Below are positions 1 to 64,000 of a DNA stretch of 64,000 bases, piece after piece; the first letter of the stretch is position 1; every line of letters starts with the position of its first letter. This DNA is from Candidatus Brocadiia bacterium (GTDB taxonomy: Bacteria; Planctomycetota; Brocadiia; SM23-32). The notes beneath the pieces were generated by a model, which was given only the letters and a program-made list of their open reading frames with translations, was not told the DNA's origin and did no database searches. The stretch is taken from assembly GCA_046538485.1 (NCBI GenBank), contig JBKHIT010000001.1, positions 32,001 to 96,000 of the forward strand, written 5' to 3'. A program made the position numbers and the translations under genes.

Positions 1-350
1 TGAACACCAGTGACAAAAGTTCTGAAAGGACGGATGCTCAAAAAGACCAGGATTACGTTGTGAGGCTTTACGTAGCGGGTGAAGGCCCACGGTCTTCTCG
101 TGCAATAGAAAACCTGAACCGCATTTGTCGCGAACATATGCCCGACCATTATGACATCGAAATCGTCGATATTGTTAAGAACCCGGACGCGGCAGAAGAG
201 GGCAACATTGTTGCTGTACCTACCGTGATCAAAAAACTCCCTCCCCCCCTGCGGAAGGTTGTCGGTGATCTCTCCCAAATCGAAAAGGTCCTCGTAGGTC
301 TCGAAATAGAAACCGAGCCGGAGGATAACGGCGATGAAGATGAGGCATAA
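1..350 (+). CDS. kaiB: KaiB-family circadian clock protein; start codon probably just before the window edge
   Basis: KaiB motifs LRLYVAG..PRS..AI.NL..IC, IEIVDI.KNP..AE...IVA.PT..K.LPPP.R...GDLS. The frame is open from nt 3 (NTSDKSSERTDAQKDQDYVVRLYVAG) and nt 1-2 read TG. Confidence 0.93.
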   Translation, partial: NTSDKSSERTDAQKDQDYVVRLYVAGEGPRSSRAIENLNRICREHMPDHYDIEIVDIVKNPDAAEEGNIVAVPTVIKKLPPPLRKVVGDLSQIEKVLVGLEIETEPEDNGDEDEA

Positions 351-2984
351 GGTGCTCATTCTCATCCTGGCAGCGGTTCCTCTCCTCTGGGTCGTCGATG
401 CCGCCTTGGATTTTTTCTGGTTCTACGACCGCACTTTCTCCGAGCTCCTGCTCACAAATGTTCCGGCCCACGAAATTTTTGTCAGAGCGCTGGAAAGCGG
501 GATTGTTCTTCTATTTGGTTTCATAATCGTCAAACTCGTGGGAGATCAAGAGAAAACAAAAGAGTCGGCAGAACAGGCCGAGCATTTTCTCAACAGCACA
601 CTCGATGCCCTTTCGGCCCACCTAGCCATCCTGGACGAAAACGGAACCATCCTTAACGTCAATGGGTCCTGGCGCCGTTTCGCCGACGAGAACGGTCTCG
701 CGTGGAACGATTACGGAATCGGTCGGAATTACCTTCAGCTCATCGAAGAAGCATCGGGGGATTCCATGGAGCGCGCTCGGGACGCGCTCGAAGGCATCAA
801 AGAGCTGCTGGCGGGCAAACAGGATCATTTCCAGCTCGAATATCCGTGCCACAGTTCCGATACGAAAAGATGGTTCCAGATGCACGGCACGTCGTTTGAC
901 ACTCGTGCCGGGAAGCGGGTGGTCCTCGCCCATGAAAATATTACCCAGCGCCGGCAAGCTGAGGAACGCACGCGTCAGTTAAACACCTCCTTCGCTCCAT
1001 CCGCAACGTCAACCAGATTATCGTCCAGGAATCTGAACTCGATGTGCTGACGGAAAAGGCATCGGAAGCGATAATCGAGAACCAATCGTTGCGAGGAAGT
1101 CTTGTGGCCCTTCTTGATCACGACACCGGTATGATAACTCCGATCGTCTGCGCCGGAGAACAATACCTTTCGGAAAACTGGGCAGTCACACCCGATGGTT
1201 CAGGGAACGCACCCCGGTGTATCAAAAAGGCCCTCGAAACCGGTCAAATATGTATTACTGAACCGGCGGACCACTGCGACGATTGTGCGTACGCCGACAC
1301 GTCAGATGTTTCCGCAACTGCAACATTTCCTATCAACCATCAGGCGCAAACGGTCGGCGTATTCCACGTCCATCTCAGCGATGATGCTGCTATGGACCCG
1401 AGTCAAAAAGAGCTTTTACAGGAAGTAGGCCGGGATCTCGGATTGGCCCGGGCAAAAGTCATTGCTGAAAACGAACTCACAACCATGACCTCTAGGTTTC
1501 GGAAACTTTTCGAGCTCAACGTCGATCCAATAATCGTCGTGGACAAAGACGGTGTCGTCCGTTTCGCCAATCCCGCAGCCCTAGAAATGTTCGGCCTAAC
1601 ACGCGCCGAAATGGAGGGGCAGGAATTCGGTTTCCCGGCAGCCGGATCGGGACCCGTTGAAATCGATACGGTCAAACCAGGCGAAGGACCCCGAACCGCT
1701 GAAATGCGCTCGAATAGCATCTCCTGGGACGGGGAAAAGGCATTTCTAGTCACGCTTCGGGATATAACTGATAGGAAACAAACGGAAGAAGAACTGAAAC
1801 AGACGAATTGCCAACTTGAAGAAACACTCGAAGATTTGCATAGAACCGAGCAGCAGCTGATCGATCAGGAACGCCAGCGCGCCCTGTCCCAGATGGCCAG
1901 CGGCATCGCTCATGATTTCAACAACGCCCTCTCCACAATCCTCGGTTTTACCGATCTGTTGCTTGAATCTAAAGGCAAACTCAAAGATGTTGACACCGCG
2001 CGGGATTACCTTGCGCACGTGCGAAAAGAAGCCACCAATGCCGCCGAAACCGTCCGTCGGATGCGCAAATTCTACCGGCCCCGAGAAGACGAACAGTTCA
2101 AGAATCTGGACCTCAACTCGCTCATCGAAGAAGCGATTTCTATGACCCAACCCCGCTGGCAGGAAGAAGCCCGAGCCGAAGGGATCAGCATCGACATCGA
2201 GAAAGATCTCGGCGATCTCCCCGAATTGGCCGGAAATGAAAGCGAACTCCACGAAATGCTCACAAATCTCATTTTCAACGCCGTCGATGCCATGCCAAAC
2301 GACGGAAAAATCAAATTCCACACCCGACAAACCGATGATGAAGTCCTGCTTGAAGTCGGCGACACGGGGGAAGGTATGCCTGAAGACGTCCGCTTGCACT
2401 GCCTGGAACCGTTCTTCACAACGAAGCAGCAGTCCGGCACGGGGCTCGGACTTTCAACAGTAAAAGGCATCCTCAAGCGGCACGGCGGAAGTATATCGGT
2501 CGAAAGCGAAGAAGGGGAAGGCACAACTTTCAAAATTTTACTCCCCCTGCAAGAACCCACCAAAGAACAGCCAGAAGGATCGGCGCCGCCTCAGGGAGAG
2601 ATTGGCGCTCTAAAAGTACTCGTTGTGGAAGACAAAAAAGAACAACGCGAGTTGCTGGCGGAATATCTTTCGCTTGATGACCACAGGGTCGACGTGGCGC
2701 CGAATGGGCGCGAAGGCCTGCGAAAGTTCATGCAGGGCTACTACGACCTGGTCATGACGGATCGTTCGATGCCGGAGATCAGCGGCGACCGCCTGGCAGT
2801 TCAGGTCAAGAACAAAGCTCCATCAAAACCCGTCATTATGCTGACGGGGTTCGGCGATATGATGGATGCGGCGGAAGAAACTCCGGACGGCGTCGATCTC
2901 GTGTTGTCCAAACCCGTATCCCTCGACCAGCTGCGGGAAGCTCTGATCAAAGTGATGAATGAAAACGAACGGCAAGGCCGCTAA
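334..2984 (+). pseudogene. Membrane-anchored hybrid histidine kinase (2TM-PAS-GAF-PAS-HisKA-HATPase-REC) split by a single-base frameshift near nt 986
   Basis: ORF 334-1050 has two TM helices and a PAS domain. A -1 shift at AACACC/CTCCTT gives ...QLNTLLRSIRNVNQIIVQESELDVLTEKA, which runs into ORF 1044-2984 (H-box GIAHDFNN, N-box NLIFNAVDAM, G-boxes DTGEGM and GTGLGL, C-terminal REC). Could be a real mutation or a sequencing error. Confidence 0.85.
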
Positions 2985-3189
2985 CAGGATACCGAGTTTG
3001 CGGGGCCGGGAGCCGCGAGCGGACTGGACTTCAGCCGGAGGCTGGAGTTCAGAACGCGGGCCATAAACCGACAGGTCTCGGAGCAAAACAGCAGAACAAC
3101 CAGCGGCAGGTCCGCCTCGGCGATGCGGACCGACAGATCCCGAGCATTGTCCGAACCCGCAACAGCTCTCAGCTTCTGGAAACTTCCCA

Positions 3190-3362
3190 CAATATATCCT
3201 CTAGCGTTTCCACCTTCACAACCTTTCCAAGGAGATGATTCTTGCCGTATTTCTTCAGCCAGTTGGCAACCGTCGACCCGCCGCCAATGCCGTAGTTCCG
3301 GCGGGCCTCGGCCATGCTGCTGAGTTTGCCAGACTCCAGTTCCGAAATAACCTTGAAGGTTC
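3190..3362 (-). mobile_element. IS3-family transposase OrfA (HTH) remnant
   Basis: Translation FKVISELESGKLSSMAEARRNYGIGGGSTVANWLKKYGKNHLLGKVVKVET resembles IS3-type OrfA HTH proteins. No proper start, no OrfB and no terminal repeats seen. Confidence 0.7.
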
Positions 3363-3376
3363 GCAGGATGTTTCCC

Positions 3377-4141
3377 TCATTCGGTCCCCACAACACCTTC
3401 CTGTCCGATGATTCGGACTCCGGCCTCTAATTCCCGTCCATTGGCAGCTATGCTCACGGTCTGAGTGATTCCGGCTGGGGTCTCGGCATCGCAGGGATAT
3501 CCGGCGATTCCTATCCTGACATCCATACCGGTGATATGGCCGCGTTCGCCCAGTTCGAGTTCAAATTCCTTAATATTCTGGCGCAGAGTCTGCATTTTTT
3601 CCTTCGCATCTCCCAGACTCGTTTCGGGCAACAGCATAGAAAATTCTTGCCCGCCGAGCCGGGCTACAACACCGTCTTCGCCTGCTACATCCTCAATTTC
3701 CTCGGCCATGCCACAAAGCACAATGTCCCCGACAGCATGGCCAAATTCGGCATTAATACGCTCAAGCCCGATAATGCGGAGGTAGGAAAAAGCAGCAGCC
3801 TTCCCCACTTCGAACGCGTGTTCACGTGCTTTTTTCAGGCGTTCTCGCATATATTCTGACGTGAAAACACCCGTTAATGAATCCCGGTCGGTCATATCCT
3901 TTATCGTCTGTGCCTGTTCTTGTGCAAAATCCATTACGGCGCGGAAGGCATATACCGTAACAACAATAGACCACAACAGCATCGGAACAAGAAGAACACT
4001 CACCAACAGGGACAAGTTCCCGAAGAATCCGAGAGCTACCAGGTGCAACACGATGAATGCGCTCAACCCCGCCGACCCGTAGAAAACTTTGCGAAACCTG
4101 CCGATTACCTTCTCGTCCATAACCGTCTGTTTGTCTTCCAT
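3377..4141 (-). CDS. 2-TM GGDEF-domain protein with degenerate active site (GGQEF)
   Basis: DSLTG, INAEFGH.VGD, ARLGGQEF and IGIAGYP motifs; two N-terminal hydrophobic helices; ATG at 4141 after AGAGGAG. Confidence 0.88.
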   Translation of the reverse strand: MEDKQTVMDEKVIGRFRKVFYGSAGLSAFIVLHLVALGFFGNLSLLVSVLLVPMLLWSIVVTVYAFRAVMDFAQEQAQTIKDMTDRDSLTGVFTSEYMRERLKKAREHAFEVGKAAAFSYLRIIGLERINAEFGHAVGDIVLCGMAEEIEDVAGEDGVVARLGGQEFSMLLPETSLGDAKEKMQTLRQNIKEFELELGERGHITGMDVRIGIAGYPCDAETPAGITQTVSIAANGRELEAGVRIIGQEGVVGTE

Positions 4142-4245
4142 CCGGCTCTCTCCTCTTTTGTGCAGTGACAATGTTCAGTGCAAACTTTGGATCCCGTACA
4201 GCCAGCGCTGACAACCGTTATAATTAGTTTCCTTTTTTGTTTTTG

Positions 4246-5349
4246 TCAATCCGTCTTGAGAGCTTCCTGGAAGTCCTGCTTGATCTCTCTTATCTGATCC
4301 AAATTCTCAATAAACAGATCGAATATCTCCGGGTCAAAATGCGCCCCACGACCGCTTTTCATGATTTCCAGCGCTTCCGACTCCGGGAGAGGATCGCGGT
4401 AAGGACGTTTCTCGCTGAGGGCATCATAAACATCAGCGACCGCGCATATCCGGCCAAAAAGCGGAATATCCTCGCCTTCCAGACCTTCGGGATATCCGGA
4501 TCCATCCCATTGTTCATGGTGAGTTCTCGCGATAGTTTCACCCCCCTGGAGGACTTTTGAATCCGAACCTCCTAAAATCCTGGCCCCGATTTCTGTGTGA
4601 GACTTCATGATTCCCCATTCGTCCGAAGAAAGCTTGCCGGGTTTCAGCAAAATTTTGTCGGGTATCCCGATTTTGCCCATATCGTGCATACGGCTGGCAA
4701 AATTAAGCGTTTCGACATCGCCCGGCGGCAGATGGAGCAGTTCTCCGAGAAAAGTACAATACTTTCCGATTCTCTGGACATGCGCCCCGGTCATTTCGTC
4801 GCGGTATTCCGAAGCAATCGCCAAACGTTTCACAGTCTCCTGGTGGGCATAATGTGCTTCCCTTTGCGCCTTCGCGGTCTCGCGAAGTGCACTCCGAAGT
4901 TCCTTCTTGCTCAAATCGTTCCACTGGTCATCCAATCCCGAATATTCTTCGTTTTCCTCGACCCCCTCCTTTACCTGCCCGATATGCGCTTCCAGGACTT
5001 CACCTACTTCATTCCAATCGATCGGTTTTGCGATGAAATCATCCGCCCCGAGACTCTCTGCCCGTTCCCTGTCCGTTGCACTGTCGAGTCCGGTGACCAT
5101 AACGACCGGGATGTCAGAACTATGTTCTCCGTTTCGGATACGGCCCAAAACTTCGTAACCATCCAGCCCCGACATCTTTGCGTCCAGGAATACCAGATCG
5201 AAACCCAATTTCAGTTTCGCGAGGGCTTCATAACCATCGGCGGCGCCTTCGGATTCATAGCCGAGCTGACCCAACCTTTCCGAAAGCAGAATCCGGTTTC
5301 GTTCCTCGTCATCAACCACCAAAATTCGGGACCTTTTGTTCTTTTTCAT
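4246..5349 (-). CDS. REC + HD-GYP c-di-GMP phosphodiesterase (RpfG-like response regulator)
   Basis: N-terminal REC (ILVVDDE, FLDAKM, KP); HDMGKIGIPD, HHEQWDGSGYPEGL, AVADVYDAL and RPYR motifs. Confidence 0.93.
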   Translation of the reverse strand: MKKNKRSRILVVDDEERNRILLSERLGQLGYESEGAADGYEALAKLKLGFDLVFLDAKMSGLDGYEVLGRIRNGEHSSDIPVVMVTGLDSATDRERAESLGADDFIAKPIDWNEVGEVLEAHIGQVKEGVEENEEYSGLDDQWNDLSKKELRSALRETAKAQREAHYAHQETVKRLAIASEYRDEMTGAHVQRIGKYCTFLGELLHLPPGDVETLNFASRMHDMGKIGIPDKILLKPGKLSSDEWGIMKSHTEIGARILGGSDSKVLQGGETIARTHHEQWDGSGYPEGLEGEDIPLFGRICAVADVYDALSEKRPYRDPLPESEALEIMKSGRGAHFDPEIFDLFIENLDQIREIKQDFQEALKTD

Positions 5350-8300
5350 TGGTCTTTCTTCCCTCCCGTAAGAACTTCATTGAGTGCTAATCTCAGATCT
5401 TTCAGAGCGATCGGTTTGGACAAAATTGCATCGACTCCTACCACTGTTTCACCGCGTTCGTGCATAATATCCCCGAACCCCGTCAGCATAATGACGGGTT
5501 TTTCTGGTGCTTTCTTCTTGATCAATTTTGCGAGTTCATCCCCGGCCATTTCTGGCATAGCTCTGTCCACAATCACCAGATCAAACCAATCGGCGTGGAA
5601 TTTCGTCAGTCCCTCGGCGCCATCGGAAGCTGTCTTCACGCTGTGGCCATCGCTCCTGAGGTATTCCGCCACGACTTCTCTGACCCCGTCTTCATCGTCA
5701 ACCACAAGAATATTAACCGGTTGGTCCACACGGACCATTTCCTCGTCCTCGGTTTCGGTTTCTATATTAGAAGCATCTTCACTCATGCGAGGAAAACTCA
5801 ACCGAACACAGGTGCCGATTCCCGGTTCACTTTCAATATCCATATTGCCGCCGTGCCGTTCAACAATCCCATGTAACAAAGAAAGTCCGAGGCCGCTCCC
5901 CGTATCGCCTTTCGTTGAGAAAAAAGGCTCCAAACACCGCCGAAGGGTCTTTTCCTCCATGCCCTCGCCGGTATCCCGCACTTCGAGTTCCACATTCTCC
6001 GCGGTGGATACGGTGTCAAAAGAAATCTTGCCGCCGTCCGACATAGCATCGACACCATTGAATATGAGATTTGCGATCCCCTCACGCAGTTCGGCTTCTT
6101 GTCCGGCAATCTGCGGAAGATTCTGCTCCAGATCCGTCTCAACTTCAATACTGACTCCTTCCGATTCCGCCTGGTCACGCCATCGCGGGGCGGTCAAAGA
6201 TATGCATTCCTCCACAACAGAGTTCAGGTCGACCGCTTCGAATCCTTCCGTCTCATCCCGCTGCCGGTAAAAAGACCGCATCCGCCGGACGGTCTCTCCC
6301 GCATCAGAGGCCGCCTTGCGAATGAGACCGAGGTACCGCTTCGCCTTTTCCCTGTCCTCCAGATTCTGGGGGTTCTCCGTCAGTAACTCGGTAAATCCAA
6401 GAATCTGAGAGAGCGCGTTGTTAAAATCGTGCGCGATACCGCTGGCCATCTCCCCAAGCGCCCGCAGACGTTCCTGCCGGATCACATTCTTTTCGGTCTC
6501 CTGAAGCCGTTCCAACGTCTCAGCAAGTTCTTCATTTGCCTTCTTAAGCTCCCGTTCGGCCTTCTTCTCTTCCGTCACCTCGATCCCAATAGCCACCGAT
6601 CCGATGACATCTCCCGAACCATCTTTCAGGTTGTGCGAATTCCAGCGCATAATGCGCTCTTCGCCCTCTTTGGTCTGGATCGTTGTTTCCAGACCGACTA
6701 CGTCCATTTCGTCCTGGGCCACCTCCTGGGCTCGCTCGACGATTTCGGCCCGGTAGTCGGGATCTGGATAAAGCCATTCCCAAATTTTTCCCTTCCCTTG
6801 CACTTCCTCGCGGGAGTACCCGGTGATATCCTCAGCCGCGTCGTTCCAGAGGATCACGTCGCCGCGCATATCCAGCACTTCGATCCAGACATTCGCGCCG
6901 TTAATGACCGTTTCCTGAAAACTCGCCAGTTCCTGCACCTGTTCCTCGGCTTTCTTGCGTTCCGTCAAATCGAGAAAAACCCCGATCACATACACCGAGT
7001 CCGTATCTTCATCCCGGACAAGAGACATCGATACTTGAACGGGGAACGTGGATCCATCTTTCCGTTCAGCAACGAGTTCCCCCGACCACTCCGCGTTTTG
7101 ACGGGTCTGACGATGGGCCGCGCGAGCGTTCTCGGGATTCTCCCAGAATTCCGACGCCATGTGCCCTATGACCTGGTCACGGTCTTCGTACCCCCACATC
7201 TTCAGCGTGGCGGGATTCGCGAGGATTACTTTCCCCTGAGCATCGATCATCGTGATTCCGTTGATTGATGATTCGATCGCCCGGCTTTGAATCCGCATCT
7301 TATGCTCTGCACGCTTCCGTTCGGTTATATCGTTCTTCGTTGAAATATAGTTGACAATTCTCCCGTCGCTGTCTCTGACAGCGCTGACACTCGCATACGT
7401 GACAATTTCCGTTCCGTCCGGTCGCTCATTCCGGATTTCTCCCTCCCAGGAGCCTTCTTGCCGAACTGTTCCCATTATTTCACTTGTAACACCGTGTGGT
7501 TCTTCACTCACATTGAACTCCGAAACGTGGAGCCCGATCATGTCGTTCCGTTTGTACCCCTGCATCTCGGCCGCCGCCGCATTGGCATATTTTATTCGCC
7601 CTTCGGCATCCGTCATGATCACTGCCTCCTGTGCCATCTCAACCGCCTGAAGGAGTCTTTCCTTTTCCGCAGTGACCTGTTTCCGTTCCGTTATGTCCGT
7701 AATAATACCCTCGAGAAACACCGGTTCTTCCCCGGCCGGACTGACAGCGCAGCCCTGTTCCCACACCCATCTTTCGTTCCCGTCCCGACCAATAATCCGA
7801 TATTCGAGTTCGAACTTTCGATCTTCCTGGACGGCTTCCTGCACACAATTCCAAACCCGCTCACGGTCATCAGGATGTATGAGGTCCCCATAAAGCACCT
7901 CACATCCCAACATCAGTTCCGTGGCCTCGTAACCCGTGATTTCCGCCGCGGCATCGCTGCAAAACTCCATCGACCATCCGGGCTCGTTGTAACATCGGTA
8001 GGCCATCCCCGGTAGACTGTTGACCAGAGCATCCATGCGTCCTTTGCTTTCGCGTAGAGCATCATCCGTGAGGGCTTTGCCCCGAGCGAATCCCAGATCC
8101 TGTGCTATTTCATCCGGTTCGTATCCCGTCATATCCGTCCAGGCTTTGTTAATCGTCACCACTTCCCCGTCTTCCGCGTGAACCATAATCGGGAACGGGG
8201 CTTCTTTGACAGTCCGTTCAAACCGGTCGGGAAGCGCATTATCACCGTGGTCTGTGCCCGCCGATTGCGCCTCACGTTTCACGGCTTCAACCAGGCGTTC

Positions 8301-8639
8301 TGAATCCCCCCGGACAACGACATCGGACACCCCCGCCCGCATCCAGTCCGCCGTCTGTGCTTCACCCACTGGTTTCGTTGCAACAATAAAGGGTAACTTC
8401 CGGTCGGCATTTCGAACCTTTTGGAGCGCCTCCTGCACGTCTAAGCCAGACATCGAAGCATCAAACAAAGCGATATCCCAACCCTTTTCCCGGAGGGCTG
8501 CATCCAGTTTTTCTGGATTCTCCGCACATCCCCCGTCGATCTCACGGTCCGCACCGGCCAATTCGCCCATGATCCGACGCACATCCTCCTCTGAATCCGC
8601 AATAAGCAGAATACTGAGCCGGTTGAGCTGGTTTTTCAT
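5346..8639 (-). CDS. Cytoplasmic hybrid histidine kinase (REC-like, multiple PAS, HisKA, HATPase, REC)
   Basis: Repeated PAS/PAC ends (DITERK, DLTERK), H-box GIAHDFNN, DTGEGM, GSGLGL, C-terminal REC; ATGA overlap with the HD-GYP gene. Confidence 0.93.
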   Translation of the reverse strand: MKNQLNRLSILLIADSEEDVRRIMGELAGADREIDGGCAENPEKLDAALREKGWDIALFDASMSGLDVQEALQKVRNADRKLPFIVATKPVGEAQTADWMRAGVSDVVVRGDSERLVEAVKREAQSAGTDHGDNALPDRFERTVKEAPFPIMVHAEDGEVVTINKAWTDMTGYEPDEIAQDLGFARGKALTDDALRESKGRMDALVNSLPGMAYRCYNEPGWSMEFCSDAAAEITGYEATELMLGCEVLYGDLIHPDDRERVWNCVQEAVQEDRKFELEYRIIGRDGNERWVWEQGCAVSPAGEEPVFLEGIITDITERKQVTAEKERLLQAVEMAQEAVIMTDAEGRIKYANAAAAEMQGYKRNDMIGLHVSEFNVSEEPHGVTSEIMGTVRQEGSWEGEIRNERPDGTEIVTYASVSAVRDSDGRIVNYISTKNDITERKRAEHKMRIQSRAIESSINGITMIDAQGKVILANPATLKMWGYEDRDQVIGHMASEFWENPENARAAHRQTRQNAEWSGELVAERKDGSTFPVQVSMSLVRDEDTDSVYVIGVFLDLTERKKAEEQVQELASFQETVINGANVWIEVLDMRGDVILWNDAAEDITGYSREEVQGKGKIWEWLYPDPDYRAEIVERAQEVAQDEMDVVGLETTIQTKEGEERIMRWNSHNLKDGSGDVIGSVAIGIEVTEEKKAERELKKANEELAETLERLQETEKNVIRQERLRALGEMASGIAHDFNNALSQILGFTELLTENPQNLEDREKAKRYLGLIRKAASDAGETVRRMRSFYRQRDETEGFEAVDLNSVVEECISLTAPRWRDQAESEGVSIEVETDLEQNLPQIAGQEAELREGIANLIFNGVDAMSDGGKISFDTVSTAENVELEVRDTGEGMEEKTLRRCLEPFFSTKGDTGSGLGLSLLHGIVERHGGNMDIESEPGIGTCVRLSFPRMSEDASNIETETEDEEMVRVDQPVNILVVDDEDGVREVVAEYLRSDGHSVKTASDGAEGLTKFHADWFDLVIVDRAMPEMAGDELAKLIKKKAPEKPVIMLTGFGDIMHERGETVVGVDAILSKPIALKDLRLALNEVLTGGKKDQ

Positions 8640-8688
8640 TGTCTTAATAAACAGTTAATAAGGCCTACAACAGCCCGGGGATTGTATT

Positions 8689-9237
8689 CTATTCCGCGTT
8701 GCCTAAAGCTGTTTTGACAGCACGCAACAACTGTTTTTTAGAGGCCGGTTTTGAGACCACCGTCACCGGCGAATGTTCCAGAGCCTTCGCCATGAGCTCG
8801 CTGTCCGGATAGCCAGTATGGATGATGACGGGTAGATCGTCGTACAGCTTATGCGCCTCTTTCATGACCCATGGACCGGGCATATCTGGCAACTTCAAAT
8901 CCAGAACAACCACGTCCGGTTGGTCATTTTCAAGCAATTCAACCGCTTCAGCAGCTTTCGAAGCACACACCACACGGTAATCTGCCTCTTCCAGGACATC
9001 CTCGAGCAGTTCTCGGATGCCCGGCTCATCGTCAACGACCAGAATTTCTTTCCGCAACGAGACCCGCGATTGATCCCGCGCCCAGCGGCGCAGCTCAGCA
9101 ATGTCGAAGCGCCAGGATCGCCCGGCTTTATATGCCGGCACTTTTCCCTCCCGTGCAAATCGCCTCAGAGTTTCTTCATGCAAACCCAGAAAACCCGCCG
9201 CGCTTTGGGTATCGATAAGCTCACCTTGGGATATCAT
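8689..9237 (-). CDS. Excisionase-like HTH_17 DNA-binding domain fused to a receiver domain
   Basis: IDTQSAAGFLGLHEETLRRFAREGKVPAYKAGRSWRF (HTH_17) followed by ILVVDDE..VLDLKLPD..KP (REC); ATG at 9237 after GGAG. Confidence 0.9.
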   Translation of the reverse strand: MISQGELIDTQSAAGFLGLHEETLRRFAREGKVPAYKAGRSWRFDIAELRRWARDQSRVSLRKEILVVDDEPGIRELLEDVLEEADYRVVCASKAAEAVELLENDQPDVVVLDLKLPDMPGPWVMKEAHKLYDDLPVIIHTGYPDSELMAKALEHSPVTVVSKPASKKQLLRAVKTALGNAE

Positions 9238-9324
9238 ATCAGGTTCTCCGTCCCTGGCTGTGATCGAACGTTTATTTGCTATATTATACATCTTTATATA
9301 TTTAATGATTGTATTATATTGTGT

Positions 9325-9353
9325 ATAATAGCACACATCAGGCCCGCCGTCAA
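9325..9353 (-). promoter_or_regulatory. sigma70-type promoter of the HTH_17-REC / kinase / HD-GYP operon
   Basis: Minus strand reads TTGACG-N17-TATTAT with an extended -10 TG. Confidence 0.65.
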
Positions 9354-9567
9354 CACTTTTTTTACCCTTGAAACATTCGCATTTTATGTGTTTTTCGGCC
9401 ACGTATGCACAGCACCTCAAAACTTGCTGGCTGGTTTGGCCGTACGTCAGTTCAGCTAACCAACGCTCTCTCCTTGACAGACATTCTTTCGACGTTCAGT
9501 ATTATTCTCACGGTCAGTAGTATGCTGCTTCCCGCTTATACACAACAACCCGGCGAGGAGATTAAAT

Positions 9568-10866
9568 ATGAGTCTGGACTTCGAAACAAAACTCCCCGAT
9601 GATCAGGCCCCGCTCTATGGCATCTTAGAATGGCAGTGCTGGTACGGACATTACGATATCATCGATTTTGATCCCGAAACAGTGGTCGATGAATGCATTG
9701 ACGCGCATCTTAACGTCGGGTTCAATCATCTTGTCTGGAACGCGGGCCGTTCCACCATCGATTACCATTCCGACCTGCCGAATACCACCCTCATGCGCCA
9801 TGTCGAAGGTCCTGATGAGAATGCAGCCGGAGTTGTCGCACGCGCGGTTTTCAACGTCCAGTGTCCCCTCCGCCGCGCCCTCGAACGATGCCGTAAAGAA
9901 AACGTGCCTTTCATCGCACGGCTCTGCATGAACCGTCATTACGGGGCCGACCGGCGTCCGGAAATTACGTCCCGATTCGCCGCCGAACATCCCGAATACC
10001 AGGAGCGCGACCGCGCTGGCAATACCATCACCAGCAAACTCTGCTATGCCATCGCCCACGTGCGGCAGGAACGCATCGATATCCTCCTGGAACTGCAGCG
10101 GATCGGCGTCGATGCCCTTCTGCTGGATTTTTGCCGCCAGATGCCGCATTTGCGATACCACGATGAGCTGGTCGATCCTTTTGTTGAGCAGACGGGCACG
10201 GACCCGCGTGAAATTAACTCTGCGGATCCAGATGATTTCCGACATTGGTACCGGTATCGTGCCGAAATTATGACAGGCTTTATGCGGAAGCTGCGGAGCG
10301 AAGTGCGTGCTCAGGAAAAGGAACTCCAAAAGAAGTGCCCCATCATCGCGCGTGTCCCCGACGGCAGCGAATGGCTGATGCTGGCGTATGGACTCGACCT
10401 TCCCCGGTGGTTCTCCGAAGATTTGATTGATGCGACCATGCTCAGTCCGTTCCCCATCACCAAACAGGATCTCAAGCGGCATTTCCGTGAGCACGCCGAA
10501 TTGGCACACGAGCACGGGAAAGATTGTATCGGAGGTCTCGGATCGATGGGTCTGTTCCAGCACAACAATATGAGTCGGCGTCGCGATATTGAATATAAGC
10601 CGAAACACGCCTACGAACTGCTCGCCCAGCAATACGATGCCGGTGTCGATTCCATTAGCATTTACCAGACGGAAACCCTCGCACGAATGGGTTATCTTCA
10701 GGACCTGATGCTGGAAGCAGGTACTCCGGAAACGGTCATCGGCCGCGCGGACGAATTGCCGGGCAAGAGCCGGAGCGACACCAGCCCCGTTGGAGTCGAT
10801 TGGCATTCTTTCCCGAACGGCCTGTACGGCGTCGGCACGAGCGTTGAGGCCCAGCAGTCCCTCTGA
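9568..10866 (+). CDS. Putative TIM-barrel glycoside hydrolase (GHL10-like)
   Basis: RLCMNRHY, FAAEHPEY, LCYA..VRQERI.IL.E, GVDALLLDFCR, WF.EDLID and AGVDSISIY match GHL10-like proteins; GAGGAG RBS. Confidence 0.65.
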   Translation: MSLDFETKLPDDQAPLYGILEWQCWYGHYDIIDFDPETVVDECIDAHLNVGFNHLVWNAGRSTIDYHSDLPNTTLMRHVEGPDENAAGVVARAVFNVQCPLRRALERCRKENVPFIARLCMNRHYGADRRPEITSRFAAEHPEYQERDRAGNTITSKLCYAIAHVRQERIDILLELQRIGVDALLLDFCRQMPHLRYHDELVDPFVEQTGTDPREINSADPDDFRHWYRYRAEIMTGFMRKLRSEVRAQEKELQKKCPIIARVPDGSEWLMLAYGLDLPRWFSEDLIDATMLSPFPITKQDLKRHFREHAELAHEHGKDCIGGLGSMGLFQHNNMSRRRDIEYKPKHAYELLAQQYDAGVDSISIYQTETLARMGYLQDLMLEAGTPETVIGRADELPGKSRSDTSPVGVDWHSFPNGLYGVGTSVEAQQSL

Positions 10867-11068
10867 GCAAATCGAAGACGTATAGGGCATACGACCATGT
10901 ATTGTTCCCGTCCCCGCATTCATCTTCCGTTTGGATCAGCGGCAGATCGGGCCATGCCCGGTGCACGCGCTGGATCAAACCTTTGCCGGTCCAATGGAAT
11001 CCCATACCGTCGATATAACGACGGGCTTCGGGATCTTTCATAATCAGATGGGGAATACGCGCGTAACT
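10862..11068 (-). pseudogene. Internal fragment of a GH30 (glucosylceramidase-like) hydrolase
   Basis: DPEARRYIDGMGFHWTGKGLIQRVHRAWPDLPLIQTEDECGDGNNTWSYALYVFDLL resembles the GH30 nucleophile region (TE.ECG). Both ends are missing. Confidence 0.7.
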
Positions 11069-11369
11069 GTGCGGCGGAGGCAGAGGGGAGATTGCATTTC
11101 GGGCTTCGCCGGGGAGTTTTGTATGCAGGCACCTACGGCGGCGGGCTCTGGAAGGTCATTCGAAACTGAAGACCTGCCGCCACGAAAATGACATTTTGGC
11201 ATATTCAGTCAAAGATGTTTGCAAAACGCCCATCCGCACCACTACCCTGAGCAACCGAGCCGGGCTCAGCAGACCATTTGAAAACCCGGCGTCAAACCGA
11301 CAATCTGGATGCTCGGCCAACCTGGCAACGAATCGCATTCGCCTATCCAACAGACCGAGGAACGGTCTC

Positions 11370-12854
11370 ATGGAACAACCTAATTTCGTGTTCATAATGA
11401 CCGATACGCAAGGAGCTGACGTCGTCGGGTGCTACGGTCAGGACGGCGTTCAGACCAACAATCTGGGGCGTCTCGCCTCACAAGGTGCCCGTTTCGAACG
11501 TGCCTACACGACCTGCCCGCTCTGCACCCCGGCCCGCGGCGGAATTTTCACGGGCCTCACACCCAGCGTTAATGGAGCCCACACGAACAACATGGCTCCG
11601 GGCCGTAATATCCGGACGATGGGGCATTATTTCCGGAGACTCGGCTACCGAACCGCCTATATCGGCAAGTGGCATCTCGACGGTCTCGATTATTTCGATA
11701 GTGGCATTTGCCCCGAAGAATGGGAAGAGGAATACTGGTTTGATGGCCGACGGTATCTCAGCGAACTGACGGACGAGCAGACGGCTTTGTGGCGACAGGG
11801 ACTGAAAAGCATCGAGGCGCTACGAGAGAATAACATCGGCCCCGATTTCACCTGGGCCCATAGATCCGGAGACCGCGCGATACAGTTCCTTGAAAACGTT
11901 GAGGATAATCCTTTCCTGCTGGTTGTCTCCTACGACGAACCTCACGGCCCTCACACCTGCCCGGCGGAGTATGTGGAACAATTCGAGGATTTCGCAAAAC
12001 CCATCGGCCCGCCTGCACACGATACCCTCGAAAATAAACCGGCCCATCAGAAAGAATGGGCCGAACGCGTCGGCCGAGATCCCGAACAGGAGTCCTATCG
12101 GAATCCCCTCTACTTCGGATGTAATTCTTTTGTGGACGACGAGATCGGGCGGATTCTCAATGCGATTGATCGTCTGGCGCCCGAAAACACGTACGTCATC
12201 TACACCTCCGATCACGGCAGTATGCAGGGGGCCCATCGCTTGGATTCAAAAGGCCCGGTCATGTACGAAGAGATCACTCATATTCCGCTGATCATTCGCT
12301 GCCCTGAGGCCGAAGATGAACACGTCATAAGAAGTCCCGTCAGCCATCTGGATCTTCTCCCGACAATGCTTGATATCGCCGGAGAAGAGATTCCACCGTT
12401 ACTTCAGGGCAAGAGTTTGCTTCCCGAACTGCACGGTCAGAAAAGCGAAACTACTGCGGCGGAACGCAACATCATGATTGAATTTACACGATACGCCATT
12501 AACCACGATGGCTGGGGAGGCTATCAGCCGGTACGGAGTCTGGTGAAAGGAAAATACAAACTGGTTTTGAATCTCCTCCACACGGACGAACTTTACGATT
12601 TAGAGAAGGACCCCGACGAACTCGAAAACCTGATTGATGATCCGGGCTCGGAGGATCTTCGCCGGAGGCTTCACGAAGAGCTGCTCGCAGAAATGGACCG
12701 CCTTCGCGATCCGTTCCGCGGTCCCTGCTGGGAACGCCAGCCCTGGTGTGACACCCGAAACAAAAAATGGCAGGGCCCAAGACGTCCGCGTCCTTGCAGC
12801 CTTTTCGAACCGATCAGTTACGATTACGGCACCGGCAGGCCTCACGACGGGTAA
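11370..12854 (+). CDS. yidJ: Cys-type formylglycine-dependent sulfatase, YidJ-like
   Basis: PNFVFIMTDTQ, CTPARG, YIGKWHLDG.DYF, EYWFDG..YLSELT, SYDEPH and YTSDHG closely follow E. coli YidJ as recalled; ATG at 11370. Confidence 0.88.
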   Translation: MEQPNFVFIMTDTQGADVVGCYGQDGVQTNNLGRLASQGARFERAYTTCPLCTPARGGIFTGLTPSVNGAHTNNMAPGRNIRTMGHYFRRLGYRTAYIGKWHLDGLDYFDSGICPEEWEEEYWFDGRRYLSELTDEQTALWRQGLKSIEALRENNIGPDFTWAHRSGDRAIQFLENVEDNPFLLVVSYDEPHGPHTCPAEYVEQFEDFAKPIGPPAHDTLENKPAHQKEWAERVGRDPEQESYRNPLYFGCNSFVDDEIGRILNAIDRLAPENTYVIYTSDHGSMQGAHRLDSKGPVMYEEITHIPLIIRCPEAEDEHVIRSPVSHLDLLPTMLDIAGEEIPPLLQGKSLLPELHGQKSETTAAERNIMIEFTRYAINHDGWGGYQPVRSLVKGKYKLVLNLLHTDELYDLEKDPDELENLIDDPGSEDLRRRLHEELLAEMDRLRDPFRGPCWERQPWCDTRNKKWQGPRRPRPCSLFEPISYDYGTGRPHDG

Positions 12855-13001
12855 GGGGCTGTAGCGGTGTCGGTTTGCGTAAAACCCAAAAGCTGCTATA
12901 CTCTGTGGTCTGTGAATCGTCTCTGTCTGTATTATCCCGTTGACAGAAAAAGCAGCGGAATAACTGCAAAGGGCCTGCCCTAAGAAAATAAGGAGTGCCC
13001 C

Positions 13002-13355
13002 GTGGAACCCTTGACAAAAGAAAGTTTTACGGAAAAGATTTTCGATTATGAACAAAATGAGGAGTGGCAATTTGAAGGTGAATTGCCATGCATTATTGAT
13101 TTTTATGCCGACTGGTGTGGACCGTGTAAAATGGTTGAACCAGTGTTAGAGGAACTTGAGGAAGAATACGAAGAGGCAATCAATATCTACCGCGTCGACA
13201 TTGAGGCTGAGCAAGAATTGGCTGCCATTTTTGGTATCCAGAGTATTCCCAGCATGCTTTTTGTGCCCATGGATGATCAGCCCCAAATGGCAAAGGGCGC
13301 TTTACCGAAAGAAGCTCTGGAAAACGCTATAAAAGACGTTCTGAAGGCTGAATAA
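13002..13355 (+). CDS. trxA: Thioredoxin
   Basis: IIDFYADWCGPCK active site and GIQSIPS; AAGGAG RBS before GTG. Confidence 0.95.
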   Translation: MEPLTKESFTEKIFDYEQNEEWQFEGELPCIIDFYADWCGPCKMVEPVLEELEEEYEEAINIYRVDIEAEQELAAIFGIQSIPSMLFVPMDDQPQMAKGALPKEALENAIKDVLKAE

Positions 13356-13381
13356 ACCGTTTTGCCCTTCAGAACCTTTCC

Positions 13382-14308
13382 TTATCCCGCCCATTTAATC
13401 TGACACAAAACGGCCTTATGATCTGAAATCCTGTCCGGTAACACTGTATACGACTGGAAAATGAGTTCTGGCGAAAGCAAAATCCAATCCAGTCTTTTGC
13501 CCGATGCGGGAAAAGTACCGAGCCCTTCCTTCTCAGCCCGATAAGCTTTCAATTCGAGCGCTTCGGTTAGCAAGCGGAGCGCGCTGTTTCCCTCGTCCCA
13601 CCCGCAGTTAAAATCCCCCGTCACAACCAGCGGCCGTTCCTGTTGCGCCAGTAGATCGACCAATTCCCTGGCCTGGCTTCGTCGCACAGACGCACGAATA
13701 CAATCGAGATGAACGGACACCACATCAATCGTGCGATCGGGGTGGTTTGGCCAGGAAACCGTTGCGATCGTACACCCTTTGCAAAACGCCGGCGGAGCAG
13801 GCGAAAATGTATGCGAAAGGGCATCGCGCACCGGAAGATTTGAAATGCATGCCGTCCCGTATTGCAAACCCAAACCGCTGACCTGTTCGGCGCGCACGTG
13901 TCGTTGAAAGCCGCTTTTCTCAGCAAGCATCGCCACGTGATCGAAATCCCCACTCCAAAACGAAGGGCCGTCCGTCTCTTGAAGGGCCACGAATTGTGGT
14001 CTCCGTTCGCGGATAACGTTCGCAATTCGGTCTATATTGTCTCTTACGGTTTGGGTACGTTTGAATAACGGGGTAAAAGAGTTCCCCGCTCCGTGAGCAG
14101 TATTCAATGTCATAACGGACAAAATCGATTCGGCGGGGTTATCCAGGTTTCTGGTGGAAGGAAAAGAACTTATTTTGTGGATTTTCAAGCGCTTTGTGCG
14201 CGGGCCCGAAATCCAGAAAGGCAATCGCAGGATTACGCCGCTCGTGATCATGAGGAACCCCACAGCGCTGATCAAAAGGTATTTTTTTTTCGTGGTAAAA
14301 TGAAGCAT
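13382..14308 (-). CDS. Endonuclease/exonuclease/phosphatase (EEP) family protein with N-terminal membrane anchor
   Basis: VMTLN.AHG, VALQETD, VSVHLD, TGDFN, RLDWIL and SDH motifs. Confidence 0.88.
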   Translation of the reverse strand: MLHFTTKKKYLLISAVGFLMITSGVILRLPFWISGPRTKRLKIHKISSFPSTRNLDNPAESILSVMTLNTAHGAGNSFTPLFKRTQTVRDNIDRIANVIRERRPQFVALQETDGPSFWSGDFDHVAMLAEKSGFQRHVRAEQVSGLGLQYGTACISNLPVRDALSHTFSPAPPAFCKGCTIATVSWPNHPDRTIDVVSVHLDCIRASVRRSQARELVDLLAQQERPLVVTGDFNCGWDEGNSALRLLTEALELKAYRAEKEGLGTFPASGKRLDWILLSPELIFQSYTVLPDRISDHKAVLCQIKWAG

Positions 14309-14350
14309 TTTTCAGTCACCGGTCCAGCATATCAATTGGTATTGATCGGT

Positions 14351-15169
14351 TCAGCGGAAAATCATGCCAGCATATCCGACCACATAATTACCGCGTCCCT
14401 GAGGCGAATCAGCGCTGGTAGCCCGTGCTACCAGCTCGCCTTCAGAACCACCGCGCGCCTCCACGCTTATCATCATCGCCGCTGCCGGTGAGACGCCGCA
14501 CATGGTGATATCTTTTTCGTCGCAGACCTCAATCAGCCCTTCTGGAGCAAGCTGTTCCATTCGCTCAATTGCGATCGGATCGTGTTCATTAACCGTTTCA
14601 AGCGCATTTCTGCCCTGTTCATGGGACATATCGCTACTCGCCACGACAAGCGTATCCGACTTTTCCTGTTCCTTGAGACAATCTGCTATGCCGTTTCCGA
14701 GCTTTTGAATCTCTGTTTTTCCAGCGCTCGGTGTAATACAGATTACCACAATTTTTACGTCGGGGCGATGGTACTGCAAAAACGGCACGACCACCTCTCC
14801 CGAATGTTCAGGCAAATGCGGTCCATCATCCGGGGCCACAACATCAAGCTCGGCCAGAGCAGCATTCAGATTTTCGTCCAGCTCAACTGTACCGAGCGGT
14901 GTTTTCCAGGCCCCGTCTGACCAGAGAGCGCACGGAGGTCGGAAGGCATTGTGGCTGGGATTCAGCACCACCACGGTCGGGGTAACCTCGGCCTTTGCAA
15001 AAACTTTTCCGGCTGTCGGGCCAGAAAAAACGTATCCAGCATGGGGAGAAAGCGCGCCCAATACCTTTTCCCTTTGCCCCCCGTCCGGAGTATATTTCTC
15101 AATTGCCGAGCGGAGTTGATCGGGATCAGATGGGTAGAACTGCCCTTCTACTACCGGGCTGCGCACCAT
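14351..15169 (-). CDS. amrB: MEMO1-family protein (AmmeMemoRadiSam system protein B), cytoplasmic
   Basis: RSPVVEGQFYP, SPHAGYVFSG, W.TPLG, EHSGEV..PFLQ, VASSDMSH and TMCG motifs; ATG at 15169 after AAGGAG. Confidence 0.9.
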   Translation of the reverse strand: MVRSPVVEGQFYPSDPDQLRSAIEKYTPDGGQREKVLGALSPHAGYVFSGPTAGKVFAKAEVTPTVVVLNPSHNAFRPPCALWSDGAWKTPLGTVELDENLNAALAELDVVAPDDGPHLPEHSGEVVVPFLQYHRPDVKIVVICITPSAGKTEIQKLGNGIADCLKEQEKSDTLVVASSDMSHEQGRNALETVNEHDPIAIERMEQLAPEGLIEVCDEKDITMCGVSPAAAMMISVEARGGSEGELVARATSADSPQGRGNYVVGYAGMIFR

Positions 15170-15294
15170 AACAATCTCCTTTTTCACATAAGTTCTATCA
15201 GAGGAACTCCGAAAACTTCGAGACTGGCCAGGCTGCATGCTCACTGGCATCAAATTGCATTTTAACACCCGCGCCCGCATTTTGAAAAATATTT

Positions 15295-16281
15295 CTAACT
15301 GCTTCCCGTCATCGACTCCCGACAAAACGACATGAGCCTGTCAAAATAGACTTTGCCGCCGACCTGGTAGGTGTCGTTATGTCCCGCCCCCCCAATTCGA
15401 TAGAATTCTTTCGGTTCCTTTGTCGCCTCAAAAACAGCCCTGCCCTGCTCAAAGGGTACGACTCTATCGCGGTCACCGTGGATTACCAGAATGGGTTTCT
15501 CAAGCTCCGATACTCGCCCCGCATTATCAAAATCTGAGCGGATAAATCGAGAAACCGGCACAAAAGGTATCATTTTTTTCGCCATGACTTTTGCCGATGC
15601 AAAAGGGCTCTCCAGAATCACAGCCACCACCGGTTCTGACAGAGCGAGGTTCAGCGCAACCGCCGTCCCGAGGGAACGTCCAAAAGCTATGATTCGCCCC
15701 GGTGCAATTTTTTTTTCTTCGGTCAGATATTTGTAGGCTGCCTTTGCATCTTTGTAGAGCCCGGTCTCACTCGGATGCCCCTGACTTTGGCCGTATCCCC
15801 TGTAATCTATCATGAGAACGTTAAACCCTTTTCTCCGCAACAGATGAAGGTACTCAACCCTGTGTGTGAGGTTCCCGGCATTGCCATGGAAAGCAAGCAA
15901 AGTGGGGGCTTCTTCCGTGGCTTCCAGCCACCAACCGTGCAGTTTCCATCCGTCCTCTGTCTTAAGCCAACAGTCCTCAACGGTGATACCGGGCTCCTCC
16001 CAGGGAACGGCTGGCTTTCGGGAAGGATGGTAGATAAAACGGGGTTCAAAAAGCAGAATCATTATGATGAAACTGACGTAAATACCCAGCGCCAGGCCGA
16101 CCAGCGTCAAAATCGGTTGGAACCACTTCGGCACTTCGAATTTTTTTTCTTTCTTTGTATCTCTTTCAGACACAGCCTTTTCTTGTTTCAAATCCCCCCG
16201 AGACATTCCACCATCCGGTTCTCCTGCAGAGACGGCCCCCATGAGCAGCAAAACAAAAAGTATAGCAACAGTTTTTGACAT
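15295..16281 (-). CDS. Membrane-anchored alpha/beta hydrolase (ABHD13/ABHD17/BEM46-like)
   Basis: FHGNAGN, DYRGYG.S.G.PSE.GLY.D, nucleophile GRSLG, IHGDRD.VVP and GAGHND. Confidence 0.9.
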   Translation of the reverse strand: MSKTVAILFVLLLMGAVSAGEPDGGMSRGDLKQEKAVSERDTKKEKKFEVPKWFQPILTLVGLALGIYVSFIIMILLFEPRFIYHPSRKPAVPWEEPGITVEDCWLKTEDGWKLHGWWLEATEEAPTLLAFHGNAGNLTHRVEYLHLLRRKGFNVLMIDYRGYGQSQGHPSETGLYKDAKAAYKYLTEEKKIAPGRIIAFGRSLGTAVALNLALSEPVVAVILESPFASAKVMAKKMIPFVPVSRFIRSDFDNAGRVSELEKPILVIHGDRDRVVPFEQGRAVFEATKEPKEFYRIGGAGHNDTYQVGGKVYFDRLMSFCRESMTGSS

Positions 16282-16328
16282 TTTTGAAACTCAGCAGGAA
16301 ATGGCAAAAGCCGGGGCTGGTTAATCGA

Positions 16329-16997
16329 CTATTCACTGCCTTCATGGGTGGGAGGCCGATGCCCGATATGGCCTCGCAAACACACGGGAGGACGAAGGAT
16401 TTCTGACCAAATGACAGCCCACTTCATATCGCCTCCTGAGAGATTCGACTGCGGAACCAGAGGTCTTTTTGATGGCACGCTTTTCGGTTCTTTTTTCTTA
16501 GAAGACTGGCGCTTTTCCCAGGCTTTTCGCAGATTTTTGCTGAATTCACCTACCCCTTTCAGCTCCCGCCAGCTGCCAAAGGATGTATTCCAAACTTTAC
16601 TTCGCGGACCGAGTTTGCCCGCCTCAATCATATTCCGGATGCGATCCGTTTTGTAAGGCCCGTAACGTTTGCCTTTTCGGCTGACGAACCAATCTTCTTT
16701 CGTCAGTTCGCTGTAATCGTTCGAACCACTACTCTGTGAAGACGAACGCGAAGTGGACATTTGTGGTGTGCCAGATGATGCGGCTGACGAACTACGGGCC
16801 GCCGAACTGTTCTTCTGTTTGGCATTATTGGCACTCTTCTTGATTTCTTGCAGGAAATCCTGAATTTGCCCCTGGCCCGCTTCATATTTTTCGCCCTGTG
16901 CCCCCTGGTTCTGCGAGGCTGATTCCGTCGCTTTCTTGATGAGGTAACCGATCCCGTAAAAGATTCCAATAACTATTAAGATCGCGATTTGTTCCAT
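16329..16997 (-). CDS. YqfB-like membrane-anchored protein with a GYF_2 (DUF4339)-like domain
   Basis: N-terminal TM; Ser-rich linker; WFVSRKGKRYGPY....I..MI..GKL.....VW......W (GYF_2); C-terminal WAVIWSEILRPP motif typical of genes following floA. Confidence 0.72.
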   Translation of the reverse strand: MEQIAILIVIGIFYGIGYLIKKATESASQNQGAQGEKYEAGQGQIQDFLQEIKKSANNAKQKNSSAARSSSAASSGTPQMSTSRSSSQSSGSNDYSELTKEDWFVSRKGKRYGPYKTDRIRNMIEAGKLGPRSKVWNTSFGSWRELKGVGEFSKNLRKAWEKRQSSKKKEPKSVPSKRPLVPQSNLSGGDMKWAVIWSEILRPPVCLRGHIGHRPPTHEGSE

Positions 16998-17019
16998 TTT
17001 CGGACTCCAGCTTTCCCAT

Positions 17020-20000
17020 TCAGACAAAACGGCCGAGGTTAACGTCTTGACAGTGGAGCATAATCGGAATAATATCCTCAAGGGCCCGTCCGAACGCTAC
17101 TGCCGTTCTGGCACTTTCGCGTCCTGAGCCCTGTTCGGCATTCTTAACAAACCATTTCATACCCTGGCGCTGTCCTCTTCGGACCAAAATGCCACCGGCA
17201 AGACTTCGCAAATCCCAATCTGATTCCACCTGATCGCTTACACTCGCAAATATCGAGAGCGCGCTCCGCACACGGGCAATTCCCAGGTATGAAGCCGCGC
17301 AATATCGTTCACGTTTTTCTCCATAGCGCAACAATTCTTTGAGCGCATCGGCATCTTCACTGCGTTCGAGCATTGCGCCAAGAGCGCGGTGACCACAGAC
17401 AAGTTCGATGTCATGGGTCTCCTGTGGGTCGTCCGGCAAAATATGCCCTGCTAATTTACCAGTTCCTCCTCGGATAGCCATGGCAAGACAAATATTGCCC
17501 AGGTTATCCAGTGATTCTCCCGCCAGAGAATCAGCCAGCATCTCACCAATTTCTTTCTCTTGCGCTGCGGTCATAAGTTGTTGGGTAATCTCACAACCGA
17601 GATCCGTCGGCGCCTGCGAGATAAGTTCGGCCACATCCGAAGCGTATTTCTGGCGCCCGCCGATCAACAAAGCGGCCGCTGCTGGTGCCACAATATCCAC
17701 GAAATCCGTCTCGTCTCGGTGCGCTTCGACAAGCGTTTCCAATTCATTGAAACTCGATTGCGGGTCATCCTCCTCCCGCGAGCGCGCCGTCAACGCCGCG
17801 ATCTTGACCCAATCGTCTTCGGCCTGGCATGCCTCATCGAAAATCGCGGGGTCGCTATCGCCTTTCAGCTCAGCCAGGGATTCCATAATACCGATTCGAG
17901 CCCTTTTGCGGAGCCGGGGCAACAATTCCTGCCACTGCTGAACAAGATCCCCGCCGCCCCACTCGAGAGACGGGCCGCCTCCGGTTGCCTTTTGCCATTC
18001 TTCAAGATTGGAAGCCCAATCAGTCTCTCCCAGTTTCGCCAATCCTTTGGCTGCATGATAGAAAGCATCAAGTGCACCTGCCAGGCAACGCACGATTCCC
18101 TGCATAAGCGCTTCGGCTGTTTCCTGCTGCAGTGCTTCACCGGATTCCAGCGCTTCTGTGGCTTTCTCAATCTCTTCATTCGAGAGTTCAAGATCATCTC
18201 GCCACAATTTCTCCAGTTGGTCGGCATCCAGTCCCGCGGTATCCTGAAAGATCAACTCTCCCTGGTCGTTTCGCCGAAGAGCATGCGCATGGCGAGCAAG
18301 CTTACCCCGCCATTCAATGACACGATCCATTGTTTTAATCAACGGCTCTCCGAAATTCGCTTCCTCAATATCTTCGATCAATTGACCGACATTTTCTCTG
18401 AACAATGCGGAAAGCGATTCGTCTTCGGTAAGCCGTTGCAACGCTTCGATAGTTTGGGGAACAGGGAACGGGCAGTTAAATTCCACAAACTCTTCGATGG
18501 CTCTCAACACAATCTGCCGAACCCCTTCATCGTGATCCTGAAGGGCCTCAAGCAGATAGCTGAAAACTTCCATACCCTCACTTCTCTCGGATGTGAAACT
18601 GACTGAAAGCCTGCCCCAGGTTTCTTGTCGGCCTCCCGGATTATCGCGGAGCGCTTCAACGGCACGCCGTCTTGTGAGAGCATCGGGGTGTCTCTGAAGG
18701 ACATCGACAAGCAGTCCCGCGTCACGAGTATTATCCAGTGCAGCCGACGCCCGGGAACGGACAACATCTTCCGAATCATACAGAGCTCTTTGAAGGGCAT
18801 ATGATTCGGCTATGTCTTCCAGTTCAAGCAATTCAGTAATAGCATGAACCCTTTGCGAGGACGACCCTTCGATCGCCGTTCGCTCGAGTATAGGCAACAC
18901 ATCACCGGCATCGGCACTGCTGCGCGACTTGATAGCGCTGCTTTCGGCCGCGCTCTCCGACTCCATGCCTATGTTGCCGGCCTCCCAGATAGACAGCGTC
19001 TGTTCCTCCGCCGACTGGTCCTTTTCGCTTTCTTCCAGGGTGGGAGCTCCTGCTTCGGACTCCAGCATACGCAGGAGTTCTTTCGCACTTCGTTCGACCT
19101 CATAATCGCTATCCCCCGTAGTCTCTTTCAGCAATTCTTCGACCTCGGAGAGTTCAAATTGATTGAGCATCAAGACCGCATGACGTCTTACATCGGGATC
19201 GGGATGTTTAAGACCTTTACGCAGGGCGTCGAGCATTTCAGCGGATTCGCGACCCTGCTGTGCAGCCAGACAGTCGAGCACGGAAGAGACCAGAACTTCA
19301 TCCGGATCGTCGAGTTTGTCCCTCAGAATCTCCACCGCTCTCTCGTTACGCAGAGCAGCCAGGGCAAGGACAGTTTCTCGCCGCGTCTGGGTATCCGGAT
19401 CCTTGCTCAAATCTTCCAATATTGTGACAACATCCGGTCTGTCAGCGTACCCGAGAACCTGGGCGATCTCCCGGCGAAGATTCATATCTTCACTCTCGAC
19501 GATGGACTTATAAAGCTCACTTTCACGATCTTGCAGCAACTCCATCAGATTGTTTTTAAGAGCATGGTATTTGCTCCCAACAATCAGTCCGAAGGTGTTT
19601 ACGGCCGCCCTTCGCACGCCGTTGTCGTCCGAGTTGAAAGCCTCCGTGAGCAATTCCAGGGCGGCGGGGCCTTCCAGCGTCTCGATCGCTTCCACTGCCC
19701 GCCTCCTCACCGATCGATCATCAGCCACCAGACATTCTTGTATTATGGACTGAGCGGAATCCGCCTCCGTCACATCCATAAGGAGATCCGCGGCGGCCCG
19801 TGCCAATTGCATCGAGCCCTTACGAACAGCCGCGCGGACAAATGCCGCTGTTATATCATCAGGGGAGGCAATCGAAAGTTCGATCAAAGTCTGCCGGGCA
19901 TCGTCATCCGGCGCTTTGTCAAGCGCTTCCTCCGCCGCCTCGAGACGCTCATCGTCCGGTTTTTCAGCGACATTATTCAGGACTTCATGGGACCACTGGC

Positions 20001-20043
20001 GAATTTTTCGCTTGCTTGCGCTGGTTTGAGCTTTCTCGGCCAT
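17020..20043 (-). CDS. Large acidic HEAT-repeat (alpha-solenoid) protein
   Basis: Recurrent D.D..VRR.AV..L units; very D/E-rich; no signal peptide. Confidence 0.85.
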   Translation of the reverse strand: MAEKAQTSASKRKIRQWSHEVLNNVAEKPDDERLEAAEEALDKAPDDDARQTLIELSIASPDDITAAFVRAAVRKGSMQLARAAADLLMDVTEADSAQSIIQECLVADDRSVRRRAVEAIETLEGPAALELLTEAFNSDDNGVRRAAVNTFGLIVGSKYHALKNNLMELLQDRESELYKSIVESEDMNLRREIAQVLGYADRPDVVTILEDLSKDPDTQTRRETVLALAALRNERAVEILRDKLDDPDEVLVSSVLDCLAAQQGRESAEMLDALRKGLKHPDPDVRRHAVLMLNQFELSEVEELLKETTGDSDYEVERSAKELLRMLESEAGAPTLEESEKDQSAEEQTLSIWEAGNIGMESESAAESSAIKSRSSADAGDVLPILERTAIEGSSSQRVHAITELLELEDIAESYALQRALYDSEDVVRSRASAALDNTRDAGLLVDVLQRHPDALTRRRAVEALRDNPGGRQETWGRLSVSFTSERSEGMEVFSYLLEALQDHDEGVRQIVLRAIEEFVEFNCPFPVPQTIEALQRLTEDESLSALFRENVGQLIEDIEEANFGEPLIKTMDRVIEWRGKLARHAHALRRNDQGELIFQDTAGLDADQLEKLWRDDLELSNEEIEKATEALESGEALQQETAEALMQGIVRCLAGALDAFYHAAKGLAKLGETDWASNLEEWQKATGGGPSLEWGGGDLVQQWQELLPRLRKRARIGIMESLAELKGDSDPAIFDEACQAEDDWVKIAALTARSREEDDPQSSFNELETLVEAHRDETDFVDIVAPAAAALLIGGRQKYASDVAELISQAPTDLGCEITQQLMTAAQEKEIGEMLADSLAGESLDNLGNICLAMAIRGGTGKLAGHILPDDPQETHDIELVCGHRALGAMLERSEDADALKELLRYGEKRERYCAASYLGIARVRSALSIFASVSDQVESDWDLRSLAGGILVRRGQRQGMKWFVKNAEQGSGRESARTAVAFGRALEDIIPIMLHCQDVNLGRFV

Positions 20044-20132
20044 ATGAATTCCGCAGGGAGAAAAGAGACCACACGAACCGTGTTGGGGCCGTGGACGAAC
20101 CGGATGGCCCCAACTACATCGACCAGATGGTT

Positions 20133-21170
20133 TTATTCGCCTTCGCCTCCGGTTTCAGCCTGGCCGCCGATACTCGTTCTCATATCGGTATCGGCCTGGA
20201 CATTCTTCATGGCATAGTAATCCATAATGCCGAGGTTGCCTTCGCGAAGTGCCTGAGCGACAGCCTTGGGAATTTCGGCTTCGGCGAGAACAACTTTAGC
20301 GCGGTTCTCACTCACCAGAGCCTGCATCTCCTGCTCACGCGCGACAGCCATCGCGCGGCGCCTCTCCGCCAGAGCCTGAGCGACACGTTTATCGGCTTCC
20401 GCCTGATCGGCCTGAAGTTTTGCTCCGATGTTTTCGCCGACATCCACATCGGCAATATCAATGGAGACGATTTCAAAAGCCGTTTCGGCGTCGAGAGCTT
20501 TCTCCAACACTCGTTTGGAAATAAGATCAGGATTTTCCAGCACGGCTTTGTAGGTTTCTGCCGAACCAATCGTGGTCACGATACCCTCGCCGACGCGGGC
20601 AATGATCGTTTCCATCCAAGCACCACCGACCAGTTTTTCAACATTGGCGCGCACGGTAACTCGCGCTTTTGCCCGAACCTGGATCCCGTCTTTTGCGACG
20701 GCCGCGACCGTCTCGCGTCCTTTGCTCGGATCCGGACAATCGATAACCGCCGGTTTCACATACATCCCTACGGCCTGCAGGACGTCACGCCCGGCAAGGT
20801 CAATGGCGCAGGCCATATCAAATGTCATCGGGATCCCCGCTTTGCTCGAGGCAACCATGGCACGAGTGACATTGGGAACATCACCGCCTGCCAGATAATG
20901 CGCCTCCAGCAGCCGCGTCTCGATCGTGAGTCCAGCTTTCATCGCTGTGATTCGCGCGTCGACGATCGTGCTGGGACTGACCCCCATCAGACGCATGGAG
21001 ATTATCTCGAAGACTCCCACATGGGCTCCCGCCAGCAGCGCTCGGATATACAGAAACCCATAACTGAAAAAGAAAATCAACAAAAACAGCAGAAGGATGA
21101 TTCCGACGATGAGGAGAAGCACGAAGACCGGGCTCCCCTCCTCTGCCGCCAGCAATATGGACGGGTTCAT
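20133..21170 (-). CDS. floA: Flotillin-like protein FloA (YqfA/UPF0365)
   Basis: [75 protein letters not shown] and [11 protein letters not shown] at 21170 after GAAGGAG. Confidence 0.96.
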
Positions 21171-21281
21171 TGGCACGACTCCTTCACCCAAGGCCTGAGG
21201 AATACAAAACACGTTCACATTTTAGTTCGGTCCGGCGGGTAACGCCCCAGCACTCCGCCAAAACGCCCCGCTCGACACTTT

Positions 21282-21309
21282 ATTATTCAGATTCAAACAG
21301 CCTTGTCAA
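21282..21309 (-). promoter_or_regulatory. Possible floA promoter
   Basis: Minus strand reads TTGACA-N16-AATAAT about 110 nt upstream of floA. Confidence 0.35.
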
Positions 21310-21364
21310 CTCTCATAGCAGGTCTTTACACGCTGAAACCACCTTCACCATTCGGATTTAAAGC

Positions 21365-22459
21365 TCAACTCCCGAGGTTGGGACGCAAACGCGCGATTAA
21401 AGCGAGTCTCTCTCCAGCCGAAATAATCGTATCCGGCTCCGGATTAAGCGAGATGTCCGGACATCTTTTGCCCGCCGGTTCGCCCGCCTCCCTCGCCGAC
21501 GCTCGGTCATTAACGATTCCAATAAGAATCGCATCTTCCTTCATCAGATGTTCCGCAGCATCCGCGAAATTCATCCCGATTATCTTTTTCGGCACATCCA
21601 CAATATATATCTCATTGCCTTCTTTCTGTACCCGCAAAAGCTCCTCAAAAACCGTCGAAGCATGATGCGTGAACGCGCATTGAGCGATCAAAGATGTGGA
21701 ATCAAGGAACACTATTTCGTCGGCGTGAGTGCGCTCGAGATGCCGCTGATTCGCAGGATCCTGCAGTTCGACGATGGTGTAAGTTTCAGGAGATGTACTG
21801 CTGACGGCAAGCGATGTCAAAATCGCTTCCTGATCCCCCTCCTCAGAAGCAAGAATTATCGCCGTTCGCGCCCGGCCAATATCGGCCCCTCTCAGCACCT
21901 CGCTATCGCTGAAATTGCCCCGGACACAGAAAACATTTCGGTACGCTTCCGGTGAACTGATCGGGATGGGATCAGTTTGTTTCGTGACAATCACAATCGG
22001 CACCGCTTCACCGAGGATCGGATGGTGGAGCTCACGAATAATACGATCCGTGGTTTCATTGTTTCCAAACACCACAATATGTTCTTCGAGCGTCAAACGC
22101 CGCGGTTTCTCCGGGACCTGGGTTCCGCGCAGAACGACTTTTACGAGATCTGTTGTGATACAGGCCGTAATCCCCCCGACAAGCACGATACCAAGCAGCA
22201 AAACCACAACTGATATCGCCTTCCCCGGAGCGCTTGCGGGAGCCGCCTCATCCAAACCACTTGTGAGATATACGATGATGGCCCATGCCGACCGGCCGAA
22301 AGAACGGTAGGTATCGCTTTCGGCCGCTCCGCTTTCGACGATAAAAAGCGCCAGAGCCGCTGCCATCCATGAGAGGAAAAACCCCACCAGCATGCTGATA
22401 TACTTGTGCTGGATCGCAAAGTTCACCAGCCAGGTTTTAAGCGGCAACGTCTTTTGCAT
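21365..22459 (-). CDS. 2-TM ion channel subunit (TM-pore-TM) with C-terminal RCK (TrkA-N/C) domain and atypical filter
   Basis: TM1, pore helix SFGRSAWAIIVYL, filter position TSGLDE, P...GK, TM2, then EHIVVFG, GNFSD.EVL..ADI..A..AIIL, TIVEL, ADEIV and NP..D..I..G..L. Confidence 0.85.
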   Translation of the reverse strand: MQKTLPLKTWLVNFAIQHKYISMLVGFFLSWMAAALALFIVESGAAESDTYRSFGRSAWAIIVYLTSGLDEAAPASAPGKAISVVVLLLGIVLVGGITACITTDLVKVVLRGTQVPEKPRRLTLEEHIVVFGNNETTDRIIRELHHPILGEAVPIVIVTKQTDPIPISSPEAYRNVFCVRGNFSDSEVLRGADIGRARTAIILASEEGDQEAILTSLAVSSTSPETYTIVELQDPANQRHLERTHADEIVFLDSTSLIAQCAFTHHASTVFEELLRVQKEGNEIYIVDVPKKIIGMNFADAAEHLMKEDAILIGIVNDRASAREAGEPAGKRCPDISLNPEPDTIISAGERLALIARLRPNLGS

Positions 22460-22492
22460 GCTTGGACGTACCTTAAAACCAAAAAAGTCCCG

Positions 22493-23200
22493 TTAAAACG
22501 GTTTCTTAACTGCTATAACCCAAAGCTCGTCATCCGGCTGCAACACAGTATCAGCACCGGGGTTAATCAAATTCTTCCCGTCTCGACGCAACCCGATCGG
22601 GATGACATGTTCGTTGATCAAAGTGCGGAAACAGCCTCCGAAACTATCCCACTTCTTCCTCGCCGGGACGCGATAGATCTCGTTCCCTTCGGTCTGGAAA
22701 TCAAAAAGCTCTCGATAGATATCGCTGATGTGATTGCTGATGGCCGATTGGGCCATCAACAGTTGTGACAACTCTGCCCGGCAAACTGTTGCGTTTACGG
22801 CCGTACGATCAAAATGCGGTATGTTATTGGTGCTTGTCACCTCGACAATCGTGAAAATCTCAGGACAGATATCCTCGATCGCCAGAGCGACGAGCAACGA
22901 TAAAGCGTCAGCATTGCCCGTATCCTGAAGATCGGAGAGCACAATGGCCGTCCCGGCCGACTCAATGCCAGCGTCTTTGAGCACATCGGCGGACGTTGGA
23001 TCGCCCTCAATGATCGTCACATCTTCCAAATGAGCTGGCAAATCATCGGCGTCGTCAGCAAGAATGATAACAGGAGGCTTAACGGAAAGAACCGGCGAAC
23101 GCAGTTTCCGCGCAAGATCGACCGCCCTCGGCCCTCCGCAAACAAAGATTGACTCATCAGCTGCTGGCTTATGCCCGGCATCCTCTGAAACCACGTCCAC
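22493..23200 (-). CDS. Stand-alone soluble RCK (TrkA-N + TrkA-C) protein
   Basis: IEGDPTSADVLKDAGIESA.TAIVLSD, DA.SLL.ALAIE, TIVEV, LMAQSA, EGNEIYRV and INPG.DTVL..DDEL; no TM; GTG start at about 23200 or 23194 after GAGGGA. Confidence 0.85.
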   Translation of the reverse strand: MDVVSEDAGHKPAADESIFVCGGPRAVDLARKLRSPVLSVKPPVIILADDADDLPAHLEDVTIIEGDPTSADVLKDAGIESAGTAIVLSDLQDTGNADALSLLVALAIEDICPEIFTIVEVTSTNNIPHFDRTAVNATVCRAELSQLLMAQSAISNHISDIYRELFDFQTEGNEIYRVPARKKWDSFGGCFRTLINEHVIPIGLRRDGKNLINPGADTVLQPDDELWVIAVKKPF

Positions 23201-23243
23201 TCCCTCTTCGGAGAAAACTTGTTTACCATGTGCAGCCAGACAG

Positions 23244-23272
23244 AGCTTAATGAGTCGAGGCTTGTTTGGCAA
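23244..23272 (-). promoter_or_regulatory. sigma70-type promoter of the RCK-channel pair
   Basis: Minus strand reads TTGCCA-N17-TAAGCT, which implies the TTG at 23272 is not the start codon. Confidence 0.5.
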
Positions 23273-23423
23273 GGAATTGCGACAAACTAAACTTCCATCT
23301 CAAAAATATCCACCCGCAAAAAAGCCGTTGCGCTTTGCCGAAAAGATCGGTTTACTCTCTCTGCAACGTCATGAAAAAGGGCTCTGAGGGCAAACCCACA
23401 AACTGGCCGGGTTTTAGTCCCGT

Positions 23424-24869
23424 CTACTTTTGAAATTGCAAAGCATACAAATCGGCATCGCTCAGCACGATCCGCAGACGGAGTGGGCTGCCCGTCAGGT
23501 GGTCTATTGATGAGTTTCCGTTCCAGGTAACCGAACGGTTGATCTCATCGCCGATGACCTCGTCGCAATCCTCGAGGGTATAATTCTCAATCGGATCTCC
23601 CGCCTTATCCTGCAATTCCACACGGATACTTCCCGCTGCGGATGTGGAGAAGTTGAGCGTAAGCCGGTCTCCCATAGCTTCCAGAGGCCGTGTCAGGATC
23701 TCTCCGCCGCTCAAAGAAGCATTGACGGATACGAAGCCGTCCATCCTCAAGGTATATCGTCGAAACCATGTGCTCTCTCCCCGCCAATAACCTTCCGGAG
23801 CATAGAATGATAGTTCAGACGGCGCTCCGGGGAAACTGGAACCGGTTTCGAGCATTCCCTTGCACTGGTAATTATCGCCATAAGCCCAGTTTCCCTCCAG
23901 CTGAGGTCCCGGTCGGATGAAAGCCTCACCCCATCGGCGAAACGTAACCCCGTCCCGGCTGCTCATAAAAAGCCCGTCGGTAAGGGCCGTCCCGAACCGT
24001 TCGTTGACACCTGAGCGGTGCCGTCGATGTTCCGGTTCGGGCAACGCTTCGATAGCACGCGACCACGGCCGCTCAACGTAGCGGGTTGGGAAACCCAAAA
24101 GAATATGCGGTGCCCGCGGATAAGGCTGAACCTGGCTCGTGTAGAGTTGTTCCGCGGGCGCATCGGGATACTGCAACCATTCGGGATCTGACCAATTCAC
24201 AAAATCCTCGGAAGTAGCCGTTTTAATGTCGCGCCTTCCGTCATCCCAATCGCGGAAATAAGCTCTGTATATTCCCCCCACAGAGTCCCAGAAAGCAAGG
24301 TTCGGGGAATCGAATGCAGCATCTGTAACACCTTCGGTTATGATGGGATCCTCCTGAAGCAAATCCCAGTGGATCCCGTCCGGCGAACCGAAGGCAAACA
24401 GCTGACGGCGGTTCGGCGTCACGTTGCGCCGTCCAAAAGCTTTATAGCGGGTAGCCGCATCCGCCCCCGGGTTGTCATCTTTGAATGGGATGAGCGTTTC
24501 CTTGTATCCGGATTGCCACACAATGTTGTTCTTCTTGTTACCATCGAATTCCACAACTCCCAACTCGGGTTTTTCCCAGCGGATACCGTCGGCGCTTTCC
24601 GCGTAACATGTGGTCAGGTTGTTCTCGTGCTCCCTTTCGCCATCGTGAATATGGATTTTCCATCCTTTGTAATACATGCGGAAAAGGCCTTCGTCCTCGA
24701 AGACCGTGATGAAACCGCACATATTGCCTTCCCAGGGGAGATCCGTCTCCAGAACTATCTCCCGCCGGACGGGGTTATGCAGTTTCAAGGCAGCCTTTCC
24801 ATCGAGCGAATCGATCAAATAGCGATCGACCATGAGTTGCCGCCGGTTTCCTATTTTCTCAGTGCGCAT
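23424..24869 (-). CDS. Beta-propeller glycoside hydrolase-like protein (GH32/43-clan-like, Asp-box repeats)
   Basis: Asp-box-like repeats YAES.DGI.W.KP, GSPDGIHW, ATSEDFVNWS and SSRDGVTF; C-terminal LR.DGFVS...G...T.P module. Confidence 0.7.
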   Translation of the reverse strand: MRTEKIGNRRQLMVDRYLIDSLDGKAALKLHNPVRREIVLETDLPWEGNMCGFITVFEDEGLFRMYYKGWKIHIHDGEREHENNLTTCYAESADGIRWEKPELGVVEFDGNKKNNIVWQSGYKETLIPFKDDNPGADAATRYKAFGRRNVTPNRRQLFAFGSPDGIHWDLLQEDPIITEGVTDAAFDSPNLAFWDSVGGIYRAYFRDWDDGRRDIKTATSEDFVNWSDPEWLQYPDAPAEQLYTSQVQPYPRAPHILLGFPTRYVERPWSRAIEALPEPEHRRHRSGVNERFGTALTDGLFMSSRDGVTFRRWGEAFIRPGPQLEGNWAYGDNYQCKGMLETGSSFPGAPSELSFYAPEGYWRGESTWFRRYTLRMDGFVSVNASLSGGEILTRPLEAMGDRLTLNFSTSAAGSIRVELQDKAGDPIENYTLEDCDEVIGDEINRSVTWNGNSSIDHLTGSPLRLRIVLSDADLYALQFQK

Positions 24870-24941
24870 GGTATTGGTTCCCTATGAAAGCACAGGAAAA
24901 TGCTTGAAAAACGGGGGCAAAAAAGGGGATGAACTTTGTTT

Positions 24942-25409
24942 TTACTGGCGCGTATTGTCCGCCACAACGAGCCGGCTGCCCCGAACATCAATTACCTTGA
25001 TAGGCGTTCCTTTGTCCAGCATTTCCCCCCGCGTCACCACGGCGTACCGTTCCCCCTCGATGATAGCGGTTCCACTCGGTCGCAGCGGGCTGACGGTTTG
25101 TCCCTCCTTGCCTTTCAGTTGGTCGTAGTCCTTCATCGTCGACCGGAAATCTTTTTCACTGTCTTCAACGGCAAAGAGTCTCCCCACGAGTTTTGCCCAC
25201 AGAACGAAAAATACGGGTATCAGAATAACTGTAACAACAATCAGGACACTGGCGGTTGTAACATGGCCGGTCACGTAGGCAACGATAATACTGGCACAGA
25301 CGCATAGGAACCCAATAATCCCCATTATTGCTCCCGGAACAAACAACTCGATGACCATTGCTACTATTCCGGCAGCATAAATGAGTAGTATCCAGTCAAG
25401 TTCGCCCAT
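24942..25409 (-). CDS. nfeD: Short NfeD-family protein (TM + OB-fold)
   Basis: ELFVPG..GI.G TM segment and GKEG.T.SPLRPSG.A.I.G.R..VVT.GE...G..IKV..V.G.R.VV. Confidence 0.9.
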   Translation of the reverse strand: MGELDWILLIYAAGIVAMVIELFVPGAIMGIIGFLCVCASIIVAYVTGHVTTASVLIVVTVILIPVFFVLWAKLVGRLFAVEDSEKDFRSTMKDYDQLKGKEGQTVSPLRPSGTAIIEGERYAVVTRGEMLDKGTPIKVIDVRGSRLVVADNTRQ

Positions 25410-25436
25410 GTTTCTCTCTCTCGTGCAAATTCAGTT

Positions 25437-26936
25437 TTATTTTTCACCGGTGCGGGTGGTCGTTACCACGATACGGCGTCCCCGCACGGCAATGACTTTA
25501 ACGGGTGTGCCTTTTTCGATCATCTCTCCCTGCGCCACCACATCGAGTTGTTCAGCGCCGATTTCCGCTTTTCCCGCCGGCCGCAGTGGGGTAATCGCCA
25601 CTCCTTCGCGGCCAATCATCTCGCTCTGCTCAGCCTGTTGTTCGGCCAGGGTCGGCGACCCTGTGATACTGGCCGAAGCCATGGTTTCGGTGCGAATAAG
25701 CCGGTTCAAAAAAGGCAAGGATCCCATATAGCGAATCAAAAGCATCATTATCAGCCCCGTCCCCACAAACGTGCCGATAACCTCGAGGATGTTGAATTCA
25801 AAAGCGTGAAATTCGCTTATTGTATCGGGCAAATCGAATTGCTGCAACATAAGGACAAGACTGACAAAAATGCAGAGAATTCCGAGTATCCCGGCCGCCC
25901 CAAAACCCGGGATCACAAAGATTTCAAGGGCAATGAGCAGAAACCCCACGAAAAACAGTACGATTTCAAAAGGCGCAGCATAATTCAAAGAATATTTGAC
26001 TAAGAAAAATACCGATATACATACCAACCCTGCAATGCCAGGGAGTCCAAATCCGGGGTTTTTCATCTCGATGAACAGCAAAACAAGTCCTGCCATCATC
26101 AGTAAAGGCCCGAAACTATCAAGCATAATCAGGAGCCGTTCGGACGAACTGATGTAGAGACGACGGACCTGATTGGGTTTCACGTCGAGTTCATCGTAGA
26201 GAGCAAGTCGGCTCGAGACCGTTTTCCGGGCAAAACCGAATTCTACCGCTCGTTTCGCCGACATCGTCAGTAATTCACCGCCACGGACAACAACTTCTTT
26301 CTGATCGATTTTCCGACGTTGCTGTTCGGGCATTCCCTCCAGTTTGTCTTCTGTCAAATAACGATAATAATCTTCCGGTTCGTCCGTGAAATGGACTTTA
26401 TAAACAACAAGTTGTTTGCTCACCATAGCTTCCACAAGCGGCCTGGGATAACCATGAGCCTCCGCATACTGGGTCAGGGATTCCCGAACGTATGTTTGCT
26501 GTTTTTCCCCCAATTCCTCTCCCGATGGCAGCACGGGCGCCACATCGCCCATCATACCGACTCCCTCGACGATATAGATCTCATCGCATGCCAGAGCCAC
26601 CATCGTCCCGCCGCTGATCGCTTCTTCATTAATAAAAGCAACCACGCGCACATCAACATCTTTGTGAATGTAATTGCCCAGGTCCTTGGCCGCGGTCACA
26701 AGGCCGCCCGGTGTGTCAAGCTCCAGGATGATTAAGTCAGCGCCTTCAGAGACGGCCTGTCCGATTTTCCGCCTGACGGTCGTGGCATTCGCTTCATTGA
26801 TCATGCCCTTCAGCCGGATCAGGCAAACATCGCGTTTCTCTCCCGCCACCGTTTCCCGCAGCAAGAGACCATTTCCCGAACAAATAACCCACATGGCTAT
26901 CAAGAAAAACATACAGATGGGTCGTTTTGTCCACAT
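25437..26936 (-). CDS. nfeD: Long NfeD (ClpP-like protease domain, TM bundle, OB-fold); YqeZ-like
   Basis: Signal peptide; ILELDTPGG, AISGG (Ser), ALACD.IY, EK (Lys), LLTMSA..A...GFA, E...PGFG..G and GREG.A.TPLRPAG; ATG at 26936 after AAAGGA. Confidence 0.92.
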   Translation of the reverse strand: MWTKRPICMFFLIAMWVICSGNGLLLRETVAGEKRDVCLIRLKGMINEANATTVRRKIGQAVSEGADLIILELDTPGGLVTAAKDLGNYIHKDVDVRVVAFINEEAISGGTMVALACDEIYIVEGVGMMGDVAPVLPSGEELGEKQQTYVRESLTQYAEAHGYPRPLVEAMVSKQLVVYKVHFTDEPEDYYRYLTEDKLEGMPEQQRRKIDQKEVVVRGGELLTMSAKRAVEFGFARKTVSSRLALYDELDVKPNQVRRLYISSSERLLIMLDSFGPLLMMAGLVLLFIEMKNPGFGLPGIAGLVCISVFFLVKYSLNYAAPFEIVLFFVGFLLIALEIFVIPGFGAAGILGILCIFVSLVLMLQQFDLPDTISEFHAFEFNILEVIGTFVGTGLIMMLLIRYMGSLPFLNRLIRTETMASASITGSPTLAEQQAEQSEMIGREGVAITPLRPAGKAEIGAEQLDVVAQGEMIEKGTPVKVIAVRGRRIVVTTTRTGEK

Positions 26937-26994
26937 GCAAAATCCTTTCGATCTACGCCTATAAAAACCTTTTTCGCCCTGCAGGGCGCTCATA

Positions 26995-27028
26995 ATTATA
27001 CCGTAAAAGTGTCAGATCGCACCTGACA
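26995..27028 (-). promoter_or_regulatory. nfeD promoter region: -10 TATAAT plus palindrome TGTCAG-N7-CTGACA (candidate operator)
   Basis: TATAAT on the minus strand at about 26995-27000; perfect 6-bp inverted repeat at 27010-27028 overlapping the -35 position. Confidence 0.45.
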
Positions 27029-27057
27029 AAGCCCACCACAGTGCAAAAGCAGGCTCA

Positions 27058-27789
27058 TCAAGTAATCGCGCCAACATCTTTTTCGGCTGAAGATTTTCGC
27101 CTGCCGACCGCTGCGAGACCGAGAGTCAGCACTGTGAGAGCAAGGCCGATCCAGAGAAGGATTATCACGTATAAGTCCCACGTCCCGACAAACTCCTCGA
27201 TGCGCGCAAGCTTATCCTGCAGAGTCTTGCTCTCCCCAAAAGGAAGAAAACCGTAAAGCCAGACGCCGCCAGCCAGCACAAATGCAACGACAAGAAACCC
27301 GGCAGCAGCTCTCCTCAAAAGTCGGAGCACGCGCTTTTTGGAAACCGTGGGAGACGTCAATCCCCAGCCCACCGCAGCGAGAACGGCTCCTGCAACCACA
27401 GAGACGACCAGCCACAGAAGCAAAGGTGAAGTAGCCCCCAACGCTTTGTCGAAACTGAATTGCATATATACGTGCTTTTCCTCGGTTATCTCAAAATACG
27501 GGATTATAAAACCGAGGTTAATAAGACTCAGCATCCGAACCACACCTCCCACGATTGCACCGACCAGTATGCCCCACATCCCGTAAGCGTAACCGCACAT
27601 AAGGCCCGGAAATACATACAAAGCGACAACGCGCGGGACAACCGTCCCAACCGTCCCTGTCGAACGGTCAGCCATAGCGAAAAACCCATGACCCAGTGCG
27701 GCCACAATCGTGATAAAAAACACGGCTATGACGACTGTGAACAGGTCCTGCTGTTCCTCGAGTTTTTCCACGTCATGATCTTCAGCCAT
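27058..27789 (-). CDS. Hypothetical multi-pass membrane protein
   Basis: About 6 hydrophobic segments; GGAGG RBS; no family recognised. Confidence 0.75.
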   Translation of the reverse strand: MAEDHDVEKLEEQQDLFTVVIAVFFITIVAALGHGFFAMADRSTGTVGTVVPRVVALYVFPGLMCGYAYGMWGILVGAIVGGVVRMLSLINLGFIIPYFEITEEKHVYMQFSFDKALGATSPLLLWLVVSVVAGAVLAAVGWGLTSPTVSKKRVLRLLRRAAAGFLVVAFVLAGGVWLYGFLPFGESKTLQDKLARIEEFVGTWDLYVIILLWIGLALTVLTLGLAAVGRRKSSAEKDVGAIT

Positions 27790-27855
27790 CGATTCTCCAC
27801 CTCCTTACCCATCACCGGCAATAGCGCAATTCACGCTCCGGTGGTAGTAATCTTT

Positions 27856-28746
27856 TTAGAGTTTTTCAAACTCTACGACTATGCTTTCGGGCACTGCAGG
27901 CATAGCGCCTCGCCGCCCGGCCACAAACGAGCCCAGAAGGTTGGCCGCGTGTGCTATGCTACTGAGAGAACATCCGTCAAGATATTTTACCATCAATCCC
28001 GCCGAGAAAGCATCCCCTGACCCAACGGTATCCACAACCTCCACCGGGGGCACAGCGGCGTCAACCCTATCCTGGTCCGCGTAAAGCGTGCATCCTTCAG
28101 GACCTCGCGTTACGCAGACCAAATTAACATCATAGGCAATCATAACCCGGTCACAGACCTTCTGCTCACCCCCGTTAATCGCCAGCAGTTCGCCCAAACG
28201 CACAATTTCCTCGTGATTTAGTTTCAGAGCCGTGCAGAGTTCAAGCGACCTTTCCACAATTTCCCGATTATAAAAGTCCTGTCGGAAATTAACATCGAAG
28301 AGCAATTCTCCACCACCCTCTGACGCTGCCAGCAAAACTTCCCGGATTGTCTGTCGGCTCTTGGCGGAGCGCTGGGCCAGTGTGCCAAAACAGATGGCGT
28401 TGGATTTCCGGGCCAGCCGGGTCCAGCGTTCGTCGGATTCAAGATAATCCCAGGCAACATCCTCAACAATCGCAAAATCGGGGACCCCCGCTTTATCGAC
28501 CTCAATAAGAACCCGGCCTGTAGGGTGACTCGCATCACGCTGTAGAAACTCCGTGGGCAAACGGGCCTCCTCAAGCGTCGAAAAAACGTCCTCGCCAAGC
28601 TGATCGCACCCCACTCGACTCAGCGGAATACCCGTATGGCCCATCTGCTTGACCTGATAGGCAAAGTTCGCGGGAGCCCCTCCGAGGACACGCTCATCCT
28701 CGAAACAATCCCAGAGTATCTCGCCTAAACCAAGGATGGTATACAT
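27856..28746 (-). CDS. PfkB-family carbohydrate kinase (fructokinase-like)
   Basis: GLGEILWD, GGAPANFA, FDVNFR, KLNHEE, VTRG..G and DTVGSGDAFSAG. Confidence 0.93.
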   Translation of the reverse strand: MYTILGLGEILWDCFEDERVLGGAPANFAYQVKQMGHTGIPLSRVGCDQLGEDVFSTLEEARLPTEFLQRDASHPTGRVLIEVDKAGVPDFAIVEDVAWDYLESDERWTRLARKSNAICFGTLAQRSAKSRQTIREVLLAASEGGGELLFDVNFRQDFYNREIVERSLELCTALKLNHEEIVRLGELLAINGGEQKVCDRVMIAYDVNLVCVTRGPEGCTLYADQDRVDAAVPPVEVVDTVGSGDAFSAGLMVKYLDGCSLSSIAHAANLLGSFVAGRRGAMPAVPESIVVEFEKL

Positions 28747-28758
28747 CGGCGCCTCTGG

Positions 28759-30345
28759 TTATAGTTTCAGTAAACGGGCCTCATCCACCAGCTCCAGCTC
28801 CCGGATTTGCTCCAACGCTTCTTCCGTACAGGGAACATCAAGATTCAGGGCCAGCATTGCATTGCCGCCGACTTTCTCACGCCCGAATGTCATTCGGGCT
28901 ATATTCACGCCAGCCTTGCCAAGAGTATCACCAATTGTCCCAATCAAACCGGGCTGATCTTTCCCGAATATCACAAGTAGTGTGCCGTCCGGAGTCACCT
29001 CGGTGTGGAACGCTCCGATTTGCAGAACTCTGAGGTGCTCTTGCCCGAATACTGTTCCTGACACACCGATTCCATGGGTCTCCGTCGTCAGCGTCAGAGT
29101 AATCATATCAGTGAATCCGGCTTCCGGGGAATGAGATGAGCTGCTTTTCACCTCAACTCCTCGTTCCTCGGCCAGGTGAGAGGCGCTCACAATATTGACC
29201 GAATCACCAAGCATAACCTGAAGAACGCCCATGACCGCGAAATTCACAATGGGGCTTATGCTGTGGTCAGTAATCTCTCCTTTACAACTCACTTCGATCG
29301 ATTGCGGCCTATCACGATTAAGGCTGGCCGCTATGTTGCCCAGTCTCTGTGCAAGTCGACAGTAAGGATCAAGGCGTTCCATCTCCTCTGGAGAGACCGA
29401 CGTGATATTAAGAGCGTTGCGATAATGGTTCCGTTTCAGCGCATCAATCATCTGATCCGCCGCCTGATTCCCCACCGCAATTTGGGCCGCCTCGGTCGAT
29501 GCACCCAGGTGCGGTGTGGCCAGAATGCGGTCATTACAGGAAAATTCGTAATCCTCGGGGGGTTCTTCTTCGTAAACATCGAAGGCCGCCCCCGCCAGAT
29601 CACCGCTTTCCACAGCTTTCACAACCGCGCCCATATCCACCACCTCCCCGCGCGCGCAATTGACAATCCGAGCCATCGGTTTCATCAGAGCAATTTCAGT
29701 TTCCCCGATCAATCCGCGAGTCTTTTCGTTGCCCGGAACATGAACCGTCAAATAATCGCATTCCCGGAGCAATTCTTCCCTGTCGTCGACGAGCCGGATC
29801 CCGAGTTTCGACGCCACTTCCCGCGAGAGAAAAGGATCGTGAGCATGAACTTCCATGTCAAAACCGACAGCGCGCTTGGCAACCGCCTGCCCCACCCTTC
29901 CGAGTCCGATTATGCCGAGAATGGTTCCGGCAAGCTCGGCTCCGGTGAACTTTTTCTTATCCCATTTTCCTTCTCTCATCGAAACGTAAGCGGGGCCGAT
30001 ATTCCGCGAGAGCGCCAGCAGCAGCGCAAAAGCGTGCTCGGCTGTGCTGATAGTATTTGCACCCGGAGTGTTCATTACGACTACCCCTCGACGCGAGGCC
30101 GCCGGAATGTCAATATTATCGACACCAACACCGGCACGCACGATGGCCTGGAGCTCTTCTGCACATTCGATGACTTCCTCGCTTAGTTTGGCGCCAGAAC
30201 GACAAATAATACCAGCTACGTCCTCAACATTATCTTTCAAATCGTCATGAGAAAGTCCGGGCTGGTTGCGGACTTCAAATCCGGCGTCTTCAATCTTTTC
30301 AACAGTGCTTTCCGGCAGTTTGTCAGCGAGCAAAACTGTAGGCAT
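28759..30345 (-). CDS. serA: D-3-phosphoglycerate dehydrogenase (long form with ASB and ACT domains)
   Basis: RAGVGVDNID, VMNTPG.N..STAEH, GLGRVG, NCARG, AFDVY..EPP, TPHLGAST.EAQ, ACT motif DQPG.IG.IG..LG...VNIA.M. Confidence 0.96.
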   Translation of the reverse strand: MPTVLLADKLPESTVEKIEDAGFEVRNQPGLSHDDLKDNVEDVAGIICRSGAKLSEEVIECAEELQAIVRAGVGVDNIDIPAASRRGVVVMNTPGANTISTAEHAFALLLALSRNIGPAYVSMREGKWDKKKFTGAELAGTILGIIGLGRVGQAVAKRAVGFDMEVHAHDPFLSREVASKLGIRLVDDREELLRECDYLTVHVPGNEKTRGLIGETEIALMKPMARIVNCARGEVVDMGAVVKAVESGDLAGAAFDVYEEEPPEDYEFSCNDRILATPHLGASTEAAQIAVGNQAADQMIDALKRNHYRNALNITSVSPEEMERLDPYCRLAQRLGNIAASLNRDRPQSIEVSCKGEITDHSISPIVNFAVMGVLQVMLGDSVNIVSASHLAEERGVEVKSSSSHSPEAGFTDMITLTLTTETHGIGVSGTVFGQEHLRVLQIGAFHTEVTPDGTLLVIFGKDQPGLIGTIGDTLGKAGVNIARMTFGREKVGGNAMLALNLDVPCTEEALEQIRELELVDEARLLKL

Positions 30346-30398
30346 GGCACATTCTCCCAAACAAGCAAGGTTGACATGGAGAAGGCAAACGGACAGGA

Positions 30399-30427
30399 AT
30401 TATAGTAAAGCACAGGCGCAACGTCAA
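30399..30427 (-). promoter_or_regulatory. sigma70 promoter of serA
   Basis: Minus strand reads TTGACG-N17-TATAAT. Confidence 0.75.
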
Positions 30428-30494
30428 CGCGCGCGGACAAGTCGTAAACGGAAAAAGTCCGCGGGATAACCTTGTGATATTGCCCACCGGAGCC

Positions 30495-30524
30495 TTGACC
30501 GTTCGCCCCCCCAGATCGTAAAAT
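30495..30524 (+). promoter_or_regulatory. Divergent sigma70 promoter of the HEAT-GNAT-MEMO1 operon
   Basis: TTGACC-N18-TAAAAT. Confidence 0.55.
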
Positions 30525-30570
30525 TAAGTAGCTCATTACGGGGACGAATCTGTTGAGAGGAGGTCGTCAA

Positions 30571-32448
30571 TTGCACGGCAGCCGAGCACAAACTGACGGT
30601 AACTTGTTCAGCGCACTCCCAATCTTGCTCTGCCTGATACTCATTTCCGTAGTATCGGCAGGGGAAAGTTCTGGGCCACCACCGCATCCAGAATATATCC
30701 AGCAACTGATCGAAAAAATGGCGCCTCAGGACTGGGCGGGGCAGCATTACCATCAAAAACTCGTTGAAATAGGGGAACCAGCTGTCCCCCACCTCAAAAA
30801 AGCTCTCAAACATTCCGCCCCCCGCGTCCGTTACTGGTCGATTGCAGCACTTGGCAAAATCGGCGACGAGCAAGCTATCCCTGCCCTGATTAGAGCCCTG
30901 CAAGACGACAGTACGATGGTCCGCGCAGCCGCGACCTACCATCTCATTCACTGGTGGGACCGAGAGGAAGTGCAGCAGCTCATCGTCGGCAAGCTCCACA
31001 GCCGTAACCCGAAAGTTCAGGAAGCCGCCTGCCGCGTCATCGCCGAAAAAAAGCACAAAGACGCCCTGCCGGTTGTCATGGAACTTATGAAAAGCGATTA
31101 TCCCTCCGAACGACGGAACGCACTCATCGCCCTTGAAGGCACTAAAGGTGATAATGCAATCGAATCTCTTATCGACAGGCTTAAAAATGACCGCAGCGGG
31201 AGCGTCAGATTGCGCGCTCTCGAACTGCTGGCACAATGGGCAAACCGGGAAGACGTCCAGAACGGGATTCTTAAGGCGCTCGACGACGAAAAAGAAGACG
31301 TTCAAGATCTGGCGTGCAGCATCGTCGTGAAACATAATTTGCAGAAAGCTCTCCCCGAACTCAAAAAACTGGCCCAAGATAAAAATCCCACACACCGTTA
31401 TCACGCACTTAACACACTCGTAAAACTCCAGGGCCCAAAAACACTGGCCCGTCTAAAGAAGGCCCTTCGGGAAGACGAGAGCCCCCGTGTCCGGTCATTG
31501 GCCGCCGATTACCTCGGGGATTGGCTGAATCGCGATAACGTGGTCCCGCTGCTGATCTCCGCCCTCGGAGATGAAAGCAAATTGGTCCAGGAGATGGCGT
31601 ACAAACGCGTCGTCGAAAATGCAAACTGGAATGATTCCGAGGAACTTCGCAAAACCGTGCTCGAAAACCTTGTGGCTGAAAACGCACGCCTTCAAGGCTG
31701 GTGCCTCCGAATCGTACGCGAGAAAGGCTATAAAAAAGCCATTCCCAGGTTGAATAAACTCATCGACAGCAAACGGACTGTCGCACGCTACGGCGCACTT
31801 CGAGCACTCGCCCGGCTGCAGGGCGAAAAAACAATTCCGCTGCTCAAAGAAGCGCTGCTGAAAGATCCGAGCAGTGACGTCCGAGGAATGGCGGTCTACG
31901 AACTCGCGCGCTGGTTCGAGGAACGAGACGATGTAAAAAAAAGGATCTCCGCGGCGCTCGATGACAAAGACAGAGCCGTGCAGGGATGGGCGATGCATAT
32001 CATCGCGCAAAAAGATTACCAAGAGGCTTCACCAAAGATCCTCAGTTTGCTGAAAAACAGCCCCAACGAGGATGTCCGGCACAACGCTTTAAGAGCCATT
32101 GCCCAGCTTCAGAATCCCGGTAAAGCGCTGGCAAACTTAAAAGCCACTTACGAAAATGATCCGAGCCCGGTCGTCCGGGAAGGAGCTCTCCGATCCGTAA
32201 CTCTTCTGGAACCACCCATTCCCGAATCCGGTGCCCTGCTGATCGAAGGGCTAAGGAACACAGACAAAAAAGTCCGTGCTGCAGCCGCCGCTCTACTGCG
32301 CAGAGGGTTTGGTCAGCATTTCGAATACCAGGCGGATGCCACTATAGGAGAACGAGAGCGAGCCATCGAACGCTGGCAAAAGTGGTATGGAAAACATAAA
32401 AACAACCTTAAATGGAACGAAAAGGAGCGCGTGTTCGTCCAAACATGA
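30571..32448 (+). CDS. Exported HEAT-repeat protein
   Basis: Signal-like LPILLCLILISVVSA; repeated AIP.L..AL.D....VR..A units; TTG at 30571 after GAGGAGG. Confidence 0.85.
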   Translation: MHGSRAQTDGNLFSALPILLCLILISVVSAGESSGPPPHPEYIQQLIEKMAPQDWAGQHYHQKLVEIGEPAVPHLKKALKHSAPRVRYWSIAALGKIGDEQAIPALIRALQDDSTMVRAAATYHLIHWWDREEVQQLIVGKLHSRNPKVQEAACRVIAEKKHKDALPVVMELMKSDYPSERRNALIALEGTKGDNAIESLIDRLKNDRSGSVRLRALELLAQWANREDVQNGILKALDDEKEDVQDLACSIVVKHNLQKALPELKKLAQDKNPTHRYHALNTLVKLQGPKTLARLKKALREDESPRVRSLAADYLGDWLNRDNVVPLLISALGDESKLVQEMAYKRVVENANWNDSEELRKTVLENLVAENARLQGWCLRIVREKGYKKAIPRLNKLIDSKRTVARYGALRALARLQGEKTIPLLKEALLKDPSSDVRGMAVYELARWFEERDDVKKRISAALDDKDRAVQGWAMHIIAQKDYQEASPKILSLLKNSPNEDVRHNALRAIAQLQNPGKALANLKATYENDPSPVVREGALRSVTLLEPPIPESGALLIEGLRNTDKKVRAAAAALLRRGFGQHFEYQADATIGERERAIERWQKWYGKHKNNLKWNEKERVFVQT

Positions 32449-32990
32449 AGATATGGGATTTCATCACAGGCTGTCTGCGAAAACAGCGCGCCGATGAATC
32501 ACGCTCGGAAGAAGATCAGAAGCTCCGGGTGCGAAAATATCAACGTGCGGACCGGCAGGCGGTCCTTCATATCGCCGAATCCACCTTCGAAGGGGTCTGT
32601 CTCGATCAGAATATTGAAAAAGCTTTCGGGGAGGTCGGCCAAGCCTGGCAAGAACATAAAAAAGATGGCGTCGATTACGATCTTTCAAAAAATGCCGAAA
32701 ACGCCTTTGTTGCGGTCAAAGGGAACGAAGTCGTGGGATTCGTCTGCAATCGCCTCTACCACAATCGTTCGCTGGGGCACGTAGCAAACCTCGCCGTAAA
32801 AGAGGAATCCCAGGGCGAAGGGATTGGAAAAGCCCTCATGAAAGCCTCCCTGAACCACTTTCGCCAAATGGGAATGCAGTACGTCCGAATCGAAACTCTC
32901 GTCCAAAATGAAAAAGGCCAGCATTTCTACCCCGGGCTGGGGTTCAAAGAAATCGGACGTCAGATCTTCTATTTCAAAAAACTCGATTAA
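32445..32990 (+). CDS. GNAT-family N-acetyltransferase
   Basis: VANLAV...QG.GIGKALM and N.....FY..LGF; ATGA overlap with the HEAT gene. Confidence 0.9.
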   Translation: MKIWDFITGCLRKQRADESRSEEDQKLRVRKYQRADRQAVLHIAESTFEGVCLDQNIEKAFGEVGQAWQEHKKDGVDYDLSKNAENAFVAVKGNEVVGFVCNRLYHNRSLGHVANLAVKEESQGEGIGKALMKASLNHFRQMGMQYVRIETLVQNEKGQHFYPGLGFKEIGRQIFYFKKLD

Positions 32991-32993
32991 GCC

Positions 32994-33974
32994 ATGAAAG
33001 CGGACAAGCGGTCGATTCGTATCATTATCGTTATCAGCGCTTTTTTGGTCCCTCTCCTATTTGCTGAGAACACGAGCAAAACGAGGGAACCCACCGTCGC
33101 CGGAACTTTTTATCCGGCCCGCCCCAAAAAACTGCGCGAAGAAGTGCGCAACCTGCTGGATCAAAGCATCAAAAAATATCACAGGCGTGATATTGATAAA
33201 GGTCCTTGCGGCCTCATCGTTCCGCATGCCGGCTACCGCTTCAGTGGGAGAACGGCCGCCGGTGCTTTCTCGCTGCTCGAAAGACACCGAAAACCGTCAC
33301 GGATTCTCCTGATCGGCCCATCCCATCACTTCCATATGGATGGGCTCATCAGCGTCGCCCCATACTCGCATTACAAAACTCCCCTCGGAAAACTTCGGGT
33401 CGATGAGAAAGCCCGAAACGCGCTTTTGAAATCGAAGATGGTCGTGAGCCGTGCCACCGTACATGCCCGGGAACATAGCCTGGAAGTGGAACTCCCGTTT
33501 ATCCAGCTCCTCTGGAATAACCCCCCCCCAATCCTACCGATTATCGTCGGCACACTCAAAGAAAAAGAGATCAAATCACTCGCAAAATTGTTTAACAAAG
33601 TTATCGACGATAAGACGCTGATCGTCGCCAGTAGCGACTTCACGCACTATGGCAAACGTTTCGGCTTCGCTCCCTATGAAAACTCGTCTGGGAAAGACCT
33701 CGCGAAAAAAATTGAAGCACTCGACCGCGGCGCCATTCAATATATTGAAAAACTGCACTCCGCGGGCTTCCTGCAATATTGCCATAAAACCGGTGCCACA
33801 ATCTGCGGCCGAATGGCCATCGCTCTACAGCTTGCTATCCTCCATAAGCAAAATCGCAATATCAAACACCTCTCTCTGGAATATACGAGCTCAGCGGCCG
33901 TGTTGGGCAATCAAAGCAATTCTGTCAGCTACTACGCCCACGCCTTTATCCCCTGCAAATCAGAAACCAGGTAA
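32994..33974 (+). CDS. amrB: Second MEMO1-family protein (AmrB) with N-terminal signal/TM segment
   Basis: REP.VAGTFYP, VPHAGY.FSG, GPSHH, Y.TPLG, EHSLEVELPF.Q, ASSDFTHYG and TICG; hydrophobic leader IIIVISAFLVPLLFA. Confidence 0.9.
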   Translation: MKADKRSIRIIIVISAFLVPLLFAENTSKTREPTVAGTFYPARPKKLREEVRNLLDQSIKKYHRRDIDKGPCGLIVPHAGYRFSGRTAAGAFSLLERHRKPSRILLIGPSHHFHMDGLISVAPYSHYKTPLGKLRVDEKARNALLKSKMVVSRATVHAREHSLEVELPFIQLLWNNPPPILPIIVGTLKEKEIKSLAKLFNKVIDDKTLIVASSDFTHYGKRFGFAPYENSSGKDLAKKIEALDRGAIQYIEKLHSAGFLQYCHKTGATICGRMAIALQLAILHKQNRNIKHLSLEYTSSAAVLGNQSNSVSYYAHAFIPCKSETR

Positions 33975-34080
33975 GTATTCCCTTGCCGGGTTGCAGCAAT
34001 ACCGTGTATTCTGAAATTGACTGGAGGCCATCGTTCCAGAGCCGTCTGATACGGTCGGCTACACAAGAAAAGAGGAAAAA

Positions 34081-35181
34081 ATGGCGCAAAACTCAGAAAG
34101 TGCACTCTCAAGACGTTCGTTTCTCAAAAAAGCCATTGCCGGAGCTGGAGCCGCCGCTCTGCCCACAATCATTGTCCCCGGCAAGGTACACGCCTTCCAG
34201 AAAGGCCAACGCATCCATCCCAACATCTCACCCCTCAGGGTCGTTGGGCTCAAAGACGACGAAATGACCACCGATCGGAGGCTGAGAGTCGGCTGGGACA
34301 AACAGGAAGAAGTCGTCAACACTCGCCGGGTTGTCACGAACATCGACCGCCTCGCCACCGCCCTTGCCGGCGAAAGAGACGTCCGCAAAGCCTGGCAGGC
34401 CATATTCGTCAAACCCCCGGGGAAATCCTGGAACGAAGTCATCGTCGCTATCAAAACCAACAACATCGCCCAGCAACACACCCGTAGCGCCGTCATGGCC
34501 AAAATCTGCCACGTCCTGACCGATGTCCTCGGCGTCAAAGGCCAGCACATCCACATTTACGACGCCAAACACGGTGGCAGTATCTCGCGTGGAACGCCTT
34601 TCAAAGGTCTCCCCGACGGGGTTGAGATCAAGAACACCTGGGGTGGCATGCGCAGCCGGGCACCGGTGCCCGCTCCCTGGAAATCCGGCTCGGAATCTTC
34701 TCAATGCGTGACAGCTCTGGCCGAAGGCAAAGCCGACATCTTGATCGATATCGCAATGTGCAAAGGGCACGGAGGACGTTTCGGAGGATTCACCATGTGC
34801 TGCAAAAACCATTTCGGCAGTTTCTCCCCGCGCCCCGGGCATGCCGGAGACGGCACCGATTACCTTCTGTCAATCAACAAATCGGAGGCTATCCTCGGGA
34901 AGCAGGACGCCAGAGGGCGCGTCGAGTTCCCCCGCCAGCAGCTTTGTATCGTGGATGCGCTATGGGCGAGTCGCCCGGGACCGAGCGGTCATCCCACCGC
35001 GCAGCCCAATGCTCTTTTCATGGGTGTGTGCGGACCGGTCGTCGACTACCAGGCCGCCACGAAATTCCGCAAGGAAACAATGGGATGGCCGGTGAACCAG
35101 ACCGTAGCAGACCGTTTCCTGTCCGATTTCGGTTTCACGCCCGACAAACTCCCCTCCGGCGGCAAAATCATAACGCCGTGA
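34081..35181 (+). CDS. Tat-exported DUF362-like protein
   Basis: Twin-arginine SRRSFLKK plus h-region; VAIKTN, ADILI.IAMCKGH, GFTMCCKNHFG and LCIVDALW...GP match DUF362 patterns. Confidence 0.78.
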   Translation: MAQNSESALSRRSFLKKAIAGAGAAALPTIIVPGKVHAFQKGQRIHPNISPLRVVGLKDDEMTTDRRLRVGWDKQEEVVNTRRVVTNIDRLATALAGERDVRKAWQAIFVKPPGKSWNEVIVAIKTNNIAQQHTRSAVMAKICHVLTDVLGVKGQHIHIYDAKHGGSISRGTPFKGLPDGVEIKNTWGGMRSRAPVPAPWKSGSESSQCVTALAEGKADILIDIAMCKGHGGRFGGFTMCCKNHFGSFSPRPGHAGDGTDYLLSINKSEAILGKQDARGRVEFPRQQLCIVDALWASRPGPSGHPTAQPNALFMGVCGPVVDYQAATKFRKETMGWPVNQTVADRFLSDFGFTPDKLPSGGKIITP

Positions 35182-35286
35182 CGACCGACACGCGTCGGAG
35201 TCGTCCGGCAACGCGCCGCTGCGAAGAGCTGACTTACTCCAGGACACGTCCGGGTTCCGTGTCCCATTCCGTCCTGTTCTGGCCAT

Positions 35287-35368
35287 AATTCATGTCCATC
35301 GGTATTGATCTGTGGTTGGACATGCTGTTGGTTTTCACCGTTCTCCGAGTTCGTGTTCATTCATGGTC
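35287..35368. repeat. Degenerate short tandem-repeat remnant (TTCRTGTYCAT...TGG units)
   Basis: AATTCATGTCCATCGGTATTGATCTGTGGTT and GAGTTCGTGTTCATTCATGG between convergent genes; resembles the 9-mer repeats recalled beside GxxExxY and four-helix-bundle genes. Confidence 0.4.
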
Positions 35369-35595
35369 ACCCGCCGTTTTGCCCGCCCCAATCTTCTTTG
35401 TCGCTGATGTTCGTCTGATTCCAATCGCGCTCAGCACAAGCAAAATTATGCGCCGGTCGTGTGGCGGGACCGACTGCAAGCCCCATATACAGGGGTTATG
35501 TTGTCACATACCATTCCTCATTATGCCTTTGCTATGGCCCACGCCCATTATCCGTCCGGACCAAACTGTTAAAATCGGCGCTTGTGTTAAACCTG

Positions 35596-38500
35596 TCATT
35601 CTCCAACAACTTCAATAATGGCGTTCACGGCTTTTAGAGCAGTGTCCCCGGAACCAGCGATATAAAGCTTCGACCGCAGAAGAGGATAATCAGGATTCAC
35701 TTTCCGCAGCTTGTAGTGGCGCTTCCACCGGAAATGAACCTGCTCGCCTTTTGCATTTATTAACGCGTGCCGACGCGACATCGAGACCACTGCTCTCTCG
35801 GATCCCGGCCATTCGTATGAACTTGTGAACGGGACATGCGCCCCATATGGACGCTGGTACGTACCATATCTCCAGGGCCACATTGACTCGTAGAGGGCTA
35901 TGTCATTGTTGTCCCATTCGTGACCGATGAGGATGACAGGACCGGCATAATCCGCGACATGAAATCGGTCCCCGGGTTTATCAAAGTCTTCAATTTTTGC
36001 AGCTTGCTGGACGATCCTGGCTGCAATGCCATACCGGTTTCGCAGGAAATCCGCCAGTTTCCTGGCCGCCGGGCGGTTTGCGAGTTCCCCAAAACTGATA
36101 AGCACAGTTTCCTTCTGTCCCACCTTCCGCCGGTGGCCGGGGTGTCTTTTCTGGCTGGCCTCCCGGACCGATTCAACCGGTTTGCCAAGCTTTTTAAACC
36201 AGGGTTCTATTCGGCGAGGCGTTAGAATCGAAACCCGATCAGGTCGATTACCACCCGCCAGTTCATCGGCGCGGTCGATTACCTCTTTTTTGGTGCGCCC
36301 CGGAAATGGGTCGGGACCAAACAGTTGGATATCCGGGCTCACGCTCACAGCCAACATCATTATGTACCCCGGGGGAAGCTCCACATCGAAATACACCCCA
36401 TTCTTATCGCGATAGAAGCCGACCGGCACATTTCTTTCAACGTCCCAGATAGCCTGGATTTTTGGATTATTTATCCGGCATCGGTACCGATGTTCGCTGA
36501 GATAAAGATTGATAGAAGCCCGGTAGGTACTGTAGTGCACATCCCGGGTGGAAATGCCGAGATACCTCGTCTCCAGACCCTCCCGATATCGGGGAAAGAA
36601 CCGGAGTGCAATGTCGGGGGTTTCGTGCTCGATTTTCATTTCGTGTGCCCCGCCGCGGGGATCGCCGACCGAGGTAATGTAGAAGTATTCTCCGGGTGAG
36701 AGATCAAATCCTTTGGGAGTCGAGAGGCTGGGATTCCAGGCTTCGCGATTATCGGGCTTCCAGCGGGCCACCTCGGCATAGTCGACGCCGAATTCCGGCT
36801 TAACCCCGAGCCTGTCAACGATAAACGAACGGAGCCATTTTACCCGGCTGACAATTTGAGGCTCACGTGCATAAAGCAGGTAGGTGCGCTGGAAACCGAT
36901 GCTCGTGCGGTCACATTTAACCGCTTCCCGACCGAAGGGATATCCGAGAGTCACGGCTTTCCCCTCACCAAATTCGTTGACGGTAATGGCCGGTTTCCCA
37001 CCTTCGTATCGGGCCAGCACCTCCGCAGTTTGGACCTTGAGGGTCTGGAAATGCGGTTGTCTGTCGGTTTTCTTTTTAAAACCGCCGGAGAAAAAACCTC
37101 GGGGAATGGTAACTCCCAGAGGGGTATCTTTAACTTTCTCTGTAACGCTGCCGTCCACTCGCACACCCAGCACATCAGCCAGCCAGGCCTTGCGCATTTT
37201 CCGTCCGTATGGATTGTGTTTCCCGGGCATAGGCGAAGCTATCAACGTCCCCCCGTTTTGAACCCACTGGCGGATACAGCGGGCCATTTTTTCATCCATC
37301 GCCCGGACATCCGGCAGAATGAGCAGCTCCAGTTCGATTTCCGCCAGTCCTCCTTCACGAATGAAGCGTTCATCAATGCGAGTGTACGGCAATTTTGCCG
37401 CCTGCAGAAACCAGTCCCACCCCATGAAGCTGTAATAAATTGTTCCGCTGAACAGATCGTAGGTATGGCGCGGCAAAACCATCCCGATACGCTGCGGTAT
37501 CGGAGCAGTGTTAGCGACCGTTGGTCCCAGCCTGTAGACACGACGGTTGGTGAGCCAGTGATTGGTGATTGAATGCCAGGCGAGCTGATGGTCGAGGTAG
37601 CCATGAGCCACCCAGTCGTAGAAATACCGGGCCAGGTTGCCGGGATTGCGGAAATTAATCCACAGATAATCCCGATACAGACTCTCGATAGAGTCGCTGG
37701 GACGGGAACCAAACCCAACAGGACCGACGCTGCGGATCATAAAAGGGTTTCGCTCGTTGCTCGGCCCTGTGCTGGTAAACTGGGCCTGGTCTTCCGCGTA
37801 GAACCCTCCCCACTTCTTTTCGCTCCGACCGGCAATCATATCGTGATCGCCGAACTGCCACTGCTCAAAAATGATCAGTTTATCGGGAAAAGCCTCCGCA
37901 ACCAGCTTCCGTTTGATCTTCATGTAGTCTTTAATCCATTGCCGGCGGAAATTGAGATAATCGATTTTCACATGTTTCGGATACTGCAGAGGTAATTGCC
38001 ATCGGTGCCCATCCCGGTAGGTTTTCCCCAGTGCTTCCTTTATTTTTTGATCTGAACCATATTTCCTGCGGAGGAATTTGCCCCACCGGTGGGCTCTTTG
38101 CCGTTTATGTTTCTTTTTGAACTCTTGCCAGGTGGGTCTGGCAGCCTCCGGAACCTTCCGGCGAGGAATTGGCACCTCCTGAAAGGAACCATAGTTCGCA
38201 TTTGTTGGTTTGTTGAAAGCCTGGATGCTTTCATACTGCTGTTGGAGAAAATTTACCCACCGCCGCCGCGTCCTTTTCCCGTAATCAACAACTTCGGGAA
38301 GCGCCGCCCAGTCTCCTCGCTCGAGGTGAACCGCCGCGATTGTCTCATAAAATCCGGTAGCCTTCAGGTGTTTCGCGAGAGCCTGGAGATAATCACCGTA
38401 GGCTTCTGCGATTTCCGGATTGAAAAGCTGCACCCCTCCCCAGACCTTTAGATTGTCGCCGTTTCCACAGGCACAAAGGGTCGCATCGGGATCATCAGCA

Positions 38501-39483
38501 AGATGGGAGGGAACAGGGGCTCCGTATCGCTGCCAGATCCAGGTTCCACGTCTGAGCCGCTCATCAACCCTTTCCTTCCGTTCCTGATCCGTCAGGATTT
38601 TGTGTAACGTAGGAAGTTCCAGCAACAGCTTACAATTCCGCTTTTTGAGAAGCGTTACTCGCTCGTCAAAACCAGACCATTCGTACCGACGAGGCCCCTT
38701 GCAATTGAAACCCCAGGCGCCAATTGCTTTTTCGGGGGTGAAGAAATAGTTTCCCGCACTGCGGAATTTCGTGGCCATATAGCCGGGTTTGAGGGACAAA
38801 TTCTCGAGCCACCAACTCGCGGCCGATTGGGGATGGGGCTTAAGCGGAATGCGGATGCCCGTTTTCGGCCCGGCCCGCCGCCACGATTCCCGAAAATTGT
38901 TTGCCCACTGTTTGCCCGGTATTTCATGAGCTGAGATGCCGCGCTTTTCCGCCTCATCTTGCAATCTGATCGCAAAATCTTCGCGCAAAACACCGGTTTC
39001 CGACGCATATCGTACAATTCGCCGTCCAGCCAGAGCCAGCTCATTACGCCAGAATCCCACCTGTTCTTCCAGATTCGTATCGCCCCGTGCATCTCGTGCC
39101 AGACGCAGACTTTGAATTCCCCCGTCAATGCTTTTCAATAACTCATATAGTTGAATACCACGCTCGATCGCCCGGTTTGCTTTTGCCAGGGCAGCCTCCC
39201 CCTGTTTTTCCCCCACCCACGGCATCAGGTAATGAGCGCAACTGCGGCATGCCAGAGCATCGTCCCAACTGGCTCCGAGGGCCATCCGAACCGACTCGCA
39301 GTCTTCCGACAGAGCAGTCACCTCCAGATTGTGATTTCCCGGTAAAACATCGGCCGGAACGCTTTCCTCCCGGACAAAACGTTCCCCGCCTCTGGCTGTC
39401 AGAGTCAGGGCAGCAAAAAGCAATGCGAGCAAAAACCGCTTCGTCCCAATCGAGCATTTTCTACACTGCGTGTCCATAGCCAT
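35596..39483 (-). CDS. Large secreted GH42/beta-galactosidase-like protein with trimerisation (GATase1-like) domain
   Basis: Signal peptide; Y.WS.FD, DY.....W..FL...Y.SI..FN.....Y.SF.EV..P, LLILP......I..WV..GG.LIA, LADVLGV and PAIT.N.FG.G. Confidence 0.65.
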   Translation of the reverse strand: MAMDTQCRKCSIGTKRFLLALLFAALTLTARGGERFVREESVPADVLPGNHNLEVTALSEDCESVRMALGASWDDALACRSCAHYLMPWVGEKQGEAALAKANRAIERGIQLYELLKSIDGGIQSLRLARDARGDTNLEEQVGFWRNELALAGRRIVRYASETGVLREDFAIRLQDEAEKRGISAHEIPGKQWANNFRESWRRAGPKTGIRIPLKPHPQSAASWWLENLSLKPGYMATKFRSAGNYFFTPEKAIGAWGFNCKGPRRYEWSGFDERVTLLKKRNCKLLLELPTLHKILTDQERKERVDERLRRGTWIWQRYGAPVPSHLADDPDATLCACGNGDNLKVWGGVQLFNPEIAEAYGDYLQALAKHLKATGFYETIAAVHLERGDWAALPEVVDYGKRTRRRWVNFLQQQYESIQAFNKPTNANYGSFQEVPIPRRKVPEAARPTWQEFKKKHKRQRAHRWGKFLRRKYGSDQKIKEALGKTYRDGHRWQLPLQYPKHVKIDYLNFRRQWIKDYMKIKRKLVAEAFPDKLIIFEQWQFGDHDMIAGRSEKKWGGFYAEDQAQFTSTGPSNERNPFMIRSVGPVGFGSRPSDSIESLYRDYLWINFRNPGNLARYFYDWVAHGYLDHQLAWHSITNHWLTNRRVYRLGPTVANTAPIPQRIGMVLPRHTYDLFSGTIYYSFMGWDWFLQAAKLPYTRIDERFIREGGLAEIELELLILPDVRAMDEKMARCIRQWVQNGGTLIASPMPGKHNPYGRKMRKAWLADVLGVRVDGSVTEKVKDTPLGVTIPRGFFSGGFKKKTDRQPHFQTLKVQTAEVLARYEGGKPAITVNEFGEGKAVTLGYPFGREAVKCDRTSIGFQRTYLLYAREPQIVSRVKWLRSFIVDRLGVKPEFGVDYAEVARWKPDNREAWNPSLSTPKGFDLSPGEYFYITSVGDPRGGAHEMKIEHETPDIALRFFPRYREGLETRYLGISTRDVHYSTYRASINLYLSEHRYRCRINNPKIQAIWDVERNVPVGFYRDKNGVYFDVELPPGYIMMLAVSVSPDIQLFGPDPFPGRTKKEVIDRADELAGGNRPDRVSILTPRRIEPWFKKLGKPVESVREASQKRHPGHRRKVGQKETVLISFGELANRPAARKLADFLRNRYGIAARIVQQAAKIEDFDKPGDRFHVADYAGPVILIGHEWDNNDIALYESMWPWRYGTYQRPYGAHVPFTSSYEWPGSERAVVSMSRRHALINAKGEQVHFRWKRHYKLRKVNPDYPLLRSKLYIAGSGDTALKAVNAIIEVVGE

Positions 39484-39616
39484 ATCCTTTCCCAAAAACC
39501 GTCAAAACATAGGCGGCCCTGGCCATTGTCCCTTCCACTCCGAGGTTGAAAATAATCCAGGGGATGTATGGCTCAGAAAACTGCTTTTCCTGAAAGTCTC
39601 ATTTCAAAACTGTCGC

Positions 39617-41356
39617 CTATTCCACTGAAAATCTCAGCCATGTCACATCATCATAAACCGTAAACCTCAGTGTCGAAGATTTTTCTTCTCGGTTTTTCAC
39701 CTTTTTGACTATCCGCAAGCCATTATAGGGCCTGAGTATTTCCACTGGACCCAAGATTTTTCTATCAATTTTGAGAGTCATCACCAGCGGTTTCATCCGC
39801 TCTGCGATATTAGGCGTGCAGATATAAGCGGCAACGGCATAACTGTTCCTGTCAAGCTGGAAGGGCAACAACGCCACCTGATCCTGAGCACGCATCGGGC
39901 CTGTCTGTCCGGTGCGAGGTATCAATACCGGATCGGGTTCCACCGAATATTCGAAGTGGAGCGGGGTGATACGCTCAAGAGGGATGGCCCCTTCGAGCCC
40001 GTCTATAAACCTTTTCATAGTCCGCAGTGGGGGGGCATCCTGCCATCGGAACCTTTTTGGATCCATCAAACCAGGTGCCAGCGAATGCATCATTTCTCCA
40101 TGGCTGCCACGTTGCCCCTCGTAGAAAGAATGCAGCAGAACAAACTCCGCCCCCTGGTTCATCCAGAAAGCAAGGATGCGGGTGAGGGACCTTTGTTTGA
40201 CTTCCCACCCGGAGAATGGGCTCTTCTCAAATTCCGGGATCAGGCGGGGGACAGCTCCAATGGAATTGATTGCCACAGGCAACTTATTGTTCTTCAGAAA
40301 ATGGATGAGATTATCGTGCCGGGAAAAATCAGCCATCCAGCTTTCAGGACGGGCCAAAACCATCGTCGGAGGTTTTCCCTCCATGAATTCCAAATTCCGC
40401 ACAGGCCAAATATCTTTGACCCCTCTGGGGCGCTCATACTGAGTGTTGCTGAGCCATCCATGATTGGTTTTGCCGGTCCATATCCCATAGGTAGAAACGA
40501 CTCGCCCACTGATCTTGGGAAGTTGTTCCTCGGCAGGAATGTTAGAAAAATTATGGTGAATGTTTTCCAGGAGCCTCGGGCCCCTGTACCCATCCTGAAC
40601 CAGGTGTTGGACAATACGTTTTTCAAACTCATATACCCGCCCTCCTGGCCGCAAAGTTGCTAATGTGGCTCCTGGAGGTGGTTCAGTCACGGAAGGAACA
40701 CCCCACCACAAACCCATACTCACCCCCATATCATAGCTTTTTGGTTCAGTGAATCCGGCCTTGCGGGCTTCTTCCACAACGTATTTAAGCGCCAGATAAG
40801 CCTTATCGGCATAGGCATTGAATTCCGGCGAACCCACCTCTCCCACCGGCATCAGCTCTCCCTGACCCCACCATTTTTGCAATTGCCGCGTACCTGGTTT
40901 GCCAAAAGGGGGAATTCGAGGAACCCCCAGATAAGGGCGGATGCCCGCCGCGCGGGCTGCCCGCAACTTCTTACCCAACCGCTCTTGTTTTCCCGGTGCC
41001 GGTTCCTCCCAATCCGCAGTGATATAAATAGACCAGTGGGGAGCAAACTGCAAATGTCGCACCCCGACTTCATACAGCTGCTCCATAACTTTAAAATGCT
41101 CAGATTCCGTCCAATCCGGCACGTGCTTATAATATATACCCGGCTTCTGAAGAGCCTCATAAGCCGACACCGTTCGAGAATTGGAGCGCCACGGGGTGCG
41201 GTAAAGAGATGCTTTGCCTTCCGGGAGAGGTTCTAACTGACCTTCCTTTCGATATAGTTCCAGAGGCCTTTTCGACTCCCCAAAAACCTGCGCGGGAAAA
41301 ATAATAGTAATAGCAATCCAAAATGCGAAAAACACCAACTCTGAATAAAATCTCAT
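39617..41356 (-). CDS. Hypothetical secreted protein, possibly glycoside hydrolase-like
   Basis: Signal peptide MRFYSELVFFAFWIAITIIFPAQVFG; ATG at 41356 after GAAGGAG; no diagnostic motif. Confidence 0.7.
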   Translation of the reverse strand: MRFYSELVFFAFWIAITIIFPAQVFGESKRPLELYRKEGQLEPLPEGKASLYRTPWRSNSRTVSAYEALQKPGIYYKHVPDWTESEHFKVMEQLYEVGVRHLQFAPHWSIYITADWEEPAPGKQERLGKKLRAARAAGIRPYLGVPRIPPFGKPGTRQLQKWWGQGELMPVGEVGSPEFNAYADKAYLALKYVVEEARKAGFTEPKSYDMGVSMGLWWGVPSVTEPPPGATLATLRPGGRVYEFEKRIVQHLVQDGYRGPRLLENIHHNFSNIPAEEQLPKISGRVVSTYGIWTGKTNHGWLSNTQYERPRGVKDIWPVRNLEFMEGKPPTMVLARPESWMADFSRHDNLIHFLKNNKLPVAINSIGAVPRLIPEFEKSPFSGWEVKQRSLTRILAFWMNQGAEFVLLHSFYEGQRGSHGEMMHSLAPGLMDPKRFRWQDAPPLRTMKRFIDGLEGAIPLERITPLHFEYSVEPDPVLIPRTGQTGPMRAQDQVALLPFQLDRNSYAVAAYICTPNIAERMKPLVMTLKIDRKILGPVEILRPYNGLRIVKKVKNREEKSSTLRFTVYDDVTWLRFSVE

Positions 41357-41388
41357 TTTCTTGCTCCTTCCCCCCAAGCACACACCAA

Positions 41389-41668
41389 GCATTCCGAGGA
41401 CAGTATATGGGTTTTTCAGCCTTCCTCTTTCTTCCGGGGTCGACCGGGCCTGCCGGGACGCAGTCGGCGGCCGGCCTGTTTCTCGAGTTTATCCACAAAT
41501 CCTTCCCTCCCCAAAGTGAGACCCGTACGGACGTGTATACGGCGCTTCTCCATCTGGGTCACATGGTGAGAAGTCCCGGTATGACAACTCGCGCTATTCC
41601 CCCTGCCCCTATTCTACGGCTTGCCCCCGCGCTGTCAAAAGAAAACCGACATACTGTCTCCGGAATGC
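41389..41668 (-). mobile_element. 280-bp non-autonomous mini-element: internally deleted RAYT/Y1 (IS200-like) transposase between ~28-bp inverted repeats
   Basis: IRs GCATTCCGAGGACAGTATATGGGTTTTTC (41389-41417) and GAAAACCGACATACTGTCTCCGGAATGC (41641-41668). The minus strand reads IARVVIPGL/HHVTQ (RAYT N-terminus, one frameshift) fused to MEKRRIHVRTGLTLGREGFVDKLEKQAGRRLRPGRPGRPRKKEEG* (RAYT C-terminus). Confidence 0.8.
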
Positions 41669-41959
41669 CTCTCGGCAAGGCGAGTCTGCCGTTTGCTGTT
41701 TTCTGTTCTTGCATGTGGAATTGAAAAATAGGGAGCGTTGGTCGATCATACCCTGTATCTGTGGAGCTTCTCTGATACCTGGAACGCAGGGGTGTGTTCC
41801 TGGAGGTTCAATACTCTGAACTCTACGCCGTACGGCACAACTGAAAAACAGGCAATTCGGCCTTTACCATTTTTGAAAAATACGCCCGGATTGCGCAGGG
41901 ACATGGCCATGTTCTACGAAGTCATCCACAGGGCGGAAAATGCGCGAAAGCGACCGTGC

Positions 41960-42498
41960 GATGCTGCAGTGGAACGCCGAACGGGGCCGATCCCAGCCCC
42001 CTGGCCGCCTTCGAGATCGTCGGCAACGCGCGTACCTGTTTCAGTCCGGACGGACGTCATCTGATCACCGTCTCCTCCAGCCGGGGACGGGCCCAGCAGG
42101 GGCGCACTCCCAACGAAATCCATCTGTGGGATGTGAAAAAACGGGAGAAAATCGCCACTCTGCGGGGATACGACGCGGATGTCGTGCATCTGGCGTTTTC
42201 CCCGGACGGCGCCCAGCTGGCCAGCGGCGGCCGGGAGGGCAAGGTCAAGCTCCGGGACGTAAAAATGGGCACCGAAAAAGCCGCCCTCCACTCCTTCGGC
42301 CCGTGGATCATGGACGTGGCGTTCCGCGCCGACGGCCGGGTGCTCGTCACGGGGGATTATGACGGACGCATAAAATTATGGGACGTGAAGCAGGAAAAGG
42401 AACTGCTGACCCTGTGGGGCCATTCCTGGCCCCTGGCATTCGTCGGTTTCATCCCGGAGGGCAACCGGCTGGTCTCCGGCACGGACCCCGCGGTGAAA
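41960..42498 (+). pseudogene. WD40-repeat protein fragment, cut at its 3' end by a repeat-bounded cassette
   Basis: FSPDG, IHLWDV, LAFSPDG.QLASGG.EG.VKL, VAF.ADG..L.TGD.DG.IKLWDV and L.GH; no credible start; homology stops at GTDPAVK where the repeat array begins. Confidence 0.8.
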
Positions 42499-42565
42499 GT
42501 GGACCTTCTGGACAGCGTGGACCCACTGGACCGTCCAGACTGTCCAGACGGTCCACGATGTCCAC
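42499..42565. repeat. Left palindromic array of 9-nt units: 4x NTGGAC facing 4x GTCCAN
   Basis: GTGGACCTT CTGGACAGC GTGGACCCA CTGGAC C GTCCAG ACTGTCCAG ACGGTCCAC GATGTCCAC. Confidence 0.9.
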
Positions 42566-42569
42566 TGTT

Positions 42570-43199
42570 TCATGGCTCCAGAGGATTCTGTTCCTTGCGC
42601 TCTCTTTTGCGCCTCCGTTTCCAGTAGAGCCGCTCGGTGAAACCGCCTTTGTTTTCGAAGGCATCGGCTTGTGCTGCCAACTGGCGCCGGAGCAGCGCCG
42701 TGTCCACGGCGATCAGCGCGAGGGCTCCGTTGGCGGCGATGCCGGAATAAGTGGACCTTCCAGACTGTCTACTGTGTCCACCGGGTCCATCGTTCCGGTG
42801 TTCCCGGTCGTGCACTTCGTGCACCCACTCGGCGAACTCCTCAACCGTCTCGCATCGCCGATGGATCAGCCCATCCCGACGGGGATCATCCTGATCCCAC
42901 TGGACCAGATTGCGCTGCCGCAGGAAATCCTCGTAATCCAGTGCCAGTTCCTCCAGGCTCGACCGGGCAACGTTGGTCAGCTTCAATTCGGTCTTTTTGG
43001 ACGTGGCGGAGGCTTTACTACCCTCGGCGATATTCTGGACGCCCGACCGGGCCGCCTGGACCATCTGGTCGTAGGTGCGGCTGCGTTTGTCGATGTAGCG
43101 ATCACAGAACCGGACGGTGATGTCGTAGATCAACCGGGCGATCTGGAAGGTTTTCAGGTTGCGGTAACCACCGTGGGCGGGGATAAGGTCGTCGCTCAA
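42570..43199 (-). CDS. Four-helix-bundle protein (23S rRNA IVP/Avd-like family) with four-helix-bundle suffix domain
   Basis: LIPAHGGYRNL..FQ.A..IYD.TV.FC, RT.DQMVQAARSG.QNIAEGS, TELKL.NVAR.SLEEL..DYEDFLRQR; suffix AAN....L.....LL.RQ.......F...GGFTERLY; TTG at 43199 after CAGGAGG. Confidence 0.93.
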   Translation of the reverse strand: MSDDLIPAHGGYRNLKTFQIARLIYDITVRFCDRYIDKRSRTYDQMVQAARSGVQNIAEGSKASATSKKTELKLTNVARSSLEELALDYEDFLRQRNLVQWDQDDPRRDGLIHRRCETVEEFAEWVHEVHDREHRNDGPGGHSRQSGRSTYSGIAANGALALIAVDTALLRRQLAAQADAFENKGGFTERLYWKRRRKRERKEQNPLEP

Positions 43200-43236
43200 A
43201 ACGGAACCTCCTGGAAAATCAAAAGGAATAACCAGA

Positions 43237-43312
43237 GTGGACCATCTGGACAGCGGGGACCACGTGGACAATTTGGGGCGTCCAGATTGTCCACGCCGTC
43301 CACCAGGTCCAC
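43237..43312. repeat. Right palindromic array of 9-nt units
   Basis: GTGGACCAT CTGGACAGC GGGGACCAC GTGGACAAT TTGGGGC GTCCAG ATTGTCCAC GCCGTCCAC CAGGTCCAC. Confidence 0.9.
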
Positions 43313-43583
43313 TTCGCCCTTATTACTACACTATCCCGCCATTTATGTCCATAATTCTCAAGAATGTCATTCGGCAGCCACCGGTCCAAACAACCGTTTT
43401 TTCGTAATTTCTGGTGAAAGGAATCGGTTTGAATTGTTCATAGAATACATAAGGCTGGTAAAATAACGTTATAGCCAATGCCGAACGAACAGGCCCGGAT
43501 GTTGACCCCACTCACCGGGAAACCGCGTGGATGGCGGTGGAGTTCTGTTTTGCCGGTTCTTACAATCACTTTACTGGAGGAAG

Positions 43584-44195
43584 ATGGTCATGAGACGAAC
43601 AATGATCGTTGTGTTGATCGCAGGAATGATGTTGCTCGCTGGTTGTGGCAAGGAAAATGGAACTGAGTCCTCTTCGGGCGGTTCGGCCGGCATGAGCCAG
43701 GAGGAAAAGGTGGCCATGTACAATCGCTTCACCGAGTTCGCCCAGGCCATCATGAAGGGTGACATGGACGAGGTGAAGGAACTGGCCGGTAAGGAGGAAT
43801 ACCTGGACGCACGCGGCGGCAGCGGGGCCAGCCCCCTGGTCAGCGCCATGTCGCTCAACAAGCCGGAGATCGCGAAACTGCTGATCGAAGAGGGGATCAA
43901 ACTTGATTCTTGGGCCATCAGCGAGTGCACGAACATCCAGGATGAGAAAAAGAGAATGGAGATCGTCAGGTTGCTGATTGAAAAGGGCGCCGATGTGAAC
44001 GCACGTGGCAGCGCCGACCTGACGGCTCTCCATAAAGCCGCCGCGGCCGGGGACGTCGATCTCGCCCGCCTCCTGCTGGAGAACGGAGCCGATCCCAGTC
44101 TCAAAGATAAACAGGGCAAAACCCCTCTGGATCACGCGAAAGAACACGATAACCAGGAGGTGATCCAGTTGCTCAAAAAACACGGTGCCATATGA
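43584..44195 (+). CDS. Ankyrin-repeat lipoprotein
   Basis: Lipobox LLAGC; G.SPL..A, TALHKAA..G...ARLLLENGAD and GKTPLD.A; GGAGG RBS. Confidence 0.9.
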   Translation: MVMRRTMIVVLIAGMMLLAGCGKENGTESSSGGSAGMSQEEKVAMYNRFTEFAQAIMKGDMDEVKELAGKEEYLDARGGSGASPLVSAMSLNKPEIAKLLIEEGIKLDSWAISECTNIQDEKKRMEIVRLLIEKGADVNARGSADLTALHKAAAAGDVDLARLLLENGADPSLKDKQGKTPLDHAKEHDNQEVIQLLKKHGAI

Positions 44196-44208
44196 GACCG
44201 ATGCCTGA

Positions 44209-44247
44209 GCGAGTTGTGGCTGCGTCTCCCGCCCGGCCACAACTCGC
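44209..44247. repeat. Perfect 12-bp intergenic hairpin (possible terminator or RNA stability element)
   Basis: GCGAGTTGTGGC-N15-GCCACAACTCGC; no U-tract on the + strand. Confidence 0.6.
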
Positions 44248-44283
44248 AAACGCGAAACGCAGTGTAAGCTCATAGAAAGGCGG

Positions 44284-44970
44284 GTGGAACAAATGCGACT
44301 TCAGCAAGCGCCAAGAAACATTGTCCTTGCGCACGCCCTTGTTGGCGTGGTACTCCTGAGTGGAGGCTGCGCCCCGGAGGGGCCGGCAACGCTTCAGGAC
44401 TTTTTCGGGGCCGTCGTGAAGGGTGACGTGGCGCAGGTCAAAGCCGGAATCCATCATCACCCCGAATGGGTCAGGGTCACCGACGCGGAAAACTACAACC
44501 GCACCGCCCTGCATAAGGCGGCCGGACACGGGCATCAGCAAATCGTTGAGTTCCTGCTCGCGAAAGGGGCCGACATCAACGCCCGCGACAAGCTCGGCTA
44601 CACCCCGCTGATGTTTGCCATCCACGGACGGAAAAGCGAGGTGGCAGTGTGGTTGATCGAGAAAGGGGCCCGGGTGAACGTCAAAGAGAAGAACGGCTAC
44701 ACGGCTCTGCACAACGCCGCTTTCGCCGGCATGCCCAAAGTTGTCATGGCGCTTGTTCGTCATAAGGCAGCCCTGAACGCGAAGGCCGGTCGCGAGACCC
44801 CGCTGCATCTTGCCGCCCGGGAAGGACACGTGGACGTGGCGCGGATCCTCCTGGAGAACGGCGCCGACGCCAACGGCGGGAGCGGTGGATTTGGGACCCC
44901 GATGAGCCTGGCCTCGATGGGGGGACACGAGGAAATTGTCGAACTGCTGAAAGAATACGGTGCGGAATGA
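44284..44970 (+). CDS. Ankyrin-repeat lipoprotein
   Basis: Lipobox-like LLSGGC; about five ANK repeats (TALHKAA, TPLMFA, TALHNAA, TPLHLAA, TPMSLA). Confidence 0.9.
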   Translation: MEQMRLQQAPRNIVLAHALVGVVLLSGGCAPEGPATLQDFFGAVVKGDVAQVKAGIHHHPEWVRVTDAENYNRTALHKAAGHGHQQIVEFLLAKGADINARDKLGYTPLMFAIHGRKSEVAVWLIEKGARVNVKEKNGYTALHNAAFAGMPKVVMALVRHKAALNAKAGRETPLHLAAREGHVDVARILLENGADANGGSGGFGTPMSLASMGGHEEIVELLKEYGAE

Positions 44971-45017
44971 GTCTCGATAGAACCAACTGAGCGGCGCCAG
45001 AGCGCCCGAAAAGGAGG

Positions 45018-46625
45018 ATGATCATGAATTGGAGATCGGTGTGTGCGCCAATCGTCGTCGTGGTGGTCCTGGCCGGCTGCGGCCAGGAAGAGAACGGCGG
45101 GGCGGGGTCAGATAGGAGCACGGTCCGTCAAGAAAATGCTCCCTCCGCAAAAACACAGCCTGCCACCCCGGCCCCCGAGCCGCCTCCCCCGCCGGAGAGT
45201 TTCGGCGTACACATCATTCCCGTAGAAGAGGACGGACCGCCCGCACAGCCGGTTATATGGGATGACTACAACATCAACAACGTCCCCATCGCTCCGGGGT
45301 TGAAAGAGGTGAAAGCCAAATACGATATCCCGGATCATCCCGCGGTTAAGGCCCTCGGCCACAAGGCGTTTCACGCGGACCCGTTCTACGTGGAGCGGAA
45401 CTCGGATGATCGTGAGACCACCCCCTACAGTTTCCGGCAGTTCACCACTGATCGGGATATCATGAGTGCGCTGAACTGGTACAGGAGCGTTGCCTTCCAG
45501 AAGCCACCAAAACCGGGCGGATCCACTCTGAACGGCCCATTCTCGGACGGCTGTGCGGCTACGTTCAACGCCAACAACGCCTACAATTACATCGTCGTTT
45601 CGGGAATCAAACACCCCCAGACAGGACAGGTCACCGTCTACGTCCTCCATTACACCGACCCGGACAAGGAACCCCATCCCACGCTGTTGGATATCCCCGA
45701 TGAGATACGGAAGCATCTCGTGAAACTCAGCGCCACCAACTGGCGCAAGCGGGAACGGGCCGCCGGCAGCCTCGCGGAGATGGGCAAAGAGGTCGTCACC
45801 CCCCTGCTGCGTTGTCTTACCGTGCGCGATAGTAACATCCGCTCGGGGGCCACACGGGCGCTGGCACAGATCGGCAAGCCCGCTTTCGGACCGATGATGG
45901 AAAACTTTGAAGATGCCGACGAAACCTATCAGCAGGCTGCCCTGCAGGTGCTCGCATCGACGGAGGCCGAATTGCCCAAAGAAACCGCTGATCTGGTTCT
46001 GCCGCTCCTGGAAGGCAGGACCCGGCATCAGGCGGTGCCGGTTCTGGCAAAAACCGGGGATTCCCGGGCCGTCGATCCCCTCATCGAGTGCCTCGAGGAC
46101 GAAAACCAGCACGTTCGCCGCGCAGCGGCCAAAGCCCTCGCCCAGATCGGAAGCAACAAAGCGGTGCAGCCGCTGGCCGAACTGCTCGCTGATGAAAAGG
46201 ACCTTGTCCGCCGGACGGCCATCGACGCGCTGGGCCAGATCGGCAGCCCCGCGACCTTTGGGCCGCTGAACCGGTGTCTGAAAAGCGAGGACAAAACACT
46301 CAGGAAACGCGCCATCCGCTTCGTTGGCAAAAGCGGCAATGAAAAGGCCATCCCGGCTCTTCAGAAGATCGCCCTCAACGACAATTCGCAGCAGGCCGTC
46401 CGTGCGATCAGCAAAATCGGCGGCGATAAGGCCGTTGAAGCGCTCGCACGTTGTCTGAAGCATGACGACCAGAATATGCGCATGGTGACAATAGAGATCC
46501 TTGGCAAACTCGGCGGGCCGAAGGCCAGGGCCGCCATCAAAACGCGTCTCGACGATGAGAATGAGATGATACGGAGATGGGCCAAGATGACACTGAAGAA
46601 GCTGGAGAACACAGAGAACAAGTAG
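45018..46625 (+). CDS. Lipoprotein with Pro-rich linker, unknown N-terminal domain and C-terminal HEAT repeats
   Basis: Lipobox VLAGC; PATPAPEPPPPP; repeated AV.PL...L.DE...VRR.AA.AL..IG; AGGAGG RBS. Confidence 0.88.
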   Translation: MIMNWRSVCAPIVVVVVLAGCGQEENGGAGSDRSTVRQENAPSAKTQPATPAPEPPPPPESFGVHIIPVEEDGPPAQPVIWDDYNINNVPIAPGLKEVKAKYDIPDHPAVKALGHKAFHADPFYVERNSDDRETTPYSFRQFTTDRDIMSALNWYRSVAFQKPPKPGGSTLNGPFSDGCAATFNANNAYNYIVVSGIKHPQTGQVTVYVLHYTDPDKEPHPTLLDIPDEIRKHLVKLSATNWRKRERAAGSLAEMGKEVVTPLLRCLTVRDSNIRSGATRALAQIGKPAFGPMMENFEDADETYQQAALQVLASTEAELPKETADLVLPLLEGRTRHQAVPVLAKTGDSRAVDPLIECLEDENQHVRRAAAKALAQIGSNKAVQPLAELLADEKDLVRRTAIDALGQIGSPATFGPLNRCLKSEDKTLRKRAIRFVGKSGNEKAIPALQKIALNDNSQQAVRAISKIGGDKAVEALARCLKHDDQNMRMVTIEILGKLGGPKARAAIKTRLDDENEMIRRWAKMTLKKLENTENK

Positions 46626-47114
46626 TATGAAATTCGTCAGCGACAAGGAGGGGTCGCACTGCTCGTTGCTCCCCCTCTACAGGCTCAAAATGGTTCTCAG
46701 AAGGGCCGGGAACGCAGGAGCCGGAGGTGCTCGCCGACCTGGTGGTCACAACATTGGTCCGACATCAAGTTTTGGCCATAGCATATCATTGCCTAGCAAC
46801 AGGTTGCAACAATTATGCGGGGTTCTTAGAGGGCTTTTAAAGCCGATTTTCGGGAACTCGCAATCGCCCGTAAGAGAGCGAGCTCTATCGGGCAATCCTG
46901 ATTTTGGAGGCGGCCAATCTGCTTTACAAAGAATCTCACCGGTCAACCGTAGAAAGTCTGAGCAAATTCATGCTCACCCAGCCGCGAAACGACCTGCAGC
47001 GGAGATTCCTGCGAGCCGGGGCGGCTTGCTTGCTCGGCAGTCAGCTGGTAGAATTTGCGGTCTGTGACGGATTGTGATCAGCAAACTTTATCGTTCCCCC
47101 GTAAGGAGCAAGAT

Positions 47115-47855
47115 GTGAATCTACCTGAAATCGGCGTGCAATCGTTCACCTACCGGCAGTTCGATATCCCGGGTATCATCAAGGAATTGAAAGATACCGA
47201 CATCACGGCATTGGAACTCTGGGGCAAACATCTGAATCCCGACATGGATCCGGATGAAATCGAAAAAGCCAAAAAACAGCTCAGCGATGCGGGTATGCGT
47301 GTATGCGGCATCGGGGTTTGCTCTTTCAGTTCGGAGGGCCCCGGAGAGATCCGGAAAACTCTCGAGTTTGGAGCCGATCTGGGCTGCGATTACGTCAGTA
47401 TCGACGTTCCAGCCGACGATAATGATGCCAAAGAAGAACTGGTGGAACGGGCCAAAGAATTCAGCCTGCTGCTTGGTATTCATAACCACGGGCCGGGTCA
47501 CCATTATGATACGGCCCAGAGCGTTCTGGAAAGCTGTGAAGGATATGATTCCGTTCTGGGTGCTTGCGTAGATTTTGGCCACTACCTCCGCGTTGACGAA
47601 ACACCTGAACAGGTTATCGAAACTCTCAAAGACCGGGTCAACGCGGTCCATCTAAAAGATTTTATCGACGCCGATACGGAAGTCGTGCCGGGGACAGGAA
47701 AACTGGACTACGGAGCAACGCTGGACGCGCTTGAGGAGAAAACCGGATTTGATACCGCGTTTGTGATTGAATTTGAAGCGGATCCGGACAATCCGACTGC
47801 AGGGATGCAACAGACCGTTGGTGTATTCAAACAGGCGCTGGAAAAACTTCAGTAA
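47115..47855 (+). CDS. Sugar phosphate isomerase/epimerase (xylose isomerase-like TIM barrel)
   Basis: IGVQSFTYR, LGIHNHG, ACVDFGH, VHLKD, VPGTG.LD and IEFE; GTG at 47115 after AAGGAG. Confidence 0.88.
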   Translation: MNLPEIGVQSFTYRQFDIPGIIKELKDTDITALELWGKHLNPDMDPDEIEKAKKQLSDAGMRVCGIGVCSFSSEGPGEIRKTLEFGADLGCDYVSIDVPADDNDAKEELVERAKEFSLLLGIHNHGPGHHYDTAQSVLESCEGYDSVLGACVDFGHYLRVDETPEQVIETLKDRVNAVHLKDFIDADTEVVPGTGKLDYGATLDALEEKTGFDTAFVIEFEADPDNPTAGMQQTVGVFKQALEKLQ

Positions 47856-48024
47856 CCTTGACGCACCTCTCCCGGCGTTCTATCATACCTGATGGCTCGG
47901 ATTCGGCGGACGACAAGGCCTTTTTTGGGTATTTTTGTGCAAAAACCGCCACAATGCGCGATCCGTTTGCGGGTTTTTTGTCTCCACTGCTTGCAACTCG
48001 TTGTGAATTCTTTTGCCGGGGGCC

Positions 48025-49719
48025 ATGGCCGTGAAGATATCACAGGTTCTCAAAGCCCCACGTCGCACACGTCGGGTCAGTCATATTGTGCGGGTATGCG
48101 CCGGTCAGGGTCTGGGCTTTTTCATAGCCAAACTCAACATACGGCAGTATCTGCCAAGCTGGGCCCGCATTCCAACCCCCGGTGAGAAATCCCGCCCCCC
48201 TGACCTGCCGAAGCGTTTCGCCCGCACTCTGGAAGAACTCGGGCCGACATTCGTGAAATTCGGTCAGACGCTCTCCACGCGCGCCGACGTGCTGCCTCCC
48301 GAATACATCAGGGAACTGCAACGAATCTGCCACCATGTCGCCCCATTCCCCGGGAAAACTTCTCATAAGATTATCGAGGATGAACTCGGCCGCCCCATTA
48401 AAGAGGTCTACGAGTCATTTTCTGAGGAACCGATTGCCAGCGGATCGATCGCCCAGGTTCACGGGGCAAAACTGCTCGACGGCGAAGAAGTTGTCGTCAA
48501 AGTGCGCCGGCCGGGAATCGAACAGATCATCGAAGACGACCTCGCCATTATGAAGTTTCTTGCGGAACAGGCCTACCGCCTGGAAGAATTCGAGGGTTTG
48601 CAGCTGCCGATGCTTGTGGATGAATTCGCCCAGGGGATCCGACGGGAACAGAACCTTCTAACTGAAGCCGCCAACACCCATAAATTCCACTCGGCCTTCG
48701 AGGAAGATGAAAAACTCGTTGTGCCCCGTGTGTACTGGGATTTTTGTTCGCCCGGCGTGCTGACAATCCAGAGGCTCGAAGGAACTTTCTTGAACGAACT
48801 CGAGGGCGAAGCAGCTTCCAGTGAGGGAAAAAGCGAATTGGCCCGGATAATTCTCGACCGTTTTCTGACGCAATTTTTCAGCCTCGGCGCATTCCACGCC
48901 GATCCGCACACGGGAAACATTCTGATCATGGACGGCGGTCAAATTGGGCTTATCGATTTCGGTTTGGTCGGCAAATTGGGCAGCACCCTTCGATCCCATC
49001 TCAGCAATTTTGTGATTGCGCTCGGGAATCAACAGCTCGAACTGGCCGCGGAAGTAATCGAGGAAATGGGATCCGTACCGACCGATATCAACGACGAAGA
49101 TTTCAGGAGCGAAGTCAGCGAACTATTGGAGCGGTATTATGCCATACCTTTCGAGCGCATCGACCTGCAGAGATCTTTCCAGGAAATCATGCAGGTGGTC
49201 CGCAAATACGGCATCGTAATGCCCCGCGATTTTGTGCTCCTGGGGAAATCACTGGTCAGTATCGGGGGGATCGTGATGCAGCTCGATCCTGAGATAAACG
49301 CCGCTGAACTGGCCACCCCCTATGCCCGCAAGCTCGCCCTGGGAAAACTCTCACCGAAATCGCTCAAGAAATCCCTCACCTCCAGCCTTTATCATCTTTC
49401 GATGCTCATGAAAAGCGCTCCTCGGGAAATCCGAAGGCTGTTGCGCAAACTCCGCGAAGGCGGCCTGGAATTCAGCATTGATCATCGAGGGCTGGACCGA
49501 TACCTGAAAGACCTTGATAAGACGGGCAATCGCCTCGCTCTCAGCATCATGCTCGCCGCCATTATCATATCGTCGACATCCATCATGACCACGGAACTTG
49601 GTCCCACCATCAACCTGCTGGGATGGGAAGCGAGCGCGCCGGGACTGATCGGCTATCTGTTCGGGTTCCTGCTCGGCGCCTGGCTGGTAATCGGCATCTT
49701 CCGTTCCGGCCGAATCTGA
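48025..49719 (+). CDS. UbiB/AarF/ABC1-family atypical kinase with C-terminal TM helices
   Basis: LEELGPTFVKFGQ.LSTR.D, PIASGSIAQVH.A.L..G..VVVKV.RPG, FHADPH.GN and IDFG.VG. Confidence 0.93.
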   Translation: MAVKISQVLKAPRRTRRVSHIVRVCAGQGLGFFIAKLNIRQYLPSWARIPTPGEKSRPPDLPKRFARTLEELGPTFVKFGQTLSTRADVLPPEYIRELQRICHHVAPFPGKTSHKIIEDELGRPIKEVYESFSEEPIASGSIAQVHGAKLLDGEEVVVKVRRPGIEQIIEDDLAIMKFLAEQAYRLEEFEGLQLPMLVDEFAQGIRREQNLLTEAANTHKFHSAFEEDEKLVVPRVYWDFCSPGVLTIQRLEGTFLNELEGEAASSEGKSELARIILDRFLTQFFSLGAFHADPHTGNILIMDGGQIGLIDFGLVGKLGSTLRSHLSNFVIALGNQQLELAAEVIEEMGSVPTDINDEDFRSEVSELLERYYAIPFERIDLQRSFQEIMQVVRKYGIVMPRDFVLLGKSLVSIGGIVMQLDPEINAAELATPYARKLALGKLSPKSLKKSLTSSLYHLSMLMKSAPREIRRLLRKLREGGLEFSIDHRGLDRYLKDLDKTGNRLALSIMLAAIIISSTSIMTTELGPTINLLGWEASAPGLIGYLFGFLLGAWLVIGIFRSGRI

Positions 49720-49795
49720 AGACCGGCTCGCCGATTCCACCGTGAAAGACAACAACCGTGCTGATTCGGATACAGAATAAAAGGAGGACAAAACG

Positions 49796-50992
49796 ATGGA
49801 ACAGACTCTCCAATACATATTGATCGACTCGGCCCGGAATATTCGTCGGGAAGGCTGGCAAATTGATAGCAGTGTGGTCGCCGATTACGACGGGCCGCCG
49901 TGGTGCGTGACGAAATATATGCTGCATGGTGGCAAGCAGGAAGGCGTTGACGCGTTGGAAATTGACAACGGAGAGATGACAGTCACTATCATTTCCACCC
50001 GGGGTATGAACGTCCTGCAGGCTTGCACTGCCGAGACAACACTCGGATGGCAGAGCCCGGTCCGCGAAGTGGTGCATCCAGCTTACATTCAGGAGGAATC
50101 GCGCGGAGGACTCGGATGGCTCGAAGGTTTTAACGAATTGGTCGCCCGCTGTGGCCTCGAAAGCACGGGCGCCCCCGGCGAGGACACCATCCGTGATAAC
50201 CAGGGGAATGAGGCCACGGTGACATTGCCTCTCCACGGTCGTATTTCCAACACCCCCGCCAGCCGGGTATGGATCTCCGTCGACATGGGAGAACCTTACA
50301 AAATCACAGTCAGCGGAGAACTCTACGATACGCGAATGTTCGGACCCAACTATAAACTCCAGGCCAACCTTTCGATGATTCCGGGAGAAGCCGCTTTTAC
50401 AATCAATGACAACGTCACAAACATCGGGGGCGAAGCTGCGGAATTGGAACTACTGTATCATTGCAATTTTGGCGGTCCCCTGCTCGGCGAAGGATCTCGC
50501 CTCGTCGCTCCGGTCCAGAAGATGTCCCCGCGGGACGAAGTCGCTCTGGAAGGACTGGAAAATTGGAGCACCTACGGCCCACCTCAACCGGGTTTCGTGG
50601 AACAATGTTATTATTTCATTCTTGGGACCGATAAGAACGGCGAAGCGCCCGTCGCGCTTGTAAGCCCCCAAGGCAAATTAGCCGCCACATTACGGTTCGA
50701 TACAACAGCGCTTCCAGCTTTCACGATCTGGAAAAACACGGCCGCTACGGCGGATGGCTACGTCACCGGCCTGGAACCGGGAACCGACTACCCGAATCAT
50801 CGTGGTTTCGAACGCGAAAAAGGAAGAGTCGTGCAACTCGATTCGGGAGATTCTTACGCCACGAAAATGACAATCGGTCTGACCACTGGCGGCGGTCAGG
50901 TCGCTTCGCTCTGCGAAGAAATCGAACAGATTACAGCGGGTCAAGACGTCGAAATTTGCACCGCGATCGACCCCGACCTATCGCCAGCCTGA
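49796..50992 (+). CDS. Aldose 1-epimerase-like protein (DUF4432)
   Basis: L.GG.QEGV, RGM.V, GLGWLEGFNE...RCGL, LPLHGRISN.PA, LYHCNFG.PLL and YVTGLEPGT.YP. Confidence 0.85.
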   Translation: MEQTLQYILIDSARNIRREGWQIDSSVVADYDGPPWCVTKYMLHGGKQEGVDALEIDNGEMTVTIISTRGMNVLQACTAETTLGWQSPVREVVHPAYIQEESRGGLGWLEGFNELVARCGLESTGAPGEDTIRDNQGNEATVTLPLHGRISNTPASRVWISVDMGEPYKITVSGELYDTRMFGPNYKLQANLSMIPGEAAFTINDNVTNIGGEAAELELLYHCNFGGPLLGEGSRLVAPVQKMSPRDEVALEGLENWSTYGPPQPGFVEQCYYFILGTDKNGEAPVALVSPQGKLAATLRFDTTALPAFTIWKNTAATADGYVTGLEPGTDYPNHRGFEREKGRVVQLDSGDSYATKMTIGLTTGGGQVASLCEEIEQITAGQDVEICTAIDPDLSPA

Positions 50993-51022
50993 GATACACA
51001 ACTGCTCATAAAGGAATAAGGA

Positions 51023-53338
51023 ATGCCCAGGTTTCTTGAAAAACTAAAGCGTTGGGCCGACGATGTGCATTGGGAAGACGCGGCAAAACCAAAGTCGTGG
51101 GTGAATTTTGCCCGTCGACAGGTCCGATTATATCTCTATATCGCGCGGGAAACTGTGCGCGACCGCTGCCTGCAGCAGGCAGCCGCCCTGACGTTCACCA
51201 CCCTCCTGTCGCTCGTCCCCCTCTTTGCCGTAGCATTTTCGATTTTTCGCGGATTCGCCGCCTTTGAAGGTCTCGAAAAAAAAGCGGAGCGGGCCATCTT
51301 CCGTACGGTGCTTGCAGCCCCTCTCCTCGAAGGGATCGAAGGCGAAGGACAAAGGGGAGAAGAAGGGGATGATCTGCAATTCGATTCTGTCAGTAATCTG
51401 CCGGCGGAAAAGCTGCTTGAAAAGGCCAGCAAAAAGCCGCGTCAGAGCGAAGCAGTCGACGCCATCACCCTTTACACAGCAGCACTCTCAAAAGGCACTG
51501 AGGCTAACACTGTGCGGGATGGTCTTGCTTCGGTCTATTTCCCATCGCCGGAGAAAACCCTGAGTCTATTTCAAAAAGTGGACGCACAGGCCCGAAAAGC
51601 GTACGCTCGTGCGGCTCAAGCCCCGGCGGCAAAACTGGATGTAAAAGCATCGAAAGGATATAAACTTTTCGGCCAGGCGTTGAATTTGAGAGATCGACTC
51701 AACTACCAGGACGCCCTTGAAAAGCTCAGAGAAGCCGAGGAGATGGACTATCCGCTCTGGAAAACCCGGGCCGAAGCCGCTCTCATCCAGCTGGCTCTTG
51801 GAGACAAATACAAACGCAAAGTTGACTACGAAAAGGCGTGTAACCATTATCAGGAAGCAACTCGCCTTTCCACGGACGCGCTCTTTCTGTCCGCACATAA
51901 AATCCCCACCGACGAAGCCCGTAACATCATCGACAATCATAATCAGTCGCTTGAACGCGTTGGGCAGATATACCTCACACGCGGCAGGGAACAATTTGCA
52001 ATGTACCAGGAAGTGCAGAACGAGGTCACCGAAGCGGGCTCCGAAAAGCTCGAAGTGGCTCTGAAATCCCTGGAGGAAGCGGCCTGGTACCTGGAAAACT
52101 CTCAGGAAACCCATACAGTTCTGGCTGAAGTACAGTGGAATGCCGGTTTGAAAGAAGAAGCTTATCGCAACGCCCAAAAAGCCACTCAAAAAAGCAAACG
52201 GGTGTTCGCACGAGGATTCAGCACGGCCGTGGCCGATTATATTCGGAGTCTCTCCAACCGAGTCGGCACCGCTGGGCTCGGTATTATCGGAATTTTTTTC
52301 CTGATAGTAACGGCCATTTCGCTTTTCAACACCATCGAGCAAACCCTCAACTCCATCTGGCAGGTGAGGGAGAAACGGCCGTTCTGGATAAAGTTTACGG
52401 CCTTCTGCACATTGCTATGGCTCGGGCCGGCACTGATTGCCGCATCTATCCTCCTCCGTGAACAAATGGCTCAACAGCTCTCCGCGACTTTTATCGGGAT
52501 CCCCGTTCTGAGCACACTTTTCACGATTGGGGCGGCGATTGCGCGGTACGTTTTGCCTTTCATCACGGTTTGGTTGCTTTTGTTAGCCGTTTACAAATTT
52601 TTGCCGCACACGCGCGTTAAATTCGGTGCTGCGGGCTGGGGAGCTTTTGTTGGAACCATTCTCATCCAGCTCGCACGACCCGGCTTCGGCCTTTACGTCA
52701 GCAAAGCCTTCAAATACCAGAAAATTTACGGTTCTTTGGGAGCAATACCCATATTCCTGCTGTGGGTGTGGCTGCTATGGGTTCTGGTGCTTTTCGGAGC
52801 GGAAGTGGCCTTCACCGTGCAGAATGTTAGACTCCTGCGCTTCCGGGACAAACTGCGCCGTCTTTCGGGGCTCTTTATCGACCGCTATCTCGCTGCCCGT
52901 ATGATGATGTACGTCGCTCGGGAATTCTGGAAAAGCGGTGAGCCAACATCAATTGAAAAACTCTCCAAAACGATGAGAATTCCCCCGGAAGAAGCCTCAG
53001 ATGCCGCAGACAGGCTTGTCAAGCTGGATTTGTTGACACCTGTCGGCGAAGAACGTGATCAGTACCATCCCGCCAAAGATCTCTCTCGGTTGACGTTGAT
53101 GGAAGTTTTGAGTATCACTGACCGTTTCAGGGATGAATCTCGCTCCCGGCGTTCTGCCGATTCCGCGTATGAAAACAAGCTGGAAAAGAGTTTTCAGAAA
53201 GCCATTTCAGCCCAGCGAGAGGCCCTCGAAGGAAAAACATTCAGGGATCTCATGGAAGAATGCGAGCAGGAAGAACAGAAGTCAGAATCAGATGATGCGC
53301 CAAATGAAAAATCGGAAACTGAACTCGATAACTCGTAA
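51023..53338 (+). CDS. YihY/BrkB-family membrane protein with a large TPR-like insertion and C-terminal winged-helix-like domain
   Basis: AAALTFTTLLSLVP.FAV, LF.TIE.TLN.IW.V...R, Y.FLP.T.V, Y.KIYGSLGAIP.FLLW....W..VLFGAE; about 330-aa helical insert after TM1. Confidence 0.88.
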   Translation: MPRFLEKLKRWADDVHWEDAAKPKSWVNFARRQVRLYLYIARETVRDRCLQQAAALTFTTLLSLVPLFAVAFSIFRGFAAFEGLEKKAERAIFRTVLAAPLLEGIEGEGQRGEEGDDLQFDSVSNLPAEKLLEKASKKPRQSEAVDAITLYTAALSKGTEANTVRDGLASVYFPSPEKTLSLFQKVDAQARKAYARAAQAPAAKLDVKASKGYKLFGQALNLRDRLNYQDALEKLREAEEMDYPLWKTRAEAALIQLALGDKYKRKVDYEKACNHYQEATRLSTDALFLSAHKIPTDEARNIIDNHNQSLERVGQIYLTRGREQFAMYQEVQNEVTEAGSEKLEVALKSLEEAAWYLENSQETHTVLAEVQWNAGLKEEAYRNAQKATQKSKRVFARGFSTAVADYIRSLSNRVGTAGLGIIGIFFLIVTAISLFNTIEQTLNSIWQVREKRPFWIKFTAFCTLLWLGPALIAASILLREQMAQQLSATFIGIPVLSTLFTIGAAIARYVLPFITVWLLLLAVYKFLPHTRVKFGAAGWGAFVGTILIQLARPGFGLYVSKAFKYQKIYGSLGAIPIFLLWVWLLWVLVLFGAEVAFTVQNVRLLRFRDKLRRLSGLFIDRYLAARMMMYVAREFWKSGEPTSIEKLSKTMRIPPEEASDAADRLVKLDLLTPVGEERDQYHPAKDLSRLTLMEVLSITDRFRDESRSRRSADSAYENKLEKSFQKAISAQREALEGKTFRDLMEECEQEEQKSESDDAPNEKSETELDNS

Positions 53339-53368
53339 AATCGCTCTGTGCACTAAAATCTCAGGAGT

Positions 53369-54511
53369 ATGCTGATGAAGAAAAACTACATGTTCACGCC
53401 AGGGCCTACAATGGTACCGCACGAAGTTCTGCTGGCGGAAGCCGCACCGATGATCCACCATCGCACTCCCGATTTTTCAAAGATTATGCGGGAAGTCACC
53501 GACGGAATGAAGAAGCTTTTCGGAACCGAGCAGGAAGTGTATTCGATCGCGGGAAGCGGCACCGCCGCCATGGATGCCGCCATCGCCAATACCTGCTCTC
53601 CCGGCGATACAGCAATCTGCGTGCGCGGCGGAAAATTCGGTGCCCGATGGGCCGAAATATGCAAAGCTTACGGATGCGAAGTAATCAATATCGATATCAA
53701 ATGGGGCCAGTCACCTTCCATTGAGCAGATCCGCTCCGCTCTCGGGGAACACCCAGACGCCCGTGTGCTTTGCGTAACACACAGCGAAACCTCCACGGCG
53801 GCTCTCACCGATGTCCAGGCCATCGGAACCATGACCTGCGAACAAAGTACCCTCCTCGTCGTTGATGCCATCACCAGCGTCGGAGTGCATCCAGTGTGCA
53901 TGGACAAATGGGGATTGGACGTGGTGGTCTCTGGTTCCCAAAAAGGTTGTATGATTCCACCGGGCCTCGGTTTCATTGCTGCCAGTCCGGACGCATGGGA
54001 TATCATCGATGATTGCGCCTCTCCCCGCTACTACCTCGACATGAGAGCGATGCGGGATAAGTGGGCAGATTCAACTCAAACCCCGTTCACCGGCACTGTC
54101 TCACTCACCCGCGCCCTCCAGAAAGCGCTCAAAATGATGCGCGAAGAAGGGCTCGAAAACCTCTACGCCCGCCACGCCCGACTCGCCGAAGCAACTCGCA
54201 GCGCGATGATGGCCATCGGACTCGACCTGGTCGCTGACAACCCTGTCAACGGCGTCACCGCCGTCTGGGCGCCCGAGAGTATTGACACCGGCGAAATGAC
54301 AAAACTCATGCGAGATCAGTACGGCGTCACAATCGCCGGTGGGCAAGCTGAGCTCAAAGGCCGCATATTCCGCATCGGTCATATGGGCTACGTCAGCGAA
54401 GACGACCTGCTGATCTGCATCTCCGCCGTCGAACGAGCCCTGAGAGATCTCGGATACCAATTTGACCTCGGAACGGGTGTCTCCACCGCACAGGAAAAGC
54501 TCTTTGGCTGA
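53369..54511 (+). CDS. Class V PLP aminotransferase (serine/alanine-glyoxylate or phosphoserine aminotransferase-like)
   Basis: TPGPT.VP, HHRT..F, GSGT.AM, HSETST, VDAITS, SGSQKG.M.PPGL, TPFT and AGGQ..LKG.IFRIGHMG. Confidence 0.93.
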   Translation: MLMKKNYMFTPGPTMVPHEVLLAEAAPMIHHRTPDFSKIMREVTDGMKKLFGTEQEVYSIAGSGTAAMDAAIANTCSPGDTAICVRGGKFGARWAEICKAYGCEVINIDIKWGQSPSIEQIRSALGEHPDARVLCVTHSETSTAALTDVQAIGTMTCEQSTLLVVDAITSVGVHPVCMDKWGLDVVVSGSQKGCMIPPGLGFIAASPDAWDIIDDCASPRYYLDMRAMRDKWADSTQTPFTGTVSLTRALQKALKMMREEGLENLYARHARLAEATRSAMMAIGLDLVADNPVNGVTAVWAPESIDTGEMTKLMRDQYGVTIAGGQAELKGRIFRIGHMGYVSEDDLLICISAVERALRDLGYQFDLGTGVSTAQEKLFG

Positions 54512-54534
54512 GACTCCATCACTTAAATGCTGCT

Positions 54535-55410
54535 ATGGATTTCCAGACCCACTTCACCTACCGGGATGCTATCCCCCACCAAGAAGGCGTAACACGACGC
54601 GATCCGAGCCCCGTTATTCTTGTTGGTAACACATACCACGTCTGGTACACGCAGGCAACGGTCGATCACTCGGGATACTACGGAAGCATCTATCACGCGA
54701 CATCACCGGACGGTCTGGAGTGGCATGAGCAGAAAGAAGCCGTGCCGAAAGGCGGACCGAACGCCTGGGATGAAAACGGTGTCTTCACACCAACTATTCT
54801 CATTGCCGATAGCCTGTATTTCATTTTTTACACCGCTGTGCCGAAACCGTTCCATCAGGACCCCGTCGACCCGACCCCCACCGCCATCGGAATCGCAATG
54901 GCAGATTCTCCCGGGGGACCCTGGAGTAAATTCGAAGGCAACCCCGTTCTGGAACCGGGACCCGAAGGCACATTCGACTGCTTACGTGTTGACGATAGCT
55001 GCATGATCAAAAGAGACGGTAAATACTGGATGTACTACAAAGGCCGGGGGCGCAAAGACACGCCGATGGGACTGGCCATTGCCGATGACCCAACCGGCCC
55101 GTACTTCAAACACTCATATAGCCCTCTGGTTGAAAGCGGACACGAAGTCTGCGTCTGGCCGCACGGCGACGGGGTAGCGGCATTGGTCGGCCATACCGGT
55201 CCGAATCCACACAACATCCGCTACGCACCCGACGGCCTGCATTTTTCCGTGGAATTCCAGACAAAAGTTCCCGCCGCCCCCGGGCCCTACCGGAAAGATC
55301 ATTTCCGCGACGGGCCGGGACCCGGTATCACCTGGGGACTTTGCATCGGCCGCCACCCGGAGCACCCTTTTCTGCAACGTTTCGACTGCGATTTGAGGGC
55401 CAACCCGTGA
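54535..55410 (+). CDS. Five-bladed beta-propeller glycoside hydrolase, GH117/GH43-like
   Basis: GVTRRDPS.VI, YHVWYT, ATS.DG..W.E, WD..GVFTP.IL, FD..RVDD, YYKG and SGHEVCVWP. Confidence 0.8.
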   Translation: MDFQTHFTYRDAIPHQEGVTRRDPSPVILVGNTYHVWYTQATVDHSGYYGSIYHATSPDGLEWHEQKEAVPKGGPNAWDENGVFTPTILIADSLYFIFYTAVPKPFHQDPVDPTPTAIGIAMADSPGGPWSKFEGNPVLEPGPEGTFDCLRVDDSCMIKRDGKYWMYYKGRGRKDTPMGLAIADDPTGPYFKHSYSPLVESGHEVCVWPHGDGVAALVGHTGPNPHNIRYAPDGLHFSVEFQTKVPAAPGPYRKDHFRDGPGPGITWGLCIGRHPEHPFLQRFDCDLRANP

Positions 55411-55599
55411 ACGGCAACTATCGCGGTATGGCCGTCGTTTGCCGTTTTATGTGGGTCTATCTTCGCCGTTAAATCCATCACCTCTTGAGCTTTCTCGCCA
55501 AGTTCCGGTCGAAAGCTGGGAAGCTGAGACGGGAGGAAGTTTTGTTCTGTTATGAAGAAAGCAATTGGGCATGTAGAGTATTCGCAACATCCAGCCCGG

Positions 55600-55693
55600 G
55601 TCTGGCGACCCGCCGCGCGGAGAGCGGCAATCTCGGTGTTGGGCAAAAAACGACGAGATTGCTTCGCCCATCTTACGATGCACTCGCAATGAC
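55600..55693. repeat. Degenerate palindromic extragenic repeat of the GTCATTGCGAG...GCAATCTC...GAGATTGC...CTCGCAATGAC type
   Basis: Inner IR GCAATCTCG/CGAGATTGC; outer end CTCGCAATGAC faces a degenerate GTCTGGCGA. Confidence 0.6.
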
Positions 55694-55870
55694 CACTGTG
55701 GCTGAGATTTCTGACTAAGCAGGTAGCCGGAGGCTACAGTTCAGAATGCGGACAAGTCCCCCTTCGCCTGCCAATGACGGGCTCAGCTGAACTCGAGTCT
55801 TCCTGGCCGCGAACATAGCTCCCCAATTTCAATACCACGACGCCAGCGGCGACTGCTTCCAATCCCATAC

Positions 55871-56944
55871 CTAAAAAATACGCCGCCCGTCTTTCCGAGC
55901 CTGGAGTGTCTGCACGAAGGCTTCCAGACGGGTTTTCAGCTGGCCGCTCAGAGGACCGGGACGATCGCACTCGATCGTAAGAACCGGAAGATCCAGTTCC
56001 TCTCGCAAAATGCGATCTTCAGTGCGTCGGAAACAAAAACTCTGCACGTAATGGATAAGCCCGTCCAATCCCCTGCGCCTGCATTCACGCTTGATATCTT
56101 CCAGACGTACAAAAATCCCGTAGGGATAGCGAAAACGGGTGTATTGTTCCGCCAGGGACGTCCCGCCCTCCGGCATTGCGAACTGCCGTTGTGTCTCATT
56201 GTAGACGACGCGCGCGCCGAGATCTTCCAGGTACTCATAGCATTGCGGCACAATCGGCGGAACCCCGGCCATGCCCAGGCGAATGGGATGCGACATCTCT
56301 TCCCGATCATCCACACAATTGAGAAAAGCGTCGGCCTCTTTATTAAAACGATCCGCGTCGGCGCAAAAATCACTGGTCGAAACGAGCCAGAGATGGTCTT
56401 CAAATCCCGACACCCGGTTCCCCTTGCAGCATTGTTCGTCAATATCCAGCGTTTTCGCGCGAATTGGTTGCAGACGTATTCTCCACTCTTCAGCCTCATC
56501 AAGGTTCGCACCAAAACGGTCCGCAAAATCCGCAATATGCGTCTGCATGCGGTTTTCATCGGGACGATGGGGGTACTCGAATGGGAGGCACTCGACACCC
56601 TCGTATTCGAGCATCTCCATGAGAGCGTGGGTATTGCTGCAATCTCCCTGCGTTACGCCCACGACCCTCTGGATACCGCATCGGTGAACGGCTCCGTACA
56701 GTCCTTTTGTCCACGCACAGGACGTTCGCGGAAAACCCGAGCTTTCGGCCTCAACCAGCAACGATTCCGGTTCCTGAGCCATCACAAAAACGTTGTTTAA
56801 ATCGACCGGTATCAACCCCGACGCCAGAATGACTTCCATGGGCACAGTTGTGGTTATTCCCACAGTTTTTTCCGGCGGGATATTACCCGGCAATGGCGGT
56901 GGCAGCATTGGGGCGCAGTGATTGGACGGTTCGCGTGTCTCCAA
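55871..56944 (-). CDS. 2-hydroxyacyl-CoA dehydratase family protein (HgdB/FldC D-component-like); start uncertain
   Basis: GITTTVP.EVI.A.G..PVDLNN.F, GFPR..C.W.KG.YG, GDCSNT, G.IHY.QSFCFR and L.IE.D.PG......TRLEAF. Confidence 0.85.
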   Translation of the reverse strand: METREPSNHCAPMLPPPLPGNIPPEKTVGITTTVPMEVILASGLIPVDLNNVFVMAQEPESLLVEAESSGFPRTSCAWTKGLYGAVHRCGIQRVVGVTQGDCSNTHALMEMLEYEGVECLPFEYPHRPDENRMQTHIADFADRFGANLDEAEEWRIRLQPIRAKTLDIDEQCCKGNRVSGFEDHLWLVSTSDFCADADRFNKEADAFLNCVDDREEMSHPIRLGMAGVPPIVPQCYEYLEDLGARVVYNETQRQFAMPEGGTSLAEQYTRFRYPYGIFVRLEDIKRECRRRGLDGLIHYVQSFCFRRTEDRILREELDLPVLTIECDRPGPLSGQLKTRLEAFVQTLQARKDGRRIF

Positions 56945-57195
56945 AAGCTACTCCTCACTGTTCGGAAATGTATTTTTTCGCGCTTCCGGGGCTCCCATAA
57001 TCACCCCCTGAAGCCGACGTTCCAGGAAAATCTCCGACCCATTCGAAAGATTTTCCTCGAGTTTTTTTTCTTGAACCCGGGAAGGACAGATAAAATTGGG
57101 GAGGCGGGAAACCAGAGTTACGAATACCATGATGTCATGAAACGATGTCACGCGCAACTCAAGATTCACTTTTGAATTACGCGAATAGTCGGCGG

Positions 57196-58542
57196 TCAGG
57201 CGCCACCGAGGAACTCGCCCACGAAATGAGTATCGTAGTTCCCGCTCGCATAGCCCCTGTGTTCGATAAGGTCCCGGTAAAACGGGATAGTGGTCTTGAT
57301 ACCGGTCACCGTAAACTCTTCCAGTGCCCGCCTGAGGATATTGAGAGTTTCCAGCCTGTTTCGTCCGTAGCATATCAATTTGGCGACCATGGAATCGTAG
57401 AAAGGTTGCACCTGATATCCGCTATATACGTGCGTATCGAGCCGGATACCGGGACCGCCCGGAGGCACAAATTCCGTGATACGGCCGGGTGAGGTACGGA
57501 AATCATCGGCGGGATCTTCCGCATTGATTCTGCATTCTATTGCACTGCCTTTGAATTCAAGTTTCTTTTGCTGATATGGAAGACGTTCGCCGGCCGCAAC
57601 TCTGATCTGTTCTTTGACGATATCGATTCCGCTGACGACTTCGGTAATCGGATGTTCGACCTGCAGACGCGTGTTCATTTCCATGAAATAGTAATTACCG
57701 CTACGATCGACGAGGAATTCGACAGTCCCGGCGCCGGTGTAATTCACTGCTTTGCAAAGGTTAACTGCCGATTTAGCCACACTTGATCGCGTATCGTCGG
57801 AGATTCCCGGTGAAGGAGTTTCCTCAATCAATTTCTGATAGCGCCGTTGAATTGAGCAGTCTCGCTCCCCCAGATGTATAATATTTCCGTATCCATCCCC
57901 GAGGATTTGTACTTCGATGTGCCGGGCGCGTTCCAGCACTTTTTCTACATATACAGCATCGTTACCGAAAGCCTGAGCGGCTTCAGAGCGGGCCAGCGCC
58001 AGCATATTACGGAGAGTGATTTCATTATGAGCCACTCTCATCCCGCGTCCACCACCGCCGGAAGCCGCTTTAATCATCACGGGATAGCCCACTTCCCCCG
58101 CTTTTGCAACGGCTTCATCATCGCTTTCGATCGGATCTTCGCTCCCGGGCAGAACGGGAACTTTTTTCTCCTGGGCGACCGTGCGGGCGGTCGTCTTACT
58201 CCCCATTTTGCGCATGACCTCCGAGGTCGGCCCGATAAAGACGATATTGGATTCTTCACAGATTTCCGCGAATTCTGCTTCTTCGGAGAGGAATCCGTAG
58301 CCCGGATGAATAGCATCGACATTTGTGATTTCGGCAGCGGCAATAATTCGTGGGATATTCAAGTAGCTTTCGTTCGCCGGAGGAGGCCCGATACAAACCG
58401 CATCGTCGGCGTAGTCGAGATATTTGGTGTTTGCATCGCCCTCGGAATAAATGGCAACCGTTTCGACACCGAGCTCAGCACACGCTCTTATGATACGTAG
58501 CGCGACCTCGCCTCGGTTCGCTATGAGGATCCTTGAAAACAT
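57196..58542 (-). CDS. accC: Acetyl-CoA carboxylase biotin carboxylase subunit
   Basis: ILIANRGEVALRIIRAC, IHPGYGFLSE, IKAASGGGGRGMR, ERDCSIQRR.QK, FMEMNTRLQVEHP, ECRINAEDP and YDSM.AKLI. Confidence 0.97.
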   Translation of the reverse strand: MFSRILIANRGEVALRIIRACAELGVETVAIYSEGDANTKYLDYADDAVCIGPPPANESYLNIPRIIAAAEITNVDAIHPGYGFLSEEAEFAEICEESNIVFIGPTSEVMRKMGSKTTARTVAQEKKVPVLPGSEDPIESDDEAVAKAGEVGYPVMIKAASGGGGRGMRVAHNEITLRNMLALARSEAAQAFGNDAVYVEKVLERARHIEVQILGDGYGNIIHLGERDCSIQRRYQKLIEETPSPGISDDTRSSVAKSAVNLCKAVNYTGAGTVEFLVDRSGNYYFMEMNTRLQVEHPITEVVSGIDIVKEQIRVAAGERLPYQQKKLEFKGSAIECRINAEDPADDFRTSPGRITEFVPPGGPGIRLDTHVYSGYQVQPFYDSMVAKLICYGRNRLETLNILRRALEEFTVTGIKTTIPFYRDLIEHRGYASGNYDTHFVGEFLGGA

Positions 58543-58590
58543 AGTTTAACCAAGATGGGGGTAATTGATATAAGCGAGCGCAACGGGTGT

Positions 58591-59085
58591 TTACTCTTCG
58601 GCAGGTTCGGCGAGAAACAAAACCTGGCCAAATTCGACGGGTTCAGCGTTTTGCACCAGAATTTCCACGACTTCGCCGGCTACTTCCGCTTTGACTTCGT
58701 TCATAACCTTCATTGCTTCCACAATGCAAACGACGGAATCTGGCTCGACAATTGTTCCGACGGTGACGTATGGTTCAGCTCCTTCGCTGGGAGCACGATA
58801 GAATGTACCGACCATAGGGGCGGTAATTTCGAGCAAATCCTCGTCTCGCCCTTCGCCGGACTCGGCCCCTTCGTTCGGCTCGGGAAGCTGTCTCTCAGAT
58901 TCTGAACCCGCTGGCACCGGGACGGGAACCTGTTGCCCCTCGCTGGACGAAGGGCCGGAGGCGAGCTGCACATACGTATTGGTCTTTATTCGCACCCGCA
59001 GCTCGGGTTCTTCAAGTTCTAATTCTGCAAGCTCGTTCTCACTCATCAGCTCGACCAGCTCGCGAATTTTTTCGATGACATCCAT
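58591..59085 (-). CDS. accB: Biotin carboxyl carrier protein
   Basis: [21 protein letters not shown] (biotin-Lys) and VEFGQ.LF. Confidence 0.97.
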
Positions 59086-59189
59086 CTTAGTGTCCTTTAT
59101 TGATGCCCCCTGTTTTACGGACCAAAAGCCGCCGTAACAGCAGGCGTGTATTCCAACTTCAATAGCTTATCAGTACAATTCCCCGCGAA

Positions 59190-60299
59190 TCAACCCCAGG
59201 CTTTCGCCTCGAGCATCTCGCACGGCAATGCACTTATTTTAACAAAACCATCTCCCGTGATGACTACCATCTCTTCGATTCGCACCCCCATTTTCCCGGG
59301 AATATAGATTCCGGGCTCGATAGTAAAAACCATGCCCGGTAGCAAAACTGCCTCTTCCCCCGGTGCTACCCGAGGCGCTTCGTGCACCTCGAGGCCCACA
59401 CCGTGACCAATTCCATGGCCAAAAAAACGGCCGTAGCCGGCCCGTACAATTGCAGACCGAGCGGCCCGATCAACATCGGCACAGGTTACGCCAGGTTTTA
59501 GCTTGTCAAATGCGGCTTCTTGTGCCTGTAAAACAACTTCTGACAACTCTCCAATGCCTTCAGGCATTGTACTGCCCGCCACAACTCGTGTCAAGTCTGA
59601 ATTATACCCCCGTACAGTAGCGCCCCAATCCACCAAAAGAGGTTCATCCCGAAGCACCTGTTCTGTCGCCACCGCATGCGGCTGGCTCGCATGCGCACCG
59701 CAAGCGCAAATGGTCTCAAATGCTCGTCCTTCAGCCCCTCGAACGCGCATCTCCCACTCAAGGCGTGCGGCCAGCCAATTCTCTGATTTCCCGGGGCAAA
59801 TTTCCCCGGAAAAAACTCGAAATGCCTCCTCCGCAAAGCGCAATGCCTCACCAACTGCCGCTAATTCATTCTTATCTTTACGAACCCGCAGATCTTCTAC
59901 CCACCCGCTTTCACAGGGGACAAAATCGCGTAAGCTTAGTTCAGATCTTAACCTACGGTAGTCCGCATACGATACATTCCGCGAAGAAAACGCTATTTTA
60001 CCACAATCGAGTTTACGACAAAGAACCGCCACTTCCCGTGCCATACGGCTCCGTCTCACCAGGATATCATCGACCTGAGCTTCCGTTTCGGCCTGCTCAC
60101 TGTAACGAGAATCTGTGACGAGCACTGCCCGCTTTGCACCGATTAGCAGCGTGCTGTCATTACCTGTAAAACCAGACAAGTAGCGCACATTGGGGGTTGC
60201 CACCGCCCAGTAAGCATCGACCTGCTCGCGCACCATCCGTCGGCGAAGCTGCTCGATACGTTCCGCGCAGGTGCGCCGCGGAAATTCCTCAAATCCCAT
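59190..60299 (-). CDS. Xaa-Pro aminopeptidase (M24B)
   Basis: NVRYLSGFTG, TDSRY..QA, LR..KD..E, PHA, D.GA...GY.SD.TR, HGIGHGVGLEVHE.P, TIEPGIY and GVRIE; ATG at 60299 after GGAGGA. Confidence 0.93.
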   Translation of the reverse strand: MGFEEFPRRTCAERIEQLRRRMVREQVDAYWAVATPNVRYLSGFTGNDSTLLIGAKRAVLVTDSRYSEQAETEAQVDDILVRRSRMAREVAVLCRKLDCGKIAFSSRNVSYADYRRLRSELSLRDFVPCESGWVEDLRVRKDKNELAAVGEALRFAEEAFRVFSGEICPGKSENWLAARLEWEMRVRGAEGRAFETICACGAHASQPHAVATEQVLRDEPLLVDWGATVRGYNSDLTRVVAGSTMPEGIGELSEVVLQAQEAAFDKLKPGVTCADVDRAARSAIVRAGYGRFFGHGIGHGVGLEVHEAPRVAPGEEAVLLPGMVFTIEPGIYIPGKMGVRIEEMVVITGDGFVKISALPCEMLEAKAWG

Positions 60300-60624
60300 G
60301 CTCTCCTCCACAATACTTCCATCCTGTTGTCCTGTCCGGATATTATCACACCGGTCCCAGATGTCAAAGTCACCGAACACAACAGATAAACCCATTGCCA
60401 TCGGGACCACAAAACGCGTTTTCCACCGAAAAACCGGCGACACAGGCTTTTGCAGCCAACGAAACAAGTTGTTGAACCTGTAATATAATGTTTTTAGTCG
60501 CAAGTTGCCTTGTCCCGAAACACCAGAAACGGTAAAGTATTTGGGACAAACAATTCCGGTTCGTAAGGGGGGACTCTGGAAGCCGCAGCTTTCCTGAGAT
60601 ACAAAATCCGGTGGAGCAGGCGAG

Positions 60625-61596
60625 ATGTCTTCAAACAGCATTCCCACAGAATTAAGCGACCCATCTTTGAAAAGGCTAAAGAGGATTTTTGTCGGCGGTG
60701 TTCTCCTCTGCGCAGTGATTGTGCTGCACCTTCTTTTTATCAGCAAAACCATATCCAGTCTCTACGCCCGCGCGACCCTGTTACCGATGCTGTTGTGGGC
60801 TTTGGTTGTCACAACATATGCTTTCCATGCCGAGCGAGAACGGTCCCGCCTCGCCCAGGAGCTCCAAATTGCGGCGGATATCCAACTGGGGCTTCTCCCC
60901 GAAAAAGCCCTGGAAACGCAGATGTTTGAGGTCGGCGGGATGTGTCACCCGGCCGAGCGGGTTGGCGGAGATTTCTTCGATTACTGGTTACATAACAGCC
61001 GTGTCTGTATGGTTGTGGCTGACGTCACAGGCCACGATCTGGCATCGGCCCTGCTGGCTGCTTCTTTCCGAAGTGTTGTACGGGCGGAATCAGCGCATCG
61101 CACATCGGTTTCCGAGATCGCCGAAGGTATCAATCGTGTGATGTACGATGATCTCGTTAAATCTGACCTGCAGATAACATTTTGCTTCGGCCAGCTGGAT
61201 CCCGATGAAAAAACGTTCACATACTGTTCCTGCGGCCACCCTTACCCGATAAAAGTTGGTGAAGACCAGGTTTCGTGGCTTAAAACCGGTGGGTTACTGC
61301 TGGGCGTGCAACGCGAGGCAAAATATCCCGAAGAAACGGTAGAGCTTATGCCCGGCGATAAAGTGCTGATGTACACCGATGGTGTCATTGAAGCAACGAA
61401 CAGGGACGAAACAGCATTCGGAGCCGAGGGACTGAGATCCGCAGTCCGGTCGGCCGCTTCTCATTCTGCGCCCGAATTATCCCAGGAAATTGTAAGAGAG
61501 GTACGCGAATACTCTCAGCGCTCGAAACTTCGGGACGACGTGACGGTCCTCGCGGCACAAATTAAGCCTTCTGACCTTTCGCGGCAGGCAATTTAA
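60625..61596 (+). CDS. 2-TM PP2C/SpoIIE-family (RsbU-like) Ser/Thr phosphatase
   Basis: EL..AA.IQ..LLP, VGGDFFD, VADVTGH, CGHP.P, YTDGV.EA and DDVT; two N-terminal TM helices. Confidence 0.93.
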   Translation: MSSNSIPTELSDPSLKRLKRIFVGGVLLCAVIVLHLLFISKTISSLYARATLLPMLLWALVVTTYAFHAERERSRLAQELQIAADIQLGLLPEKALETQMFEVGGMCHPAERVGGDFFDYWLHNSRVCMVVADVTGHDLASALLAASFRSVVRAESAHRTSVSEIAEGINRVMYDDLVKSDLQITFCFGQLDPDEKTFTYCSCGHPYPIKVGEDQVSWLKTGGLLLGVQREAKYPEETVELMPGDKVLMYTDGVIEATNRDETAFGAEGLRSAVRSAASHSAPELSQEIVREVREYSQRSKLRDDVTVLAAQIKPSDLSRQAI

Positions 61597-64000
61597 CCTG
61601 CCTTTGCCCGCACACCTGCCTGCTCGCTCTCTCTCTTCATTTGTTCCAGCCGCCGGTCTAATTCCTCAAAATTCACCGCCAGTTTGTTGCTCACCCCATT
61701 CTCACGCATTGAAATGCCGTAGAGCGTTTCCGCTGCGCTCATCGTGCGTTTGTTGTGCGTCACGATGACAAACTGAGTATCATCCCTGTACTCGTCAAGC
61801 ATTGAGAGGAATCGGCCAACATTAGCCTCATCCAGAGGCGCATCAACTTCATCCAACAGGCAGAACGGACTCGGCTTGGACTCGAAAATGGCGAACAGCA
61901 GAGCTACGGCTGAAAGCGCTTTCTCGCCGCCACTTAGAAGTGAAATCGACCGATTCTCTTTTCCGGGTGGCCGCACCTTTATTTCGATGCCCGCCTCCAA
62001 TATGTCCTCTTCTTCCTCTTCCCCGTAATCGAGAATCAGGTCGCCGTTGCCTCCGCCGAAAAGCTTTCTGATCAGAACCTGGAAATTCTGGCGGACCGCT
62101 TCAAATGTCTCCCGGAAACTTTCTCGGCTCTTTGTGCTTAATTCGCGTATTATCTCGAGCTCGTGACGTCTTGCCTTTTCCAAATCCTCTTTTTGTTGTT
62201 TCAGGAATTCTGCGCGTGTCTCAAGTTCATCCTGCTCGCGGATAGCATCGAGATTTGCGCCGCCCATTCTCTCAACTTTTTTGCGCAGTTCGTCGGTGCG
62301 TTCGGCCACTTCGTCCCAGTTTGTCTCATCACTGTCAGCCATTGCCAGGGCTTCATCTCGAAGCTCAACAGCTTCTTCGAGCGGAACAACACGGGGGCCT
62401 TGATCTTCCTGCTTTTCTTCCTCAGAATTCTCCTGCTTGGCCTGGGCATACCACTGCGCCACCTTCTCGCCCGGAGCTTCCGGTTCAGCTTCGTAAAATT
62501 CTTCGATTTCGGCTTCCGTAAACAGCGGAGTCTCACGCCACTGTTCCGGTTCCAGCTCCACAGCTTCAAGATGGATCCCACATTCCTCAGCTGTTCTTTC
62601 TGCAAGACTATCCAGGCGCAGATTGACCTCGCTTTCCTTGAGTTGCAGTTCCTGGACCGCTTGATCCGCTTTATTTTGTTTTCTGCGGACCTCTTCAACA
62701 CGTTCTTTCAAGTCCGAGATCTCGCGCGCGGTTTCTTCGGCTTTCCGCGACTTTTGCTCAAGGACTGCCTCGAGTTCTTCCTTCTGATGTTCCAGTTCCG
62801 CCCGTGTCTTTTTCGCTTCTTGTATCTTCTCTTCGGCCTGATGTTGTTGCTGAAGGCTGCTATCCTGCTGTCGGCCGATACGCTCTCTTTCGTTTTGCCG
62901 TTGTGACAATTCTCCCTGGAGCCTACGGGCCATTGCGCGCCGACTGTTCAGTTGCTCTTCGATCCGACCGATCTCACTGCGCACCGCGTTCAATTGTTCG
63001 GTTACCGACTGCCGCTCTTCGCGTTGTTCGCGAGCATTGACTTGAAGTTTCTCCAGCTCTTCTTGCTTTCTCTCGGATTTGCGCTGCAGCTGGGAACGTT
63101 CTTCGCGTGCCGTCCGCGCACGTTTCTTGCTACCGGCAATCTGTTCGCACAACGATTCGGCTTCGCTCCTGATCAGCCCGAGCTCCTCATTTCGCTGTTC
63201 GCTTTTACTTGTAAGAATCGAGTGCTTATTGCGCAGTTCGCTTTCTGTCCCGCTTACTTTTTCTTTTCGGGCAACCAGATTGCTTCTGCGTTTTTGGAAC
63301 TGTTGGATGCGTTGCGATCGCCTCTCCCCTTCCTCAGAAAGGTCATCGAGACGCCGATTGAGTTCAGCAATTTCCTCATCCAATTCGGCCAGTTCACTGC
63401 GTCGGCTGATCAGACTTCCGGTTTCGGGCTCCCCGGCCGACCATACGCCTGAAGGTTCGAAACAATCTCCCGACCTGGTCACCAATTTGACCCCTTCGGG
63501 CAGTCCATTTTCGACCAGCTGAAGGGCCGTCTCCGTATCGTCAACCACAAAGCTATTCCCGAGCAATTTCTCGACCGCGGGTGCGATACGGGAAGGAAAC
63601 TGGAGAAGATCAATCAATGCTTCCGCTCCATCAAGCGAGCATCTCGGTTCCTCGCGCTTATCAATACTTTCCAGGGCCAGGACTTCCGCCCGGCCTTTTT
63701 GGCCCTCCCGAAGAGTGCGCAATCCCAGCCGGGCTTGATCGCGCGAGTCGAGTATGATGGCCTCCACCCGTGATCCGAGAGCAGCTTCTACGGCAAGCGC
63801 ATCCTTTGTGGACACCTCCAGCAGATTAGCGAGCATACCGGGAGCGCCGTAAAACTCTGAATCTTCGTTCTCGATCTCTTCCAGAAGGACCTGAACTCCG
63901 CTTCCTATACCCTCGGCACGGGCTTGGAGATCTTCAAGCACCTGTCTGCGGCTCAGTTTTCCCCGGATGTCCGCTTTTAATTCGGTGATCCGGTCCGTCA
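61593..64000 (-). CDS. smc: Chromosome segregation protein SMC (3' part; continues beyond the window)
   Basis: Hinge (A.EAALG, GRAE.L, LLG...VV), long coiled coil, LLSGGEKAL signature and PFCLLDEVDAPLDEAN Walker B/D-loop; frame open to the window end. Confidence 0.97.
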   Translation of the reverse strand, partial: TDRITELKADIRGKLSRRQVLEDLQARAEGIGSGVQVLLEEIENEDSEFYGAPGMLANLLEVSTKDALAVEAALGSRVEAIILDSRDQARLGLRTLREGQKGRAEVLALESIDKREEPRCSLDGAEALIDLLQFPSRIAPAVEKLLGNSFVVDDTETALQLVENGLPEGVKLVTRSGDCFEPSGVWSAGEPETGSLISRRSELAELDEEIAELNRRLDDLSEEGERRSQRIQQFQKRRSNLVARKEKVSGTESELRNKHSILTSKSEQRNEELGLIRSEAESLCEQIAGSKKRARTAREERSQLQRKSERKQEELEKLQVNAREQREERQSVTEQLNAVRSEIGRIEEQLNSRRAMARRLQGELSQRQNERERIGRQQDSSLQQQHQAEEKIQEAKKTRAELEHQKEELEAVLEQKSRKAEETAREISDLKERVEEVRRKQNKADQAVQELQLKESEVNLRLDSLAERTAEECGIHLEAVELEPEQWRETPLFTEAEIEEFYEAEPEAPGEKVAQWYAQAKQENSEEEKQEDQGPRVVPLEEAVELRDEALAMADSDETNWDEVAERTDELRKKVERMGGANLDAIREQDELETRAEFLKQQKEDLEKARRHELEIIRELSTKSRESFRETFEAVRQNFQVLIRKLFGGGNGDLILDYGEEEEEDILEAGIEIKVRPPGKENRSISLLSGGEKALSAVALLFAIFESKPSPFCLLDEVDAPLDEANVGRFLSMLDEYRDDTQFVIVTHNKRTMSAAETLYGISMRENGVSNKLAVNFEELDRRLEQMKRESEQAGVRAKAG

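Follow-up and report, generated by a model that had tools for sequence, protein, structure and literature searches.

SaeS, an intramembrane-sensing histidine kinase, has two N-terminal transmembrane (TM) helices, a nine-residue extracytoplasmic linker and no external sensor, according to PMC4388633. The proteins described here are similar, with two TM helices joined by a turn that is too short for a sensor domain (four residues in one protein, five to six in another). In intramembrane-sensing kinases, as presented there, the helix leaving the membrane controls a dimeric cytoplasmic output, and we propose the same role for the present hairpin. The two systems nevertheless differ in their outputs, a kinase core in the former and GGDEF, HD-GYP, PAS or PP2C domains in the latter, and in the part under constraint, since conservation in our module is centred on the cytoplasmic half of TM2 whereas the tuned element of SaeS is, in the same paper, the external linker peptide. 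No sequence relation to the domains of intramembrane-sensing kinases appeared among the Pfam matches listed.

It has been proposed that PPM phosphatases and GGDEF cyclases can exchange sensor domains by virtue of their dimeric helical linkers; the sensors treated in that work are soluble (RsbU N-domain, PAS, REC, GAF, HAMP) and its main text does not contain the word ‘transmembrane’ (PMC12143880). Our data fit this proposal, as a single N-terminal module occurs on both PP2C/PPM and GGDEF proteins, with a junction at the start of a helical linker, and as GAF, a sensor type named there, is present in the orthologous PP2C. They go beyond it in that a membrane hairpin was exchanged and that comparison with positional orthologues places the event within one lineage. 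MASE domains, for their part, contain a larger number of TM helices and are taxonomically widespread, whereas our module comprises two helices and occurs in a single family within one phylum. Both are membrane-embedded N-terminal domains without a known ligand that serve several outputs (for MASE domains, PMC8846402).

The GGDEF protein and its neighbours

The first copy of the module lies in the following region of the window, by which we mean the whole stretch of 64,000 nucleotides analysed here.

3377..4141, minus strand: gene of a degenerate, membrane-anchored GGDEF protein of 254 aa (ORF; Pfam GGDEF, 87.8 bits)
3938..4105, minus strand: shared two-helix module, residues 13-68 (BLASTP, alignments)
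4022..4087, minus strand: TM1, V19-F40, with the variable polar position His33 at 4043-4045 (AF2 helix 2-40)
4010..4021, minus strand: external turn of four residues, G41-S44 (AF2, non-helical 41-44)
3944..4009, minus strand: TM2, L45-F66, conserved core LLWSIVVTVYAF, Trp57 at 3971-3973 (AF2 helix 45-85; residue conservation)
3887..3943, minus strand: linker helix R67-D85 between TM2 and the GGDEF domain (AF2 unbroken helix 45-85)
3455..3889, minus strand: degenerate GGDEF domain, GGQEF at 3641-3655 (Pfam, active-site alignment)
4246..5349, minus strand: gene of a response regulator with REC and HD-GYP (HD_5) domains, immediately upstream of the GGDEF gene in the same orientation (Pfam Response_reg 82 bits, HD_5 123.6 bits)
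5346..8639, minus strand: gene of a hybrid histidine kinase with REC, PAS repeats, HisKA, HATPase_c and REC (ORF, Pfam)

The longest ORF of the GGDEF gene, 3377..4171 on the minus strand, begins with a TTG at 4171. The true start is likely to be the ATG at 4141, because GAGGAGAG lies upstream of it and the same Met begins the 97%-identical protein P0001. Although the protein matches PF00990 well above threshold (87.8 bits vs a cut-off of 23.8), a preliminary description of this DNA had considered its GGDEF domain to be degenerate, and the active-site alignment agrees. GG[D/E]EF is the catalytic motif of such domains and an upstream acidic DxD their metal site. The window protein possesses neither: it reads GGQEF, and its YLRIIG aligns with YLDLDGF of canonical relatives, which places RII where DLD is expected. 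An RxxD five residues ahead of the GGQEF motif is also absent. The GGQEF and RII losses recur throughout the GGDEF clade of the window protein, whose members thus form a conserved group of GGDEF proteins that are anchored in the membrane and catalytically dead.

The 3′ end of the hybrid histidine kinase gene overlaps the start of the HD-GYP gene. In Xanthomonas, RpfG (REC-HD-GYP) interacts with GGDEF proteins that act independently of cyclase activity, an interaction requiring the DxD motif in the GGDEF domain (PMC3749722). The window is RpfG-like in that a REC-HD-GYP gene adjoins the GGDEF gene, behind a hybrid sensor kinase gene; unlike the Xanthomonas partners as described there, the window protein shows RII at the DLD position of canonical relatives, and we read this DLD as the same DxD. 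Conserved synteny of the GGDEF locus was not found, the gene of a third paralogue in the genome having other neighbours.

A two-helix module shared with a PP2C phosphatase

The second copy of the module lies 57 kb away.

60625..61596, plus strand: gene of a membrane-anchored PP2C (SpoIIE-type) phosphatase of 323 aa (ORF; Pfam SpoIIE, 161.5 bits)
60661..60828, plus strand: shared two-helix module, residues 13-68, ending in YAFH (BLASTP, alignments, AF2)
60829..60894, plus strand: linker helix from A69 to about residue 90, AERERSRLAQELQIAADIQ... (junction alignment, AF2)
60997..61563, plus strand: SpoIIE/PP2C catalytic domain, residues 125-313 (Pfam PF07228, E 3e-47)

When the whole GGDEF and PP2C proteins were compared by BLASTP, their N-termini alone aligned, over about 63 residues, with 26 of 63 residues identical and 38 of 63 positive, a single gap, 50.4 bits and a composition-adjusted E of 9e-12. 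A 2-TM module common to both proteins had been proposed in the preliminary description from a hand alignment of about 25 identities in 56 columns, and the BLASTP result sustains it. The segment coordinates given there were accurate to a few bases (the YAFRA end lies at 3938 and the PP2C segment at about 60661-60831), and the motifs IVLHL, PMLLW and VVTxYAF are each present in both window copies. A profile made from the two segments retrieved one extra match from the 5.19-Mb genome, at the N-terminus of another degenerate GGDEF protein (E 2.7e-12); the next matches, at E 0.24 and 0.43, were unrelated polytopic membrane proteins. Since a two-segment profile yields one further genome match and then noise at E of at least 0.24, the resemblance goes beyond chance. 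We take the segment in these proteins to be homologous, an N-terminal membrane domain restricted to one family. Both GGDEF copies of the genome are degenerate, and none of its three module proteins is a plausible cyclase.

In order, the module has a basic lead-in next to the membrane (R-x-R-x-[IV]-F), TM1, an external turn that is very short and varies between members, and TM2, which carries LLWSLVVTxYAF with an essentially invariant Trp. In the GGDEF protein the lead-in is RFRKVF and TM2 ends in YAFR; the PP2C copy comprises TM1 at about I21-I39 with His35, the turn S40-S45 and TM2 at about L46-F67 with Trp58. The AF2 model of the GGDEF protein contains a helix at 2-40, a turn at 41-44 and an unbroken helix at 45-85 (mean pLDDT 90.9, block pLDDT 82-94), followed by a GGDEF domain with pLDDT of 94-98. 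In the PP2C model, the helices span 13-40 and 46-90 (mean pLDDT 88.3), the latter running unbroken across the fusion junction. TM2 and the linker form a single helix in both models, and their external turns of 4-6 residues match the near-absent extracytoplasmic loop described earlier. These models are monomers obtained from shallow alignments (35 and 32 rows), that of the PP2C being pieced together from module rows and catalytic rows.

The domain is, as first supposed, unnamed: no Pfam or NCBIfam model reached its cut-off over this segment in the whole proteins, and neither did any Pfam model on 27 isolated modules, among the matches listed. On the whole proteins, the N-terminal matches to Pfam and NCBIfam at E<=1 were limited to 2TM, with 14.9 bits where the cut-off is 24.8, and TspO_MBR, with 11.3 bits where it is 24. 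DUF2157 was the most frequent match of the isolated modules at E<=1 (4/27, best E 3.9e-5) among the first 25 of 36 Pfam families. The ‘2TM domain’ PF13239 scored 14.9-17.2 bits against the cut-off of 24.8, matching two of the 27 modules at E<=1, and HKR_ArcB_TM (PF18415) was not among the hmmscan matches listed; like the module, both are two-helix membrane hairpins at protein termini. MASE families were absent at E<=1 from the two proteins and from the 27 modules (first 25 of 36 families). With residues 1-80 as query, the best ESM Atlas feature score (0.79) was at chance level and the structural neighbours were generic helical hairpins. Titles and abstract openings in the literature yielded no description of the module.

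A module profile search among 1,835,955,588 protein representatives produced 48 matches at E<=1e-3, three of which (P0023, P0034 and P0045) were set aside as repetitive false hits. The output domains were GGDEF in 30, SpoIIE in one (the window's own), HD_5 in one and PAS in two, with no match to HisKA or HATPase on any of the 48 representatives. Eleven had no family, ten of them being 95-143 aa long and the eleventh being P0034 (293 aa); the rest were one 88-aa protein with sub-threshold matches only and two repetitive proteins. The genomes of relatives added two further HD-GYP fusions and more stand-alone forms, whereas the PP2C fusion was found in this lineage alone. Stand-alone forms of about 110-140 aa make up a separate clade of the module tree (support 100/100). 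Of 30 further genomes in the family, 21 had the module, with 1-5 copies per matching genome and in 15 of 20 genera when the window genome is counted, against 0 of 400 other genomes of the phylum, which agrees with the lineage specificity postulated at the outset. A word-index homologue search with GGDEF residues 14-85 returned only the protein's own cluster (1/173 candidates); with a 27-row profile, such a search of longer proteins found 18, all GGDEF, and no new architecture. One locus in an Aurantimonas record, matched over 24 residues with 54% of them identical (an E of 5e-4 that relates to the candidates only), was treated as spurious. As far as these sequence searches reach, the module is a shuffled N-terminal part of signalling proteins, found with GGDEF, HD-GYP, PAS and PP2C domains or standing alone. 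It adds an undescribed and very narrow membrane domain to the N-terminal modules moved between bacterial signalling outputs.

Exchange of the phosphatase N-terminus

The catalytic part of the window PP2C is well conserved. It matches PF07228 with 161.5 bits (cut-off 25), and its motifs ADVTGHD, YTDGV and DDVT, acidic motifs that we take to have a role in metal binding, align with equal motifs in 10 orthologues. One orthologue of this part occurs in each of 22 family genomes at 39-49% identity, the next-best match reaching at most 35%. In 3 of 11 orthologue loci, smc lies downstream in convergent orientation, the same arrangement as in the window. The N-terminal part differs. The orthologues measure 527-547 aa (10 unmasked ORFs extracted) as compared with 323 aa in the window, and both orthologues that were scanned have a GAF + SpoIIE architecture, GAF occupying about residues 127-270. 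The window PP2C lacks both the N-terminal region and the GAF typical of the orthologue group, and its homology to the GAF-PP2C proteins begins at A69 of AERERSRLAQELQIAADIQ, right after YAFH. The fusion junction is thus placed at H68|A69, as orthologue homology starts with the first residue of the linker helix. According to the junction alignment, the module took the place of an N-terminal region plus GAF in a conserved PP2C, precisely where the linker helix begins. The swap would have turned a soluble, ligand-type phosphatase into a membrane-tethered one.

One could object that the similarity is a chance resemblance of hydrophobic N-termini, given that TM segments are compositionally biased, or that the PP2C fusion, which is limited to this lineage, is an assembly chimera. 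Such an origin appears extremely improbable. The E of 9e-12 includes composition adjustment, a signalling output domain is found on 34 of the 48 representative matches and none of the 400 genomes outside the family matches. The fusion ORF is intact, in frame and joined at a helix boundary, and it recurs on another contig of a second assembly, where 321 of 323 residues are identical; the fusion is known solely from these two near-identical assemblies. A recent copy of the window GGDEF module as the source of the PP2C module was rejected, since the PP2C module belongs to a clade of the module tree (support 96/85) that does not include the window's GGDEF module.

This is a natural sensor exchange, from a PP2C with a long N-terminus in relatives (GAF in the two scanned) to one with a 2-TM hairpin. 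It extends the linker-interchange idea of PMC12143880 to a membrane module, and the GAF and 2-TM versions of one phosphatase form a directly comparable pair.

Possible roles of the hairpin

We lean, with restrained confidence, towards the view that the module is a portable membrane-anchoring input module that transmits signals through a dimer, a view in which we infer the dimerisation, the control through the linker and the nature of the signal. Its topology would be N-in/C-in, with TM2 continuing unbroken into the alpha-helical linker that bears the cytoplasmic output domain. Two hairpins may pack together in the membrane, so that their TM2 helices would extend as a paired linker whose relative position could set the activity of dimeric outputs (GGDEF, HD-GYP and PP2C). 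The GGDEF copies of this genome are an exception, since both are degenerate and GGDEF dimer geometry cannot be their output control. As the module has no external domain and its external half is not conserved, the signal would be membrane-intrinsic or would come from a partner protein in the membrane. A predicted complex of two isolated modules scored 0.02 (mark 0.32), was run without controls, and speaks neither for nor against hetero- or homodimerisation.

Among 94 distinct modules, the Trp is found in 93, the Tyr in 89 and the Phe in 84, while Phe20 is present in 81/91 and Arg17 in 76/91. Conserved residues occupy the cytoplasmic half of each helix, and variation is found in the turn and the outer half. 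The hairpin could also be read as a passive tether that merely localises outputs to the cytoplasmic membrane and carries no signal. The short 2-TM anchor of ArcB has been argued to be such a localising tether, and 27% of the cluster members of the second ESM Atlas feature match carry HKR_ArcB_TM, although the score of that match (0.78) is at chance level. A tether would also account for the lack of an external domain, for a turn that varies in sequence and in length (4-12 residues across the family) and for the lack of a conserved ligand-type residue (His in 27/92). However, conservation across genera covers every helix face along 12 consecutive residues of TM2 and extends to the juxtamembrane R-x-R-x-[IV]-F, and together they indicate a constraint that exceeds anchoring needs, even if the strong conservation of TM2 could reflect only hairpin packing and insertion. 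Moreover, at least five output types have retained the module, which also persists in the well-supported stand-alone clade, and the fusion junction preserves the register of the linker helix. We thus regard a purely passive role as somewhat unlikely.

In the preliminary description, it was suggested that His, Met and Trp residues of the hairpin might bind heme, a metal or a quinone. A sensor of this kind, with a buried His plus Met and Trp as ligands, or with a polar TM1 residue that titrates with pH or membrane potential, would be consistent with several features. Both window copies have a His at the TM1 position and a Met next to the Pro of TM2; in 64 of 92 modules the TM1 position holds a polar residue (H/N/Y/E/D/Q/T), an unusual choice for mid-membrane, and its spacing puts it on the conserved TM1 face formed by F20, S23, L26, I30 and H33. 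The family as a whole does not follow this pattern. His occupies the position in only 27/92 modules, as many as have a plain hydrophobic residue there (L, V, M, I, A or F; 27/92); Met is present in 15/94 and the Pro of the PMLLW-type position in 39/94, leaving the Trp as the only essentially invariant candidate. The third paralogue of the same genome has Tyr at the place of His and Thr-Val at the place of Pro-Met, and no heme-, quinone- or metal-binding family was matched at any threshold used, among the matches listed. The cofactor idea appears poorly supported by residue conservation, and we consider a cofactor or ion sensor very improbable. The module points to no new cofactor or mechanism.

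A further possibility, which goes back to the heterodimerisation supposed in the preliminary description and which we judge improbable, is that the modules of paralogues, the PP2C included, co-assemble in the membrane, with stand-alone and inactive GGDEF copies regulating the enzymes and coupling c-di-GMP to partner switching. The presence of 1-5 copies per matching genome would suit such a hub, and so would the stand-alone forms, which form an old clade. In one relative (G022:C43), a 110-aa stand-alone copy lies directly upstream of a canonical module-DGC gene on the same strand, and adjacent same-strand pairs of matches also occur in G004:C7 and G437:C330. Partner-switching parts are available in the genome of the window (4 SpoIIE, 4 STAS and RsbW-like kinase domains), but no STAS or kinase gene adjoins the PP2C gene. 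The window's GGDEF and PP2C genes, 57 kb apart, share no neighbours and their modules belong to different clades, while the three module copies of the genome include neither a stand-alone form nor an active module-DGC.

Quite improbable, too, is the broader idea that the hairpin is a family-specific membrane assembly code through which all carriers co-assemble via TM2 into one signalling complex. If it were true, dead GGDEF and stand-alone copies would tune cyclases, HD-GYP phosphodiesterases and the PP2C, and one domain swap would have wired a general-stress-type partner-switching phosphatase into a c-di-GMP node. The Pseudomonas SiaABCD partner-switch combines a PP2C phosphatase and a diguanylate cyclase in one pathway, and NCBIfam names the catalytic domains of the two window proteins best as SiaA/SiaD (NF038263, NF038266). 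Their scores stay far below the equivalog cut-offs (59.6 vs 700 bits and 81.3 vs 290 bits), and, unlike SiaABCD, the window has no siaB/siaC-like neighbours, its GGDEF domain is degenerate and the two genes are far apart.

Returning to the favoured reading of a portable input module, a signal could reach the hairpin from a membrane partner. Neighbourhood clustering of the loci of 27 relatives found no common membrane partner across them and only clade-specific synteny, with some clutter from spurious high-GC ORFs. A signal-peptidase-like gene adjoins the canonical DGC clade in 9 loci, and one other recurrent gene, presumably GTP-cyclohydrolase-II-like, adjoins the 245-aa clade in 6 loci.

The shared N-terminal module

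The preliminary description held that two open reading frames 57 kb apart share an N-terminal segment, and both frames were found as it described them. Together with a peptidase frame that overlaps the second, they are:

3377..4171, minus strand: window GGDEF gene, longest open reading frame, from TTG
3377..4141, minus strand: the same gene from its likely true start, ATG 4141, giving 254 aa
60625..61596, plus strand: window PP2C phosphatase gene, 323 aa
59190-60752, minus strand: M24 Xaa-Pro-type peptidase gene, longest open reading frame, overlapping the PP2C start

ATG 4141 is favoured because GAGGAGAG precedes this codon and P0001, a representative protein 97% identical to the window GGDEF protein, begins at the same Met; residues of the GGDEF protein are numbered from it. 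A spacer of ~330 bp probably separates the divergent peptidase and PP2C genes, since the Pfam domains of the peptidase start only past an internal Met near 60296.

The C-terminal parts of the two proteins match GGDEF (87.8 bits) and SpoIIE/PP2C (161.5 bits) in Pfam. No Pfam model reaches its cut-off on either N-terminus, the best being the generic '2TM' (14.9 bits versus a cut-off of 24.8), and NCBIfam names the catalytic domains alone, so that the segment, as first thought, is unnamed in the curated families tested. When the whole proteins are compared by BLASTP, the N-termini alone align (26/63 identities with a single gap; composition-adjusted E 9e-12). Searching the 5.19-Mb assembly with a profile built from both segments, as the preliminary description had proposed, recovered one more copy (E 2.7e-12) before descending into noise, namely two unrelated polytopic membrane proteins (E 0.24 and 0.43). 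These values indicate a real module, beyond composition, and sequence comparison confirms that the segments are homologous, forming a portable N-terminal hairpin; chance resemblance or an artefact has a practically negligible probability.

The third copy heads a 259-aa GGDEF protein with the motif GGVEF on another contig of the genome (C43; locus L003, 1465..2244). It retains LLW..VVT.YAF, with LIGLYLL replacing the IVLHL of the window copies and TVLLW replacing PMLLW; even within this genome, therefore, the initially highlighted His, Pro and Met are not retained. As the genome is 88.3% complete, further copies may exist.

Exchange of a GAF region for the hairpin in the phosphatase

The catalytic part of the phosphatase (residues 75-323) has one clear best relative in each of 22 genomes of the taxonomic family (39-49% identity), the next-best matches reaching at most 35%; some match at E<=1e-20 occurs in 28/30 other genomes. 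Of 11 orthologue genes extracted, ten have open reading frames of 527-547 aa and the eleventh holds a masked stretch. Two that were scanned with Pfam carry GAF (about 127-270) followed by SpoIIE (about 333-521). The smc gene lies convergently downstream in 3/11 orthologue loci, exactly as in the window, and is absent from the flanks (~1.5 kb each) of the remaining ones. From the orthology of the catalytic part, the GAF-SpoIIE build and the position of smc, the window gene is a positional orthologue of a soluble GAF-PP2C.

Alignment with the orthologues places the junction at ...VVTTYAFH|AERERSRLAQELQIAADIQLGLLPE on the window side and ...NCRLIN|AERERQRLEHELELAARIQLSLLPE on the orthologue side. 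His68 is the last residue of the module and Ala69 the first of the orthologous linker (nucleotides 60828|60829), ~280 residues of N-terminal region and GAF having been exchanged for 68. Judged from this alignment, the fusion is a domain swap at the linker boundary. We considered an assembly accident and rejected it, as another assembly has a 321/323-identical protein on a separate contig of 13 kb. The main value of the locus lies in this datable exchange of a GAF domain for a membrane hairpin on an otherwise conserved phosphatase.

In a maximum-likelihood tree of 92 modules, built on few columns and with many unresolved forks, the PP2C module falls in a clade of 11 rows (support 96/85) that also contains the C43 paralogue, both PAS forms, one of the HD-GYP forms and further degenerate GGDEF proteins. 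The window GGDEF module lies outside this clade. In plain identity the PP2C module is closest to that of the representative protein P0005 (31/53, versus 24/53 for the window GGDEF module). On both counts the donor is a member of the degenerate-GGDEF group, and the window GGDEF gene is rejected as the source.

Conservation, predicted structure and possible action

Conservation was scored over 96 modules, 94 of them distinct, comprising 45 kept representatives, open reading frames of relatives and the three copies of the genome.

Most conserved positions of the module (GGDEF numbering)
Trp57: 93/94 modules
Tyr64: 89/94 modules
Phe66: 84/94 modules
Phe20: 81/91 modules
Arg17: 76/91 modules

Leu55, Leu56, Ser58, Val61, Thr62 and Ala65 in TM2, and Gly22, Ser23 and Leu26 in TM1, are each common to at least 60% of modules. 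Conservation is concentrated in the cytoplasmic, inner-leaflet halves of both helices and in the basic R-x-R-x-[IV]-F lead-in; sequence and length are variable in the external turn and outer helix halves. Of the His, Pro, Met and Trp initially pointed out, Trp alone stands: Pro53 is P in 39/94 modules and Met54 is M in 15/94, and the His column holds H in 27/92, a plain hydrophobic residue in another 27/92, N in 14, Y in 10, one of E, D or Q in 12, and T and G in one each. A cofactor or ion sensor, which the polar residues of this column might recall, is accordingly a very improbable reading.

As read from the sequence, both helices have basic residues next to their cytoplasmic ends, which, together with the cytoplasmic outputs, fits an N-in/C-in hairpin. 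AlphaFold2 predicted the GGDEF protein (35-row alignment; mean pLDDT 90.9, pTM 0.78) as a helix at 2-40, a four-residue turn at 41-44 and an unbroken helix at 45-85 running into the GGDEF domain. For the phosphatase (mean pLDDT 88.3), modelled from a 32-row patchwork that combines module rows with catalytic rows of the orthologues, the helix spans 13-40, the turn 41-45 and the unbroken helix 46-90. In both models TM2 is thus continuous with the output linker.

In studied systems outputs of the GGDEF and PP2C types act as dimers controlled via paired helical linkers (PMC12143880). Two hairpins may likewise pack in the membrane, where the paired TM2-linker helices would set the output state in response to a cue intrinsic to the membrane or supplied by a membrane partner; we place this reading just on the probable side. 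The main rival, a passive tether that would simply hold the outputs at the membrane, is conceivable and rather unlikely. The proposed action would resemble that of intramembrane-sensing kinases, which have simple 2-TM input domains, and of MASE-type membrane modules; the 2-TM input domain of one such kinase, SaeS, is an example (PMC4388633). No published description of the module was found in the literature searched, mostly titles and the beginnings of abstracts.

Distribution, architectures and neighbourhoods

A three-row profile (A2) searched against 1,835,955,588 representative proteins gave 48 matches at E<=1e-3, 20 of them at E<=1e-10. By Pfam, 30/48 have a GGDEF output, one has SpoIIE (the window phosphatase itself), one has HD_5 (HD-GYP type) and two have PAS only (614 and 336 aa; PAS is the last domain of both, which may be truncated). 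Eleven have no Pfam family, ten of these being 95-143 aa long, one (88 aa) has sub-threshold matches only, and two are repetitive. P0023, P0034 and P0045 were rejected as repetitive false matches (19, 3 and 5 matched stretches). P0003 is named a Planctomycetota diguanylate cyclase in one source. Loci of relatives added two more HD-GYP fusions (L040, L056); no other PP2C fusion was seen there or in the census.

Among the nearest relatives, 17/24 family genomes carry the module by profile A2; a single out-of-family match among 16 genomes was discounted (E 0.0035, four internal stop codons). The 27-row profile A3 detected it in 21/30 other family genomes (1-5 matches each), covering 15/20 genera of the family with the window's own genus counted, versus 0/400 other genomes of the phylum, drawn evenly and including 243 of high quality. 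By these searches the module occurs only in the window's own family, which bears out the suggestion that it is lineage-specific.

Architectures recurring among these proteins are:

Window 3455-3889, minus strand; L003 1465-2244; L006 605-1366; P0004-P0022: membrane-anchored degenerate GGDEF proteins
L044 778-2025, minus strand; L043 253-1569; L045 411-1646; L041 1-966: divergent module-GGDEF with an extra C-terminal region ending ...VVAWAAY
L058 660-983; L057 311-655; L029, L031, L033, L020; P0039, P0040, P0044, P0046, P0047: stand-alone module proteins
L010 1146-1478, plus strand: stand-alone copy, then a module-GGDEF frame with a likely start near 1441
G004:C7 13668-14187; G437:C330 14-474: the same pairing in two other genomes

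The window GGDEF protein was rightly called degenerate. In its clade an acidic third residue of the motif never occurs (GGQEF, GGVEF, GGLEF, GGMEF, AGQEF and others), R/K/Q-hydrophobic-hydrophobic takes the place of the upstream DLD seen in canonical relatives (YLRIIG in the window protein for YLDLDGF), and RxxD is missing. Other module-bearing clades are canonical, with RSCD, five residues, then GGDEF. These motifs mark the degeneracy as ancient and conserved; being kept over many sequences, it suggests a receptor or scaffold role.

The extra C-terminal region (~180 aa) is conserved among L044, L043, L045 and L041 and has no Pfam match in L044, the protein scanned. The stand-alone proteins (several of ~110-140 aa in relatives' loci) have a basic helical tail of the ADRARA...IKARL type and form a single clade (100/100), by which they are an old paralogue line and not gene fragments. 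A stand-alone copy of 110 aa lies, in one genus, directly upstream of a canonical module-DGC gene on the same strand, making a candidate pair of small membrane regulator and enzyme.

The window GGDEF gene lies 104 nt downstream of a REC-HD-GYP gene on the same strand, whose start is overlapped by 4 nt by a hybrid kinase gene (Pfam assignments):

4246..5349, minus strand: REC-HD-GYP gene
5346..8639, minus strand: hybrid kinase of 1097 aa, with REC, three or four PAS, HisKA, HATPase_c and REC

From gene order, these look like a compact c-di-GMP turnover unit. A Xanthomonas REC-HD-GYP regulator is known to bind GGDEF proteins in a manner that does not depend on catalysis, through a contact requiring a DxD motif (PMC3749722); unlike those partners, the window GGDEF protein appears to lack DxD. 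No STAS or anti-sigma kinase gene adjoins the phosphatase gene. A hub in which the shared hairpin would bring different outputs into one hetero-oligomer is improbable.

Elsewhere the genome has 4 SpoIIE, 4 STAS and several RsbW-like matches. On contig C127 (~54376-55847, minus strand) SpoIIE, RsbW-like HATPase_c_2 and STAS matches lie in a row, the first two sharing one 471-aa open frame; by gene content this is the only compact partner-switching cluster of the genome, unrelated to the window phosphatase. Beside a ~245-aa module-GGDEF clade (GRVGGDEF), the same neighbouring gene recurs at 6 loci, in the flanks of L012, L013, L018, L022, L030 and L034. From its motif this is a putative GTP-cyclohydrolase-II-like gene.
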